Origin: an uncultured archaeon
Lineage (GTDB): Archaea > Asgardarchaeota > Lokiarchaeia > Sigyniarchaeales > SOKP01
NCBI GenBank assembly: GCA_964583985.1
Contig: CAZOYD010000012.1
Span: 1 to 58,485, forward strand
Direction: 5' to 3'
DNA length: 58,485 nucleotides
The position numbers and the translations under genes were made by a program. The first letter of the stretch is position 1. The number at the start of each line of letters is the position of its first letter. The notes beneath the pieces were generated by a model. The model searched no databases. It was not told the DNA's origin and saw only the letters and a program-made list of their open reading frames with translations. Below, piece after piece: positions 1 to 58,485 of this stretch.

Positions 1-221
1 CCATCAATTGAATGGCGTTCTTGAGTTATTCCCGCAATCCTGCCCATATCATGAATTAAACCCATTATATAAGCCGTATTTTCATTAAGATTTTCTATCT
101 TGTTCGCAATTATTTTGGCAGCATTAGCAACATATTTACTGTGCTTTACCCAAGGTCCTGGATTATGTAGATAACCTTCTTTCAACCAATCTTCCACAAG
201 GCTAATTTCAGGTAATTTCAT
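1..221 (-). CDS. HD-domain phosphohydrolase, N-terminal part (runs off the window start)
   Basis: Manual translation from ATG 221: MKLPEISLVEDWLKEGYLHNPGPWVKHSKYVANAAKIIA...GLIHDMGRIAG...ERHSID, with an H...HD motif. Confidence 0.75.
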   Translation of the reverse strand, partial: MKLPEISLVEDWLKEGYLHNPGPWVKHSKYVANAAKIIANKIENLNENTAYIMGLIHDMGRIAGITQERHSID

Positions 222-324
222 TATTAATCTCTCAATGTATTTTATACAACTTGTAAGTTAATAATCTATTTAATTTGAATTAGTTAGGATTATGAAAAGA
301 ATGTGAAAGTTCTAAAAAGCTTGG

Positions 325-1626
325 CTAAGGTGATTTTCTAAGCATAGTCCGCGGAAACGCGATCGCATCCTTTATATTATCTAATCCACAGATCCACGAA
401 ATTACCCTTTCAACTCCTAAACCATACCCTGAATGTGGAACACTTCCATAGGTTCTTAAGTCAAAATACCAGTTATAGGTTTTGGGATCTTCTCCTTCAG
501 CTCGTAATCTTTCCTTCATATTTTCAACTAATAAACTCCTCTCGGATCCTCCTATTATCTCGCAGTATCCTTCTGGAGCAAGCATATCAAAACACAATGC
601 TTCTTTAGGATTTTCTGAGCTAGGTGGCTTATAAAATCCCATGATCTCTGTCGGATAATGTGTTACCACAACAGGAACTTTAAAGTGGTCAGCAATCTTT
701 GCTTCTTCAATTGTTCTTAAATCTTTTCCCCAAGGAACTTTCATTTCATAATTTTCTTCAAGAAGCTTTAAGGCATCAATATATTTTATAGTAGGATATT
801 CTGCAGTCTCATATTTTTCTAATAGACTAATATCTCTTTCCAAAATTTCAAGTTCTTTCCTATTATTCTTTAAGACTTCCTTAATGATATATCTTATCTC
901 TGCTTTAGCTACTTCTGTGATTTCATCTAATTGCATCCAAGCAGCTTCCATTTCTGCCATCCAAAATTCCGATAAATGCCTCGAAGTTTTTGATTTTTCA
1001 GCTCTAAAGGTTGGACCCATATTATAAATCTTTCCCAGAGAAAATATTCCTGCCTCGGCATATAACTGCCACGATTGACTTAGATATACTTTATCATCAT
1101 AATACTTAACCTCAAATAATGTTGATCCTCCTTCAGACATGCTAGGCTGAAAAATAGGAGCATCAAATTCATAATATCCATTACTTCTGAAGAATTGATG
1201 AATAGCTCCAACAATAGTATGTCGAATTTTAAGTACAGCATTTAATTTTCTTGATCTTATCCAAAGATGCCTATTATCATAAAGGAGTTCAGGGGATTGA
1301 TGCTCAGTTATTGGGAATGGTTCAGCTATTTGAATTATCTCCATATCATTTACAGATACTTCATAACCAGTTGGAGCCCTATCATCTTTCTTTATATCTC
1401 CTGAAAGTTTTACCGAAGATTCAATAGTTAGTTTTTCAGCGATCTCAAAGATTTGGGGATTTTTACTGTTTGAGATGACACATTGAATAATATCAGATTC
1501 ATCTCTTAAAATTATGAAAACAAACTTGTTTGACGATCTATGTCGGTAAATCCAGCCTCTTAATTTAACTTTGCCAGATTCTTTTTTTAAAGCCTCTTCT
1601 ATTGTAATATATTCTGATTCTTTCAT
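325..1626 (-). CDS. asnS: Asparaginyl-tRNA synthetase
   Basis: OB-fold anticodon domain (LRGWI..FIILRD), class IIb motif 2 (GPTFRAEKSKTSRHLSEFW), motif 3 (PHSGYGLGVER), FPR C-terminus; ATG at 1626 preferred over TTG 1635. Confidence 0.9.
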   Translation of the reverse strand: MKESEYITIEEALKKESGKVKLRGWIYRHRSSNKFVFIILRDESDIIQCVISNSKNPQIFEIAEKLTIESSVKLSGDIKKDDRAPTGYEVSVNDMEIIQIAEPFPITEHQSPELLYDNRHLWIRSRKLNAVLKIRHTIVGAIHQFFRSNGYYEFDAPIFQPSMSEGGSTLFEVKYYDDKVYLSQSWQLYAEAGIFSLGKIYNMGPTFRAEKSKTSRHLSEFWMAEMEAAWMQLDEITEVAKAEIRYIIKEVLKNNRKELEILERDISLLEKYETAEYPTIKYIDALKLLEENYEMKVPWGKDLRTIEEAKIADHFKVPVVVTHYPTEIMGFYKPPSSENPKEALCFDMLAPEGYCEIIGGSERSLLVENMKERLRAEGEDPKTYNWYFDLRTYGSVPHSGYGLGVERVISWICGLDNIKDAIAFPRTMLRKSP

Positions 1627-1783
1627 TATCAACAATTAGAATATCGAGAAATTAATCCCAATGATACTTTTTACTAATTGCTTCAATAGAATAAAACATA
1701 AAATAATAAATTTGTGTTATAAGTCAGAAATCTAAGAGAAAAATTATTTGTAGAAAAAACTGCAAGCTACTATTTAAATTCAA

Positions 1784-2332
1784 TCATATAATGAAAATTG
1801 CAGCTGCGAGAGCACATGCCCATTCATCTTCCTCTCTAACGGTAGCAGATTCAGTAATATTTTTGGTTTCAACTATTTTGTTTTCCATTCTGAAAACTTC
1901 GCGTTTTTCATCATAATTGGCGTCGGGATCAAATGAAACTCCCAATGTTGTAGCTAACATTTCTGCTGCTAAATCTTCTGCTATATCTCCTGTTTTTTCG
2001 GGTTTTACTCCGAATGTATGATGTTCACTTAAATATCCATATTGACCTTTATCAGCTGGCTTTGCTACACCTATCGCTGCAGAAATCAAGCGATTAAATT
2101 CATTGGATTCAACTCTAGCGAGTACTGTATACACAACCTGTCCAGGACGGAATTGCTTAAGACCATCTTCCTTGCTTATTTCAATACAATAGGGAGGAAA
2201 TATAGAAGAAACGCTAACTAAATTGAATTTCTCAATTCCCGCATCTCTAAGAGCTGCTTCAAAAGCTGCCAGTCTTTTTTTGTGAAATCCTTTACCTTTT
2301 ACAAAGAATACTTTTTTTGGGACAAGTGACAT
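1784..2332 (-). CDS. pdaD: Pyruvoyl-dependent arginine decarboxylase
   Basis: FEAALRDAGIEKFNLVSVSSIFPP with the Ser-Ser self-cleavage site; YGYLSEHH. Confidence 0.92.
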   Translation of the reverse strand: MSLVPKKVFFVKGKGFHKKRLAAFEAALRDAGIEKFNLVSVSSIFPPYCIEISKEDGLKQFRPGQVVYTVLARVESNEFNRLISAAIGVAKPADKGQYGYLSEHHTFGVKPEKTGDIAEDLAAEMLATTLGVSFDPDANYDEKREVFRMENKIVETKNITESATVREEDEWACALAAAIFII

Positions 2333-2675
2333 GTTTCAATATAAAATGTATTATATATATTAATTATGCAAAAAAAATAATAATTAATATTTAAATGTAT
2401 TTGAAAATTATAGATTTACTCGGATACCTTGATTCTAAAGTTTTATTATTAACCCTATTTAGAGAGATATTTATTATATTCTAATTTGTTATGAAGATAT
2501 ATGGGAGAATTAGAGTAAAATCAAAAAAATAATGTTTAAGATATCTTTTATTCAAAGAATCATGAATCCATTATGTCAATTAATAAAGGGAGTAATTAGA
2601 TAAATTGGATTTTTTTTTTAATTCAAGCTGATTGCATTAATTTATTTAATAAATTTGGAATACTTCATTCATATT

Positions 2676-3665
2676 ATGAATAAAACACATAAAGAAGACT
2701 ACTTAAGTCAAAAAATAACTCCGTTTAATGTTAAAGAAGTCAAAAATGTGGATGATCTTCTGAGTGCACTTAAATATTGTGGATTTCAAGGAAGAAACTT
2801 AGGGATAGCTTTAGATATTCTTTATAAAATGGTCAGTAATCCAGACATTTTAACCGTATTGACATTAAGTGGTGCCATGGTTCCCGCAGGTATGGGAGAT
2901 TTAATTTGCACGTTAATGGAAAATAAATTGATTGATGTTTTAGTTTCTACAGGAGCAAATATCATACATGATTTTCTCGATACTGTGACTAATATGGGGC
3001 ACTATATTGGAAATCCCAACATGGATGATAATGAGTTATATAAATTGAGAATTAATAGAATTTATGATACTTTACTCCCAGAAGGAAATTATAAGATTGC
3101 AGAAGATATATTACTAGATATCATTCATAGTTTATTTGAATCCAAAGAAATCAGCATTTTACCTTCAGATCTATTAAAAAAAGTTGGTGAAAAATTAAAT
3201 AAAAGGAGTATTTTAACTATAGCTGCTAAGAATAACATTCCTATTTTTGTTCCAGCATTTTCTGATTCTGAATTTGCATTAAACTTAATTAAATATTCGG
3301 TTAGAGAAGGTTATAAATTTAATCTTGATATCTTCGGAGATGTATTAAAATTTGCAGATGTTATAAGAAAATCCAAAGAACACGGTACTTTAATAATTGG
3401 AGGGGGTGTTCCAAGAAATTGGGCTCAACAAATTTTTCCTTTACTTGATCAAATAGAAAATGTTGAAAATATGGGATATAAATATTCAGTTAGAATACAT
3501 ACTGCTACCGAATATGATGGTGGTCTTTCTGGTTGCACAATTTCTGAATCAAAAAGTTGGGGAAAATATTCTTTAGAGGCAAAATATATAAGTGTATGGT
3601 GTGATGCGTCCATTGCCTTACCAATTTTGGTTACAGGACTATTACAGAGAATGAAAATCATCTAA
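2676..3665 (+). CDS. dys: Deoxyhypusine synthase (DHS family)
   Basis: GFQGRNLG, SGAMVPAGM, VSTGANI.HD, IGGGVPRN, GGLSGCTISESKSWGK with the catalytic Lys. Confidence 0.9.
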   Translation: MNKTHKEDYLSQKITPFNVKEVKNVDDLLSALKYCGFQGRNLGIALDILYKMVSNPDILTVLTLSGAMVPAGMGDLICTLMENKLIDVLVSTGANIIHDFLDTVTNMGHYIGNPNMDDNELYKLRINRIYDTLLPEGNYKIAEDILLDIIHSLFESKEISILPSDLLKKVGEKLNKRSILTIAAKNNIPIFVPAFSDSEFALNLIKYSVREGYKFNLDIFGDVLKFADVIRKSKEHGTLIIGGGVPRNWAQQIFPLLDQIENVENMGYKYSVRIHTATEYDGGLSGCTISESKSWGKYSLEAKYISVWCDASIALPILVTGLLQRMKII

Positions 3666-3790
3666 TCTTATTCAAATTAGAAAATTTTCACTTTTACTTG
3701 AAATTCTAATTAAAAAAAATTTATTAAAAAAATTTAGAGGGTTTTAGATTAAATTTTAGGCATTAAAAGAGGCTATCGGTCTATTTTAAT

Positions 3791-3895
3791 TTATATATCT
3801 TCATCGTCTTCGTCAAAATCGTCCCAATCTTCATCTTCGTCGTCCATATCGTCCCAATCTTCATCGTCGTCGTCATCTTTAAAATCAATATCCAT
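3791..3895 (-). CDS. 34-aa highly acidic microprotein MDIDFKDDDDDEDWDDMDDEDEDWDDFDEDDEDI
   Basis: Open frame from ATG 3895 to TAA 3791; strong SD GGAGGA about 7 nt upstream; GC-richer than the AT-rich flanks; below the ORF-track cutoff. Confidence 0.7.
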   Translation of the reverse strand: MDIDFKDDDDDEDWDDMDDEDEDWDDFDEDDEDI

Positions 3896-4189
3896 TTTAA
3901 TTTCCTCCCATCTTATTATATTTTTATTGAGATTAAAAAGTGTGTGAGATAACAATAATGAGAAAAACCAATAACAAATTTAAATATTACTATAAAAAAT
4001 AGTATTATTTTTGATCTATTTAACCAATAATAGAATTATGGGATTTAAATATCGATAAATTATCATTGAATTTGTTTTTCTTATAATTGTAATTATAAAT
4101 TTGTGTTTAGAAATGATTTCATTATGGTAGGGATTCTATCTAATGGCTCAAATATATCAAAAAATAGCACTATTAAAGGTTTAAAACAA

Positions 4190-4987
4190 TTATTCAATTT
4201 TACGAGTGGTTTTCTTTTTTCTTAAAAGATATCTAGAAAAAATATTCATATAAAGGCACTCTTCAGGAGCCATTTCCGGTGATAGTGTTGGATTTTCAGT
4301 AAATTTAACGTTTGTCCCCCTAATCACTACAATCGGTGTTTGTTGATTTGCTTCACTCAAAAGAAATTGCGCTGCACTAGCAAGATCGTCAGCTACGGCC
4401 CTCATCGTTATTTCTAAAGGTCTGTTGAAAAGATCTGGAGTTCCTCGAAGATCTTCAACGGGTTCAAATCCAGCTGTTGCGATAGCAATCCCAATTGTTC
4501 CCTTTCTTAAGGGTTGCACCCTCGAGTCAGAGATAATCACTCCTAAATCTTTGATATTAAATGTCTCTTTCAAAGTTTCTCGGTATTTCGTTATGGTTTC
4601 TTGAAGTTTTTCTGGTAAAAGCACCACTTGATTTGGTCCCGCATTAGATTGATCGATTCCTGAATTCGCAATCAAAAAATCATTAACTTTTGTCAAAATG
4701 ACATGAGTCATGCCACCTAGTATCATTGATGCCTCATTGATGATTAATTCCACATATCGTGGATCCATATCATATTTCTTTGCTAAATTTTTAGCTTTTG
4801 GGGATATATTGTGTACATCATCTAAATTAACAACCCTGCCTTGAGATGTTGCGATCACTTTTTCGGCAATAACGATGATATCTCCTTCTTCAAGAGAATT
4901 TAATTTTTCCTTGATGGATTTAATTAAGGTTTTTATTAGTGGATCCCCCATTTTAATTAAGGGTAACTTTAAAGAAATCAGTTCCAT
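4190..4987 (-). CDS. cofE: CofE-family gamma-glutamyl ligase (F420-0:L-glutamate ligase, or folate-glutamylating FolC2-like)
   Basis: GDIIVIAEKVIATSQGR, ANSGIDQSN, VIISDSRVQPLRKGTIGIA, DLFNRPL..T.RAVADDLASAA; likely start MELISL at 4987, which removes the overlap with folP. Confidence 0.85.
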   Translation of the reverse strand: MELISLKLPLIKMGDPLIKTLIKSIKEKLNSLEEGDIIVIAEKVIATSQGRVVNLDDVHNISPKAKNLAKKYDMDPRYVELIINEASMILGGMTHVILTKVNDFLIANSGIDQSNAGPNQVVLLPEKLQETITKYRETLKETFNIKDLGVIISDSRVQPLRKGTIGIAIATAGFEPVEDLRGTPDLFNRPLEITMRAVADDLASAAQFLLSEANQQTPIVVIRGTNVKFTENPTLSPEMAPEECLYMNIFSRYLLRKKKTTRKIE

Positions 4988-5042
4988 TGTATGTAAAAAA
5001 ATTAAACTTATTTGATATACTTTTTTTCTCTTACTGAGGAAA

Positions 5043-5912
5043 ATGGAAAAAATACAAGTAAAACTATATGATTTTTTGGATATTGGCGATGATTTTCCAA
5101 CAATTATCATGGGTGTGTTGAATTTAAGTCCAGAATCCTTCTATAAAGGCTCGGTATACGAAGATCAGAAAGCATTGGAAAAAATAACTTTAGAAATGAT
5201 AAATAATGGAGCACAAATGCTCGACCTAGGTGCTCGTTCTACCGCTCCATGGTCAAAAAAAATTAGCGTATCAGAAGAACTTGATAGAATAATTCCCGCA
5301 ATGGAAACATGTTGTAAGATCGTCCCAGATGATGTTATAATATCTATAGATACCCAATATCGAGACGTTGCTCGAAAAACACACGATATTGCTTTAAGGT
5401 TCAAAAAGAAAATCATAATTAACGATGTGAGTTGTCTAAAAACGGACCCCAAGTTATTAAATTTTATTGTACAGCATGATTTGCCCATTATTCTAATGAT
5501 TTCTAAGTCTGTACCGGGCGATTTACTAACGATTGAAGAAATTGTCAAAGAATCAAAACGAACCATTAAATTATTAAATTCTAAGGGGTATGATACTAAA
5601 AAATTAATATTAGATCCCGGAATTGGTCACTGGATTGAGGAAAAAACTCCTGAATGTGATATGAAAATAATTGGAAACTTACAAAAACTTCACTCTCTTA
5701 GACGACCAATCTTAGTGGCAATTTCCAGAAAATCTTTTATCGGAACAACTTTAAACATTCCCGAACCTGAAAAGCGACTTAATGGAACTCTCTCAGCTAC
5801 TGCAATAGCGGTCTTTAATGGCGCACACGTAATTCGAACTCATGACGTGAATTCACAATTATCCGAAATTGTAAAAATGGCAGAATCAATGAGAAGGAAC
5901 TCTAATTTCTAA
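5043..5912 (+). CDS. folP: Dihydropteroate synthase
   Basis: IMGVLNLSPESFY, DLGARSTAP, ISIDT, INDVS, ILDPGIG, ISRKSFIG, IRTHDV. Confidence 0.92.
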   Translation: MEKIQVKLYDFLDIGDDFPTIIMGVLNLSPESFYKGSVYEDQKALEKITLEMINNGAQMLDLGARSTAPWSKKISVSEELDRIIPAMETCCKIVPDDVIISIDTQYRDVARKTHDIALRFKKKIIINDVSCLKTDPKLLNFIVQHDLPIILMISKSVPGDLLTIEEIVKESKRTIKLLNSKGYDTKKLILDPGIGHWIEEKTPECDMKIIGNLQKLHSLRRPILVAISRKSFIGTTLNIPEPEKRLNGTLSATAIAVFNGAHVIRTHDVNSQLSEIVKMAESMRRNSNF

Positions 5913-6373
5913 GACTTTTCTTTTCACTAAAAGCAAGTATAATACAGTCAATTTTAGAGCTTTAAAAATCTATTACTAAAGTTGATGATAGAATCTTTTT
6001 GACGTGAAATTTAGCTTAAATCAATAAATAATAATTTTAATGAGACCTCTTCTAATTTTGGACAATTTTCTTGAAAGAAACAGTTTTAACTAAGCACATT
6101 TCACGTAAATATTACTTTAAATTTCTGAAACACTCAATATAAACGTGCCGAATTTTAGCTTTAATTTTAATGATATGAAATTTTCCAAGAATATTTAAAA
6201 GAATCCAATAATTCTGATAATTTTTTCTTTCTTAAAAGCCTTAAAAAAATGTGCTAACATTTAAAAAATCGGAATGATATACATTATATGTAAATTGATA
6301 AATTATCACGGTAATTCATTTAAGAATTGATAAATTTACGATTACAAAATTACACGATCCGATTCGATTTCTT

Positions 6374-8434
<2,061 letters not shown>

Positions 8435-8466
8435 TTTTAGGAAAATTTATCAAATGAGGTAATAAA

Positions 8467-10917
8467 TTGACAACGGAACAAATTGAGGACACGTTTTTAA
8501 AAGAGCGATTACAATCCAGTTATATTGACTATGCCATGTCAACAATAATTGGCAGGGCGATTCCGGATGTTCGAGACGGATTGAAGCCGGTCCATAGACG
8601 CATAATCTATGCCATGTTAACAAATAATTGGTATTCAAATGGACCGCATGTAAAATGTGCTAAAATTGTTGGTGAAGTGTTAGGAAACTTCCATCCTCAC
8701 GGTGATATGGCCGTATATAATTCTTTAGTAAGAATGGGACAAGATTTTTCATTGCGATATCCTCTCATTCATCCTCAAGGGAACTTTGGTTCGATAGATG
8801 GAGATCCTCCTGCAGCTTATCGTTATACTGAGGCGCGACTTTCCTTGATTTCGAATGAACTCATTGAAGATATTGATAAAGATACAGTTGATTTTATTCC
8901 AAATTTCGATGGCACTACTCTAGAACCCGTGTATATGCCTTCCAAACTCCCTAATATTTTATTGAATGGCACTAAGGGGATTGCGGTAGGAATGGCTACA
9001 TCCATGCCTCCTCATAACTTAAGAGAAGTATGTGACGGGATAATAGCAACAATCGATGATCCAGAGATCTCAATTGAAGAGTTAATGCAATTTATTAAAG
9101 GTCCAGATTTTCCTACGGGGGGAATAATTCAAGGAACAAGTGGAATTTATAATTCATTCACTACTGGAATCGGTGCTTTTTCCCTAAGTGGAAGAATTGA
9201 AACTGAAATAAAAGGAAAAAGTACGAGTTTAATCATCACTGAAATTCCATATTTAGTCAATAAAACCGTATTGATAGAATCTATTGCCAAGTTAATTAAA
9301 GACGGCGTATTAAAGGATGTGAGAGATTTACGAGATGAATCTGACAGGAACGGAATGCGAATCGTGTTAGATCTTACTAAAAGTGCACAACCGGTGATAA
9401 TAGAAAATATATTACTCAAACGAACAAAGTTAATGAGTAGTTTCAACACGACTAACTTGGTCTTGATTAATAATGGGAAACAACCAAAAATCCTCAACCT
9501 AAAAGAAATCATTGAAGAGTATTTAGAACATCGATTAGATGTTATTTACAAGAAAACGGAATTCTTATTAAAAAAAGCACAAGAACGCCTTCATAAAGTA
9601 GAAGGGTTACTAATCGCTTTAAATGATATTGATAATGTAGTTAACCTTATTAAAAACTCAAAAGACGCGAATGAAGCAAGAGAGAAGCTCAAATCTGCAT
9701 ATGGATTAAGTGATATTCAAGTTCAATCCATATTAAGCATGCCTTTATCTCGATTAACAAGTCTAGAAATCCAAAAATTAGTAGAAGAAAAGGATGAATT
9801 GAATAAGAGTATTGCCGAATACAATAAAATCCTTAAGGACGAATCAATTCGATTAGGTATTATAAAAGTAGAATTACAGGAATTAAGCAAGAAGTACGGA
9901 GATGACAGAAAAACGGAAATAAAATTCATTGAAGAAGAAGAGGATAGTACCAGAGATGTAGATAGAAAAGCTTTTATTAAAAAAGAACCCACCATTGTTA
10001 TCTTTACAAAAAATCAATACATCAAACGCATATCCTTGGAAGATTACCAAGCTCAAAGACGTGGCGGTCGAGGTAAAAAGGGAATGACAATCAGAGAGGA
10101 AGATCTCATTGACGATCTATTCGTTAGTACAACTCACGACACGATCTTAATTTTTACATCACAAGGACGCGTGTATTCTATAAAATGTTATGATATCCCT
10201 TTACAAACCAGAACTGCTCGAGGAAAACCAATCATCAATTTAATTCCGCTCCAAGAAGGTGAACGGGTTGCCTCGATGATTCCTATCAATAATTTTGCTA
10301 CGTCAGAGATGTTAATAATGACGACTAAAAATGGAATCATAAAGAAGACCCCCTTAAAGTTATTCTCTAAATTTAAATCTACTGGCGTACGTGCTCAAAG
10401 AATTAAATCGGGTGATGAATTAGTTAGTGTCAAGAGGCTAAAAAATGAATTGCAAGATATTTTTTTGGTGACAAAGCTTGGTTATGCAATAAGGTTCGAT
10501 GAATCGGAATTAAGAGAATTAGGTAAAACATCCATGGGAGTGAAAGGAGCTGATCTTAGAGAAAATGACGATATTATTGATACTCTTCTTGTTTCCGATG
10601 ATGATATCATATTAACATTGACAAAAAATGGTCATGGTCAAAGAACAAAAGTAAAAGAATATCGAAAGACTGGAAGAGGTGCCAAAGGAGTCAGAAATAT
10701 CAGTTTAAATTTAGAACAGAAGGATGAGGTTATTGCATCAAGAATCGCACATCACATGGATCTTTTGATTGGAACCGAACAAGGACAAGTCATAAGAGTC
10801 CCAGTTGATTCAATACGGATAACTCATAGAAAAGCTAAAGGTGTCAGGGTGATAAAATTGTATGAAAACGATTCAGTAGTGGCTATTGGTAAGTGTACAA
10901 AAGAATCTTCTGAATAA
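8467..10917 (+). CDS. gyrA: DNA gyrase subunit A
   Basis: DVRDGLKPVHRR, HPHGD, AAYRYTEARL (catalytic Tyr), GyrA-box QRRGGRG, C-terminal beta-pinwheel repeats; TTG start after SD GAGGT. Confidence 0.96.
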   Translation: MTTEQIEDTFLKERLQSSYIDYAMSTIIGRAIPDVRDGLKPVHRRIIYAMLTNNWYSNGPHVKCAKIVGEVLGNFHPHGDMAVYNSLVRMGQDFSLRYPLIHPQGNFGSIDGDPPAAYRYTEARLSLISNELIEDIDKDTVDFIPNFDGTTLEPVYMPSKLPNILLNGTKGIAVGMATSMPPHNLREVCDGIIATIDDPEISIEELMQFIKGPDFPTGGIIQGTSGIYNSFTTGIGAFSLSGRIETEIKGKSTSLIITEIPYLVNKTVLIESIAKLIKDGVLKDVRDLRDESDRNGMRIVLDLTKSAQPVIIENILLKRTKLMSSFNTTNLVLINNGKQPKILNLKEIIEEYLEHRLDVIYKKTEFLLKKAQERLHKVEGLLIALNDIDNVVNLIKNSKDANEAREKLKSAYGLSDIQVQSILSMPLSRLTSLEIQKLVEEKDELNKSIAEYNKILKDESIRLGIIKVELQELSKKYGDDRKTEIKFIEEEEDSTRDVDRKAFIKKEPTIVIFTKNQYIKRISLEDYQAQRRGGRGKKGMTIREEDLIDDLFVSTTHDTILIFTSQGRVYSIKCYDIPLQTRTARGKPIINLIPLQEGERVASMIPINNFATSEMLIMTTKNGIIKKTPLKLFSKFKSTGVRAQRIKSGDELVSVKRLKNELQDIFLVTKLGYAIRFDESELRELGKTSMGVKGADLRENDDIIDTLLVSDDDIILTLTKNGHGQRTKVKEYRKTGRGAKGVRNISLNLEQKDEVIASRIAHHMDLLIGTEQGQVIRVPVDSIRITHRKAKGVRVIKLYENDSVVAIGKCTKESSE

Positions 10918-10940
10918 TAACTAAATCTTCAATTTAGAAG

Positions 10941-11303
10941 TTATTTCTCTTTCTTTACATATGGTATGACGCAAATAAATGCAAGATCATTTTCTCCAAG
11001 ATTTTCCATGGAATGTTTTTCTAAAGGAGGAATGTAAAATACATCACCCTCATTCGCTAGCTCTTCTTGTCCCTTATCATTAGAGAATTTCCCCTTTCCT
11101 TGTAGAATAAAAATTTCGTGATCTTCGAGATGACCATGCAAGGGAACTTTTCCTCCTGGTTTGATCTCGATTCGACGCATGGCAAAATTACGAGCACCAT
11201 CATCTTTGTCAACTAACCAACGAATAAAGACGTCTTTTACTGGAGTACCATCGGCTAAAATCGCTTGTTTATTTTCGACTTTTTCCCATTGTTTTTTTAG
11301 CAT
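10941..11303 (-). CDS. Cupin domain protein
   Basis: PLHGHLEDHEIFILQGKG...GDVFYIPPLEKHSMEN cupin motifs. Confidence 0.88.
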   Translation of the reverse strand: MLKKQWEKVENKQAILADGTPVKDVFIRWLVDKDDGARNFAMRRIEIKPGGKVPLHGHLEDHEIFILQGKGKFSNDKGQEELANEGDVFYIPPLEKHSMENLGENDLAFICVIPYVKKEK

Positions 11304-11377
11304 GATTTAAAATAATTATTCTTCTTATAAATTCATAACATGTTCTGTTAAAATTATCTAAAAAAGGTTGAGCGCTG

Positions 11378-12310
11378 ATGAATGCTGAAAATAATATTGG
11401 ATTCGATTGTTCTCATGACAATAAACTAAGGATCGAAGACACTGGATTTACCGATTTTATAGAATATTTATTTAATTCTGATTTTAAAGTGGGGAAAATT
11501 GAAGCTGGAATAACGTATGAGAAACTATCCAAATACAATATCTTTATAATTGGCGTACCAATGAATGAGAAATACATAACTCCAGAAGAAATTGCAGATA
11601 TTATTAAATATGTTCGAGATGGAGGGAGTGTATTTGCAATAAATGATAAAGGCGGAGATTTCGAAAATAAGAATAATATAAGCGAGCTGACGAAACATTT
11701 TGGAGTCACTTTCAACCCGGATTCATTATATGATAATGAACATTTTTCTAAAAACAATTCGCGACCCATAATAAATAAGTTTAAAGCTCACTTCATCACT
11801 CGGGATCTTAATCAAATAATTCATTCTGGAGGGTGTACTCTAACAATTGATAAAACGATTGAAGATACGGATATAGATATAAATGCCATTGCATTTTCTT
11901 CCGAAGATTCTTCATGGCATAAAGTTTATATGCATGACGTTTGGATGGATGAACCCGTAAGTAAAGCACCAATATTGGCGGTTGGTCATTATGGATTGGG
12001 AAAGGTTGTAATGCTAGCAAATTTATCGTTAATCTCAGGCTTTAATGATCAATATGGTATCCATGGGGCTGATAATTTCAAGTTAATAGTAAATATCATA
12101 TCTTGGCTTTTTAATAAAGTTCATTCGAAAGAAGCGCGACTCACGCAACCTATCTATTGTACCCTACCAATTAAACAAGAGCTATATTATTGGATCAGGG
12201 ATATCATAGAAACTGACGAGCGCTGGAGCAGTATTCAAGATGTTATAAACTTTGCTCTCAACGTGATGAAACTTCGCATGAAAAACCAAGAAATTCTAAA
12301 TGAAGAATAA
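11378..12310 (+). CDS. DUF4350/GIFT (GldG-IFT52-like) domain protein with a possible C-terminal ribbon-helix-helix
   Basis: IGFDCSHDN, LSKYNIFIIGVP, IIKYVRDGGSVF, HFITRDL, YGLGKVV, DNFKLIVNIISWL; C-terminus resembles an RHH. Confidence 0.6.
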   Translation: MNAENNIGFDCSHDNKLRIEDTGFTDFIEYLFNSDFKVGKIEAGITYEKLSKYNIFIIGVPMNEKYITPEEIADIIKYVRDGGSVFAINDKGGDFENKNNISELTKHFGVTFNPDSLYDNEHFSKNNSRPIINKFKAHFITRDLNQIIHSGGCTLTIDKTIEDTDIDINAIAFSSEDSSWHKVYMHDVWMDEPVSKAPILAVGHYGLGKVVMLANLSLISGFNDQYGIHGADNFKLIVNIISWLFNKVHSKEARLTQPIYCTLPIKQELYYWIRDIIETDERWSSIQDVINFALNVMKLRMKNQEILNEE

Positions 12311-12404
12311 AATGCTCTTTTTATGAAAATAAATTCATCAAAATTTTTATATCAAGCCCTCTAATTCATTTTAAAGAAGTTAATTTTAGAAAAGAGATTT
12401 TAAC

Positions 12405-13292
12405 ATGGATCATTTTAAAGAAGAAGGCAAGTTTAATGAAAATTCATACTTGATAGATGCAGAATTCATGAAGCTAAAGGGTACATTATCATTGTATCTT
12501 TTAGAAAATGATGGAATGCGATTGTTAATCGATACAGGAGAAACATTGGCTGCAAGAAAGGTCGTGAAAAAGCTTAAAGCTTTGAATTTTTTCCCAATCC
12601 ACAAGATACTACTTACTCATGCACATTGGGATCACATTCAAGCACTCCCTCGAATACTAAAACAAATGGAGGGGGAAGAAGTTGAAATATTCTCACATGA
12701 AAATGCTTTGCCGATTTTGAAACATCCCGAGGAAATGAACCACTTTTTTGAATATATCGTAGATCCTATTGAAAACGTGACTCCTCTAAAAGAAAACGAC
12801 ATTATTGATTTGAACGGATTTAAACTTCGCATTTACGAATTCTTTGGACACACGCAAGATTCAATTGTTGTATACGATAAGCTACATAAAAACATCATCG
12901 TAGGAGATGCGATCTTGGATCAGATTGACAACGATACATACTATGCAAACCTATACGGACCGCATTTCGATGAACCGTCATTATTGAGTTCATTTGAAAA
13001 ACTTCAAGGAATGAAGGATCAATTGGAATCCATATCTCTTGCTCACTTTGGAGTTTATAGTGGTGAAGGTTTTCAGCATTTTTTAGATAGTTTTAAAGAT
13101 AAATACATCAATGCTAAAGATTCAGTCATTAAATGGTATAATGAAAATCCCGACGTTAACTATATAACTCAAAAATACCAAGAATACATCATCCCCAATT
13201 CAAAAATATTCCCTAAAGAAAATCTCGGGGGAATACAATGGAACATGGAACAACATGTTAAAACCTTGAAAGCGATCGGTTTCATTAAATAA
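12405..13292 (+). CDS. Metallo-beta-lactamase fold hydrolase
   Basis: LIDTG, THAHWDH, GHT, VGDA, AHFG. Confidence 0.88.
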   Translation: MDHFKEEGKFNENSYLIDAEFMKLKGTLSLYLLENDGMRLLIDTGETLAARKVVKKLKALNFFPIHKILLTHAHWDHIQALPRILKQMEGEEVEIFSHENALPILKHPEEMNHFFEYIVDPIENVTPLKENDIIDLNGFKLRIYEFFGHTQDSIVVYDKLHKNIIVGDAILDQIDNDTYYANLYGPHFDEPSLLSSFEKLQGMKDQLESISLAHFGVYSGEGFQHFLDSFKDKYINAKDSVIKWYNENPDVNYITQKYQEYIIPNSKIFPKENLGGIQWNMEQHVKTLKAIGFIK

Positions 13293-13335
13293 GAATATAT
13301 AATTAAGATAAAATTCATTCAATTTTCCATTACTT

Positions 13336-13890
13336 TTGGTGATCCTCATGATTAAGACTGATAAAAAAGAATTACTGATTGGAGTGTTATCTGATACACA
13401 TATCCCACATAGGACCAAAGTGTTTCCTGAAATTGTGATAGAAGAATTTAAGAAAAGAAAGGTTGATTACATATTTCACCTAGGAGATTTTACCGAGTTT
13501 AAAGTATATCAACACCTTATTGATCAATTTGGAAAGGATAAAGTTATTGCGGTTCGAGGAAATATGGATTTTGATCATCAACTAAATGCTATTTTACCCG
13601 ATAAAATAGAATTGGAGATTTTTGGTCATAAACTCTTACTGGTTCATGGAATGGGCGGACCAAATATGATCATTAAGCGATTGATTAAAAATTTAAACCT
13701 TTCAAATAGTAGCAAAGATGTGGTAATTTTTGGTCACACACATAGACCCGAAAATGAAATTGTTGATGGAATTTTATTTTTTAGCCCGGGGACTACCTCT
13801 CCAATAGATAACAAGTTCACAGTGGTCAGTTCGTATGGTTATCTTAAAATTACAGAAGGTAAAATTGAACCCGAAATCATCCATCTATAG
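13336..13890 (+). CDS. YfcE/MJ0936/Vps29-family metallophosphoesterase
   Basis: SDTH, HLGD, RGNMD, VHG, FGHTH, SPG. Confidence 0.88.
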   Translation: MVILMIKTDKKELLIGVLSDTHIPHRTKVFPEIVIEEFKKRKVDYIFHLGDFTEFKVYQHLIDQFGKDKVIAVRGNMDFDHQLNAILPDKIELEIFGHKLLLVHGMGGPNMIIKRLIKNLNLSNSSKDVVIFGHTHRPENEIVDGILFFSPGTTSPIDNKFTVVSSYGYLKITEGKIEPEIIHL

Positions 13891-13979
13891 ATACAATTAT
13901 AGTAGAAGTAAATTTAGATTACAATCTTACTTAATGTATGATAAGATAAATTAAAAATTAGTGCTGGAGAATATTTTTC

Positions 13980-14600
13980 TTACCAAGAAGGACTTTCCAT
14001 TGCCTGACCCGAAAGTTTCTTGTAATGGTTTAAAACTGCTTGTCGTGCTCCGTATACAAAAGCTCTCTTCACGTTCACTCCTGTGATGGCAATGGTTTCA
14101 TAAATTAAGCAATGATTTAATTTCGCAGTGTCTAAAACTTGTCTGATCTTTGAAATTTCCACAATATCCTCCAAATCTCGCTTATTTGCTAAAAGAACCA
14201 AAGGAACCTCGGGTGGTTCTGCTATAGCTGTAGGTATGAGTTTGTTTCCATAGAATTTCAATAATTCTTTAAGGGACCAAATGTTCTCTCCCCACTGGTC
14301 GATTAGGGAATCCCAAGTAAATATTACGGCGTCAGTTCCTTTCAAAACTGTTTGACGTTGGAATTTATGACGTCTTTGGCCAGCTACTGTATAAACTTGA
14401 AATACTACATTCGATACACGCGCAACAACACGGTCAAAAAATAATGTTCGTCCAGTAGGATCTTGGATCTGTTGCATATCTCCACTTGCAAGCCCTTCTT
14501 TGTTATAAACCCATTCTAAGGCAGTTGTTTTCCCTCCCAAGGAAGGACCATAAAAGCAAATTTTGAAAACTAATGTTCCATCTCCCCGTCTACTTGGCAT
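13980..14600 (-). CDS. Small GTPase, MglA-like
   Basis: G1 GPSLGGKTT, RTLFFD switch I, TVAGQ (MglA-type G3 lacking Asp), G4 NKRD, G5 TIA. Confidence 0.85.
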   Translation of the reverse strand: MPSRRGDGTLVFKICFYGPSLGGKTTALEWVYNKEGLASGDMQQIQDPTGRTLFFDRVVARVSNVVFQVYTVAGQRRHKFQRQTVLKGTDAVIFTWDSLIDQWGENIWSLKELLKFYGNKLIPTAIAEPPEVPLVLLANKRDLEDIVEISKIRQVLDTAKLNHCLIYETIAITGVNVKRAFVYGARQAVLNHYKKLSGQAMESPSW

Positions 14601-14818
14601 GTAATTCGAACCTCAAGACTATTTTACATTAAAATTGATTATAATTTGATTTTGAAGATCTAATAATAATAATTATATATTAAATTTTGTAAATCAAAAG
14701 TTTTACGTTTATTAATTATTCAATTTCCTCGATTACAAATCTATTTTAAAGTAGTATCTAAATATCATAAAAATCATATCAATTAATACATAACACATTA
14801 ATGAATATTTTGTTATCT

Positions 14819-15106
14819 TTATTCTCGATACAAATGCAAGCCTTTAAAGAGCAAGATAAGCCCCATTATGAATACAGGTATAGTTAGAATAAACATAATG
14901 ATGTTAGGGATGAGATATCCAGGTTGTAGATTAATCCCTATTACAACGAGCATTCCCAAAATGAATAGTCCATAACCATATCCCATTGAAATAATCCCTA
15001 ATTGTTTTAAGTCCTTGAGAGGTCTCCTTCTGATTAAGAGAAATCCAATGATAATATAGTGGCTCCCCTTTTCAATTCGTTGTTTATCGATAATTTTTTG
15101 ACTCAT
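14819..15106 (-). CDS. Small hypothetical membrane protein
   Basis: 95-aa ORF with 2-3 hydrophobic segments. Confidence 0.5.
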   Translation of the reverse strand: MSQKIIDKQRIEKGSHYIIIGFLLIRRRPLKDLKQLGIISMGYGYGLFILGMLVVIGINLQPGYLIPNIIMFILTIPVFIMGLILLFKGLHLYRE

Positions 15107-15197
15107 ATAATTTTACCAATTAACATTTTATTTTAGAGTAATTGATAGAGTAATCATATGTTTATACAACCTAAAAAAAAGTTGTGATACTTTTTAT

Positions 15198-15848
15198 TTA
15201 GGAATAACAAAGATTCCATGTTGGATGATAAGAATGGATTAGGTTCATGATTTGTGTGAAACCTGTTGCATCGAAATATTTGGTTGGACAGTGTCTTAGT
15301 CCATTTTCTATAATGTCGAAGTGAATATGAGCTGATGCATTACATTGCAAGAACTCCGCAATAATATCACCTTTTTGGACCCAATCTCCTACTCCCACTT
15401 TGAACATTGAAATCTGTTGCTCTCTTTTTGATTCTACAGGAGTCCAAGGTTCGAAGTTATAGCCTACATTCACACTGGAATTAAATCTAATCCAAATTCT
15501 AACGTGGTACTTATTTTCTCCTGCTTCTTGGTGCGTTTCAATTTCCCAAACTTGACCGGGAGCTGCTGCAAGCACGTTTGTTCCATTATTGAAAAAATAA
15601 TCAATCCCATTGTGCTCGAAACCCCATGGACAACTCGCACTTTCGCTATATCCTTCATTAAACGCGTGGATATCTGATTCATAATCAAAAATGACACCCA
15701 TATAGTTGAGGTTTGTACTGGGATATCGGTTTCCTGGATTAAAGAACACGCCTGATCTATTTAAGAGATAAATAGCGGAAATTCCAACTATAATACTGAT
15801 TGCGATTATAATTATTAGCATCATTTTTTTTTTCAATAAAATCCCCAT
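15198..15848 (-). CDS. M23 peptidase-like protein with an N-terminal membrane anchor
   Basis: HNGIDY (HxxxD), VLAAAPGQV, VGVGDWVQKGDIIA, AHIHF (HxH); N-terminal TM helix. Confidence 0.75.
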   Translation of the reverse strand: MGILLKKKMMLIIIIAISIIVGISAIYLLNRSGVFFNPGNRYPSTNLNYMGVIFDYESDIHAFNEGYSESASCPWGFEHNGIDYFFNNGTNVLAAAPGQVWEIETHQEAGENKYHVRIWIRFNSSVNVGYNFEPWTPVESKREQQISMFKVGVGDWVQKGDIIAEFLQCNASAHIHFDIIENGLRHCPTKYFDATGFTQIMNLIHSYHPTWNLCYS

Positions 15849-15989
15849 GAATTATATGTTTCAATTTATATTTAATGATTAGGGAATAATGAATTTACTT
15901 GTAATAGCAGGCATGTATTCCCCTATAAATATTGTAATGATATCATATTTATTAAAATAATGTCGTATAATAATTTTTAATCAAAAAGG

Positions 15990-16117
15990 TGATCCTTCCA
16001 CACCACCGAGACCTAACGAAGAGGTCCGAAAGAGGTTAGGGAGAGGAGGGCGAAATAAGTGTGCGTATCCGCACTACCAAAAGACAAAAATCCAGGGTAG
16101 TGGTGTGGAAGGAATCA
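15990..16117 (-). ncRNA. Putative structured ncRNA or leader (GC-rich island closed by a ~17-bp stem)
   Basis: TGATCCTTCCACACCAC pairs with GTGGTGTGGAAGGAATCA; internal hairpins CCTAAC/GTTAGG and GTGCG/CGCAC; on the minus strand it is preceded by GAAA-TTTATAAA (16156-16167) and followed by a T5 tract. Confidence 0.55.
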
Positions 16118-16465
16118 TGATTTTTGGGTTTTTCATTATTATTATTTCTTATCAATTTATAAATTTCATCATTTGAATATATAAAAAAAAAAATCGAATG
16201 ATTTTTGACGTGATTTATTTACACAAATCAAGAAGATAAATTAATATCGAACTATTGGAAGATGTAAAAAAAATGAAGAATCTCTCAAGGAATGGTATTT
16301 TCAAGTTGATAGAAGTTAATTCATTATCCATTGCGTGGATTTATCTCATAATCCAAACAATTCTGAAGGATTCAAAATTCTTTTTTTAGATCTAATATAG
16401 AATTATACAAGAATAATATCATAATATGATTAAATAAAAATAACCTGTATCAAGATAGAACGATC

Positions 16466-17611
16466 ATGCGAGCGATTACTGAAGAAAAATTCGAATTAAT
16501 CTTGAAATTTTTAGAAGAAAACAAAATCGATGTTCTCCTGATAACGGATAGCGAAAATAGCCGGAATGTGAACTTACAATATCTTTCTGGTCATCCAACC
16601 GACGCTACCATGCTAATAAAATCAAGTGGAGAATCGTTTTTAATTCCTTGGGATATTGCCTTAGCGGAAAAACATTCTGAAGTTGAGGAAATTATAAATC
16701 CAGCGAATTTTAGTTTCAACACGCTTCTAACCTTAAAAGATTTATTTGAAAATCGCTGGAAAAAATCTGAGATCATGGTTGGGGTCCATTCAATGACGAG
16801 TTATGGATATATCGTAAAAATGAAAGCGCTTATACCGGGAGTTAAATTTTTTGAAGAGCCGATCCAAATAGGGCAACTTTTGCAGGAATTAAGAGCTACT
16901 AAAACAGAATTTGAGATTAAGAGTTTAATTAAAGCAGCGGAGATTGGGACGAAAACGATCAATGATATCCGGGAATTTTGCATGAATTCTCCCAATGGTA
17001 CTGAGAAGGAATTATCATTTTTGGTAAGAAAAAAAATCGCAGATTATGGGGGTGATGATATTGCTTTCGAGACGCTTGTTGCAAATTCTTCGCGAGCACA
17101 TGAACTTCACCAATATCCTTTTGCTAGTGATCAAAAATTTGGATTACCAGGATTAGCATTAATCGATTTTGGAGCAAAATATCAGGGATATCATAGTGAC
17201 ATTACGATTCCGATTAGTTTCGGTAAATTATCGGATGAACAAAATAAAATGCGTGAATTCACCATCAATGCGTACGAAACCGCAATTGAAATGATTGATA
17301 TCGGTGTACCATTATGGAAAATTCATGATACAGCAGAACAAATACTTAAGAAAGGAGGATATTCCATGCCTTATGCCTTAGGTCATGGTTTAGGGTTGAC
17401 TGAACACGATTCGCCAATTATTAGCCGAAAACCTACCGATGAGTATTCAAAAAAACACTGGAAGGAAGAAACAATCCAAGATGGAATGGTGTTTACCATT
17501 GAACCGGGAGCCTATAAACAGGGATTAGGAGGCCAAAGACTCGAAAATGACTTCTTAATTCGGAATGGCAAGGTAGAACTAATCACAAAATCAGAGCCCT
17601 TGGAATTTTAG
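16466..17611 (+). CDS. Xaa-Pro peptidase family (M24B)
   Basis: Creatinase-like N-domain; IDFGA..GYHSDIT, GHGLGL..HD, FTIEPG.Y, RLEND. Confidence 0.9.
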   Translation: MRAITEEKFELILKFLEENKIDVLLITDSENSRNVNLQYLSGHPTDATMLIKSSGESFLIPWDIALAEKHSEVEEIINPANFSFNTLLTLKDLFENRWKKSEIMVGVHSMTSYGYIVKMKALIPGVKFFEEPIQIGQLLQELRATKTEFEIKSLIKAAEIGTKTINDIREFCMNSPNGTEKELSFLVRKKIADYGGDDIAFETLVANSSRAHELHQYPFASDQKFGLPGLALIDFGAKYQGYHSDITIPISFGKLSDEQNKMREFTINAYETAIEMIDIGVPLWKIHDTAEQILKKGGYSMPYALGHGLGLTEHDSPIISRKPTDEYSKKHWKEETIQDGMVFTIEPGAYKQGLGGQRLENDFLIRNGKVELITKSEPLEF

Positions 17612-17775
17612 ATATTCTAACTTAATATTGTAGGGTTTTTAACTCGCTGCTTTATCATGAAGAATTTTACTTTCCATAACGAACAAGATATTATTTTATA
17701 AATATGAGTAAAAGAGATTGGATGCTACATGCCCGAACCTAAAAATTTTCTACAAGTACGCCATTAAACTGAATT

Positions 17776-18213
17776 TTAATCATAGTAGTAAGGGTATGAA
17801 TGAAATAAGCTGAAGAGCATCGAGAATAAAAAGATGAAATAAATGATCCAACATAGAATGCCAAGTACGCCCAGTATCAAGCCAACTTTACCTGTTACGG
17901 AATCTTTATCTCTTGATCGCGCCATTGAGCCAAAAATTATTGCAATGATACTTCCAATTATGGGAAGTATGCAAATTCCTAATATTCCAAAAATCAAGGC
18001 GATAATTCCATTGGTGTCTGAAGGTTGGTAATATCGTGGCTGAACTTGAGATTGTGAAGCAATATTTTGAGGTATTGAAGAAACATATTGAACTGGTGGA
18101 GGAATGTTACTCTCCACGCTTGAGGGGATGAATTCGTTTAACTCATGACCACAATTAGGACAAAATCTGGAATCTGGATCTACTTGACTTCCGCACTCTG
18201 GACAAAAGTTCAT
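17776..18213 (-). CDS. Zinc-ribbon plus DUF4190-like membrane protein
   Basis: FCPECG...FCPNCG; two C-terminal TM helices (IIALIFGILG...GLILG). Confidence 0.75.
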   Translation of the reverse strand: MNFCPECGSQVDPDSRFCPNCGHELNEFIPSSVESNIPPPVQYVSSIPQNIASQSQVQPRYYQPSDTNGIIALIFGILGICILPIIGSIIAIIFGSMARSRDKDSVTGKVGLILGVLGILCWIIYFIFLFSMLFSLFHSYPYYYD

Positions 18214-18389
18214 ATGCTAGAAAGAGATAAGTTCCTTTTTATAGTTATTCATTTACCTTACCAACTATATTATTCACTGATTACACTTTTTTGAGAATTA
18301 ATGTTAAATATAACCTTACTTAATCGAATCTTATATATTGACTATTTACATATCAAAAATTATTTTTTTATTAAAAACCTAATGAGAAA

Positions 18390-18572
18390 TTACAATTCAG
18401 AATCGATAAATTCAAGTAATTCGGAGATTAAATCACTTACAGATAATACTTTCGATAAATAGTCAGTAATTTCTAAGAAATCTTGAACTTTTTCATCTAA
18501 AATGTATGGGGTATCTGGATCCTTAACTAGATCGGTTTCATTAGATTTCATGATTGATTCTTCATGAGACAT
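18390..18572 (-). CDS. Small acidic hypothetical protein
   Basis: ORF with GGTGA SD 5 nt before ATG (MSHEES...). Confidence 0.5.
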   Translation of the reverse strand: MSHEESIMKSNETDLVKDPDTPYILDEKVQDFLEITDYLSKVLSVSDLISELLEFIDSEL

Positions 18573-18702
18573 AACATTCACCTATTTGAGTTTAAATATT
18601 TTAGAGAACCCAGTTCTAATAAAGTACGAAAAAAAGAACAGTGAATGGACTCTTAGATTTTCCTTAGATTAGATAAAAAAGGATAAAATTATTGCGTTAA
18701 AG

Positions 18703-19854
18703 TTAGTAAAAAGGGTTATGGTAATACACGTTTTCTACTTCTTCAGTTAAGAATCTCTGCGTGATTTCTTTGTCAATTATTCCTTCAATATGGCATAAAT
18801 ATTCATATTCATCCTTCATGCATAATGTAATTGCTACTCCCTTCTTATTCATGCGAGATGTTCTCCCAATGCGGTGAACATAATTCTCAGGAAATTTTGG
18901 AACATCATAATTAATAACATGAGAAATGTTATCAATATCTAATCCACGTGCAGCTACATCCGTGGCAACTAGAAGATTTATCTCATGGTTCTTAAACTTA
19001 TTAAGAATGGTTTCCCTTTGATATTGAGAGAAATCGCCAGATATTGCCGCCACTTTGAACCTTCCATTTTTTTGAGATTTCAATTTGTTGCTCAGCCAGT
19101 TTACTGTTTTCTTGGTGTTTACAAATACTAGTGCATGCTCGGGTTTTTCTTTTTTCAATATCTTTGTAAATGTCTTAAATTTATCCTTGAAATTATCTAC
19201 TAGGTAGTAAACTTGTTTTGTATTGTGAACTGTAAGATCATCCTTGCTTAAATTAAGAAATTTGAATTGATTTCCGGAATAATTTTTAACCAGATCTCTA
19301 ATTTCTGAATGAAGTGTTGCAGAAAATAACATGAATTGATATTTTGATTTAATTTGGTTTAGTATGTATTTCACATCAGGAGCAAATCCAAAATCCCATA
19401 AACGGTCAGCTTCATCAAGGCATATGAATTTGATTTTGCTCAAATTTAAGGTTTTCCTTTTATAAAGATCTATAATTCTTCCAGGGGTTCCTACGATAAA
19501 GTTGACACCATGCTGCAATTTAGCAATTTGGTTATTAATTGATACACCCCCATATATGGTCATTGATTTTATTTTTGGGTCTTTCAGATCCAAAATTACT
19601 TGATGCACTTGTACGGCAAGCTCTCGAGTGGGAACTAATACTAAAGCTTCATTTAATGCGGGTTCCATCCGTTCTAAGATAGGAAGAACAAATGCCAAGG
19701 TTTTTCCGCTTCCAGTCCGAGCTTGAGCCATTACATGCTGCCCTTCTAAAAGGAGGGGGATTGCTTTTTTTTGGACGGGAGTCGGCGTCGTTATGTCTAA
19801 ATCATTTAAAGCGTTAACGAATCGATCGCTTATACCTAAATCTTTAAAATTCAA
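18703..19854 (-). CDS. DEAD-box RNA helicase
   Basis: Q motif, ARTGSGKT, PTRELA, GTPGR, DEAD, SAT, ARGLD, HRIGRTSR. Confidence 0.95.
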   Translation of the reverse strand: MNFKDLGISDRFVNALNDLDITTPTPVQKKAIPLLLEGQHVMAQARTGSGKTLAFVLPILERMEPALNEALVLVPTRELAVQVHQVILDLKDPKIKSMTIYGGVSINNQIAKLQHGVNFIVGTPGRIIDLYKRKTLNLSKIKFICLDEADRLWDFGFAPDVKYILNQIKSKYQFMLFSATLHSEIRDLVKNYSGNQFKFLNLSKDDLTVHNTKQVYYLVDNFKDKFKTFTKILKKEKPEHALVFVNTKKTVNWLSNKLKSQKNGRFKVAAISGDFSQYQRETILNKFKNHEINLLVATDVAARGLDIDNISHVINYDVPKFPENYVHRIGRTSRMNKKGVAITLCMKDEYEYLCHIEGIIDKEITQRFLTEEVENVYYHNPFY

Positions 19855-20010
19855 TTTTGATTATCACTAAAATTTCTAAAATCACTCTGCTACTCATTTA
19901 CTAGTATTTTTTAAAATAGTTAAAGTTTTCTAAAATTGTTTAAATTGGTGCGCCTTGAGAAAAAATTAATACAGTAACAATTATGAAATGATATATGGGA
20001 TTTTAGTGAA

Positions 20011-22191
20011 TTAATGGAATATTATTTGATTTACTAGTTCATCCAATTTTGTTAATTTGTGATGAATGAAGGTTCTAACTTTATTTACGGTGATTTTTGG
20101 ATTATTCAATACCAGATCTCTCACAACAGTGTGATATTTTTTTCCTTTAATTGCTAAAGTCCGATGGAGTGGAATATCACCATTATAAATTGGTATTGGA
20201 TATGAAAATGGTCTTTTATGTATGTGTCGACTTGACTTTATAAGTTTCATACTTTTGGATAAGATGGGTGCGTTGAAAATTGCAGAAAGGAAATATGCTT
20301 CATATTGAGAATCTGTTGAGTAATAATAATTCTCGGAACCTATTATAAGATTCTTCTTCTTATTGGAGATGACCGCGGATTTCAAACTCGAGCCGCTTGC
20401 ATTATATATAACTAAATGTGCTTTAGTTTCAACTTGTTTAGTTAATTTATTCCAATAATTAACGTTTGAAAAGAGTGTATTAATATCACTAGTTGATTTC
20501 TTATTTTTTATGTAATAGGCGTTCATCTCATTGTAAAACTTATACGCCATTGGATATTTTTCAAGATACTTCTCGTCAAATTGAAAATTATTATCGATGG
20601 GCAAAAATATATTCTTGAATCCCTTTATACAAAAGGGTAATAAATCCATGTTTAAAAACGTTTTAAAGCGAAATGGTTTCTCTATTTCCATTTGATCAAA
20701 ACGTCGTTTCCATTGGCTTTTTGAACGGGATACTACATCAAGATCTGGTGATATTAGATAAGTGTTTTCCAATTTCTCATCAATTTTGAAAAAAAGTAAA
20801 GATCTAGGAACGAGAGTAGCACCTTGGTAGAAAAATTTTTTATAACTGCTTTCAGATAATTTTTTATGATTCAATAAGTCCTCTTCGGGTAAGATAATTC
20901 TTGCACCATCATCATCTAACTTTAGACTATCATACATTACTTCTTTTATAAGTTTTATATTCTCGTCATATATCTTTGTGTGTATTGGATACTTATCATG
21001 TATTGGAACAAAATTATCCTTTCCAATATATGTGGCTTTCAAACAGATATGATTTACATTGAAGAAATAACTCTGAGGGAAATCCCAAATTTGAATTTCA
21101 TCAAATAATCTGAATGATCGAAACTTATAACAATGGTCGCCATTTAGTACGCTCTTGGTAATGACGAAAAATATCTTCCCATTGATCTTTAAATATTTCA
21201 ATGGGATCGCATAGAAAAATATGCTGGCTAATTCTATATGAGTTGTATATTGACTTGAAGGCTTGATTAAGACCTCCTCAGCCAAATCTCTGATCTTTTT
21301 TTGATAGGTTTTTTCAAATAAATCTTTGTACGTTAACCAAGGAGGATTACCAATTATCAAATCTAACGAGTGAAAAATGTGTGTAATATGAATTTTTTGG
21401 TCTAAAGAAGAATCTTCGGGAAATAAAGAATCCATCAAGAAAATATTCAAATTTGTATCACTTAATTTATCAAATTCCAAGAAATCAATTAAGATCATCA
21501 ATAAATTAGTCTTTGTAGTTAAAACAGCTAAAGGATTAACATCAAATCCAAGAATGGAATTGATAAAATCAATTTTTTTTCCTTCATTAACGGAAGCTCT
21601 AAGTATTATAAGTAATATTTCTAACAGGAATGTACCAGATCCGCAAGAAGGATCCAAAACTTTCATGCTTAATTCATACACATCATCTACCATCTCTTTA
21701 ACGAGGATTGGAGGTGTATAAAATTCTCCAATTTTATGGCGCATGTCTGATATGAATATTTGTTGATATAATTTATGAAAGAGGTCTTCATGGGAAAAAG
21801 TCATGTTTTTATACCTATTAATTCCTAATAGATTGGCAACATGTTCAAACTCGACCCAGTCGAATAAAGCTTCTTCTTCCTTGAAAATTCTCTTATAAAA
21901 CTGCAATTCTTCTTTAAAATCATTGTATTTTCTTAACTTGCTAAATAGTAGAGCTTTAAGTATTATTGAATAATAAGTGTGCTTTAAAAAAAGTTCTTGA
22001 GAAATTTTTACATCATACAAGTTTTTAAAATGTGAGCACCAAGATTCATAATGTTGTTTAAATAATGATTTTGATTTGATTGCAAGATCCGCAAGAATCT
22101 TCATTGAATCTTCGAATAATTTTGATTTTAACCCAAATTGAGTTATAATCAGATTAGCATTATATTTGTTCTTTTCTGTGGACATCAACAT
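20011..22191 (-). CDS. N6-adenine DNA methyltransferase (gamma class, with a long C-terminal TRD)
   Basis: GEFYTP, VLDPSCGSGTFL (motif I), IIGNPPW (motif IV). Confidence 0.85.
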   Translation of the reverse strand: MLMSTEKNKYNANLIITQFGLKSKLFEDSMKILADLAIKSKSLFKQHYESWCSHFKNLYDVKISQELFLKHTYYSIILKALLFSKLRKYNDFKEELQFYKRIFKEEEALFDWVEFEHVANLLGINRYKNMTFSHEDLFHKLYQQIFISDMRHKIGEFYTPPILVKEMVDDVYELSMKVLDPSCGSGTFLLEILLIILRASVNEGKKIDFINSILGFDVNPLAVLTTKTNLLMILIDFLEFDKLSDTNLNIFLMDSLFPEDSSLDQKIHITHIFHSLDLIIGNPPWLTYKDLFEKTYQKKIRDLAEEVLIKPSSQYTTHIELASIFFYAIPLKYLKINGKIFFVITKSVLNGDHCYKFRSFRLFDEIQIWDFPQSYFFNVNHICLKATYIGKDNFVPIHDKYPIHTKIYDENIKLIKEVMYDSLKLDDDGARIILPEEDLLNHKKLSESSYKKFFYQGATLVPRSLLFFKIDEKLENTYLISPDLDVVSRSKSQWKRRFDQMEIEKPFRFKTFLNMDLLPFCIKGFKNIFLPIDNNFQFDEKYLEKYPMAYKFYNEMNAYYIKNKKSTSDINTLFSNVNYWNKLTKQVETKAHLVIYNASGSSLKSAVISNKKKNLIIGSENYYYSTDSQYEAYFLSAIFNAPILSKSMKLIKSSRHIHKRPFSYPIPIYNGDIPLHRTLAIKGKKYHTVVRDLVLNNPKITVNKVRTFIHHKLTKLDELVNQIIFH

Positions 22192-22271
22192 TCAATTAAA
22201 TACTTTAAAGATACCATTTGGAATTAATCAGATCCTATAAAGAAAGTAGATTGTAATAATAATTCACCTAG

Positions 22272-22808
22272 TTAGCTCCGCATAAAAGATGGAAGCATCA
22301 AATTAAATATTTGAGCAATTTTCCGCAATTTTGAGGTTTCGCTAATGACTGAGACAATTAAAATAGATTTTTCTAAATCATCCTTATCCAAGGACCCTCC
22401 AGAATAAATAGCTTTTTCAGAGTTGAAAACTAATAAATATCGAACATTTGGATTATTAATAATTTTGATGCCGGGAGTAAGCTTTAAATCATCATAAATT
22501 TCTTGAAACTCTTTAGGTATATTGCTTCTATCATTCATTATTAATAAAACAGCCACACCTTTCTGGGTTAATCGTTTTAATTCAGTAGCATAAAATTTAT
22601 CTATTTTAGTTGTAACAATATTTAACTGAGTTTTGGTATGAATTAATAATTCGAGAAGATGTTCATTTAAAACATTCTTCCTTTCTGGGCCACCTGAAGA
22701 CTCGAATTTGACCATCCCAACCAGTGATAATACCTTATTTTCTAGATTTTGCACTTGTTCCTTCAATCTTTGATTCTCCGTGCGAAGTTCTAATATTCTA
22801 TCTGAAAT
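22272..22808 (-). CDS. Coiled-coil plus degenerate PLD-like domain protein (probable ATT start at 22808)
   Basis: Frame is open 14 codons upstream of the annotated TTG; GGTGA lies 6 nt before ATT; PLD-like pattern (LNIVTTKID, AIYSGGSL) without HxK. Confidence 0.55.
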   Translation of the reverse strand: MSDRILELRTENQRLKEQVQNLENKVLSLVGMVKFESSGGPERKNVLNEHLLELLIHTKTQLNIVTTKIDKFYATELKRLTQKGVAVLLIMNDRSNIPKEFQEIYDDLKLTPGIKIINNPNVRYLLVFNSEKAIYSGGSLDKDDLEKSILIVSVISETSKLRKIAQIFNLMLPSFMRS

Positions 22809-22850
22809 TACATATCACCATTAATATTCATTAACTATTAGATATTATAT

Positions 22851-25442
22851 TTAACTTAGTCTATTTAATTTTTTCCAAGGTTTCCCATATAGAATAAAGG
22901 AGGAAATTGCTTGTGAATTTCGTAACTCAGTATTCACGCTCCCTTCTTCTCCTTTTAAATCCTTTAACTCTTCTTCAATGACCAATGTCATTTTCTTTGA
23001 CATGCACTCTTGCCGCGCTTTAAGAAGAGCAACGCCTTGACTTGAATGGCTAAGTAAATGTGCATAAAAATTCGATGAAATCTCTTGGGTTTCTTCGTCA
23101 AAAATTGCCATGCTTCTGGCAATAATTCCCGTGGTATAATTATGGTCAAATTCTTTCATAATATCTCCAAATCTTTTTAATACATCTCTTATTTTCTTAC
23201 CTTTAACGTCATATAATTGAGAATTAAAAAAGAGGAATGGTTGAATATTTCTATTCCCTAATTTCAAAGCGGAATTGATCTCATAAAAAGTGACAATTTC
23301 ATTATCATTAGTTAGAAAAAAGCTCCTAAATGGATTCCACTTAGAGAAAAAGATATTTCCAACGAAATGGATTATAGTGTGATTTTCAACCAATTGAGAT
23401 AAAATATGATCCCTAGTCGAATATTGTCCAGATAAAACTACAATTTCTTTGACCTCTTTCCTATTATTAAAAAAATTAGTGATATAATTAAGTTCCTCTA
23501 CTCCAGCCGTAAACGGAAAGATTAATTCTTTATTCTTAATAGATTCATTCCATTTTAGAGGATGTGTGGAATTTGTGCAATCTATTATTAAAACAGAAAT
23601 ATCATCTTGATGTGGTACTTCAATTGACGTATCCACGTGATAGTCAAACGATACTCCACCTAAAGGAGGTTCCCCAATGATGTAACCAATAGAATACTTG
23701 AGTAAGAAGAAATTGTTATCATAAATCAACTCGAAAGGAATTGTCATATTCTCAAGAATAAAATAAATCTCTGGTACAACTTTTAAGGCCCTTATTTGAA
23801 ATTGTTTAAAGAAATTTCTTATCGTTAAAGGAAGAAAATTATATGATAATTTTCCAATTTCCATTAAGGTAAAATTATACCTTTTTTCAGGGTTGTTAGA
23901 AAATATGTCATTAAACAGTTCAATAATTTGCGCATCATTCCAATATTCATTCAATATTTTTCCTTCTACTATCTGGTCTTGTAAGGAAATCATACGATAC
24001 GATATGGCTCCATTACCATCAATTCGCAGTATCATTTGCTTGATTTCAAAATTCTCTTCAAGTTTTTTTGGGGTAACGCGTTCATCTTCAAATTTATAAA
24101 TTTCATTGAGAAAACAATTGACTTCCTCAAAAAGACTTTTAGGATCTGGTATGATCCCTTGTAAATCTTTATCTAAATAAGGAATAATCTTATTAGCCAA
24201 TTCAAAATCTTGTTCTTCAAATAAAACTCTATAAAACATCATCCTCCAGAAATCTCTCTGTTCTAAAGAAAAAAAGATTGATTTAAATTGCCATAGGAAG
24301 TTACATGTATAGAAATAATGATAAATTTGGGCATTAGTTTGGGGTAGTTTTAAGTGAGTGTTTAATTTTTCTAGGGATTGAAGTAAATATTTTTTTTCTT
24401 TCATATCTACAAATTTCTTTGAAGCTTCAATCCATAATTCAATTAGTATGTTATCATATCCTAGATCAGTCTGTACTAAGAATATCTCCTCAAGATAATC
24501 ATATATTTCAAAAGCAATATCAAATTGGTTTCGTTCGAGTGAAAAATCAATGAATTTTCTAATATATGTGATTGCATCTCCAAACGATTTGAATTTGTTT
24601 ATTTTTTCAAATGCATTCTTAACAATGACTGTAATCCAAGAAGCTTCACCTATATCGTTAAGGTAATAAATTAATTCTTCCAGATCTCCTAAAATTGTTT
24701 CAAAATTTCTTTCATTCACGGTAATTCGATTTAGATTGCTGAATTCATTTTTAAGATAATTAGGGAGCCGGTTTTGCAAAATTTTCGCAACCTTCTTTAC
24801 AAATTCTTCGGAATTATCCATTAATTGATAATTCAAGTTTATGTTTTCCAACAAAATATAGAGAAATAAGGATCTCTTGCTTGGTTCCAATTTAAAAACG
24901 GTTCTTCCGATAATTTCCATGCTATAATGATAAAATTCCTGAGGGATCACGGATTTCCTTATATACATGAGAAGAATTTGTAGTTCAACTAATTTTAAAA
25001 ATTCATTTCTTTCATTCACTTTAATGCATAAAGAATTTATGAATTTGGTAATTCCTGAAAGAGATATTCCTTCTATTTCAATGAATGATTTCAATAACTT
25101 AGTTGTAAAAGTATTAAAAAGGTAGAAATTATCCAACCTTGATAAAAAAGAAAAAAAACGCTTATACCCATCAATATACTTGATGATATCGATCTTAGAA
25201 TCTTCTGTTTTTATTTGCGTAAGCGAATTGATATACATCCACCATGAATTTGTTATGATCATTGTTAATTGGTGCTTTTTTTGGATATCAAGCCATTCTA
25301 TCCTTTCGATTTCAAAATATAATTCTGTTAGTAAGCGATCACCCCAAAGATGATTACCCGATTGAAGTAATTTTCTCCCTTGAATTACAGTCTCTTGAAA
25401 TTTATTTAAAAAATCTTTCTTAACATCAAGCTTTACTGTCAT
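22851..25442 (-). CDS. Large helical protein with a C-terminal CHAT (caspase-like) domain, catalytically degenerate
   Basis: IPFELIYDNNFFLLKYSIG, IIHFVGN, FLFFNSQ, FYAHLL...GVALLKARQ, FILYGKP. Confidence 0.7.
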   Translation of the reverse strand: MTVKLDVKKDFLNKFQETVIQGRKLLQSGNHLWGDRLLTELYFEIERIEWLDIQKKHQLTMIITNSWWMYINSLTQIKTEDSKIDIIKYIDGYKRFFSFLSRLDNFYLFNTFTTKLLKSFIEIEGISLSGITKFINSLCIKVNERNEFLKLVELQILLMYIRKSVIPQEFYHYSMEIIGRTVFKLEPSKRSLFLYILLENINLNYQLMDNSEEFVKKVAKILQNRLPNYLKNEFSNLNRITVNERNFETILGDLEELIYYLNDIGEASWITVIVKNAFEKINKFKSFGDAITYIRKFIDFSLERNQFDIAFEIYDYLEEIFLVQTDLGYDNILIELWIEASKKFVDMKEKKYLLQSLEKLNTHLKLPQTNAQIYHYFYTCNFLWQFKSIFFSLEQRDFWRMMFYRVLFEEQDFELANKIIPYLDKDLQGIIPDPKSLFEEVNCFLNEIYKFEDERVTPKKLEENFEIKQMILRIDGNGAISYRMISLQDQIVEGKILNEYWNDAQIIELFNDIFSNNPEKRYNFTLMEIGKLSYNFLPLTIRNFFKQFQIRALKVVPEIYFILENMTIPFELIYDNNFFLLKYSIGYIIGEPPLGGVSFDYHVDTSIEVPHQDDISVLIIDCTNSTHPLKWNESIKNKELIFPFTAGVEELNYITNFFNNRKEVKEIVVLSGQYSTRDHILSQLVENHTIIHFVGNIFFSKWNPFRSFFLTNDNEIVTFYEINSALKLGNRNIQPFLFFNSQLYDVKGKKIRDVLKRFGDIMKEFDHNYTTGIIARSMAIFDEETQEISSNFYAHLLSHSSQGVALLKARQECMSKKMTLVIEEELKDLKGEEGSVNTELRNSQAISSFILYGKPWKKLNRLS

Positions 25443-25448
25443 TTCCTC

Positions 25449-26624
25449 TTACTCCTCCTTTTCTTCAATAGAAGCATCTCGCCCATGTTTTGGATTTTCA
25501 ATCCATCCTTTATTTAATTGTTCTTTAGAGTATAAAATTGAAGCACCAATCCACCCCATATTCTCGCGACCAGAAGGAGCGATAACATTTATTTTATCTT
25601 GTAACTTCTCAGAGAAGAAGTTCTTTAATTCATTCTTTAATCTCTCAGCTAATCCAGGAATTAGGCTTCCACCTCCTGCAAAGATGATGTTTGATATTAG
25701 TTCTTCCCAATTCTCTCTATCCCACGCTTTTATTACTTTCGAAACAGCTTCAGCTAAACTCATATAATCAACATGAATTATTTTTGGATCAAATAAAGGC
25801 TCTGAAACTTGAATTCGCTCGATGTTTATATTTAATTTCAAGTTATTCGGTAAAGTAATCTCTCTATCATATTTTGTCAATCCTTCTTTGATTTTTTTAA
25901 TCTCCTTTTTTGGAGAGAGCGTACAAAGAGAATATCGTTCTTTTATTTCTTTTGCAATCATTTCATCAACGTATAAGGTTTCTTCAAAATATTTCTTAGA
26001 TATTAGTAAATTTAACATGTAATTTGTCAAATCCTTGCTTGAAATAGGGAAAATATCCTTAGCCATAACATTGGTGAATCCATGAAATATGGTTGAAATT
26101 AAAGTAGAATTTTCCCCAATATTTACAATTACACCGCTAGTTTTTTGCATTGTTGAGAGGATCGCTTGGTTATCAGATAAAAATAAAAGTGCCGGAAAAC
26201 CCAATGAATCGAGAAATATTTCCTTATACTTCTCTTTTTCCAGATCAGGAGTATTGAATGAAGTTAAAATAATTAAAGGTTGCCTAAATCGGAACTGTTC
26301 TTCTATTTCTAATTGTTGGTAATAATAATTAAAGAATTTTAATAACACATTATAATTATTTTCTTTTTTAAACTCATGAAGTTTTAATATATGTTGATAT
26401 TTTAAAGCAGCATGACCAACTAAATATTCTTGTTTAATATTTTGAAGATAAATTTCTTCTAAACCTTCTATTACATCAGATGTGAATAAAAAATCTGAAA
26501 TATCGACATATACGGTAGGAGCAATAATATCGGGAAAATCATCACCTGCCCAACCCAAACGAAAAGAATGACTCCCAATTTCTAAGATTAAAGGGCATTC
26601 TTGCGATTTATTTGACGATGCCAT
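25449..26624 (-). CDS. Actin-related protein (divergent Asgard ARP)
   Basis: ILEIGSHSFRLGWAGDDFP, VIVNIGENST, KEIKE, EPLFDP, IIFAGGGSLIPGLAERL, WIGASIL. Confidence 0.9.
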   Translation of the reverse strand: MASSNKSQECPLILEIGSHSFRLGWAGDDFPDIIAPTVYVDISDFLFTSDVIEGLEEIYLQNIKQEYLVGHAALKYQHILKLHEFKKENNYNVLLKFFNYYYQQLEIEEQFRFRQPLIILTSFNTPDLEKEKYKEIFLDSLGFPALLFLSDNQAILSTMQKTSGVIVNIGENSTLISTIFHGFTNVMAKDIFPISSKDLTNYMLNLLISKKYFEETLYVDEMIAKEIKERYSLCTLSPKKEIKKIKEGLTKYDREITLPNNLKLNINIERIQVSEPLFDPKIIHVDYMSLAEAVSKVIKAWDRENWEELISNIIFAGGGSLIPGLAERLKNELKNFFSEKLQDKINVIAPSGRENMGWIGASILYSKEQLNKGWIENPKHGRDASIEEKEE

Positions 26625-26666
26625 GATTAATAAAATTGAAATATCTTTCCAAATTCATTTAAAAAT

Positions 26667-27395
26667 TCAATAGAGGAGCTGTTTAAAACGAATGTATTCA
26701 TCTGTTATCTTTTTTAGTTGATACTCTTTAACTTGCAGTTCCAGTAATCCTAGAACTTTTTTAAATTCACTTGACATGGATTCTACATCAACTCCAGCAA
26801 CCTTTTCTACTTCATCTCTTTTTATCTTAAAGTTTTCTAAGCTGTATTGTATTTTTTGGTGCATGTTTGTGATGGATCCAACGAGATCCTCCGTGTTTTT
26901 CTTGGTGATTTTTCTCATCTTCCGTAAAATAGTCAGAATTGAAGAAATTGAATTTTCCCACCTATCATAACGTTCATTATAACCATCATACATTTCTTGA
27001 AAAAAATCAGTCAAGCGTGCATATATATTATCCTTTTTTGAAAAAGAAGGTTTTTTTACAGTGGCTGGAACTTGAGGTTCTAATTCTACTGGTTTAGGAG
27101 GGAGAGGGGCTTTTTCTACACTTACATCATTTCGTTTTTCTACTGGTCCTCGTTGAGTTAATGGAACATCCTCGAGCACGTAAGCCTCCGCTATTTTCTT
27201 CTTAGATTCATGCGATAATTGCGGAGCAACTCTCTCAACATCTTTTTTTGGAAGTAAAAAACCTTGATCTTCTGAAACCCCTTTCAATAATCCTTGAAGA
27301 TCTGCTCCAGTTTTTTTAGAAGATTTTAAAGCATTATCAAGAGAATAAGATTCAACGACATTAATATCCACGTCTTTCTTCTTTTTCTTAGCCAT
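26667..27395 (-). CDS. Hypothetical protein (Lys-rich N-terminus, Pro-rich linker, coiled-coil C-terminus)
   Basis: 242-aa ORF with GGAGGT SD, directly upstream of the ARP gene. Confidence 0.7.
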   Translation of the reverse strand: MAKKKKKDVDINVVESYSLDNALKSSKKTGADLQGLLKGVSEDQGFLLPKKDVERVAPQLSHESKKKIAEAYVLEDVPLTQRGPVEKRNDVSVEKAPLPPKPVELEPQVPATVKKPSFSKKDNIYARLTDFFQEMYDGYNERYDRWENSISSILTILRKMRKITKKNTEDLVGSITNMHQKIQYSLENFKIKRDEVEKVAGVDVESMSSEFKKVLGLLELQVKEYQLKKITDEYIRFKQLLY

Positions 27396-27419
27396 CTAAA
27401 CTTACCTCCTTTTCAAGTG

Positions 27420-27821
27420 TTATTCTAAAGGGAGGACTTCTACCTTAATCGCTCCTCCTTGATTCATGAGTTCTTCTTTTAAATTATCAAGGTTATCAGG
27501 ACTTTCTAAAATCACTATCAATTCAGCAGTTTTATTTTTTTCAATAATCACTGCTTCACTATACATCATACTCAATCCCAAATTTCCAAATAATGTTGCG
27601 AGTCTAGCAAGTGCTCCAGGTATATCTGCCATGGTAACCCGTAGTTTAATTGGATTTTTATCTCCAGAAAGTCCAATTGGAGTGATTCGTATTTCTTTTG
27701 CTTCCGAATCGCTAATCATCATGAGTTGTGAATTCGTTGTGATCCCAAGAGCGTTTCTTGCTTCCTTTGGAATAACCACTCTCCCACGTTCATCCACGGC
27801 GATTATTTTCTTTATTCTCAT
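27420..27821 (-). CDS. AbrB/MazE DNA-binding domain plus ACT domain regulator
   Basis: VDERGRVVIPKEARNALGI; ACT motif DIPGALARLA. Confidence 0.85.
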   Translation of the reverse strand: MRIKKIIAVDERGRVVIPKEARNALGITTNSQLMMISDSEAKEIRITPIGLSGDKNPIKLRVTMADIPGALARLATLFGNLGLSMMYSEAVIIEKNKTAELIVILESPDNLDNLKEELMNQGGAIKVEVLPLE

Positions 27822-27943
27822 AGTGATCAAGATGTTAATTCAGTTTTTTTTACGTTTATATTTATTATTAAATTCCCCCTATAAAAGTTTTTTATAAAGA
27901 GAATATTAGAAAGATTTCCAAACTATAAAGCATGAAAAAAAAA

Positions 27944-30121
27944 TTAAGCTAATAATAAGGATTCCCCAACGAGTCTAAAAGTTCCTTGAACGAAATTGCC
28001 AATGTTTTCTCTAAATCCAGGTTGAGATCCACCAATAGTAAAGAAAATTTCTCCCGGATCAACAATTCTATTTCCTTCCATATCAACCGTGGAATAATCA
28101 TGAGGATGCAATGTAAACTTCACTACTTTTTTCTCATTTTTATGAAGGATCATTCTCCTAAATCCCTTTAGTTCGCGAATCGGAACTATAAATTTGGAAG
28201 TGACATTGGAGAGGTATAACTGAATTACTTCTTCCCCAAAAATATTACCTGTATTTTCTACCTCGACGCTAATACTAATATCTTCACCAATTCTTACTTT
28301 GTCATTAGATATGTTTAAATTATCATAATGAAAATGAGTGTAACTTAATCCAAACCCAAATGGATATAACGGTTCTTCCTCAAAATAGCGATAAGTTCTT
28401 CCTTTCATACTATAGTCTCTTATGTCAGGAATTTGATCTACGGATTTATAAAAAGTTACGGGTAATCGACCAGCAGGATTGTAATCCCCAAAAATTACAT
28501 CTGCAACGGCTTTTCCCCCTTCTTCTCCAGGATACCACGCAAAAAGGATTGCTGGAACGATTTTTTTAGCTTCTGCAAAAGAAAGAGCACTTCCACCCGT
28601 CAAAATAAGAATAATAGGTTTTCCAAGTTCGTGAATTTTATTTAAAAGGGAATTCTGACTCCCAGGTAATCCTATATCGACTCTATCTCCTGTCAAATCA
28701 GATTCAAAAGCTTCTCCTTCCTCTCCTTCCAAACGTGGACTAATTCCTAACACCATAATAATGACTTCTGCTTCTTTTGCAATCCTAATTGCTTCATTAA
28801 ATTCATCTTCGGATTTTTCTTTTAAGGGACATCCCTCAACAAAATATACGTTACTGTTTTCATTAACTTTTTCCTTTATTCCTCGTAAGATTGTAGTATA
28901 CTTAGATGGGGTGCCAAAATAATTACCGAGAAGTACATCCTTGTTATCTGCTGTTGGTCCTATGACTGCTATTTTTTTGATAGTTTTCTTTAAGGGAAGA
29001 ATGTTGTTTTCATTTTTGAGGAGTACCAATGATTTCCTTGCAGCTTGTATTGCTAATTGCCTATGCGCATGGCTATCATTTACTTCATAAGGAATGGCAG
29101 CATAAGGAACCATCTTGGGAGGATCAAACATACCAAGTAAAAATTTAGCACGAAATAATCTTCTCAAAGCTTTATCAATCGTATCTTCAGATAATAATCC
29201 TTCTTGAATGGCGCTACTTATCCATTCCCATCTAATCTTCCTATTTTTTTTCAAGGCAATTCCCAAACAGCAAAATAAATCACATCCTGCATTAATTGCC
29301 ATTGCCGCAGCTTCCATTCCAGTTTTAACGACCTCATGGTTTTCATAGATGTCCTTAATTGCTCCACAATCCGAAACAACATGCCCTTTGAATTTCCATT
29401 TTTCTCGTAAAATATCTTGCAGTAAATATTTACTTGCACAACAAGGTTCACCATTAACGCGATTATAGGCACCCATTATGCCTTCAGCTTTTCCTTCTTT
29501 TATACAAGCTTCAAATGCTGGCAAATAGGTTTCAAATAGATCTTTTTTACTCACTTTAGCATCAAAAAAATGCCGTTCATATTCCAAACCGCTATACGCT
29601 GCATAATGCTTTGGAGTAGCTACTAATTTAAGATACTTGGGATGATCTCCTTGTAAACCCTTTATAAAAGTCACTCCCATCTGAGATGTAAGGTAAGGGT
29701 CCTCTCCATATGTTTCTTGACCCCTTCCCCAACGTGGATCTCTAAAGATATTGACATTTGGCGACCAAAAAGTTAGTCCTTGAAAGATTTTTCTTTGATC
29801 GTTTCTTACCGCTTCGTGATGTTTTGCTCTCCCCTCATCAGAAATTGCTTTCGCTACTTCCCTCATCAAGTCTAAATCAAAACTTGCCGCGAGCCCTATA
29901 GCTTGCGGGAAAACTGTCGCAACACCTGCAAATCCAATGCCATGGAGAGCTTCATTCCACCAATCGTATTTAGGAATATTCAAACGGTCAATCGACATTG
30001 CATTATTTAAGAATTGTGAAATCTTCTCATCAAGTGTCAACCTCGAAATAAGGTCTTCAATTCTTTTTTCAAGAGGTAAATTATAATCTAAAAAACGAGG
30101 GTTCTCATCAGTATTTACCAT
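27944..30121 (-). CDS. Glycoside hydrolase family 3 (beta-xylosidase/beta-glucosidase)
   Basis: WWNEALHG, RDPRWGRGQETYGED, KHY, VVSDCGA (nucleophile Asp), PFGFGLSYT, Fn3-like C-terminus. Confidence 0.93.
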   Translation of the reverse strand: MVNTDENPRFLDYNLPLEKRIEDLISRLTLDEKISQFLNNAMSIDRLNIPKYDWWNEALHGIGFAGVATVFPQAIGLAASFDLDLMREVAKAISDEGRAKHHEAVRNDQRKIFQGLTFWSPNVNIFRDPRWGRGQETYGEDPYLTSQMGVTFIKGLQGDHPKYLKLVATPKHYAAYSGLEYERHFFDAKVSKKDLFETYLPAFEACIKEGKAEGIMGAYNRVNGEPCCASKYLLQDILREKWKFKGHVVSDCGAIKDIYENHEVVKTGMEAAAMAINAGCDLFCCLGIALKKNRKIRWEWISSAIQEGLLSEDTIDKALRRLFRAKFLLGMFDPPKMVPYAAIPYEVNDSHAHRQLAIQAARKSLVLLKNENNILPLKKTIKKIAVIGPTADNKDVLLGNYFGTPSKYTTILRGIKEKVNENSNVYFVEGCPLKEKSEDEFNEAIRIAKEAEVIIMVLGISPRLEGEEGEAFESDLTGDRVDIGLPGSQNSLLNKIHELGKPIILILTGGSALSFAEAKKIVPAILFAWYPGEEGGKAVADVIFGDYNPAGRLPVTFYKSVDQIPDIRDYSMKGRTYRYFEEEPLYPFGFGLSYTHFHYDNLNISNDKVRIGEDISISVEVENTGNIFGEEVIQLYLSNVTSKFIVPIRELKGFRRMILHKNEKKVVKFTLHPHDYSTVDMEGNRIVDPGEIFFTIGGSQPGFRENIGNFVQGTFRLVGESLLLA

Positions 30122-30227
30122 TATTCTTACCTTTCAACTTATTATTTTATGAATGAAAATAATTTAAACAATTTAATCTGAAGAATAAATAATAATAAAA
30201 AGTAAGAATTTAAAAAATTTTTAATTC

Positions 30228-32477
30228 CTATTGGAAACTATGAGCTTTCATTTTTACGGTTAGATCTCTTGCCCGTTTTGAGTACCAGATAAGTAATTCT
30301 CCCGCATCTTCTGGCTCGAAGTACTCTCCACCGCATAGTTGGGCTGCTCGTGTCATAAGCTCCCGATCGGGATTTCCTAATCCTACAATATATATAACGA
30401 CATTTGGATTATCTGCGAACATCTTTACGGTTTGCAAGAATGCGTCTCCATCTGTCGGGATACCATCGGTAAGAATTATTATCATGGTTGGTTGTGCTTG
30501 TCCCTCTGGTGACATGCGATCGAATTCAGTGAGGACTTGATGAGCTTTGACCATTGCATCAGACATATTGGTCGCTTGACCATAGCTGTTGCCTATACGA
30601 TCCACGATCATTCGTGCGGCCTCTTCCAAGACGCCTTTTTTACCACTGGCTGAATCCATATAATATCCATCGCCAAACGGTAAAATCTGACCCTCATCCG
30701 CGAATCGAATGACGCTTACTTTTTCTCCGAACCCACGACCTACTTTTTCGCTCAAGAAAAGAACCGCTGCGAAAGCTGCTGCGATCCTTCTAGGTATATT
30801 TGTTCCTGGTTTGAAATGTTTTAAAAATTCTTGAATTTCACGAGACTCCATAGCTGCCTTGATTCCTTCAATTGCGGGAGCGATGTTTTGGACTTCAACA
30901 TCGCGAGCCATCATTGAACGGCTAATATCTATAACCAGAATAGCATTAAATGGCACGAGTCCCGTAGGAGTCAAGTTAATGGTAGTATTTGCGGTAATTT
31001 GAGCTAATACATCACCTGTCAAATCAGGTACCGTGTTGAGAATGGAACAAGCAATATTTACGGCATTCCATCTTAATTTAATACCCTTGAATATGATGTA
31101 ATTTGCTAGCCATCCTTTCAGTGAATCGATGTTTTGACGGGCAGTAGAAATGATTTCCCACATATTTTCTCCTGCAATTGGGGATATCCCCAATGAGATG
31201 TTTTGTAATGGTATTATCGGTCGAAAATTTTTAGCTATTTTTACTTCAAAGCTTCCAATACCAGAAGCTTCTAAAATTTCACTATCAATAACAATTACGT
31301 TGTTAGGAACTTCTTCCAAAATTTCAACTTTACCGGCTCCCATTGCTCCCGTGAGTTCATCTTCAAAGGATAGAATATCATCTTGTTGAATTGAAAGAGT
31401 GAGTTGAGTACGCGCATTAACTAAACAATAACCCATTAAATTAGGTTGTGATTGAACTTCAAGCATGAGCTCAGAGGCTTTTTGAATGGGTGGTTCAGTT
31501 GAATAAACTACTATTTGTTGGGATTGAATGTTAGTATCTTGTCTTGTATCCCTACTCATTCGTATTTCCGTTGGACTAATAATCGCTTCATCGATTCTTG
31601 CGGATCCCATAGATCTAGTTAACGGATCTTCCCACGCGATGAGTAAACCCTTTCCAAGCCCTAATTGTTGGATAACCGTACCACTTAGTTGAATCCTTCC
31701 ACCTTCAAGGTTGTCATCCACTACGGGAGTAAGAACCAAGCCTCCTTTCTGACTTTGTAGCATGAAAACATCGATTCGATTTGGATAGGGATCTGCGGTG
31801 GTAGTTCCCATTCCAATTTCTTGGCTGGGTATGCTAGGAACTGGTGACATTGGTGCTGGTCGAGGTGCAGGAGGTAAACCTACATAAGGTGCTGGTGTTG
31901 GTTGTGGAACAGGGATTGGCTGTGATGGAGCAGGTGCATATGAAGGTTGTGGAGTAGGGAATGGTTGCGGTGGGGGAGGTGTATATGAAGGTTGTGATGA
32001 TGGTGTTGTTACGTGAGCTGGTTGAGGTATTGGTGTAGGAACTGGTTGTGGTGGCCTGGTTGGCATGGGCGTGCTAGTAGGTTCTGGAAAGGTTTTTGTA
32101 GTAGGTACATTAGTTGGAGGAGAGGGTAAGGGTGTTAATGATGGTGATTTTGTTGCTGGAGGTGTTGCTGGTCCAGGCGGGATTTTTGGGATTTGTAATT
32201 TGGGAGCGACTAATCCCATACTACTGACTGGACGCAAAACTAATTCTACCCCCGAAAATTCAAGGACATCAATGATGTTCTTAGAAATTTGCGCAGCAAA
32301 ATCTAAAACCATGCTTGAAATCTCAATTTTTGCATTGTATTTCTTCCTATTATCTGGATTTTCTACTTCAACTGAAGCACCATTCATTAGTCCCAATTTA
32401 TTAGCATTTTCTTGACAGATAACTACTGTATCGTCATTTTTTTCATTAACATCAACAAATATTTTTATTTCTGCCAT
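30228..32477 (-). CDS. Multi Cdc48-N-like (double-psi barrel) domain protein with a Pro-rich linker and C-terminal vWA domain
   Basis: MIDAS DISRSM, ATNM, LTDG; three repeats resembling DPBB domains; ~140-aa Pro/Thr/Ser/Gln linker. Confidence 0.75.
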   Translation of the reverse strand: MAEIKIFVDVNEKNDDTVVICQENANKLGLMNGASVEVENPDNRKKYNAKIEISSMVLDFAAQISKNIIDVLEFSGVELVLRPVSSMGLVAPKLQIPKIPPGPATPPATKSPSLTPLPSPPTNVPTTKTFPEPTSTPMPTRPPQPVPTPIPQPAHVTTPSSQPSYTPPPPQPFPTPQPSYAPAPSQPIPVPQPTPAPYVGLPPAPRPAPMSPVPSIPSQEIGMGTTTADPYPNRIDVFMLQSQKGGLVLTPVVDDNLEGGRIQLSGTVIQQLGLGKGLLIAWEDPLTRSMGSARIDEAIISPTEIRMSRDTRQDTNIQSQQIVVYSTEPPIQKASELMLEVQSQPNLMGYCLVNARTQLTLSIQQDDILSFEDELTGAMGAGKVEILEEVPNNVIVIDSEILEASGIGSFEVKIAKNFRPIIPLQNISLGISPIAGENMWEIISTARQNIDSLKGWLANYIIFKGIKLRWNAVNIACSILNTVPDLTGDVLAQITANTTINLTPTGLVPFNAILVIDISRSMMARDVEVQNIAPAIEGIKAAMESREIQEFLKHFKPGTNIPRRIAAAFAAVLFLSEKVGRGFGEKVSVIRFADEGQILPFGDGYYMDSASGKKGVLEEAARMIVDRIGNSYGQATNMSDAMVKAHQVLTEFDRMSPEGQAQPTMIIILTDGIPTDGDAFLQTVKMFADNPNVVIYIVGLGNPDRELMTRAAQLCGGEYFEPEDAGELLIWYSKRARDLTVKMKAHSFQ

Positions 32478-32590
32478 TCTATTTCATACCAATTTCTTGA
32501 TTAATATTAAATTAATGTGATATTGAAAGGATATTCATATGTTTTTGTTGTAATTGATTATTTAATTCACGAGAGTATTACATGGAAAAC

Positions 32591-32980
32591 CTATACCAAT
32601 GGATATCGTTTAGAAATTTCTTGTGCATAATATCTGAAAACAGTGACGATTTTACCTAGATCTTCTATCTTACGACTTGCTCCCATCAAGAAAAATCTCC
32701 CGGCTGAGCTTAATATAATGAATGCATCACCGCCTCTCAAAACTACTTCCAGAAGATTGTTATAGCCTAATGATTCAATTGAATCTTGTCCGCTTTGCAT
32801 TACGACTGCTGATAAGCTTGAGAATAAATCAGGATCAACATTATAATCTGGGATGCACGAAAATGCGAGTCGTAAACCCTCGCGAGTAACTAACGCTAAT
32901 GCTTCTAACTCTGTATGCTCAGTAATATTACCTAAGAATATTGATAAATTTTGTGCTTCATCTTGCGTTAAATTACTCAT
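32591..32980 (-). CDS. Roadblock/LC7 (MglB-like) domain protein
   Basis: ALALVTREGLRLA...DLFSSLSAVV...LEVVLRG pattern, 129 aa. Confidence 0.82.
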   Translation of the reverse strand: MSNLTQDEAQNLSIFLGNITEHTELEALALVTREGLRLAFSCIPDYNVDPDLFSSLSAVVMQSGQDSIESLGYNNLLEVVLRGGDAFIILSSAGRFFLMGASRKIEDLGKIVTVFRYYAQEISKRYPLV

Positions 32981-33140
32981 ATGTCATCTCTTTCATTGGT
33001 AATTGATAAGTATTTTTTCTATCGATTAAGTATAATAAAATACTTCATACTTTTAAGTTTGATTTTAAATTTATAAATTAAATATAATAAATTAAAATAA
33101 AGAGAGATAAAAAATTAGACAACGTGTATCAAAGAAAATG

Positions 33141-33980
33141 TTAGCGTCCTTCAAGTTGAGTCTTTATTTGATCCTTAAGGATTTCTTTCTTGCTCTTAAA
33201 TTCCATTTTAGCATCAGTTGGACCGCCAATTCGCTTAAGGAATTCAATAGCCAATATTTTTCCATTTTCAGATAAGATACGAGGGGAATAGTCCTCAGCA
33301 AAAAACACTCCTTCGGGAATGCTTCCAACCCTTGAAATTTCTTTCGTGACTTCCGTCTTGCCGAGAAAAGTTTGCACTTTTTCAACAACAGAATATGCAT
33401 TATCACCAATAATTATGATTTCTCGTTCAAAACCATCAGGAATTTTAATCTCCTCGAGTTTTTTCATAATCTCTTCGTAATTCACATGGCTTTCTTCTTG
33501 CATCATGGATGAGAAGGAGCCTTGACCAGTATATAAGGGACCAGAATTCTGAGATGCCCTATTCTTAGAACCGCCAATGTTCATTCCCTCTGCGGGTTCT
33601 GGGACTCCAAACGGATCCTTTTCCCTTAAAGGATGAATGGATGGAGCCGTAACTTTTGTTGGAGCGTCAGATTTAATTTCCTTCGCTATTCCTCCTTCTG
33701 TTTTTCCTCCAATTAGGCTAAGAAATTCATCTGTCTCGTCTGCTTCATCAAGAGGGACGACTGCAAAGTGCATACCTACCTGGCCACGAATCTCTTGACT
33801 TCTTTTTGCTCCAATAAACTTCGATCTCACGCTACTTGTTAATCCCTTCCATAAAAAGACCTTTCTGACATCGTCAGCAACTAGAATATAACATTCCTCT
33901 GTTTTTAATATATCTTTAATCGGTCCCTGTGTTGTAATTTCCGTTGTTGTTCCATCAAGGTTAATCTTAAAGACTTGCAC
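33141..33980 (-). CDS. Gelsolin-domain protein with an additional C-terminal domain (Asgard single-gelsolin + domain X type)
   Basis: LKTEECYILV...VFLWKGLTSSVRSKFIGA...LDEADETDEFL gelsolin repeat signature. Confidence 0.8.
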   Translation of the reverse strand: MQVFKINLDGTTTEITTQGPIKDILKTEECYILVADDVRKVFLWKGLTSSVRSKFIGAKRSQEIRGQVGMHFAVVPLDEADETDEFLSLIGGKTEGGIAKEIKSDAPTKVTAPSIHPLREKDPFGVPEPAEGMNIGGSKNRASQNSGPLYTGQGSFSSMMQEESHVNYEEIMKKLEEIKIPDGFEREIIIIGDNAYSVVEKVQTFLGKTEVTKEISRVGSIPEGVFFAEDYSPRILSENGKILAIEFLKRIGGPTDAKMEFKSKKEILKDQIKTQLEGR

Positions 33981-34138
33981 TTATTCTTATCACCTATAAT
34001 GTAATCTCCAAGTTTTATTTCAAAAATTTAGTCAATTAATAAATTCTTATAATATAAGAAAAGTTAATCTTAATAAATTTTTATTAAAAGATAAAATGTT
34101 TGTGTTAATGTGAGAACTGATCAAATGGAGTAAAAAAT

Positions 34139-35707
34139 TCAGATGGTTTCTTGTAATTTCAGTATCACATTATTAACATTTTTAATCATATCCATTGTCG
34201 TGAATCGTGGACCAATCTCTGATTTACAATATTCACCTAAATATCCATTCAAGAATGTTGCTGAACAAGCCGATTGAAACATATCATTTTTAGTACTGAC
34301 AAAACAAGTACATAATCCAGCAAGGACATCACCTGTTCCACCCATTGCCATTTCAGGGCACCCCGTTTTATTTAATTTTACTTTATTTTTTGATGCTATA
34401 TAATCAATGTGACCTTTAACAATTATAGTAACATCTAATTTTTTCGCCAGATCATGTAGAATTTTCACGCGATCCTCTACTTTTTCATGGGAGGGTAAGG
34501 TTATCCCCGTCATTATTTTTAATTCTCCTTCATGAGGAGTTAAGATGCACTGTGATCCTTTAATAATCTCTAAATGATTTTTAATAAGTTTTAAAGCATC
34601 TGCATCTAACACGAATTTCTTATCATTTTCTACTAAATAGTGTAATACATTTTCCAGTAATTTCTCGGTTTGAGATTCAATTCCTAACCCTGGGCCAATT
34701 AAAATACAATCTGCCCAATTGATCAGTCGTTTAATCTCATCAAATGAATCCATATTTAACCACTCTCCAGGACTACTTCTAATAATCAGATTAGGAGAAT
34801 ATCCCCTTACCACATTGGAAATAATTTCTGGCACAAAAGTAATGACCAAATCACATCCAAAATGAATTGCTGTTAAGGATGGATAAGTAGGAGCGCCAGT
34901 ATAATTTTTTGAGCCTCCTATTACTAATATCTGTCCAAATTGGCCTTTATGATCATTCATTTGTCGCTTTTTCAATGTTGGTAATAGGTCACCCCTTCCG
35001 ACCACGATACTTGCTTCTATTGGGATTCCAATTGGTTTTACAATTACTTCTTTAATATAATCATTTTTTGATTTAAATCCCAATTTTTTTTTGTGAAATG
35101 TGACTACTAAATCCGCTACAACAGCCACATCACTAACTTTTCCGCTGTTAGGGTCCATCCCTGAGGGAATATCGATAGAAACAATATTAAAACGATCATC
35201 TTCTTTTTTAATGTCATTTATCGTTGTGATGCAAGAAGAGATTGGCTCTCGGATTTTTCCTTGAATCCCTGTTCCCAATAATCCATCTATTATCACCTTA
35301 TTTTTCAAATTATTCTTAATGAGATCTTTTATTTCTATCAGATTCGCTGAATCTTTTATCACTTTTCGCTCAATGAAATACTCCAAGTTTAGTAAAATGT
35401 CCCAATTCGATTTTGATTCCTTTGTTCTAATTTTATCAGGATCCCCCACCAATATTACTAATGATGGAATGCATTGGGATGCCAAATGTCTGGCAACGAC
35501 AAAAGCATCGCCACCATTATTACCAGTTCCCGCAAAAATCACTACTTTTGCAGTATTATTTAATTGATATTTATTGATAATTTCCGTGGCAAGTGAATAT
35601 CCCGCACATTCCATTAAAAGAATTTTGTTGATTCCTAACCACTCTGAGTTATTATCCAAAATTGATATTTCTTCGGATGTAATTTTTTCAGATATAAATC
35701 GCTCCAT
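34139..35707 (-). CDS. nnr: Bifunctional NAD(P)H-hydrate epimerase/dehydratase
   Basis: LMECAG, GTGNNGGD, DGLLGTG, DIPSG; HKGQFG, GPGLG, LDADAL, LTPHEGE, GGTGDVLAG. Confidence 0.93.
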   Translation of the reverse strand: MERFISEKITSEEISILDNNSEWLGINKILLMECAGYSLATEIINKYQLNNTAKVVIFAGTGNNGGDAFVVARHLASQCIPSLVILVGDPDKIRTKESKSNWDILLNLEYFIERKVIKDSANLIEIKDLIKNNLKNKVIIDGLLGTGIQGKIREPISSCITTINDIKKEDDRFNIVSIDIPSGMDPNSGKVSDVAVVADLVVTFHKKKLGFKSKNDYIKEVIVKPIGIPIEASIVVGRGDLLPTLKKRQMNDHKGQFGQILVIGGSKNYTGAPTYPSLTAIHFGCDLVITFVPEIISNVVRGYSPNLIIRSSPGEWLNMDSFDEIKRLINWADCILIGPGLGIESQTEKLLENVLHYLVENDKKFVLDADALKLIKNHLEIIKGSQCILTPHEGELKIMTGITLPSHEKVEDRVKILHDLAKKLDVTIIVKGHIDYIASKNKVKLNKTGCPEMAMGGTGDVLAGLCTCFVSTKNDMFQSACSATFLNGYLGEYCKSEIGPRFTTMDMIKNVNNVILKLQETI

Positions 35708-35818
35708 AACATATAAAATTAAGTCACTGTAATAAAAAAGGATTATCTCAATTTAACAAAAAGACAAGAATCTAAAGACATGTAAGCATTTTAATAAAAT
35801 CAAATCAAATTATATTTT

Positions 35819-36619
35819 ATGAAAGATCACTACAAAAAAGTAGCGCTTGTAACAGGAAGTACTCACGGAATTGGAAAAGCAATAGTTATAGAACTGGCTA
35901 AAATCGATTGTTCTGTGGTCATTAATGGAGCTAATACAAACAATCTTCCAAATGATTATATTTCAGAATTAGGAACCATATTTAGAGAGGATTTAGAAAA
36001 TAGATTTCTATTTGTAAGAGCAGATATTAGTGTGGAAGAAGAAAGGAACAAACTAATAGAAGTGATAAAAAAGAAGTTTAATAGAATTGATATACTAGTA
36101 AATAATGCAGGAGTTGCTCCAAAAATCAGGTGTGATCTTTTGGAATCAACTGAAGAATCTTATGATCACATCATGAACATAAATCTTAAAGGACCTTATT
36201 TTTTAACGCAATCAATCGCAAAATGGATGATAGAAATAAAAAATAAACTTAAAGGAGATTATTCTCCATACATTATCAATATCTCATCCATTAGCAGAAA
36301 TACATCATCAACAACTAGGGGTGAGTATTGTCTTTCTAAATCAGGTGTTAGCATGATGACAAAATTATACGGAGACCGATTAGCAGAGCACGGAATTTAC
36401 GTGTTTGAAATATCCCCGGGGATCATTGATACACCCATGACAAAAAGCGTACATGAGAAATACGACAAATTAATTGAAGATGGTATTACCCCCATTAAAC
36501 GGTGGGGGAAACCTATTGATGTGGCTAAACCAGTAGTTGCTATTGTATCTGGCTTAATTCCCTTTTCTACGGGTTCTGTACTAGATATTGATGGAGGATT
36601 TCATATAAAAAGACTCTAA
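35819..36619 (+). CDS. Short-chain dehydrogenase/reductase
   Basis: TGSTHGIG, NNAG, YCLSK, PGIIDT. Confidence 0.9.
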   Translation: MKDHYKKVALVTGSTHGIGKAIVIELAKIDCSVVINGANTNNLPNDYISELGTIFREDLENRFLFVRADISVEEERNKLIEVIKKKFNRIDILVNNAGVAPKIRCDLLESTEESYDHIMNINLKGPYFLTQSIAKWMIEIKNKLKGDYSPYIINISSISRNTSSTTRGEYCLSKSGVSMMTKLYGDRLAEHGIYVFEISPGIIDTPMTKSVHEKYDKLIEDGITPIKRWGKPIDVAKPVVAIVSGLIPFSTGSVLDIDGGFHIKRL

Positions 36620-36631
36620 TAGGTGAAAAAA

Positions 36632-38644
36632 ATGGAAAACAATCTTTTAAATATAGATGATTTTGAGATAGAAGAATACAATTCAATTGTAATAGGATCT
36701 GGTGCTGCTGGGCTCAATTGTGCACTTCATTTAGTAAAAGAAGGCTTATCTCGCCTTGAAGTTGCGATCATAACGGATAAATTAGGTGGAGGTACTTCAT
36801 TCAATGCAGGCTCCGATAAACAGACCTATTATAAAATGGCAATTGTTGGCGATCAGGAAGATTCTCCATTTAACATGGCAAATGATTTGATGAAGGGAGG
36901 AGCAATGCATGGAGATCTAGCACTTATAGAAGCTACCAACTCTATCAGAGAATTTTTTCATTTAATCGAGTTAGGAGTTCCGTTTCCCCATGATGAATAT
37001 GGCGCTTATGTAGGATATAAAACAGATTATGATCCGAAACAGAGGGCTACTTCCATTGGTCCCTTAACATCACTCATGATGGGAAATTGTTTATTGAGAG
37101 CTGTTAATGATTGTGGTATTCCTATACATGATAACCACAAAGTTATTGAAATTTTACACGATGATTCTGAAGAACCACGTAAAGCGATTGGAGTTATTTG
37201 TATTAATAAAGAAAAGTTGTTTAATAGTGATAATATCTCCGAACTGCCTGATTTATTTAGAATTTTCAAAGCGAGGAATATTATTATCGCTACTGGAGGT
37301 CCTGCGATCCTCTATAAGGATTCAGTTTACCCAAAATCACAATCGGGAATGACAAGTTTAGCCATCAATGCTGGATGTACACTTCAAAATTTAACAGAAT
37401 CACAATTTGGAATAGCATCTCTAAAATTTCGATGGAATTTATCGGGATCCTATCAACAGGTTATTCCAAGGTATTATTCGGTAGATGAATCAGGTCAACA
37501 AAAAGAATTTCTCAATGAATTATTCCCTTCATTCAAGGAATTATCACGTGCTACATTTTTAAAAGGTTATCAGTGGCCTTTTAGTCCATCCCGAATTGAG
37601 AATTCGGGCTCATCGCTAATTGATCTGGCTGTTTATCACGAAAGAACGGCATTAGGTAAGAAAGTATATATGGATTTTACAAAAAATCCATCGAATTACT
37701 CTGATGAAGACTTATCAGAATTAGCTCGGAACTATCTAAAAAAATCGGATTCTCTTAATAGCATTCCCATTGAAAGATTAAAAAAGTTAAACATCGAGGC
37801 AGTCAATATCTATAAAAGAAACAAGATCGACCTTGAAGTCGATCCTATTGAGATTGGTATATGTAATCAACATTTGAATGGTGGAATAAGTGTTGATCAA
37901 TGGTGGGAGTCTTCAATTAGTCATATTTTTGCTATTGGAGAAGTGAATGGAAATCATGGTGTTCATAGGCCGGGGGGATCTGCTCTCAATGCGGGACAAA
38001 TAGGAGGACTAAGAGCTGCCCAAAAAATTTCCGAGAAATATACGTTTATACAATCCTCAAATGAAAAAAAATTCAAATTTATAGCTCAGAGGACATTAAA
38101 CACGTTGTTTAACGAAATTGAAAATGCTTTCAATAAATCAGAAAAAAAAGTAACCCTTCAAGAAATTTTGGAGCAAATTCAATTGCGAATGTCTCGTTTT
38201 GGGTCCATAATTCGCTCTAATGATGGTCTTAAGGCAGAAATAAAATTGGTGGTAGATTCATTACAATCGCTTGAACTCGAGACACGACTGAAAAATTATA
38301 ATGATCTTGTAAATTATTTCCAAATCAAGGATTCTTTATTAACCCAATTATTTATCTTAACAGCTATTTCCGATTACCACGCTAATAACGGAACAAGTAG
38401 AGGATCCTATTTGATATTAAGAGAAAATTTAGCAGGGAATGAACGTCATGTGATTCCTCCTAAGCATCTTAAGCAATATAAATTCGTATTAGCTAATGAT
38501 ATTCATGCTCAAAAGATTCAGCAACTCCGTTTAGATGATGGGCAAATAACCATAAATTGGGAAACTGTCCGTGAAATTCCTAAGCAAACGGGGTCGTTTG
38601 AAAACACGTGGAAAAAATTTCAAGATAAAAGGATCTATGATTAA
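36632..38644 (+). CDS. FAD-binding oxidoreductase (SdhA/FrdA/NadB flavoprotein-like)
   Basis: IGSGAAG, IIATGG, QHLNGGI, AIGEV, HRPGGSALN, SRG. Confidence 0.8.
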   Translation: MENNLLNIDDFEIEEYNSIVIGSGAAGLNCALHLVKEGLSRLEVAIITDKLGGGTSFNAGSDKQTYYKMAIVGDQEDSPFNMANDLMKGGAMHGDLALIEATNSIREFFHLIELGVPFPHDEYGAYVGYKTDYDPKQRATSIGPLTSLMMGNCLLRAVNDCGIPIHDNHKVIEILHDDSEEPRKAIGVICINKEKLFNSDNISELPDLFRIFKARNIIIATGGPAILYKDSVYPKSQSGMTSLAINAGCTLQNLTESQFGIASLKFRWNLSGSYQQVIPRYYSVDESGQQKEFLNELFPSFKELSRATFLKGYQWPFSPSRIENSGSSLIDLAVYHERTALGKKVYMDFTKNPSNYSDEDLSELARNYLKKSDSLNSIPIERLKKLNIEAVNIYKRNKIDLEVDPIEIGICNQHLNGGISVDQWWESSISHIFAIGEVNGNHGVHRPGGSALNAGQIGGLRAAQKISEKYTFIQSSNEKKFKFIAQRTLNTLFNEIENAFNKSEKKVTLQEILEQIQLRMSRFGSIIRSNDGLKAEIKLVVDSLQSLELETRLKNYNDLVNYFQIKDSLLTQLFILTAISDYHANNGTSRGSYLILRENLAGNERHVIPPKHLKQYKFVLANDIHAQKIQQLRLDDGQITINWETVREIPKQTGSFENTWKKFQDKRIYD

Positions 38645-38651
38645 AAATATT

Positions 38652-40031
38652 CTAAGCAGATCCAATATAATATGGATCTCGAACAACACAACCAGTATTT
38701 TTGCCTTCTCTCATCAATTGGGAGCATTTTGAACAAGAGATACATGATTTACGTTCATCAATTATTCCTTGTTGAAAAATTTGCCTTGCAAAATCGGGAT
38801 TTGCAAAGGACATTCTCCCAAAACCACAAATATCAGCCATGGAATTTTCAATGACTCCCGAAGCTAAATTTACCGCATACTGACGGAAATAAGAGTATCC
38901 CGAACCAACAACTTTAATCTCCTTTGAAATGAGATCTTTTATCATTGATGTCAGGTAAATCATTCTATAAACACTTAATAACGGATGTTCATTTGGAAAC
39001 GATCCACCTTTTATTGGCATATCATAAGGACGGGTAATGTGAGGCTTTTGATGAGGATTTCCTGCAGATATATTGATGAGAGTTATGCCCAATTCACCCA
39101 ATTCGTTAATCAATTCGACAGGTTCAGTTAATTCAATGGTTGCGGGAAATTTTTCGTTTTTAATGGGCTTAACGCCAAACCCAATTGGGTAAGGGTTGCC
39201 ATCATAGACTCCTAAACGCGAAGTAATCATGAAATCTGTCTCCTTTCGGAAAATGTTTTGAAGTCTGTTTATGATATTGAAATAAAATTTTGACCGTTTT
39301 TTAAATTCTTTTCCACCATAAAGAGAATCTTGGCGATTCCGAGCAGATAATAGGTCACTAATCAAATAACCGTGACAAGCCTTAATATCAACTCCATCAA
39401 ATCCTGCTTCTTTAGCGAGTATCGCTTTCTGAACCCATAATTCCTCAATTTCTTGGAGTTCATCATCAGATATAATGATACCCTTATCACGTATCATGGA
39501 GGTTGACTCATCTAAATTCAAATTGGGACATATCTTAATAGGAAAACTTTTTCCATCTCTTTTTGTATATCTTCCTGAATGATTTAATTGCAATATGAGA
39601 GAACTTGGATACTCGAATCCTAAGGATTCCAATGTCTTATCAGATTCATTCCTAATGCGTGTCGTAAATTTCTTAAATTCATTGATATTATCTTCAGAAA
39701 GCATTAATTGATGTTCATTAGAACGACAATTATCTGAGATTGCTGTGGCCTCAAACCAAATTAAGCCAACACCTCCTTTGGAATAACGTGTATAACGCCT
39801 ATATGTTAGTTCGCTTGGTGAACCATCTAAATTTGCATCAAATCCCTCCATTGGTTGAACTGCTAATCGATTCGGAATCGTAACATTTTTAATTTGAATA
39901 GAATCTTTTAAAATTTCAATATTAGAGCTAATCGGTAAAGGAATCATTAATTTTTTTAATTTTTTCTCAAGATCCGTCAATGATCTATACTTAAATGGTT
40001 CAAATACCTGAGAAGAAGGATGAATGAACAT
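38652..40031 (-). CDS. NADH:flavin oxidoreductase (Old Yellow Enzyme family) with a C-terminal Fe-S motif
   Basis: NRLAVQPMEG, QLNHSGR, AGFDGVDIKACHGYL, GRMSFANPD, CISCSKC...C. Confidence 0.88.
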   Translation of the reverse strand: MFIHPSSQVFEPFKYRSLTDLEKKLKKLMIPLPISSNIEILKDSIQIKNVTIPNRLAVQPMEGFDANLDGSPSELTYRRYTRYSKGGVGLIWFEATAISDNCRSNEHQLMLSEDNINEFKKFTTRIRNESDKTLESLGFEYPSSLILQLNHSGRYTKRDGKSFPIKICPNLNLDESTSMIRDKGIIISDDELQEIEELWVQKAILAKEAGFDGVDIKACHGYLISDLLSARNRQDSLYGGKEFKKRSKFYFNIINRLQNIFRKETDFMITSRLGVYDGNPYPIGFGVKPIKNEKFPATIELTEPVELINELGELGITLINISAGNPHQKPHITRPYDMPIKGGSFPNEHPLLSVYRMIYLTSMIKDLISKEIKVVGSGYSYFRQYAVNLASGVIENSMADICGFGRMSFANPDFARQIFQQGIIDERKSCISCSKCSQLMREGKNTGCVVRDPYYIGSA

Positions 40032-40107
40032 ATAATCTAATAAAGCTAATTCTAAAAAGAACTTTTCATTTTAATAAAAAGATATAAAAAATGGATATGA
40101 ATAATTT

Positions 40108-40920
40108 ATGACTGATTCTCTTGAAAAATATCATAATTATGGGGCGAATTTAGAAAAATACCTGCGAACCGCAACTTTTCCACTAGCTATTAAGTTAATA
40201 AAAGATGAATCCGAGATCTCAAAAGATTTTAAGCGAGCACATGATAATCTTGACCTGGAAATGTTCGTATGTCAAAATTTTAAAATGGCCCGAACATATG
40301 GTTGGACGATGGCTATTACAGATGAAGATTGTTCTTGTAAGGTCGCTCGAACAGTCTATAATTGGGATGAAGTGACACCAGAATCTATAGAATTTGGAAA
40401 TCAATTTAGCATTGGTCTTTATTCAAGCGATCAAAAAGTTGCAGAAAAATGGACAAAACACCTTCATTTCTTACCCAAACGATATAAAGGAATCATCATA
40501 TCACCATTAACCCGTTCAAAAATCGTACCTGATGTTATTCTGGTGTTTTGTAACCCAGCACAAGCGATGAGATTAATTCAAGCTCAGCTCTATAATGAGG
40601 GAGGAGTATTAGAGTTCACGGCAGCTGGAAGAGCTGGCTCCTGTCATGAAGGGGTTATCAAGACTTTTTTAACTAATAAGCCACAATTAGTAATTTTAGG
40701 GAATGGAGATAGGGTTTGGGGGGGAGCTCAAGATGATGAAATTCTGTTCTCAATACCAGTCTCTTCAATAAAATCAATTATTGACGGATTAGTAGCAACA
40801 CATACTGCAGGTTTACGATATCCCATTCCAACTTATATGAATTATAAACCGGGGTTTCAAATTAAATTCAAGAAAAAAGCTTTAAAGAGATCTGGTGGAA
40901 CACTAGTAAAAAATGATTAA
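40108..40920 (+). CDS. DUF169 family protein
   Basis: P.AIKL, VCQ, CSC, PDVILVFCNPAQAMRL, GSC pattern. Confidence 0.75.
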   Translation: MTDSLEKYHNYGANLEKYLRTATFPLAIKLIKDESEISKDFKRAHDNLDLEMFVCQNFKMARTYGWTMAITDEDCSCKVARTVYNWDEVTPESIEFGNQFSIGLYSSDQKVAEKWTKHLHFLPKRYKGIIISPLTRSKIVPDVILVFCNPAQAMRLIQAQLYNEGGVLEFTAAGRAGSCHEGVIKTFLTNKPQLVILGNGDRVWGGAQDDEILFSIPVSSIKSIIDGLVATHTAGLRYPIPTYMNYKPGFQIKFKKKALKRSGGTLVKND

Positions 40921-40995
40921 TAATTAACTACCTTTTTATTATTGGGATCGAAAATATATTTTTTAATGTTAATTTTAAGCCATAAGATTTATAAA

Positions 40996-41086
40996 GACTG
41001 ACAGTCACTTTTTGAACCAAAAGTTTATAAATGAAAATCAACTCTATTATTTTAATGACCCTCGGTCTAAAAAAATACTATTGGTC
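40996..41086. promoter_or_regulatory. Repeated GAC-N5-GTC palindromes (putative TetR operators) around two TTTATAAA boxes
   Basis: GACTGACAGTC 40996-41006, GACCCTCGGTC 41057-41067, TACTATTGGTC 41076-41086; TATA boxes at 40988 and 41024. Confidence 0.55.
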
Positions 41087-41100
41087 AATCAATTAATAGA

Positions 41101-41784
41101 ATGGTCTTTATGAATAATAAACATAAAATATCAAAACAAATAAGTCGTAAAGAGAAAGAAATAGAACAACGAAAAAAGGATATTCTTATAGTAGCTGAAA
41201 AATTATTTCTTTCTCAGGGATATGACGATACAACTATGGATCAAATTGCTCAAGTAGCAGAATTTAGTAAAGGAACGGTTTATAAATATTTTTCCTCTAA
41301 AGATGAGATATTTCTGACGTTAGGAATAAAATCCTATCAAATGATTATTGATAAAACCAAGAAGCTCACTGAAAATGAAGAACCAGGTGTATCACAACTT
41401 ATCGCAGTTGGGCGCGCGTATTTTGAATTCTATAAAGAAGCTCCTGAATATGCCATGATATTCCATCATATTGGTGACAAACTTCCTTTAATTCTTAACA
41501 AATCCAAAGAAGAACTTACACCAAATGAAAAGGCATATTTAGCTCTGAGTGATGCTTATAGAGATTTATTTGTAGAAATCATTAGTCAAGCAATTAAATA
41601 TAAAAAAATACGCATTGATAAGGATCCCATAATGATAGGGATTACTTTAGCTACCTTAACTAGCGGTTTAATTAAGGAATTGACTCGTAGAAAAAATAAT
41701 TTAGAAAAACTTCAATTAACCAGCGATCAGATCGTTGATTTTGTATTTGAAATGCTTGGTGAGGGATTAAAGCCAAGGGAATAA
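41101..41784 (+). CDS. TetR/AcrR family transcriptional regulator
   Basis: ILIVAEKLF...TTMDQIAQVAEFSKGTVYKYFSSKDEI helix-turn-helix. Confidence 0.93.
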   Translation: MVFMNNKHKISKQISRKEKEIEQRKKDILIVAEKLFLSQGYDDTTMDQIAQVAEFSKGTVYKYFSSKDEIFLTLGIKSYQMIIDKTKKLTENEEPGVSQLIAVGRAYFEFYKEAPEYAMIFHHIGDKLPLILNKSKEELTPNEKAYLALSDAYRDLFVEIISQAIKYKKIRIDKDPIMIGITLATLTSGLIKELTRRKNNLEKLQLTSDQIVDFVFEMLGEGLKPRE

Positions 41785-41805
41785 ATAATTTGAGGAAAAT
41801 TAAAA

Positions 41806-42564
41806 ATGTCGAAAAATGAAAAAGTGAAGAAACCAAATCAAAAATTAAGACGGGGAATGTTGTTTATTTCTTTAATGCTATTTCCAATAACTCTAAATTA
41901 TCTCTCTCCATATGTCATCATCGATGGAGCAATGCAAGGCATCATTAATGGAAGTTTTATTGTGTTTACAGCTCTATTTGTAAGTTCTTTGATTTTCGGA
42001 AGGGCTTTTTGTGCGTATATTTGTCCCGGTGGTGGTTTGATGGAATTTGGAGGAATGGTTCATAACAAGTCATGTAAAGGAGGAAAGCGCAACTTAATCA
42101 AGTGGTTCATATGGGTTCCGTGGATTGGAATGATAGCAACCTTTGCAATATTGGCGGGTGGTTATACATCTATTAACATGCTTCATCTTACTGATTCGGG
42201 GATTTCAGTTGACTCTCCAAGCGGGTATATTATATATTTGTCAGTTGTATTTGGGCTTCTTATTCTCACCTATGTAGCTGGTAAACGAGCAGGTTGTCAC
42301 TATATCTGTTGGATGGCCCCTTTTATGATCATTGGTATATGGATAAAAAATAAGCTTAAATATCCGTCATATCACTTGGAAGTTGAAACTGAAAAATGCA
42401 CGCAATGCAAATTATGCACCAAATCTTGCCCAATGAGCCTTGATGTCACTGCAATGGTGCAAAAAGGTTCAATGGAGAATGTTGAGTGCATTTTATGTGG
42501 CAATTGCGTTGCTACATGTCGGCAGGGGGCCATTTCAACTGCTTGGAAATGGAACAAGAATTGA
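41806..42564 (+). CDS. Membrane 4Fe-4S binding protein (NapH/MauN/FixG-like)
   Basis: GRAFCAYICP, CHYICW, two C-terminal CxxCxxCxxxC motifs, several TM helices. Confidence 0.85.
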   Translation: MSKNEKVKKPNQKLRRGMLFISLMLFPITLNYLSPYVIIDGAMQGIINGSFIVFTALFVSSLIFGRAFCAYICPGGGLMEFGGMVHNKSCKGGKRNLIKWFIWVPWIGMIATFAILAGGYTSINMLHLTDSGISVDSPSGYIIYLSVVFGLLILTYVAGKRAGCHYICWMAPFMIIGIWIKNKLKYPSYHLEVETEKCTQCKLCTKSCPMSLDVTAMVQKGSMENVECILCGNCVATCRQGAISTAWKWNKN

Positions 42565-42707
42565 ATTTATTTTTTTTTTCATTTTTTCCTAAATTAAAGT
42601 TTTAAATCAAACTGGAAGAACGCTAACAAAAGAAGAATTGTCTTACTTCTAATAATAAAAATAATAACTAAAAAGGAATTTTTTATATTATTAATTTTTT
42701 ATTAAGG

Positions 42708-43337
42708 TTATTCTAATCCCATTAAAGTGTTCTTCACTTCAATCATGGAAATTCCTAATTCATCCGCAATTTCTTGAACAGAGCGCTTTAATGTATAGTA
42801 TTGATATTTCAACCACTCAGGGTCCTGAAAAAGATCAATTTTCACATTTCTCTCTTTTTCACATAATTTATCATGAAGGAAATTACCCGTAAATAATAAA
42901 GTAAACGATATTAATGGGGAAATTATAAAGATAAAAGTGAATAAAAAATAGGAAAGATTCGGGACTATTGATCCTTCCCACAACCCCAGATAATGCATAA
43001 AAGAATTTTGTATTAAAAATCCAACCCAATAAATCCCACAAGAAATTAACGCTAATATTCCTCCCATATACCAATCGTGGGCATTTTTAGTTTTGATAGC
43101 AGCATTGCTCGTATTTTTTATGTATTGCTTAATTCCTTTAAATACTAGAATAATTGCATATATAATTATCGCTAAAGAGGCAAAAAAGGGTATAACAAGG
43201 AAAAAAAATAGAAAATTGATAACAAAACCGTAGTGAGTTTCAACCGGGTCAAGGAAAATCGTTAGAAAGATCGTTATGAGAATTAGAATTAATCCAGATA
43301 TTGGAAAAACTACTATCCTAAATACATTTGACTTCAT
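42708..43337 (-). CDS. Hypothetical membrane protein with a C-terminal HTH-like tail
   Basis: Four TM segments; WLKYQYYTLKRSVQEIADELGIS. Confidence 0.6.
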   Translation of the reverse strand: MKSNVFRIVVFPISGLILILITIFLTIFLDPVETHYGFVINFLFFFLVIPFFASLAIIIYAIILVFKGIKQYIKNTSNAAIKTKNAHDWYMGGILALISCGIYWVGFLIQNSFMHYLGLWEGSIVPNLSYFLFTFIFIISPLISFTLLFTGNFLHDKLCEKERNVKIDLFQDPEWLKYQYYTLKRSVQEIADELGISMIEVKNTLMGLE

Positions 43338-43505
43338 TTTTAATTAGTAACATGAAATTTTTATCATTATTATTCATTGAGCAAATATGATATTTAAATC
43401 TGCTGATAAGCTTTACTTTAACATCTTAGTTTTCTAAATAAATTAATCGATTTAATTCTCATACCTATCTGGATATTTAAGTTAGTTGTATTTAAAAAAA
43501 GAAAA

Positions 43506-43611
43506 TGCCGATGGAGGGATTCGAGCCCTCGGCCTCCAGAATACATCCTGTCTGACCCAATTTTCAGTAGGATTATGAGTCTGGCGCTATAGCCAGCTAA
43601 GCCACACCGGC
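43506..43611 (-). tRNA. tRNA-Met(CAU), elongator, with a 32-nt intron (43541-43572, position ~38/39)
   Basis: GCCGGTG/CATCGGC acceptor stem, CCAGA-CTCATAA-TCTGG anticodon arm after intron removal, GAGGG-CTCGAAT-CCCTC T arm. Confidence 0.92.
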
Positions 43612-43624
43612 AATGTTGTGAATG

Positions 43625-43726
43625 AGCCCCAGGGGGGATTTCCATTCGACAGCGAGATGCTACCATGTTTTGAACCCCCGACCTTTGCCTTACCAAGGCA
43701 ACGCAATACCGCTATGCTACTAGGGC
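43625..43726 (-). tRNA. tRNA-Thr(GGU) with a 30-nt intron in the T-loop (43639-43668, position 59/60)
   Basis: GCCCTAG/CTGGGGC acceptor stem, TTGCC-TTGGTAA-GGCAA anticodon arm, GGGGG-TTCAAA|T-CCCCC T arm; central helix UUCA/UGGA, cuts AA|A and AA|U. Confidence 0.92.
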
Positions 43727-43754
43727 TTACATAAGAGGTTTGATATGTATTATT

Positions 43755-43762
43755 TTATAAAT
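43755..43762 (-). promoter_or_regulatory. TATA box for the tRNA-Thr/tRNA-Met pair
   Basis: TTTATAAA about 29 nt upstream of the mature tRNA-Thr 5' end. Confidence 0.55.
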
Positions 43763-43852
43763 TATTGCTAAATTAAAAATTTTCTTACTTAGAATGGCAT
43801 TTTAAAAAATTCAAAAATTGAATAAAAAAAAGGTTGATTTTTGTGTTTTGAT

Positions 43853-44524
43853 TTATAATAACGCAGTGATTAAAACTCCCAAAGTGATATTAAACTGGGC
43901 TAAGATGTAGGTTGTCATAATAATTGTACGTCCTTGGGTGATTTCCTTATCCCATTTATTTACTGCTATTGTTGAATCAGAAATTATGAAGGAAATCGAA
44001 CCGACATACACTAAGATAAATGGCAATCCTTGGAATTCTGCTAATCTTAAAAATGCTGCGAAGTGCATTAATAGAATAGCAACTAAATATACTAACACGG
44101 GAATTTTCATTTCACCTGCTTTAGCAATGAATCTTGGTATCGTGAAAAGTAAAATCAAGAGTACTGGTTCTAGTAAGAAAAATCCCCAAGCATTAAAGTT
44201 AGTAATGTTAGGTATGGATAAGAAAAATGAGATTATATAAAAGATTTGGTTGATTAGGAAAGCAAGCATCCCAAATAAAAACCATTTTTCTTGATCTTTT
44301 TGCATTAAGAGAACATCACCAGCCCAACCACCTAAAAATCCGATAATTATTAGCCAATCTACTTTGGCAATTGAAACTCCTTCAATTACGCCAAAAATAT
44401 AAAACAGAATTAGTAAGGGTATTAAAAGTGGTTTAGTAGAAAGTTCAATCTTTCTCTTATCTTTATATTCGCTAAACACTTCTACTATAGCGACAATAAA
44501 GAAGGTAATTAAAAATATATACAA
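43853..44524 (-). CDS. YhhN/lysoplasmalogenase family membrane protein
   Basis: TKPLL, GDVLL, FLFGMLAFL, FIISDS, TYILAQ. Confidence 0.85.
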   Translation of the reverse strand: MYIFLITFFIVAIVEVFSEYKDKRKIELSTKPLLIPLLILFYIFGVIEGVSIAKVDWLIIIGFLGGWAGDVLLMQKDQEKWFLFGMLAFLINQIFYIISFFLSIPNITNFNAWGFFLLEPVLLILLFTIPRFIAKAGEMKIPVLVYLVAILLMHFAAFLRLAEFQGLPFILVYVGSISFIISDSTIAVNKWDKEITQGRTIIMTTYILAQFNITLGVLITALL

Positions 44525-44785
44525 TTATGGTTTTCACTAATAAGATTTTTATTTTTATGATATTTTATTTATTAAAAAATTTACATGGCATTTTAGTCAA
44601 ACCTCCTCTGGTTTTTATCTTTAATTGAGATCCATGAATTAATTATCTTCTCAATAGGAGTATTTACAACATCATATTAGTTCTTTTTTTGCCACGAAAA
44701 AGGGATGTTATATCTATCTTTAAATAAAGAGATTAAGATTATTTCATTGCTTTTAGTACAAAAAATATTCATATGGGAATTAGCG

Positions 44786-45220
44786 ATGATTGCGGAAGAA
44801 TTTTGGATTCTTGATTGCGAAGGAAAACCATTGTATACATTCACTTTAGAAGGAAAATCACGATCTGATTTACTTAGTGGTTTTTTTCAAACGATTCAAT
44901 CATTTGCACGAAATATTATCGAAGACGATCAAGAACATGTAAGTTTTGTTACTTTAGGAGAGTTTAACTATAATTTTCATTATAATGCGATTTATAACTT
45001 GTATTTCATCTTGAAGTGTGCTAAAAAAACCAAAAGGAAAGCCATTAAATCGCTTATTTCAACAATTGAGAACTTATTTATAGAAGATTATCGAGCAGAA
45101 TTAGTTAAACCTGAAATTGATCCCTCAAAATTTGAGAAGTTTCAAACTAAGATTGAAAAGTTTTTTGTCAAAGATATGGTGGATCAAATGGCAGAGAGGA
45201 TGAAATCGAATTCAGGTTAA
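44786..45220 (+). CDS. Longin-like domain protein
   Basis: MIAEEFWILDCEGKPLY...LLSGFFQTIQSFA...FQTKIE is a typical Asgard longin pattern; start moved to 44786. Confidence 0.7.
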   Translation: MIAEEFWILDCEGKPLYTFTLEGKSRSDLLSGFFQTIQSFARNIIEDDQEHVSFVTLGEFNYNFHYNAIYNLYFILKCAKKTKRKAIKSLISTIENLFIEDYRAELVKPEIDPSKFEKFQTKIEKFFVKDMVDQMAERMKSNSG

Positions 45221-45278
45221 AGATTAAGCATTTATTTAATAACTCATAAAAAATTATGGGAAGATAATGAGCATCTAT

Positions 45279-45482
45279 TTAGAATTTTATGGTATTGACT
45301 AACAGAGAGATGATCAAAATTAATCCGATAATTATCGCTGCATTCATAAGCACTACTTTAGCTAAACTGAAACTAATTTTCTGATTTAATCTTTTTTTTG
45401 ACGTTTTTGAATGGATATCTTTACCATGAAAAAACATGATAACATCTTTTTCTTTTTCTGTGGTGCTTTCATTCGCACTCAT
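45279..45482 (-). CDS. Small protein with a C-terminal TM helix
   Basis: 67-aa ORF with a hydrophobic C-terminus. Confidence 0.45.
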   Translation of the reverse strand: MSANESTTEKEKDVIMFFHGKDIHSKTSKKRLNQKISFSLAKVVLMNAAIIIGLILIISLLVNTIKF

Positions 45483-45615
45483 ATTAACACTTTTTTATTA
45501 ATTTGGTTAATTTTAACGGAGCAGGGGTGAGATAAATTTTCACCCCTACTTCCAATTTTGCATGAGAAGCGTCATCCATGTTGATTTCCGCCCCCGGATG
45601 GTACCTCGATCGTTC

Positions 45616-46014
45616 CTATTCCAATTTTGATCCACATCTATGACAGAATATTGCATCTCTTTCAATTTTGGTACCACAAAATTGACAAAATCGAACAATT
45701 GGACTTTCTTCATCGTCTTCTTCAACTTTCTGATATCGTGATGTTTTAACAGCTTCTTGAGGAAATTGAACCCTATATGGATTTCTAATCCGATTATTTC
45801 CTTGATTTTCAATCTTATAAACACTATTTGGTGTTGTTCTCCTCTTATTTGACGCAATAGTTGCTATTGATATGATGAAAATGATTATGAAAAAACTTGG
45901 AAAAATTGTAAATATGGGAAAAAACCTCATATTAGGAAATAAAAATATGAATCCAATGTATGCAAAAAGTATGAGTCCAATTATTATTCCAGCAGGATTA
46001 TTATTTCTTGACAT
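45616..46014 (-). CDS. Membrane protein with a C-terminal zinc ribbon
   Basis: Two N-terminal TM helices; FCQFCG...FCHRCG. Confidence 0.75.
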   Translation of the reverse strand: MSRNNNPAGIIIGLILFAYIGFIFLFPNMRFFPIFTIFPSFFIIIFIISIATIASNKRRTTPNSVYKIENQGNNRIRNPYRVQFPQEAVKTSRYQKVEEDDEESPIVRFCQFCGTKIERDAIFCHRCGSKLE

Positions 46015-46325
46015 TGATATTTTTTAAATATTTTTTTTATTTTTATATATATTAAGATATACTAATATATTTAAATGTTCGTAAATTCTATAAAATACCG
46101 CTAAATTAAGTTAATCTCATTGATAAAGATTAATTTGAATATATATTTTTATATACTATATATTTTTTTGTGATCGATTTTTTTGGAGAAATGTATATAA
46201 TTCTATATATGAATGAAAAGAAAAGTGATTTTTATTGCTTCAAATTATACATAAGCTCAAAATTTATTAATATAAATGTATATATACTTATTAAATACTA
46301 AAAAAAAGGGGATATCAAACCGAAG

Positions 46326-47081
46326 ATGATGGACGAGATGGAAAAAAATAAAAAAAATGATGGCGATGAAAATGAAGAAGATGTATCAGAGAGTGAATTG
46401 AAGGATAAACCGATTTACGTAAAAGTTTCTGATGCAACGCGGATGATAATAGATAAATATAAGAATCTAGGTGTGACAATATCCAATTTAATTCGAGATG
46501 CAATAACTACATATGATGAGTATAATTCCATGTCTCCTGAAGCTCAAGGAATCATCGAAAAATATAAAACTCAAGAAGAATCCGATTTTGATTTCTTGGA
46601 AAGAATGTTAAAATATTACGATGATCTAAAAAAAGAAGATAGAGATTTATGGATTCGTGCTCGTGATGAAATGAAAATGATGTTGATTGGAAAAACAACG
46701 TTTAATCAATTAATCCGAGCTGCTGCTGAACCATCTACTGCATTAGATAAACCTTTTAAAAAGAACGTATCCATTGACTTAATAATGTGGTACAATAACT
46801 CAAGACCGTTGAAAAGTTTAACAATTGAAGAAGTTATGCATACCATCCAAAAAGTTTGGGTCGTAGCGAATTATTTCTATTCAATCGACATAAATAAAAT
46901 TGCTGAAGACGAATACCACATGCTTTTTCGCCATAGACAGAATAAAAGATATTCTGAATATTGGTTGGGATACTTTACAGAATTATTAACATCAAAAGAT
47001 ATGCCTTTTCAATGCATTTTGGAGGGTCAGACCTATGATGAATCGATTTCAATCACAATTAAATTAGCTTATGAAAAATAA
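46326..47081 (+). CDS. Hypothetical protein with an N-terminal RHH-like motif (possible regulator)
   Basis: IYVKVSDATRMIIDKY...TISNLIRDAI; C-terminal alpha/beta domain not recognised. Confidence 0.6.
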   Translation: MMDEMEKNKKNDGDENEEDVSESELKDKPIYVKVSDATRMIIDKYKNLGVTISNLIRDAITTYDEYNSMSPEAQGIIEKYKTQEESDFDFLERMLKYYDDLKKEDRDLWIRARDEMKMMLIGKTTFNQLIRAAAEPSTALDKPFKKNVSIDLIMWYNNSRPLKSLTIEEVMHTIQKVWVVANYFYSIDINKIAEDEYHMLFRHRQNKRYSEYWLGYFTELLTSKDMPFQCILEGQTYDESISITIKLAYEK

Positions 47082-47135
47082 TTCCTTTATTTTATAATCA
47101 ATTGAAAACTCAACATGGACGTGTAGAATTTAAAC

Positions 47136-48209
47136 ATGAATTATTATACAAAGGACGCGTTAATTAACTCCGTGCACGAACATCTTCATTTATGTGAACT
47201 GCATTTTGATGATTATAGTTCTGCCTTGATTTCAGATTATGGGGGGCGCGTGTTAGGATTATTTCCAAGAAATAACTCTTTTAATCTTCTATGGATTAAC
47301 CCAAATATAACGGAGAATATCAAATCAAGATCTTGGGATGTCGGTGGTGATAGATATTGGATTAGTCCAGAAAAATATTTTTTTTATGAAAAACCCGAAG
47401 CTTGGGAAGGTTGGCATTGCCAGGTGGGTTTAGATCCAGCGAATTATGAAATATTAGCTGAGGATGAGAAAACTTGCACGCTTTCGACTCCAATTACGGT
47501 AAGAAATTACGTATCTAATGCACTTCTCCGGGGGGAGATAACCCGTCAATTCAAATTGATTAAAGAACCAATCAAAACAGGAGTCAAAGATTTCTGTGGA
47601 ATAGAATATATTGATGATTGTGTAATTTTTGACCCAAACATTAAAGCGAATGGTTGGTCGTTAAGTTGCGTAATTAGTGGAGGTCAAAAAAACCCTGGCA
47701 CTGTTATTGTACCGACAAGACCTGATAGCAAGCCTTTATCGTATTTCAGAGTCATTCCAGATGATAGAATTAAAAAAGCTTCAGATCATGTTTCATTCAA
47801 AATTGATGTGGATGATATCTACAAATTAGCAATTAGACCCGAAGATATTGACTTTAGTCGACGAGCAAAAATAGGTTATGTAATTAAGATCCCTAATTCT
47901 AAAGAATTTGGCTTCGTTGTTAAGCTCTCCAATGATGTTCCTAAGAACCAGAAAGATTGTTTTGATATATCAAGAGATCATCCTAAAAGTGAAATTGGAG
48001 TGATACAATCTTATAATTCTGAATCTCCAAATAAACCAGCTTTACAATTTGGGGAAATTGAACTACAATTAAATCCACTAAAGACAATAGACAATACTTC
48101 ACATGGAAAGGCAACTCATCAATTATGTGGTTATATAGGCACTAAAGATGAGATATTCGAACTTATTGATAAATACATGGGAGTGAGGAACCCTTATCTT
48201 TTTCATTGA
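47136..48209 (+). CDS. Conserved hypothetical protein (DUF6786-like, galactose mutarotase-like fold)
   Basis: YGGRVLGL, LLWINP, WDVGGDRYWISPE. Confidence 0.55.
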   Translation: MNYYTKDALINSVHEHLHLCELHFDDYSSALISDYGGRVLGLFPRNNSFNLLWINPNITENIKSRSWDVGGDRYWISPEKYFFYEKPEAWEGWHCQVGLDPANYEILAEDEKTCTLSTPITVRNYVSNALLRGEITRQFKLIKEPIKTGVKDFCGIEYIDDCVIFDPNIKANGWSLSCVISGGQKNPGTVIVPTRPDSKPLSYFRVIPDDRIKKASDHVSFKIDVDDIYKLAIRPEDIDFSRRAKIGYVIKIPNSKEFGFVVKLSNDVPKNQKDCFDISRDHPKSEIGVIQSYNSESPNKPALQFGEIELQLNPLKTIDNTSHGKATHQLCGYIGTKDEIFELIDKYMGVRNPYLFH

Positions 48210-48420
48210 GAGTTGAAATATCAAATTAAGCATGATAAATCTAATTTATAAATTATAATAATGGTTTTGCATTTGTTTTCTGCAAATTTCTCATTGATGC
48301 AATTTTTCACTAAATTATAAGGAGAAGGTATTTCTAACATTTTATCTAATATTATAATAGACGTTAAAAGCGTGAATAGTAACTATTAAAATCCAAATTT
48401 AAAAAAAAGGTGATTTTAAC

Positions 48421-48669
48421 ATGACTGATAAAAAAGATATTGAAATTGTTAAAGAATTAGATACGACTGGATTATTTTGTCCCGAACCCTTATTTGAAGT
48501 TAGAGAGATGAGTGAATCCATTGAGATAGGTCAATGTTTTAAAGTTCTTGCTGATGATCCTGCCGCTGAAGAAGATTTACTGCGCTGGGCAAAACGAACT
48601 GAAACAGAGATCTTGGATTTTAAGAAGGAAAATGATCTTTTAACATTTATTTTCAAAAAAAAGAAATAA
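48421..48669 (+). CDS. tusA: TusA/SirA sulfur carrier
   Basis: LDTTGLFCPEP, VLADDPAAEEDL. Confidence 0.9.
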   Translation: MTDKKDIEIVKELDTTGLFCPEPLFEVREMSESIEIGQCFKVLADDPAAEEDLLRWAKRTETEILDFKKENDLLTFIFKKKK

Positions 48670-48680
48670 TGGTAATAAAA

Positions 48681-49043
48681 ATGAGTGAAAAAAAAACCAT
48701 ATTATATGTACAAACAAGCCATGACCCAGAACGCCAATATTCACCATTAGTATTAGCTCAATCTGCTATAGCAATGGATGTAAACGCGATTGTTTATTAT
48801 TTAGGAACAAGTTTAAGGATTTTAAAACCAGGCGAAGCTGAAAAGATTAAATTAGGTGATTTTCCTAGCGTCAGAGAAATGATCGATAAGGCATTAAAAA
48901 TGGGGGTAAAATTCTATGTATGCGAAGCTTCGAAAAGGATGTTGGGCTGGGATAAGGTCGAATTAATTCCGAATCTTAAGATTGTGGGAGCAGCAACATT
49001 GAACGATCTTGCTTTGGAGGCAGATGCCACCATGTGGTTTTAA
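48681..49043 (+). CDS. DsrE/DsrF-like protein
   Basis: LAQSAIAMD, GVKFYVCEAS, IVGAATL. Confidence 0.85.
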   Translation: MSEKKTILYVQTSHDPERQYSPLVLAQSAIAMDVNAIVYYLGTSLRILKPGEAEKIKLGDFPSVREMIDKALKMGVKFYVCEASKRMLGWDKVELIPNLKIVGAATLNDLALEADATMWF

Positions 49044-49075
49044 TCGATTTTTTTTAAATAATAGAGGAAAAAAAA

Positions 49076-50269
49076 ATGAGCGTATATTTAGATTATCAAG
49101 CGGCAAAACCGGTTGATGAAAGGGTTGTACAAGAGATGCTACCGTATTTTACTAAAGATTATGCTAATCCTGCATCGCTTCATGGCCATGGGGATATTGC
49201 CACGGAAATTTTAAAGCAATCTCGCCAAAAAGTTGCTGATTTTATAAACGCGCCTGATCCTGAAGATATTCTTTTCACATCTGGAGCAACAGAATCGAAC
49301 AATTTGGCGTTAATCGGTTCAGCGTTAAAAAATAAGCGCAAAGGAGACCATATCATCATATCCGATATTGAACACATTTCAATACTAAATATCGGCAAAT
49401 ATTTAGAACAACAAGGCTTTAGAGTTAGTAGGGTTCCTGTCGATCAATACGGAATCGTTATACTTGATAAGTTAAAAAAATTGATTACAGATAAAACAAT
49501 CATGATTTCTATTTCTACGGCGAGCAACGAAGTTGGTAGTTTACAACCCGTTGAAGACATTGCCCAGATCGCCAATGAAAAGAAGATCTTATTCCATACG
49601 GATGCGGTACCGAGCGAAGCGGTTATTCCAATTGATGTTCAAAAAGTACCATTTGATTTGATGACTTTTTCATCCAATGATATTTATGGACCAAGAGGAG
49701 TTGGAGCGTTATATTTGAAGAAAGGAGTAAGGGTTAATCCAATTCTCATTGGTGGTGGTCAAGAGAAAGGAATGAGATCTGGTTCTGAAAATATGACTGG
49801 TATAGTAGGGTTTGCAAAAGCGGCTGAAATCATGAAATCTGTTATAAACGAAGAGGCATCCCGATTAAAAAAATTACGTGATAAATTAATTTCAAGCGTA
49901 CTTGAGGCAATACCTAATTCCTATTTAAATGGACATCCCGTAAAACGACTGCCTAATAATGCTCACTTCAGATTTGATTACATTGAAGGTGAATCTTTAA
50001 TATTATCGTTAAGAGATGAAAATGTGAGTGGTGCTACGGGATCTGCATGCTCTTCTAAGACATTAGAAGCATCTCACACATTACTTGCTATGGGATTATT
50101 ACATGAAGAAGCTCATGGAAGTTTATTATTTTCTTTAGGAAGATATTCAAAAGAATCTGATATTGATAGAGTAATAGAAGTTTTACCAGGTGTTGTTAGA
50201 AGGTTAAGAAAATTGTCTCCGTTAACACCACCAAATTTTTTAGAAAAATATAATGAGGTGAATAAATAA
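49076..50269 (+). CDS. iscS: IscS/NifS-family protein; PLP-binding Lys replaced by Asp
   Basis: YLDYQA, ANPASLH, FTSGATESNN, EHISI, GSACSS (catalytic Cys); SSNDIYGPRG in place of SGHKIYGPKG. Confidence 0.9.
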   Translation: MSVYLDYQAAKPVDERVVQEMLPYFTKDYANPASLHGHGDIATEILKQSRQKVADFINAPDPEDILFTSGATESNNLALIGSALKNKRKGDHIIISDIEHISILNIGKYLEQQGFRVSRVPVDQYGIVILDKLKKLITDKTIMISISTASNEVGSLQPVEDIAQIANEKKILFHTDAVPSEAVIPIDVQKVPFDLMTFSSNDIYGPRGVGALYLKKGVRVNPILIGGGQEKGMRSGSENMTGIVGFAKAAEIMKSVINEEASRLKKLRDKLISSVLEAIPNSYLNGHPVKRLPNNAHFRFDYIEGESLILSLRDENVSGATGSACSSKTLEASHTLLAMGLLHEEAHGSLLFSLGRYSKESDIDRVIEVLPGVVRRLRKLSPLTPPNFLEKYNEVNK

Positions 50270-51073
50270 ATGAAATCAACAAGTTATTCAGATAAAGTAT
50301 TGGACCATTTTAGAAACCCAAGAAATGTTGGTGAAATTGAAAATGCGGATGGGGTTGGAAAAGTCGGAAATCCCGTTTGTGGGGATTTAATGTGGATCTA
50401 TATTAAAGTTGGGAAAAATGATAAGGGAGAAGAAATAATAGATGATATCAAATTTAAGACATTTGGATGCGGTTCAGCAGTATCTACATCCTCAATGGTA
50501 ACTGAAATGGCAAAAGGTATGACACTCGACGAAGCGTACAAAATTACTCGCAAAGATGTTGCTGAAGAGTTAGATGGATTGCCTCCAATCAAGATGCATT
50601 GTTCAAATCTAGCAGCAGATGCTTTAAAAGCAGCAATTGATAATTATCGCACGGGAGCAGAACCCGACGTGGAAATTGCAACATCTTGCCAATTAGATAC
50701 CCGACTCATAATAGGTGTTGAGAAATTCGTTGGGAAGGGAGTCTACAAGGAGATCCCAGCAAATCTTGAGGAATTTAAGGATAAAAGAACTCTTGTTCTT
50801 GATTCTGGTGATGCATCTTTAGAACTTGCTTTAAAATTAACCAAAGTGACAGGAAGGGTTATTGTAGTAACATCCGCTAAATCCACACCTGGATCGGTTG
50901 AATTAAGAAAGGAGCTAAATCATTCAGAAGTTAAAATCCTGTATCAATCAGATATATTAGAAGTAATGGGTCAAATGGACGAAGTCGAAAAAGTCTTAAT
51001 CCACGATTATGACGAGGATGAAAACTACGAGTTACGCGTTGATGCCGTCATACTAATCGATTATCGAGGTTAA
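50270..51073 (+). CDS. iscU: IscU/NifU-N Fe-S scaffold fused to a degenerate thioredoxin-reductase-like NAD(P)-binding domain
   Basis: DHFRNPRNVG, NPVCGD, FGCGSA, LPPIKMHCS; extra ~130-aa Rossmann-like C-terminus. Confidence 0.88.
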   Translation: MKSTSYSDKVLDHFRNPRNVGEIENADGVGKVGNPVCGDLMWIYIKVGKNDKGEEIIDDIKFKTFGCGSAVSTSSMVTEMAKGMTLDEAYKITRKDVAEELDGLPPIKMHCSNLAADALKAAIDNYRTGAEPDVEIATSCQLDTRLIIGVEKFVGKGVYKEIPANLEEFKDKRTLVLDSGDASLELALKLTKVTGRVIVVTSAKSTPGSVELRKELNHSEVKILYQSDILEVMGQMDEVEKVLIHDYDEDENYELRVDAVILIDYRG

Positions 51074-51391
51074 ATTTTTTATTTAAAATATTTAATATTT
51101 TTTATTCTTGTTTTAAATGATAATGCATACTTGAAATTATTTATAATGACGGTAATATGAATTCATAACAAGATACATTCTAATTTTCTAAATTTATTGC
51201 CTTTTCTAAATATAAACAATTATTTTTCAAAATTAAATATCAAATTAATATTTATTTAAGATTTTATCTTTCGATTAGGTGAAATGCATAATTCATAATG
51301 AAGAGATTTAAATTTAACAGTAAATTTTGCAATTTAAAAAGTAGTGCTTATTCTACACATAACTTAAAAAATAAAAAATTTTGATGAAATT

Positions 51392-53776
51392 ATGAAAACT
51401 GTAGTTATAATTGGTGGAGTGGCTGGTGGAGCATCAGCAGCTGCACGATTAAGAAGATTAAATGAACAAGTTGAAATAATTGTCATAGAAAAGGGTCCAT
51501 ATGTTTCTTTCGCTAATTGTGGTCTTCCATATTACGTGGGGCATGTAATTAAATATCGCGAACAACTTGAACTCATGACTCCTAAGGACTTCTTGGATCG
51601 ATTCAATATTAATATTAAGATCAACCACGAAGCCATCTCGATTGAAAAAGATAAAAAAATCGTTAATGTAAAAAATTTAGAAACGGGCCAGAACTTAAAT
51701 TTAAGCTATGATTACCTGATACTCTCCCCAGGAGCATCACCAATCATACCCCCGTTTAAAGGCCTTGAAGAAGTTCCATTTTTTACTTTGAGATCAATTC
51801 CAGATTCAGTGAATATCAAGGAATTTGCTGAAAACAATAAGGTAAAGCATGCTACGATAATTGGGGGAGGATACATAGGTCTAGAAATGGCAGAAAATTT
51901 AAGAGCGCGCGGTATAAGAGTGAAAATCGTGGAAATGTTAGATCAAGTTTTATCTCCACTTGATAAAGAAATGGCTCAATTTGTTCATCAAGAATTAATC
52001 CTAAATGGAGTATGTCTTCAATTGGGGGATGCTGTAGACTCCTTCAAATGTGACGAAAATAACCATAATTTCGTAATCCCAAAAAGTGGAAAAAAGATAG
52101 AAACTGACATGATAATTCTAGCTATTGGAGTAAAACCAGAAAATAAACTGGCTAAGGATGCAGGCATAGAAATCGGACCAAAAGGTCATATTATGGTTAA
52201 TCAACACATGCTTACTTCGGACCCGAATATTTACGCTGTGGGTGATGTCGTTCAAGTGAAACAATTACAAACTCAAGATTTTACTGCGATTCCATTAGCT
52301 GGTCCAGCGAATAAGCAAGGTCGGATTGCCGCAGATAATATTGCAGGACGTAATTCTATCTATAAGGGAGTATTAGGCGCTTCCGTGTTAAAAGTTTTTG
52401 ATCTATCTGTAGCATTCGTTGGATTAAACGAACGGCAAGTAAAGGCTTTAAATTACAATTATGAAAAGGTATATCTCCATCCAAATAATCATGCTGGGTA
52501 CTATCCTGGAGCATTTCCAATAGCTATGAAATTAATATTTGAAGTTCCTAGTGGAAAAATATTAGGAGTACAAGCAGTTGGAGGCATGGGGACAGAAAAA
52601 AGAATTGATGTTATTTCAACTGTCATCAAGTTTGGAGGAACTGTATTTGATTTAGAGGAATTGGAACTTTCATACGCTCCTCCTTACGGATCCGCTAAAG
52701 ATCCAGTCAACATGGCCGGTTTTATCGCATCGAACGTGTTAAAAGGCGATATGCCAGTATGGCAATGGCATGACCTGGAAGAAATAACTAAAAATAATAG
52801 TTTCTTGCTTGATGTTAGGACTCCAGAAGAATTCGAGATTGGAACTATTAAGGATGCCCATAACATTAATGACTTAGAACTAAGAAGTCGGTTAGATGAA
52901 ATTCCCCAAGAAAAATCGATTTACGTTTTCTGCGAAGTCGGATTTCGCGGGTATTTAGCAACTAGACTTTTAATGCAAAATGGGTATAAAAAAGTATATA
53001 ATCTTACTGGAGGGTACAAAACATTTGAAATGGCAAGAATGACGACTGAAGAAATTGCTGCAGCATGCGGTCCTTCGGAAGAATTAATAGAAGAAATGAT
53101 GGAATCAAAAACTGTTGAAACTAAAGAATTCATGGAAGTCGATGCCTGTGGGATTTCATGTCCTGGACCTTTAAATGCCTTAATCAAAGGATTGGAATCA
53201 TTGCCTGAAAATAAAAAGTTAAAAATTTATGCGACTGACCCCGGTTTCAAATCTAGCGTTGAAGCATATTCAAAGCTCAATGATTCAGTTCGATTGCTAT
53301 CACTTGGAAAAGAAAGTGGCAAATTGGTTGCGGTTTTAGAGAAAAGAAAGATCGAAGCAGAAGAAATGAAAGCTTCCGTTGAAATCATCAAGAAATCAAG
53401 AAAAGAGCGGAGAGGTCCTAACGCACCAGCACTTTCTCAAATTGATGCTCAAGAACTTTATGAAAGACTCGAAACTAGTGATGCACCAGCAATTTTAGTG
53501 GATGTTAGAACACCTGAAGAATTTCACGGGAGAGCGGGACATATTCCCGGTTCGAAGTTAATTCCATTAGGAGATTTGATGACCAATATGGACGACTTGA
53601 ATGAATATAAAGATGAAGAGATAGTGGTCATTTGTCAGAGTGGCTCTCGTTCGATGATGGCATCCCAACTAATGACAATAGCAGGATTCAAGGATGTGAG
53701 AAACTTAACAGGTGGAATCATTGCTTGGCATCGTAAGGGATTTCCAGTACAACCTGCTATGGCTGATTATGAATAA
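51392..53776 (+). CDS. CoA-disulfide/persulfide reductase fused to rhodanese, TusA and a second rhodanese
   Basis: GGVAGG, SFANCGLPY, GGGYIG, YAPPY; DVRTPEEF..CEVGFRG; DACGISCPGP; DVRTPEEF..CQSGSRS. Confidence 0.9.
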   Translation: MKTVVIIGGVAGGASAAARLRRLNEQVEIIVIEKGPYVSFANCGLPYYVGHVIKYREQLELMTPKDFLDRFNINIKINHEAISIEKDKKIVNVKNLETGQNLNLSYDYLILSPGASPIIPPFKGLEEVPFFTLRSIPDSVNIKEFAENNKVKHATIIGGGYIGLEMAENLRARGIRVKIVEMLDQVLSPLDKEMAQFVHQELILNGVCLQLGDAVDSFKCDENNHNFVIPKSGKKIETDMIILAIGVKPENKLAKDAGIEIGPKGHIMVNQHMLTSDPNIYAVGDVVQVKQLQTQDFTAIPLAGPANKQGRIAADNIAGRNSIYKGVLGASVLKVFDLSVAFVGLNERQVKALNYNYEKVYLHPNNHAGYYPGAFPIAMKLIFEVPSGKILGVQAVGGMGTEKRIDVISTVIKFGGTVFDLEELELSYAPPYGSAKDPVNMAGFIASNVLKGDMPVWQWHDLEEITKNNSFLLDVRTPEEFEIGTIKDAHNINDLELRSRLDEIPQEKSIYVFCEVGFRGYLATRLLMQNGYKKVYNLTGGYKTFEMARMTTEEIAAACGPSEELIEEMMESKTVETKEFMEVDACGISCPGPLNALIKGLESLPENKKLKIYATDPGFKSSVEAYSKLNDSVRLLSLGKESGKLVAVLEKRKIEAEEMKASVEIIKKSRKERRGPNAPALSQIDAQELYERLETSDAPAILVDVRTPEEFHGRAGHIPGSKLIPLGDLMTNMDDLNEYKDEEIVVICQSGSRSMMASQLMTIAGFKDVRNLTGGIIAWHRKGFPVQPAMADYE

Positions 53777-53911
53777 TAAGAAAATAAATCGTTGTATAAC
53801 TTCAATTTTATTTTTAAGTAAAAAAAGTTAAAATATGCTTTGGATTATTATTACCAAATTCATTAAAAAATCGTATTAATATTAATTAAAATTATTAAAG
53901 AGGTTGACATA

Positions 53912-54490
53912 ATGAAAGAAACACAAAAAAAGTTATTTGCGGCGTATGTTGGAGAGAGTCAAGCAAGGAATCGATATACTTTCTTCTCCTCCATAGCAAA
54001 GAAGGAGGGGTATGTTTTTATTTCTAGGATATTTGAAGAAACTGCTAATCAAGAGAGGGAACATGGATTAAATTTCTATAAAATGTTCCAACAGTTCAAA
54101 GATAAGGATGGACCGTTCAATGTTTGTGAAGATTACCCCAGTACCTACGGTACAACTATGGAAAATTTAAAATCGGCTGTTGAAGGAGAAAACATGGAAT
54201 GGCAACATCTTTATCCTGATTTGGCAAAGACTGCTGAAAAAGAAGGATATCCCGATATTGCTAAAAGAACTAGAGCAATTGCGAGAGCTGAACAACACCA
54301 TTCTGAGCGGTATGGAAAATTGTTAAAGCTAGTCGGTGATGATGCTTTTTTCAAGCGTGGTAAGAAGATCGTGTGGGTGTGCCTTGAGTGTGGGTTTGAA
54401 ATTGAAATGGATGAGTTGCCAGAAAACTGGAAATGCCCAAGTTGTGATCATCCCAGACCATATTTCATAAAGAAATGTGAAGATTTTTAA
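53912..54490 (+). CDS. rbr: Rubrerythrin
   Basis: GESQARNRY, EREH, GENME, AEQHH, C-terminal CLECG...CPSC. Confidence 0.93.
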   Translation: MKETQKKLFAAYVGESQARNRYTFFSSIAKKEGYVFISRIFEETANQEREHGLNFYKMFQQFKDKDGPFNVCEDYPSTYGTTMENLKSAVEGENMEWQHLYPDLAKTAEKEGYPDIAKRTRAIARAEQHHSERYGKLLKLVGDDAFFKRGKKIVWVCLECGFEIEMDELPENWKCPSCDHPRPYFIKKCEDF

Positions 54491-54607
54491 AAAGTGATTT
54501 TTTTTTTTATTTTTCTCTCATTTATTATAAAATTTAAGCAAAATAATTAAATAAAAAGAAATCAATTTTTACAAGCTAAACATCCTAAAAGAAGGTTGTG
54601 AAGAATT

Positions 54608-55000
54608 ATGAAACAAAAAGAGATATATAAATGCAATGTTTGTGGTAAAGTAATAGAAATTCTCAATCCAGCAGCTCCCGAAACAATATGCTGTAGTCAA
54701 CCCATGAAATTACAAGAGGAAAAAACTGCTGATTGGAAGGGAGAAAAACACGTTCCTAAGATTACCATTGAGGGTAATAAAGTCACCGTTGATGTTGGAA
54801 TCTCGATGGGTACTCCTCATCCAATGACAGCAGAACATTATATCATGTGGATTGAACTAATCTGTAAAAATAATTGCTATAAACGACAAATGCTAGCACC
54901 TGGAATGCAACCGAAGGCGACTTTTGTTGTTGCGGATACCTCAAATTTAGTAGCACGTGAATATTGTAATTTACACGGGCTCTGGAAAGGAACAAAATAA
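54608..55000 (+). CDS. dfx: Desulfoferrodoxin (2Fe superoxide reductase)
   Basis: CNVCG...CC, EKHVP, HPM..EHYI, YCNLHGLW. Confidence 0.94.
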   Translation: MKQKEIYKCNVCGKVIEILNPAAPETICCSQPMKLQEEKTADWKGEKHVPKITIEGNKVTVDVGISMGTPHPMTAEHYIMWIELICKNNCYKRQMLAPGMQPKATFVVADTSNLVAREYCNLHGLWKGTK

Positions 55001-55041
55001 TTTTATAACTTTTTTTATTTTTTATTTTTATATTCAAATAG

Positions 55042-55551
55042 AATTCTAAAATCATATTAATCTATCTACAGATTTTTGTTAAAGGTTGTTTTATTGTAGG
55101 TATCATTGCTCTTTTTAGAGAAAATGTAGACTTTTTGACTTATAGTATTGGAGCGATGTTATTTGCGGCTACTGCTACGGTTTTTTTTTCTCCTGAAGTA
55201 ATTACTATGGAGGATTTTTTTCTTGCAATTAACTGGGAAGTCATATTTTTCTTAATTTCTATGTTTGCAATTGTTGCTATACTAGAAGAAAATCAAGTAT
55301 TTCAAGAAATAGCGAGAAGGATTACCAATAGATTTTCTACGAACACAAGACAATTCTTTTGGGTAATTTGTCTTATATCAACAATAAGTGCCGCTTTTAT
55401 TGAAGATATTTCTGTAGCGATTATTTTTATTCCAATTATCATTAAAACAGGTGAAAAAATGAAAATTAATCCCACTCCAATCCTACTAACTCTGTTGCAG
55501 TATGTAGCTTGTAATTCACTACTTTTTAATACAAAAAAAAAAGAAATATAA
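55042..55551 (+). pseudogene. Truncated ArsB/NhaD/SLC13-type transporter (N-terminal portion only)
   Basis: INWEVIFFLISMFAIV, ISAAFIEDISVAIIFIPI, INPTPILL, then the frame ends within ~20 codons; family members have ~10-12 TM helices. Confidence 0.6.
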
Positions 55552-55567
55552 GTTTTTAAGGATAATT

Positions 55568-56749
55568 TTAAGCTCTATCCCTTTTGAACACGCTTGGCAT
55601 AGCATGTTTATAGCCCTTAAGTGCAAAGCGAGATATGACAATTCTTTGTATTTCACTCGTACCTTCATAAATTTGGTAGAGTTTTGCATCTCGGAAGAGT
55701 TTTTCAACGGGATATGTTCGAAGATAACCATACCCCCCATATACTTGAATTGCCTCGGTAGTGACCCTCATAGCAACGTCAGAAGCAAAGGCTTTGGCAA
55801 CTGCAGAACTCATGTTATTATCTAAACCTTGGTCTGCCTCCCAAGCTGCTTTATATGTCAATAACCTTGCTGCTTCAATATCCTTGTACATATCTGCGAT
55901 CTTAGCTGCGATTACTTGATAATTACTAATTGGTCTACCAAAAGCTTCCCTTTTTTGAGCATAATCAATAGAATATTCCATGGCTGAGCGAGCACACCCT
56001 ACTGCGAATGCTCCTATAGCCGGTCTCGTATGGGCAAAAGTTTGCATTGCCACCACAAAACCTCTCCCTGGTTTTGCTAATACATTCTCTTTCGGGACTC
56101 TCACATTTTTAAGAGATATAGCAACTGTATTTGAGGCTCTTTGGCCGAGTTTAGGAATATGTTTCCCAAGTCTCACACCTTCCGTTTTAGTTTCAACTAT
56201 GAAAGCTGCAATACCATTATGCTTTTTCTCTGGATCTGCTGTAGCAAAGACCGTAATATAATCTGCGAATCCACCATTTGTAATCCAAAATTTAGCACCA
56301 TTAAGGATATAATCTTCACCATCTTTTTCTGCTCTGCACTTCATTCCAGCAACATCTGAACCCATTGTGGGTTCTGACGTAGCAAATGCTATTAGTTTAA
56401 ATTCATTCGTGAGTTCTCGTAATATTCGAGATTTTTGTTCTTCATTACCCCCAATGATTATTGGTTCTGCCCCAAGGTTATTATCAAAAATTGAGGTTGC
56501 CATACCAGGACAAGCTGAAGATATTTCTTCTACAACGATGCATGCTTCAATTAATCCAAATCCATGACCTCCATATTGTTTAGGTATCCCCAAATTCAAT
56601 AATCCTTGTTCCCAGGCTTTCTTTATCACGGGCATGGGAAATTCTTCAGATTCATCATACTTCTGTGCAACCGGAAGGACTTCATTTATTGCAAAATCTC
56701 GTGCTTTTTGTTGAAGAGCTTTTTGTTCTTCGGTTAATGCAAAATCCAT
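55568..56749 (-). CDS. Acyl-CoA dehydrogenase
   Basis: AFATSEPTMGSD, LNGAKFWITNG, KLGQRAS, REAFGRPI, QVYGGYGY, IYEGTSEIQR. Confidence 0.95.
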   Translation of the reverse strand: MDFALTEEQKALQQKARDFAINEVLPVAQKYDESEEFPMPVIKKAWEQGLLNLGIPKQYGGHGFGLIEACIVVEEISSACPGMATSIFDNNLGAEPIIIGGNEEQKSRILRELTNEFKLIAFATSEPTMGSDVAGMKCRAEKDGEDYILNGAKFWITNGGFADYITVFATADPEKKHNGIAAFIVETKTEGVRLGKHIPKLGQRASNTVAISLKNVRVPKENVLAKPGRGFVVAMQTFAHTRPAIGAFAVGCARSAMEYSIDYAQKREAFGRPISNYQVIAAKIADMYKDIEAARLLTYKAAWEADQGLDNNMSSAVAKAFASDVAMRVTTEAIQVYGGYGYLRTYPVEKLFRDAKLYQIYEGTSEIQRIVISRFALKGYKHAMPSVFKRDRA

Positions 56750-56753
56750 GGGT

Positions 56754-57965
56754 TCACACCTCCATTTTTTTGACTAACTTATCCACGATATCCTTGAAGT
56801 TTAATTCATTAGGTTTTGGGACAAACTGGATTTCAATTGCATCATCCAGCATCGCAATTCCCGTGGCTTCCATTTCACTGATTATAGCTCTTACGGCTCC
56901 TTTACTCCATCCATATGATCCAAAAGCTAACCCAACCTTGTTCATTGGTTTTAATCCTTTCTGATAACATAGATATTCTGCAACAGAAGGGAATAGACCC
57001 CTATTTAAAGTAGGACTTCCTACTAATATTGCTTTGGCTTTCATTGCTTCAGTTATGACATCACTGTAATCCGATGCAGTCAAATTGAATCTTTTTACAG
57101 GAATTCCCCTGCGCCAAATCTCATGATATAATTCTTTTGCTATTTTGGTTGTACTTTCCCACATACTATCATAGATTATCACCGCACTATTTTCCTTAAT
57201 TTCTCCATGTGACCACCTTGTATAAGCTTCTATAATGTCCGGGATATGCTTTCTCCAGCATACTCCGTGTGATGGACAAATTATATCTATTGGAAGGGCT
57301 CCAACAACGGGGAGAGTCTTGGCAATTAAATTTGATAAATGAAGCAAAATATTCGCATAATACTTTTCAGCTTCCCACATTATTTCTGAAAATTCGTTCT
57401 CATCATCCCAATGTTTTGATGTCGCAAAATGTTGCCCAAAAGCATCATTGGAAAATAAAACATTCTTCCCATTTTCATCAGTCATAAAAGAAACCATTGA
57501 ATCAGGCCAATGGATCATCGGAATAGGAATGAAAGTAAAAACCTTACCATTTCTCACATCTAGTTGATCCCCATTTTTAACTGCCCGTATTTTTTCAAAA
57601 ACACTTTTATCTACTTCCTCGTGATAATGTTGTTCTAAAATTTCAACCCCCTTTGTCGATGCTATGAGCTCAGCATTAGGTAAATATTCTAATATTAATG
57701 GAAAAGAACCCGAATGATCTGGTTCAATATGATTTATGATAAAATAGTCAATATCTTTTGGATCACATACCATTTGAATGTTTTTTAAAAAATACTTGAA
57801 GTATGGTCTTTTAACGGTATCGATTAGTACATACTTATCTCCAGTCTTTACCAGATATGCATTATAAGAAGATCCTTTATGCGTCGAATACCCGTGGAAA
57901 TTTCTAACTTCCCAATCCACATATCCCACGTAAAACACATCTTTCATGATTTCCAATTCATTCAT
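56754..57965 (-). CDS. fprA: Class A flavodiiron protein
   Basis: NHIEPDHSG, HWPD, SNDAFG, PSHG; flavodoxin domain SMWEST, GSPT, FGSYGW. Confidence 0.93.
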   Translation of the reverse strand: MNELEIMKDVFYVGYVDWEVRNFHGYSTHKGSSYNAYLVKTGDKYVLIDTVKRPYFKYFLKNIQMVCDPKDIDYFIINHIEPDHSGSFPLILEYLPNAELIASTKGVEILEQHYHEEVDKSVFEKIRAVKNGDQLDVRNGKVFTFIPIPMIHWPDSMVSFMTDENGKNVLFSNDAFGQHFATSKHWDDENEFSEIMWEAEKYYANILLHLSNLIAKTLPVVGALPIDIICPSHGVCWRKHIPDIIEAYTRWSHGEIKENSAVIIYDSMWESTTKIAKELYHEIWRRGIPVKRFNLTASDYSDVITEAMKAKAILVGSPTLNRGLFPSVAEYLCYQKGLKPMNKVGLAFGSYGWSKGAVRAIISEMEATGIAMLDDAIEIQFVPKPNELNFKDIVDKLVKKMEV

Positions 57966-58142
57966 TTTAATTTACACCCTTTTTTAATTGTATTTTATAA
58001 TATGTATAAAAATTGTATTATCATTATAAATTTAATTTCTATTTTTTAGAACTTTACCAGAAGACTAAGAATTATAATGGAATTAAAAGGTTTTAATAAA
58101 AAAATTAAAAAAATAAAAAAAGTAGTAATAAATGGTTTGTTC

Positions 58143-58309
58143 TTAGATTTTATTAAAGAAACTTTTATCGACCCCGCATACCAGATTAAATACTGAAAAA
58201 ATATTTAATTTACCGGGCATACCCAATCATCGGGGAGGTCTTCCCATTTTGTTCCTTCGACATCCTCGTCATAAACATATCCGCAAGCTGAACATTCATA
58301 TTTCGAAAT
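58143..58309 (-). CDS. Rubredoxin, split gene: exon 1 58309-58211 (probable ATT start), exon 2 58178-58143
   Basis: Spliced product (M)[32 protein letters not shown]|[11 protein letters not shown] has both CxxC motifs; upstream of fprA; SD AGGTGA. Confidence 0.9.
58179..58210 (-). other. Putative 32-nt canonical BHB intron in rubredoxin mRNA
   Basis: Sense AATTAAATATTTTTTCAGTATTTAATCTGGTA; central helix CCGG/CUGG, bulges UA|A and UA|U, 9-10-bp inner stem, outer UGC/GCG; carries an in-frame TAA and shifts the frame. Confidence 0.9.
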
Positions 58310-58353
58310 TATATTTCACCTTAAATTTAGTTGAAATTTTATTATTGATGGAT

Positions 58354-58368
58354 TTGGTAATTTACCAA
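58354..58368. promoter_or_regulatory. Palindrome TTGGTAA-T-TTACCAA upstream of rubredoxin (putative operator)
   Basis: Perfect 7-1-7 inverted repeat about 45 nt upstream of the start. Confidence 0.4.
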
Positions 58369-58407
58369 TTAATAAAAACATTAATTTAATACTTTATAAA
58401 TATCTTC

Positions 58408-58485
58408 TCAACAAGGTCGATGTAAAACTCTTCCGGGTGACTTTTTATTTTTTTTTCCATTTTGAACCACAATTACTCCATTCAC
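58408..58485 (-). CDS. C-terminal end of an amidohydrolase (D-aminoacylase/dihydroorotase-like), partial
   Basis: VNGVIVVQNGKKNKKSPGRVLHRPC* matches the VNG....G......PGRVL terminal strand motif. Confidence 0.6.
   Translation of the reverse strand: MNGVIVVQNGKKNKKSPGRVLHRPC

Follow-up and report, generated by a model that had tools for sequence, protein, structure and literature searches.

Our analysis shows that a rubredoxin gene of an Asgard archaeon is interrupted, in its second CxxC motif, by a 32-nt insert with the geometry of a strict BHB intron. The gene occupies 58309-58143 on the minus strand of the window (the whole 58,485-nt stretch of DNA analyzed here), which lies at the beginning of contig C12 in a 3.8 Mb genome, labeled G000 in our comparisons. 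It encodes 44 amino acids once the 32 nt (58210-58179) are excised. We think it very likely that EndA cuts both bulges and RtcB joins the exons, and that the resulting four-cysteine rubredoxin serves the flavodiiron protein FprA. We propose that the transcript would fold into the BHB, that the host (alpha-beta)2 EndA would cut after the second base of each bulge, and that RtcB would ligate the exons. The 44-aa protein, made from an ATT start, would then pass electrons to the adjoining flavodiiron protein. We favor an EndA-type intron because diverged inserts at the same site keep the BHB, exon 2 is intact, the genome encodes EndA and RtcB, and a similar insert breaks rpoA1. Most probably the insert is a near-neutral passenger that the cell tolerates thanks to its removal by EndA, and gene conversion from another species was probably its way into this lineage.

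A split rubredoxin gene and the geometry of its insert

Unspliced, the rubredoxin frame ends at WVCPVN followed by a stop, giving a 34-aa stub with three cysteines. Exon 1 matches the Pfam Rubredoxin family (PF00301; E 6e-11), and in silico excision of the insert yields C6, C9, C31 and C34 in two CxxC motifs predicted to bind iron. The intronless orthologue of genome G001 matches solved rubredoxins (E 9e-16). Among deletions of 20-44 nt, only a 32-nt deletion restores CPVCG. Five registers of this deletion give the identical spliced sequence, and 58210-58179 alone forms a BHB, with its central helix paired at 4/4 positions, 10 pairs in the intron and 3 in the exons; none of the other four registers has more than 2/4 central pairs. 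On the minus strand, the exon helix pairs UGC (58219-58217) with GCG (58177-58175) and the central helix pairs CCGG (58216-58213) with CUGG (58184-58181). The bulges are UAA (58212-58210) and UAU (58180-58178), and the intron stem closes on a 5-nt loop.

A full central helix with at least four intron pairs arose in 1.1e-4 of 200,000 shuffled inserts. The BHB fold of this insert lies 2.3 kcal/mol above the predicted minimum-energy fold (2.3-8.7 kcal/mol across the four same-site alleles described below), and the folding z-score of the region is unremarkable, at only about -1.2. Searching Rfam with the 32-nt insert gave no match at E<=1. We ruled out a group I or group II self-splicing intron on this ground and on the insert's length, which leaves it without a catalytic RNA core.

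Table 1. Features of the split rubredoxin locus and of other inserts in the same genome; locations are window positions unless a contig is named
Feature	Location	Strand	Remarks
Rubredoxin exon 1	58211..58309	-	codons 1-33; ATT start; Cys6, Cys9, Cys31; Pfam match
Rubredoxin exon 2	58143..58178	-	Cys34 to stop; intact in 4/4 carriers
Predicted BHB intron, 32 nt, phase 0	58179..58210	-	between Val33 and Cys34 codons; in-frame TAA 58207-58205
Whole strict BHB motif	58175..58219	-	3-bp exon helix, 4-bp central helix, two 3-nt bulges, 10-bp intron stem
Shine-Dalgarno-like AGGTGA (presumed function)	58316..58321	-	6 nt before ATT; sequence and orthologues
Putative co-conversion tract (CDS nt 79-132 plus intron)	58143..58231	-	common to distant carrier G023
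fprA, flavodiiron protein gene	56754..57965	-	177 nt downstream of rubredoxin; Pfam ODP, Lactamase_B, Flavodoxin_1
rpoA1 insert	G000 C2:24757-24787 (L139)	-	between GHFGH and IELARP
gyrB insert, 33 nt, stop-containing, BHB-shaped	6437-6469	+	between GLDGV and RKRP; checked against intronless G017
Two SCP2 inserts, 29-30 nt	G000 C66:14382 and 14276	-	homology
Thiolase insert, 29-30 nt	G000 C2:124178	+	homology
Candidate insert in NAD-synthetase-like motif	G000 C85:7886	+	motif-only scan only

The 44-aa count requires initiation at ATT (58307-58309): an in-frame TGA lies three codons upstream, and in-frame ATG, GTG and TTG are absent. This ATT aligns with the ATG and GTG starts of orthologues, which carry GGTG or AGGT elements similar to the AGGTGA here at like spacing before the start. 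ATT or ATA is the sole possible start, after a Shine-Dalgarno-like element, in G000, G017, G007 and G131. The last three of these are intronless orthologues, and for this reason we rejected the ATT codon as a sign of decay. Rubredoxin starts vary across the genus, including ATG, GTG, TTG, ATT, ATA and ATC. Gene callers miss or truncate the insert-bearing rubredoxins: database entries P0176 and P0139 are 36 and 37 aa long, and no gene is called for the rubredoxin on JGI metagenome contigs of this species.

The rubredoxin and fprA lie in a cluster with rubrerythrin, desulfoferrodoxin and acyl-CoA dehydrogenase genes. We take the fprA product to be the likely electron acceptor of the rubredoxin, in line with its established partner role. 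Relatives of FprA with 79-90% identity are found in Promethearchaeota (Loki-type Asgard) assemblies. The acyl-CoA dehydrogenase gene begins 4 nt after fprA (both within 55568-57965, minus strand), and in relatives it can carry a fused rubredoxin (L287). In assembly GCA_013375495.1 (L291:1-3315), an 885-aa NosD-repeat gene separates a full rubredoxin from a 24-aa C-terminal remnant of rubredoxin that precedes fprA. Beyond the window, 2 kb away, is a second small intact rubredoxin-like ORF with a GTG start (C12:60233-60391). It comes directly after a gene for an NAD(P)H oxidoreductase that carries a rubredoxin domain at its C-terminus; the two genes lie within C12:60233-61762. The window itself ends at a run of Ns (C12:58486-58585) flanked on both sides by the same ~55-nt sequence, probably a scaffolding duplication; the JGI contigs span this spot.

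The original prediction had described this hidden gene, its insert in the second CxxC, the strict BHB with both flanking helices, the 44-aa four-cysteine product of a 32-nt excision and the neighboring fprA. All of these agree with our analysis in sequence, coordinates and Pfam identification, with the addition of the ATT start that the 44-aa product needs. It had further held that splicing would be required for any metal-binding product. That holds for this gene only, since the genome has the second rubredoxin-like ORF, which is intact and could make the split gene dispensable.

Same-site inserts in the genus and their origin

An identical insert, with the same ATT, is present in six JGI metagenome contigs of the same species (L281-283, L288-290), whose fprA genes are identical to that of the window at 1208-1212 of 1212 nt. 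These contigs rule out an assembly artefact. JGI samples 3300031692, 3300031364, 3300063170 and 3300062534 contain the species. Across 35 genomes of the genus, 4 of 36 orthologous genes have an insert at this site and 32 are intronless. The inserts measure 32 nt in G000 and in G023, 31 nt in G010 and 30 nt in G018, where an in-frame stop is also present. Central and exon helices are 100% paired in all four alleles. Although the sequence of the intron stem varies among them, 93% of it is paired; four pairs have changed on both sides (small counts, from four alleles of which two are close), and one stem pair is broken in G023. The whole BHB is 96% paired, versus 27-48% for slid partners. Cutting in silico between bases 2 and 3 of each bulge restores CPVC and the full rubredoxin in all four alleles, and for G018 the spliced product is the same as an intronless database protein (P0174). 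Exon 2, which translation would reach only once the insert is excised, shows 2-7 synonymous differences per pair of carriers, and its non-synonymous differences are confined to residue 42, a position that varies in intronless genes too; this exon has only 11 codons, and part of its conservation would date from before the gains if these are recent. The junction codons are CC[AG] GTA in 4/4 carriers and in 1/32 intronless genes.

The carriers are not a clade, and near the intron the gene of G000 is closer to that of a distant carrier than to those of its intronless sisters. In an rpoA1 tree (which excludes G003, G137 and G138, whose rpoA1 is intein-split, partial or missing), each of the four carriers has a separate position, and three of these positions are nested within well-supported clades of intronless sisters. 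Monophyly of the carriers was rejected (p-AU 7e-72), as was a grouping of G000 with G023 (1e-7), the groups being defined by the insert and tested after the tree had been seen. The introns of G000 and G023 are identical at 28/32 positions, against only 32% identity at fourfold sites of rpoA1. Within CDS nt 79-132 (54 nt), 2 positions distinguish G000 from G023, against 9-10 that distinguish it from its intronless sisters. Within nt 4-78 the pattern is reversed, with 16 differences to G023 and 7-13 to the sisters, and the flanks of the G000 gene also follow the sisters. Several of the diagnostic sites of this exon mosaic lie outside the BHB and are thus unconstrained by it. Breakpoint permutation for the G000 mosaic gave p 0.005 (G001), 0.015 (L299) and 0.08 (G006), values that are uncorrected and non-independent; most such tests gave no significant result for G018 and G010. 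L297, an intronless relative of G023, already has the exon-2 codons GGG GTC and the Asn42 of G000, suggesting transfer from that lineage into that of G000. Together, these patterns suggest lateral transfer of the rubredoxin intron with co-conversion of the flanking exon, and we lean toward lateral gain as its origin.

No endonuclease-bearing or long form was found at this site among truncated hits followed up in 134 genomes of the family or in viral contigs, and the one viral-contig match to the intron was rejected as chance. Within-genome copying is unsupported, because we found no similar copy elsewhere in the genome (the best has 8 mismatches in 32) and no relative among its loose tRNA-like calls or its other mRNA inserts. 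LAGLIDADG genes of this genome occur in an 1180-aa frame, probably an intein, and in a free-standing ORF on contig C66; neither is tied to the rubredoxin site. The free-standing LAGLIDADG-family ORF (C66:16370-17245, plus strand; 291-aa frame) lies ~2 kb from the intron-split SCP2 gene. Beside it, at about C66:17265-17400 on the minus strand, visual inspection suggests an intron-bearing tRNA-Asp absent from the ARAGORN calls.

An alternative, concerning origin only, dispenses with lateral transfer: the intron would have been gained once, ancestrally, in the genus and then lost precisely many times. The four introns share the ending CTGGT[AT], G001 and L299 show the CCA GTA junction expected after loss, and both the mostly non-significant G018 and G010 tests and the search that found no endonuclease-bearing form agree with such a history. 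Against it stand the many losses needed, the intron similarity of G000 and G023 set beside their divergent rpoA1 genes, and the inclusion in the exon mosaic of positions that the BHB does not constrain. We regard an ancestral gain as rather unlikely.

Splicing machinery and inserts in other genes

Two EndA subunits are encoded in the genome, at C4:51.7 kb and C3:71.3 kb. For the alpha subunit, the best matches are heteromeric enzymes of crenarchaea (E 1e-36), with which its Tyr, His and Lys align; the second subunit lacks this catalytic triad. The gene for RtcB is intact.

The single rpoA1 gene, encoding RNA polymerase A', is broken at its zinc-binding motif by a 31-nt frame-breaking, BHB-shaped insert, and different inserts occupy the same rpoA1 site in G142 (L171) and G059 (L176). 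Of the indirect signs that the cell removes such inserts, this break in an essential single-copy gene is the strongest. Because scanning the genome for the BHB motif alone did no better than controls with altered geometry, we used a homology-based census instead. This motif-free comparison with G017, which covered ~1,490 conserved frames (about half of G017; proteins of at least 70 aa, with short exons missed), identified five frame-breaking inserts of 29-33 nt, in rpoA1, gyrB, thiolase and, twice, SCP2. Three of the five reach 7 of 8 BHB pairs, compared with 2/100 control positions. mRNA splicing looks general in this genome because rpoA1, gyrB, thiolase and SCP2 carry similar inserts. More broadly, we put at about even the chance that Loki-type Asgard archaea routinely splice mRNAs, even essential ones, with tRNA endonuclease and ligase, and that endonuclease-less mini-introns spread between species by a homing-like conversion that takes ~50 nt of exon with it.

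The spread of such inserts over housekeeping and lipid genes also bears on a suggestion of the original prediction, that splicing of the rubredoxin might respond to O2 or iron. Added to splicing, such control would amount to an IRE1/XBP1-like switch for a rubredoxin-FprA defense. The rubredoxin does sit in an O2-defense cluster, two separate sites in this small gene have been hit within the family, and a negative regulatory role has been proposed for the cbf5 intron (PMC2738675). However, 32/36 orthologues in the genus do without the insert, neither its loop nor its stem is conserved in sequence, and like inserts sit in rpoA1, gyrB, thiolase and SCP2. The idea finds no support in our data, and we judge the switch very unlikely.

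Also very unlikely is a hairpin insertion that is never removed, by which the gene would recently have become a pseudogene, with the other rubredoxin-like ORF as a buffer. The ATT start, the GGTA at both ends of the insert (which resembles a target duplication), the spare ORF at C12:60233-60391 and the closeness of intronless sisters could all be read this way. However, ATT or ATA is the sole possible start in three intronless genes too, exon 2 is intact in every carrier, and the same kind of insert breaks single-copy rpoA1. The GGTA repeat is absent as such from the G018, G010 and G023 inserts, whereas their pairing is kept. The original prediction had itself named the outcome that would speak for a pseudogene, an insert in one strain only, with decayed flanks and a GGTA duplication; the orthologues instead show six further contigs with the identical insert, an undamaged exon 2 and loss of the repeat in three carriers.

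Translational bypassing, of which T4 gene 60 and the mitochondrial byps are examples, would have the ribosome leave at the GTA codon and land on the GTA ending the insert, with no RNA cut; it is extremely improbable, because the matched GTA triplets of G000, G018 and G010 (3/4 alleles), the hairpin and the nearby stop are set against a GTT landing triplet in G023, a stop that does not directly follow the take-off codon, rpoA1 and gyrB inserts without matched codons yet with BHB geometry, and conserved exon-intron pairing. Bypass elements have their stop directly after the take-off codon (PMC8211752).

Comparison with known BHB introns

A BHB intron in cbf5 pre-mRNA was reportedly described by Watanabe in 2002 and by Yoshinari in 2006. 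This intron occurs in Desulfurococcales and Sulfolobales, measures 16-44 bp and is spliced by a heteromeric EndA (Yokobori 2009, PMC2738675). The rubredoxin insert resembles it as a short coding-sequence insert at a functionally critical motif, with cuts (predicted here) between bulge bases 2 and 3, a hetero-oligomeric EndA, a variable interior and no endonuclease gene. It differs in lying in another gene of another phylum, in an Asgard host, and in being one of several mRNA inserts per genome. The cbf5 intron is a single ancestral intron with few losses, whereas the rubredoxin insert is patchy (4/36) with signs of lateral transfer. Most cbf5 motifs are relaxed and the rubredoxin BHB is strict; cbf5 splicing was shown by cDNA, and that of rubredoxin is predicted from sequence.

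Thermoproteales 16S rRNA genes carry short hairpin BHB introns, of which Pog.S1205 was co-converted by the Pog.S1213 endonuclease (PMC4496867). Like the rubredoxin insert, these are under 50 nt, form hairpins, keep the BHB, and lack an endonuclease of their own; they can move by co-conversion, a route that the exon mosaic of G000 suggests for the rubredoxin insert too. However, they lie in rRNA with a known neighboring homing endonuclease, and we found no such driver for the rubredoxin insert, which at 32 nt also differs from homing BHB introns in having no endonuclease ORF inside.

Heavily interrupted Asgard tRNA genes show many separate gains whose arrival route is described as open, with splicing not yet shown in an Asgard cell (bioRxiv 10.64898/2026.10.13.758758). 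They share with the rubredoxin insert the enzyme type and the motif, but the rubredoxin intron has no relative among the tRNA-like calls of its genome. The same 2026 preprint covers tRNA genes only, and the word "mRNA" does not occur in it (bioRxiv 10.64898/2026.10.13.758758). A literature search with most subscription papers outside its scope turned up no coding-sequence BHB introns reported from Asgard archaea, and in the literature searched endonuclease splicing inside an archaeal coding sequence was shown for cbf5 only. If it also occurs in rubredoxin, RNA polymerase A', gyrB and others within a single Asgard genome, the prokaryotes most closely related to eukaryotes would splice mRNA as a matter of course, with a bearing on the origin of IRE1/RtcB-type mRNA splicing. 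It would also bear on how BHB introns arrive, termed the central open problem for Asgard tRNA introns (bioRxiv 10.64898/2026.10.13.758758); lateral gene conversion, to which the exon mosaic points, is a route that can be tested. The small, strict BHB substrate is easy to test in vitro.

Rubredoxin genes of other genera have a second intron site 10 nt downstream of the one described here, with 29-nt inserts in L091 (G105), L092 (G059) and L108 (G057); their excision restores CGVGKDMF.
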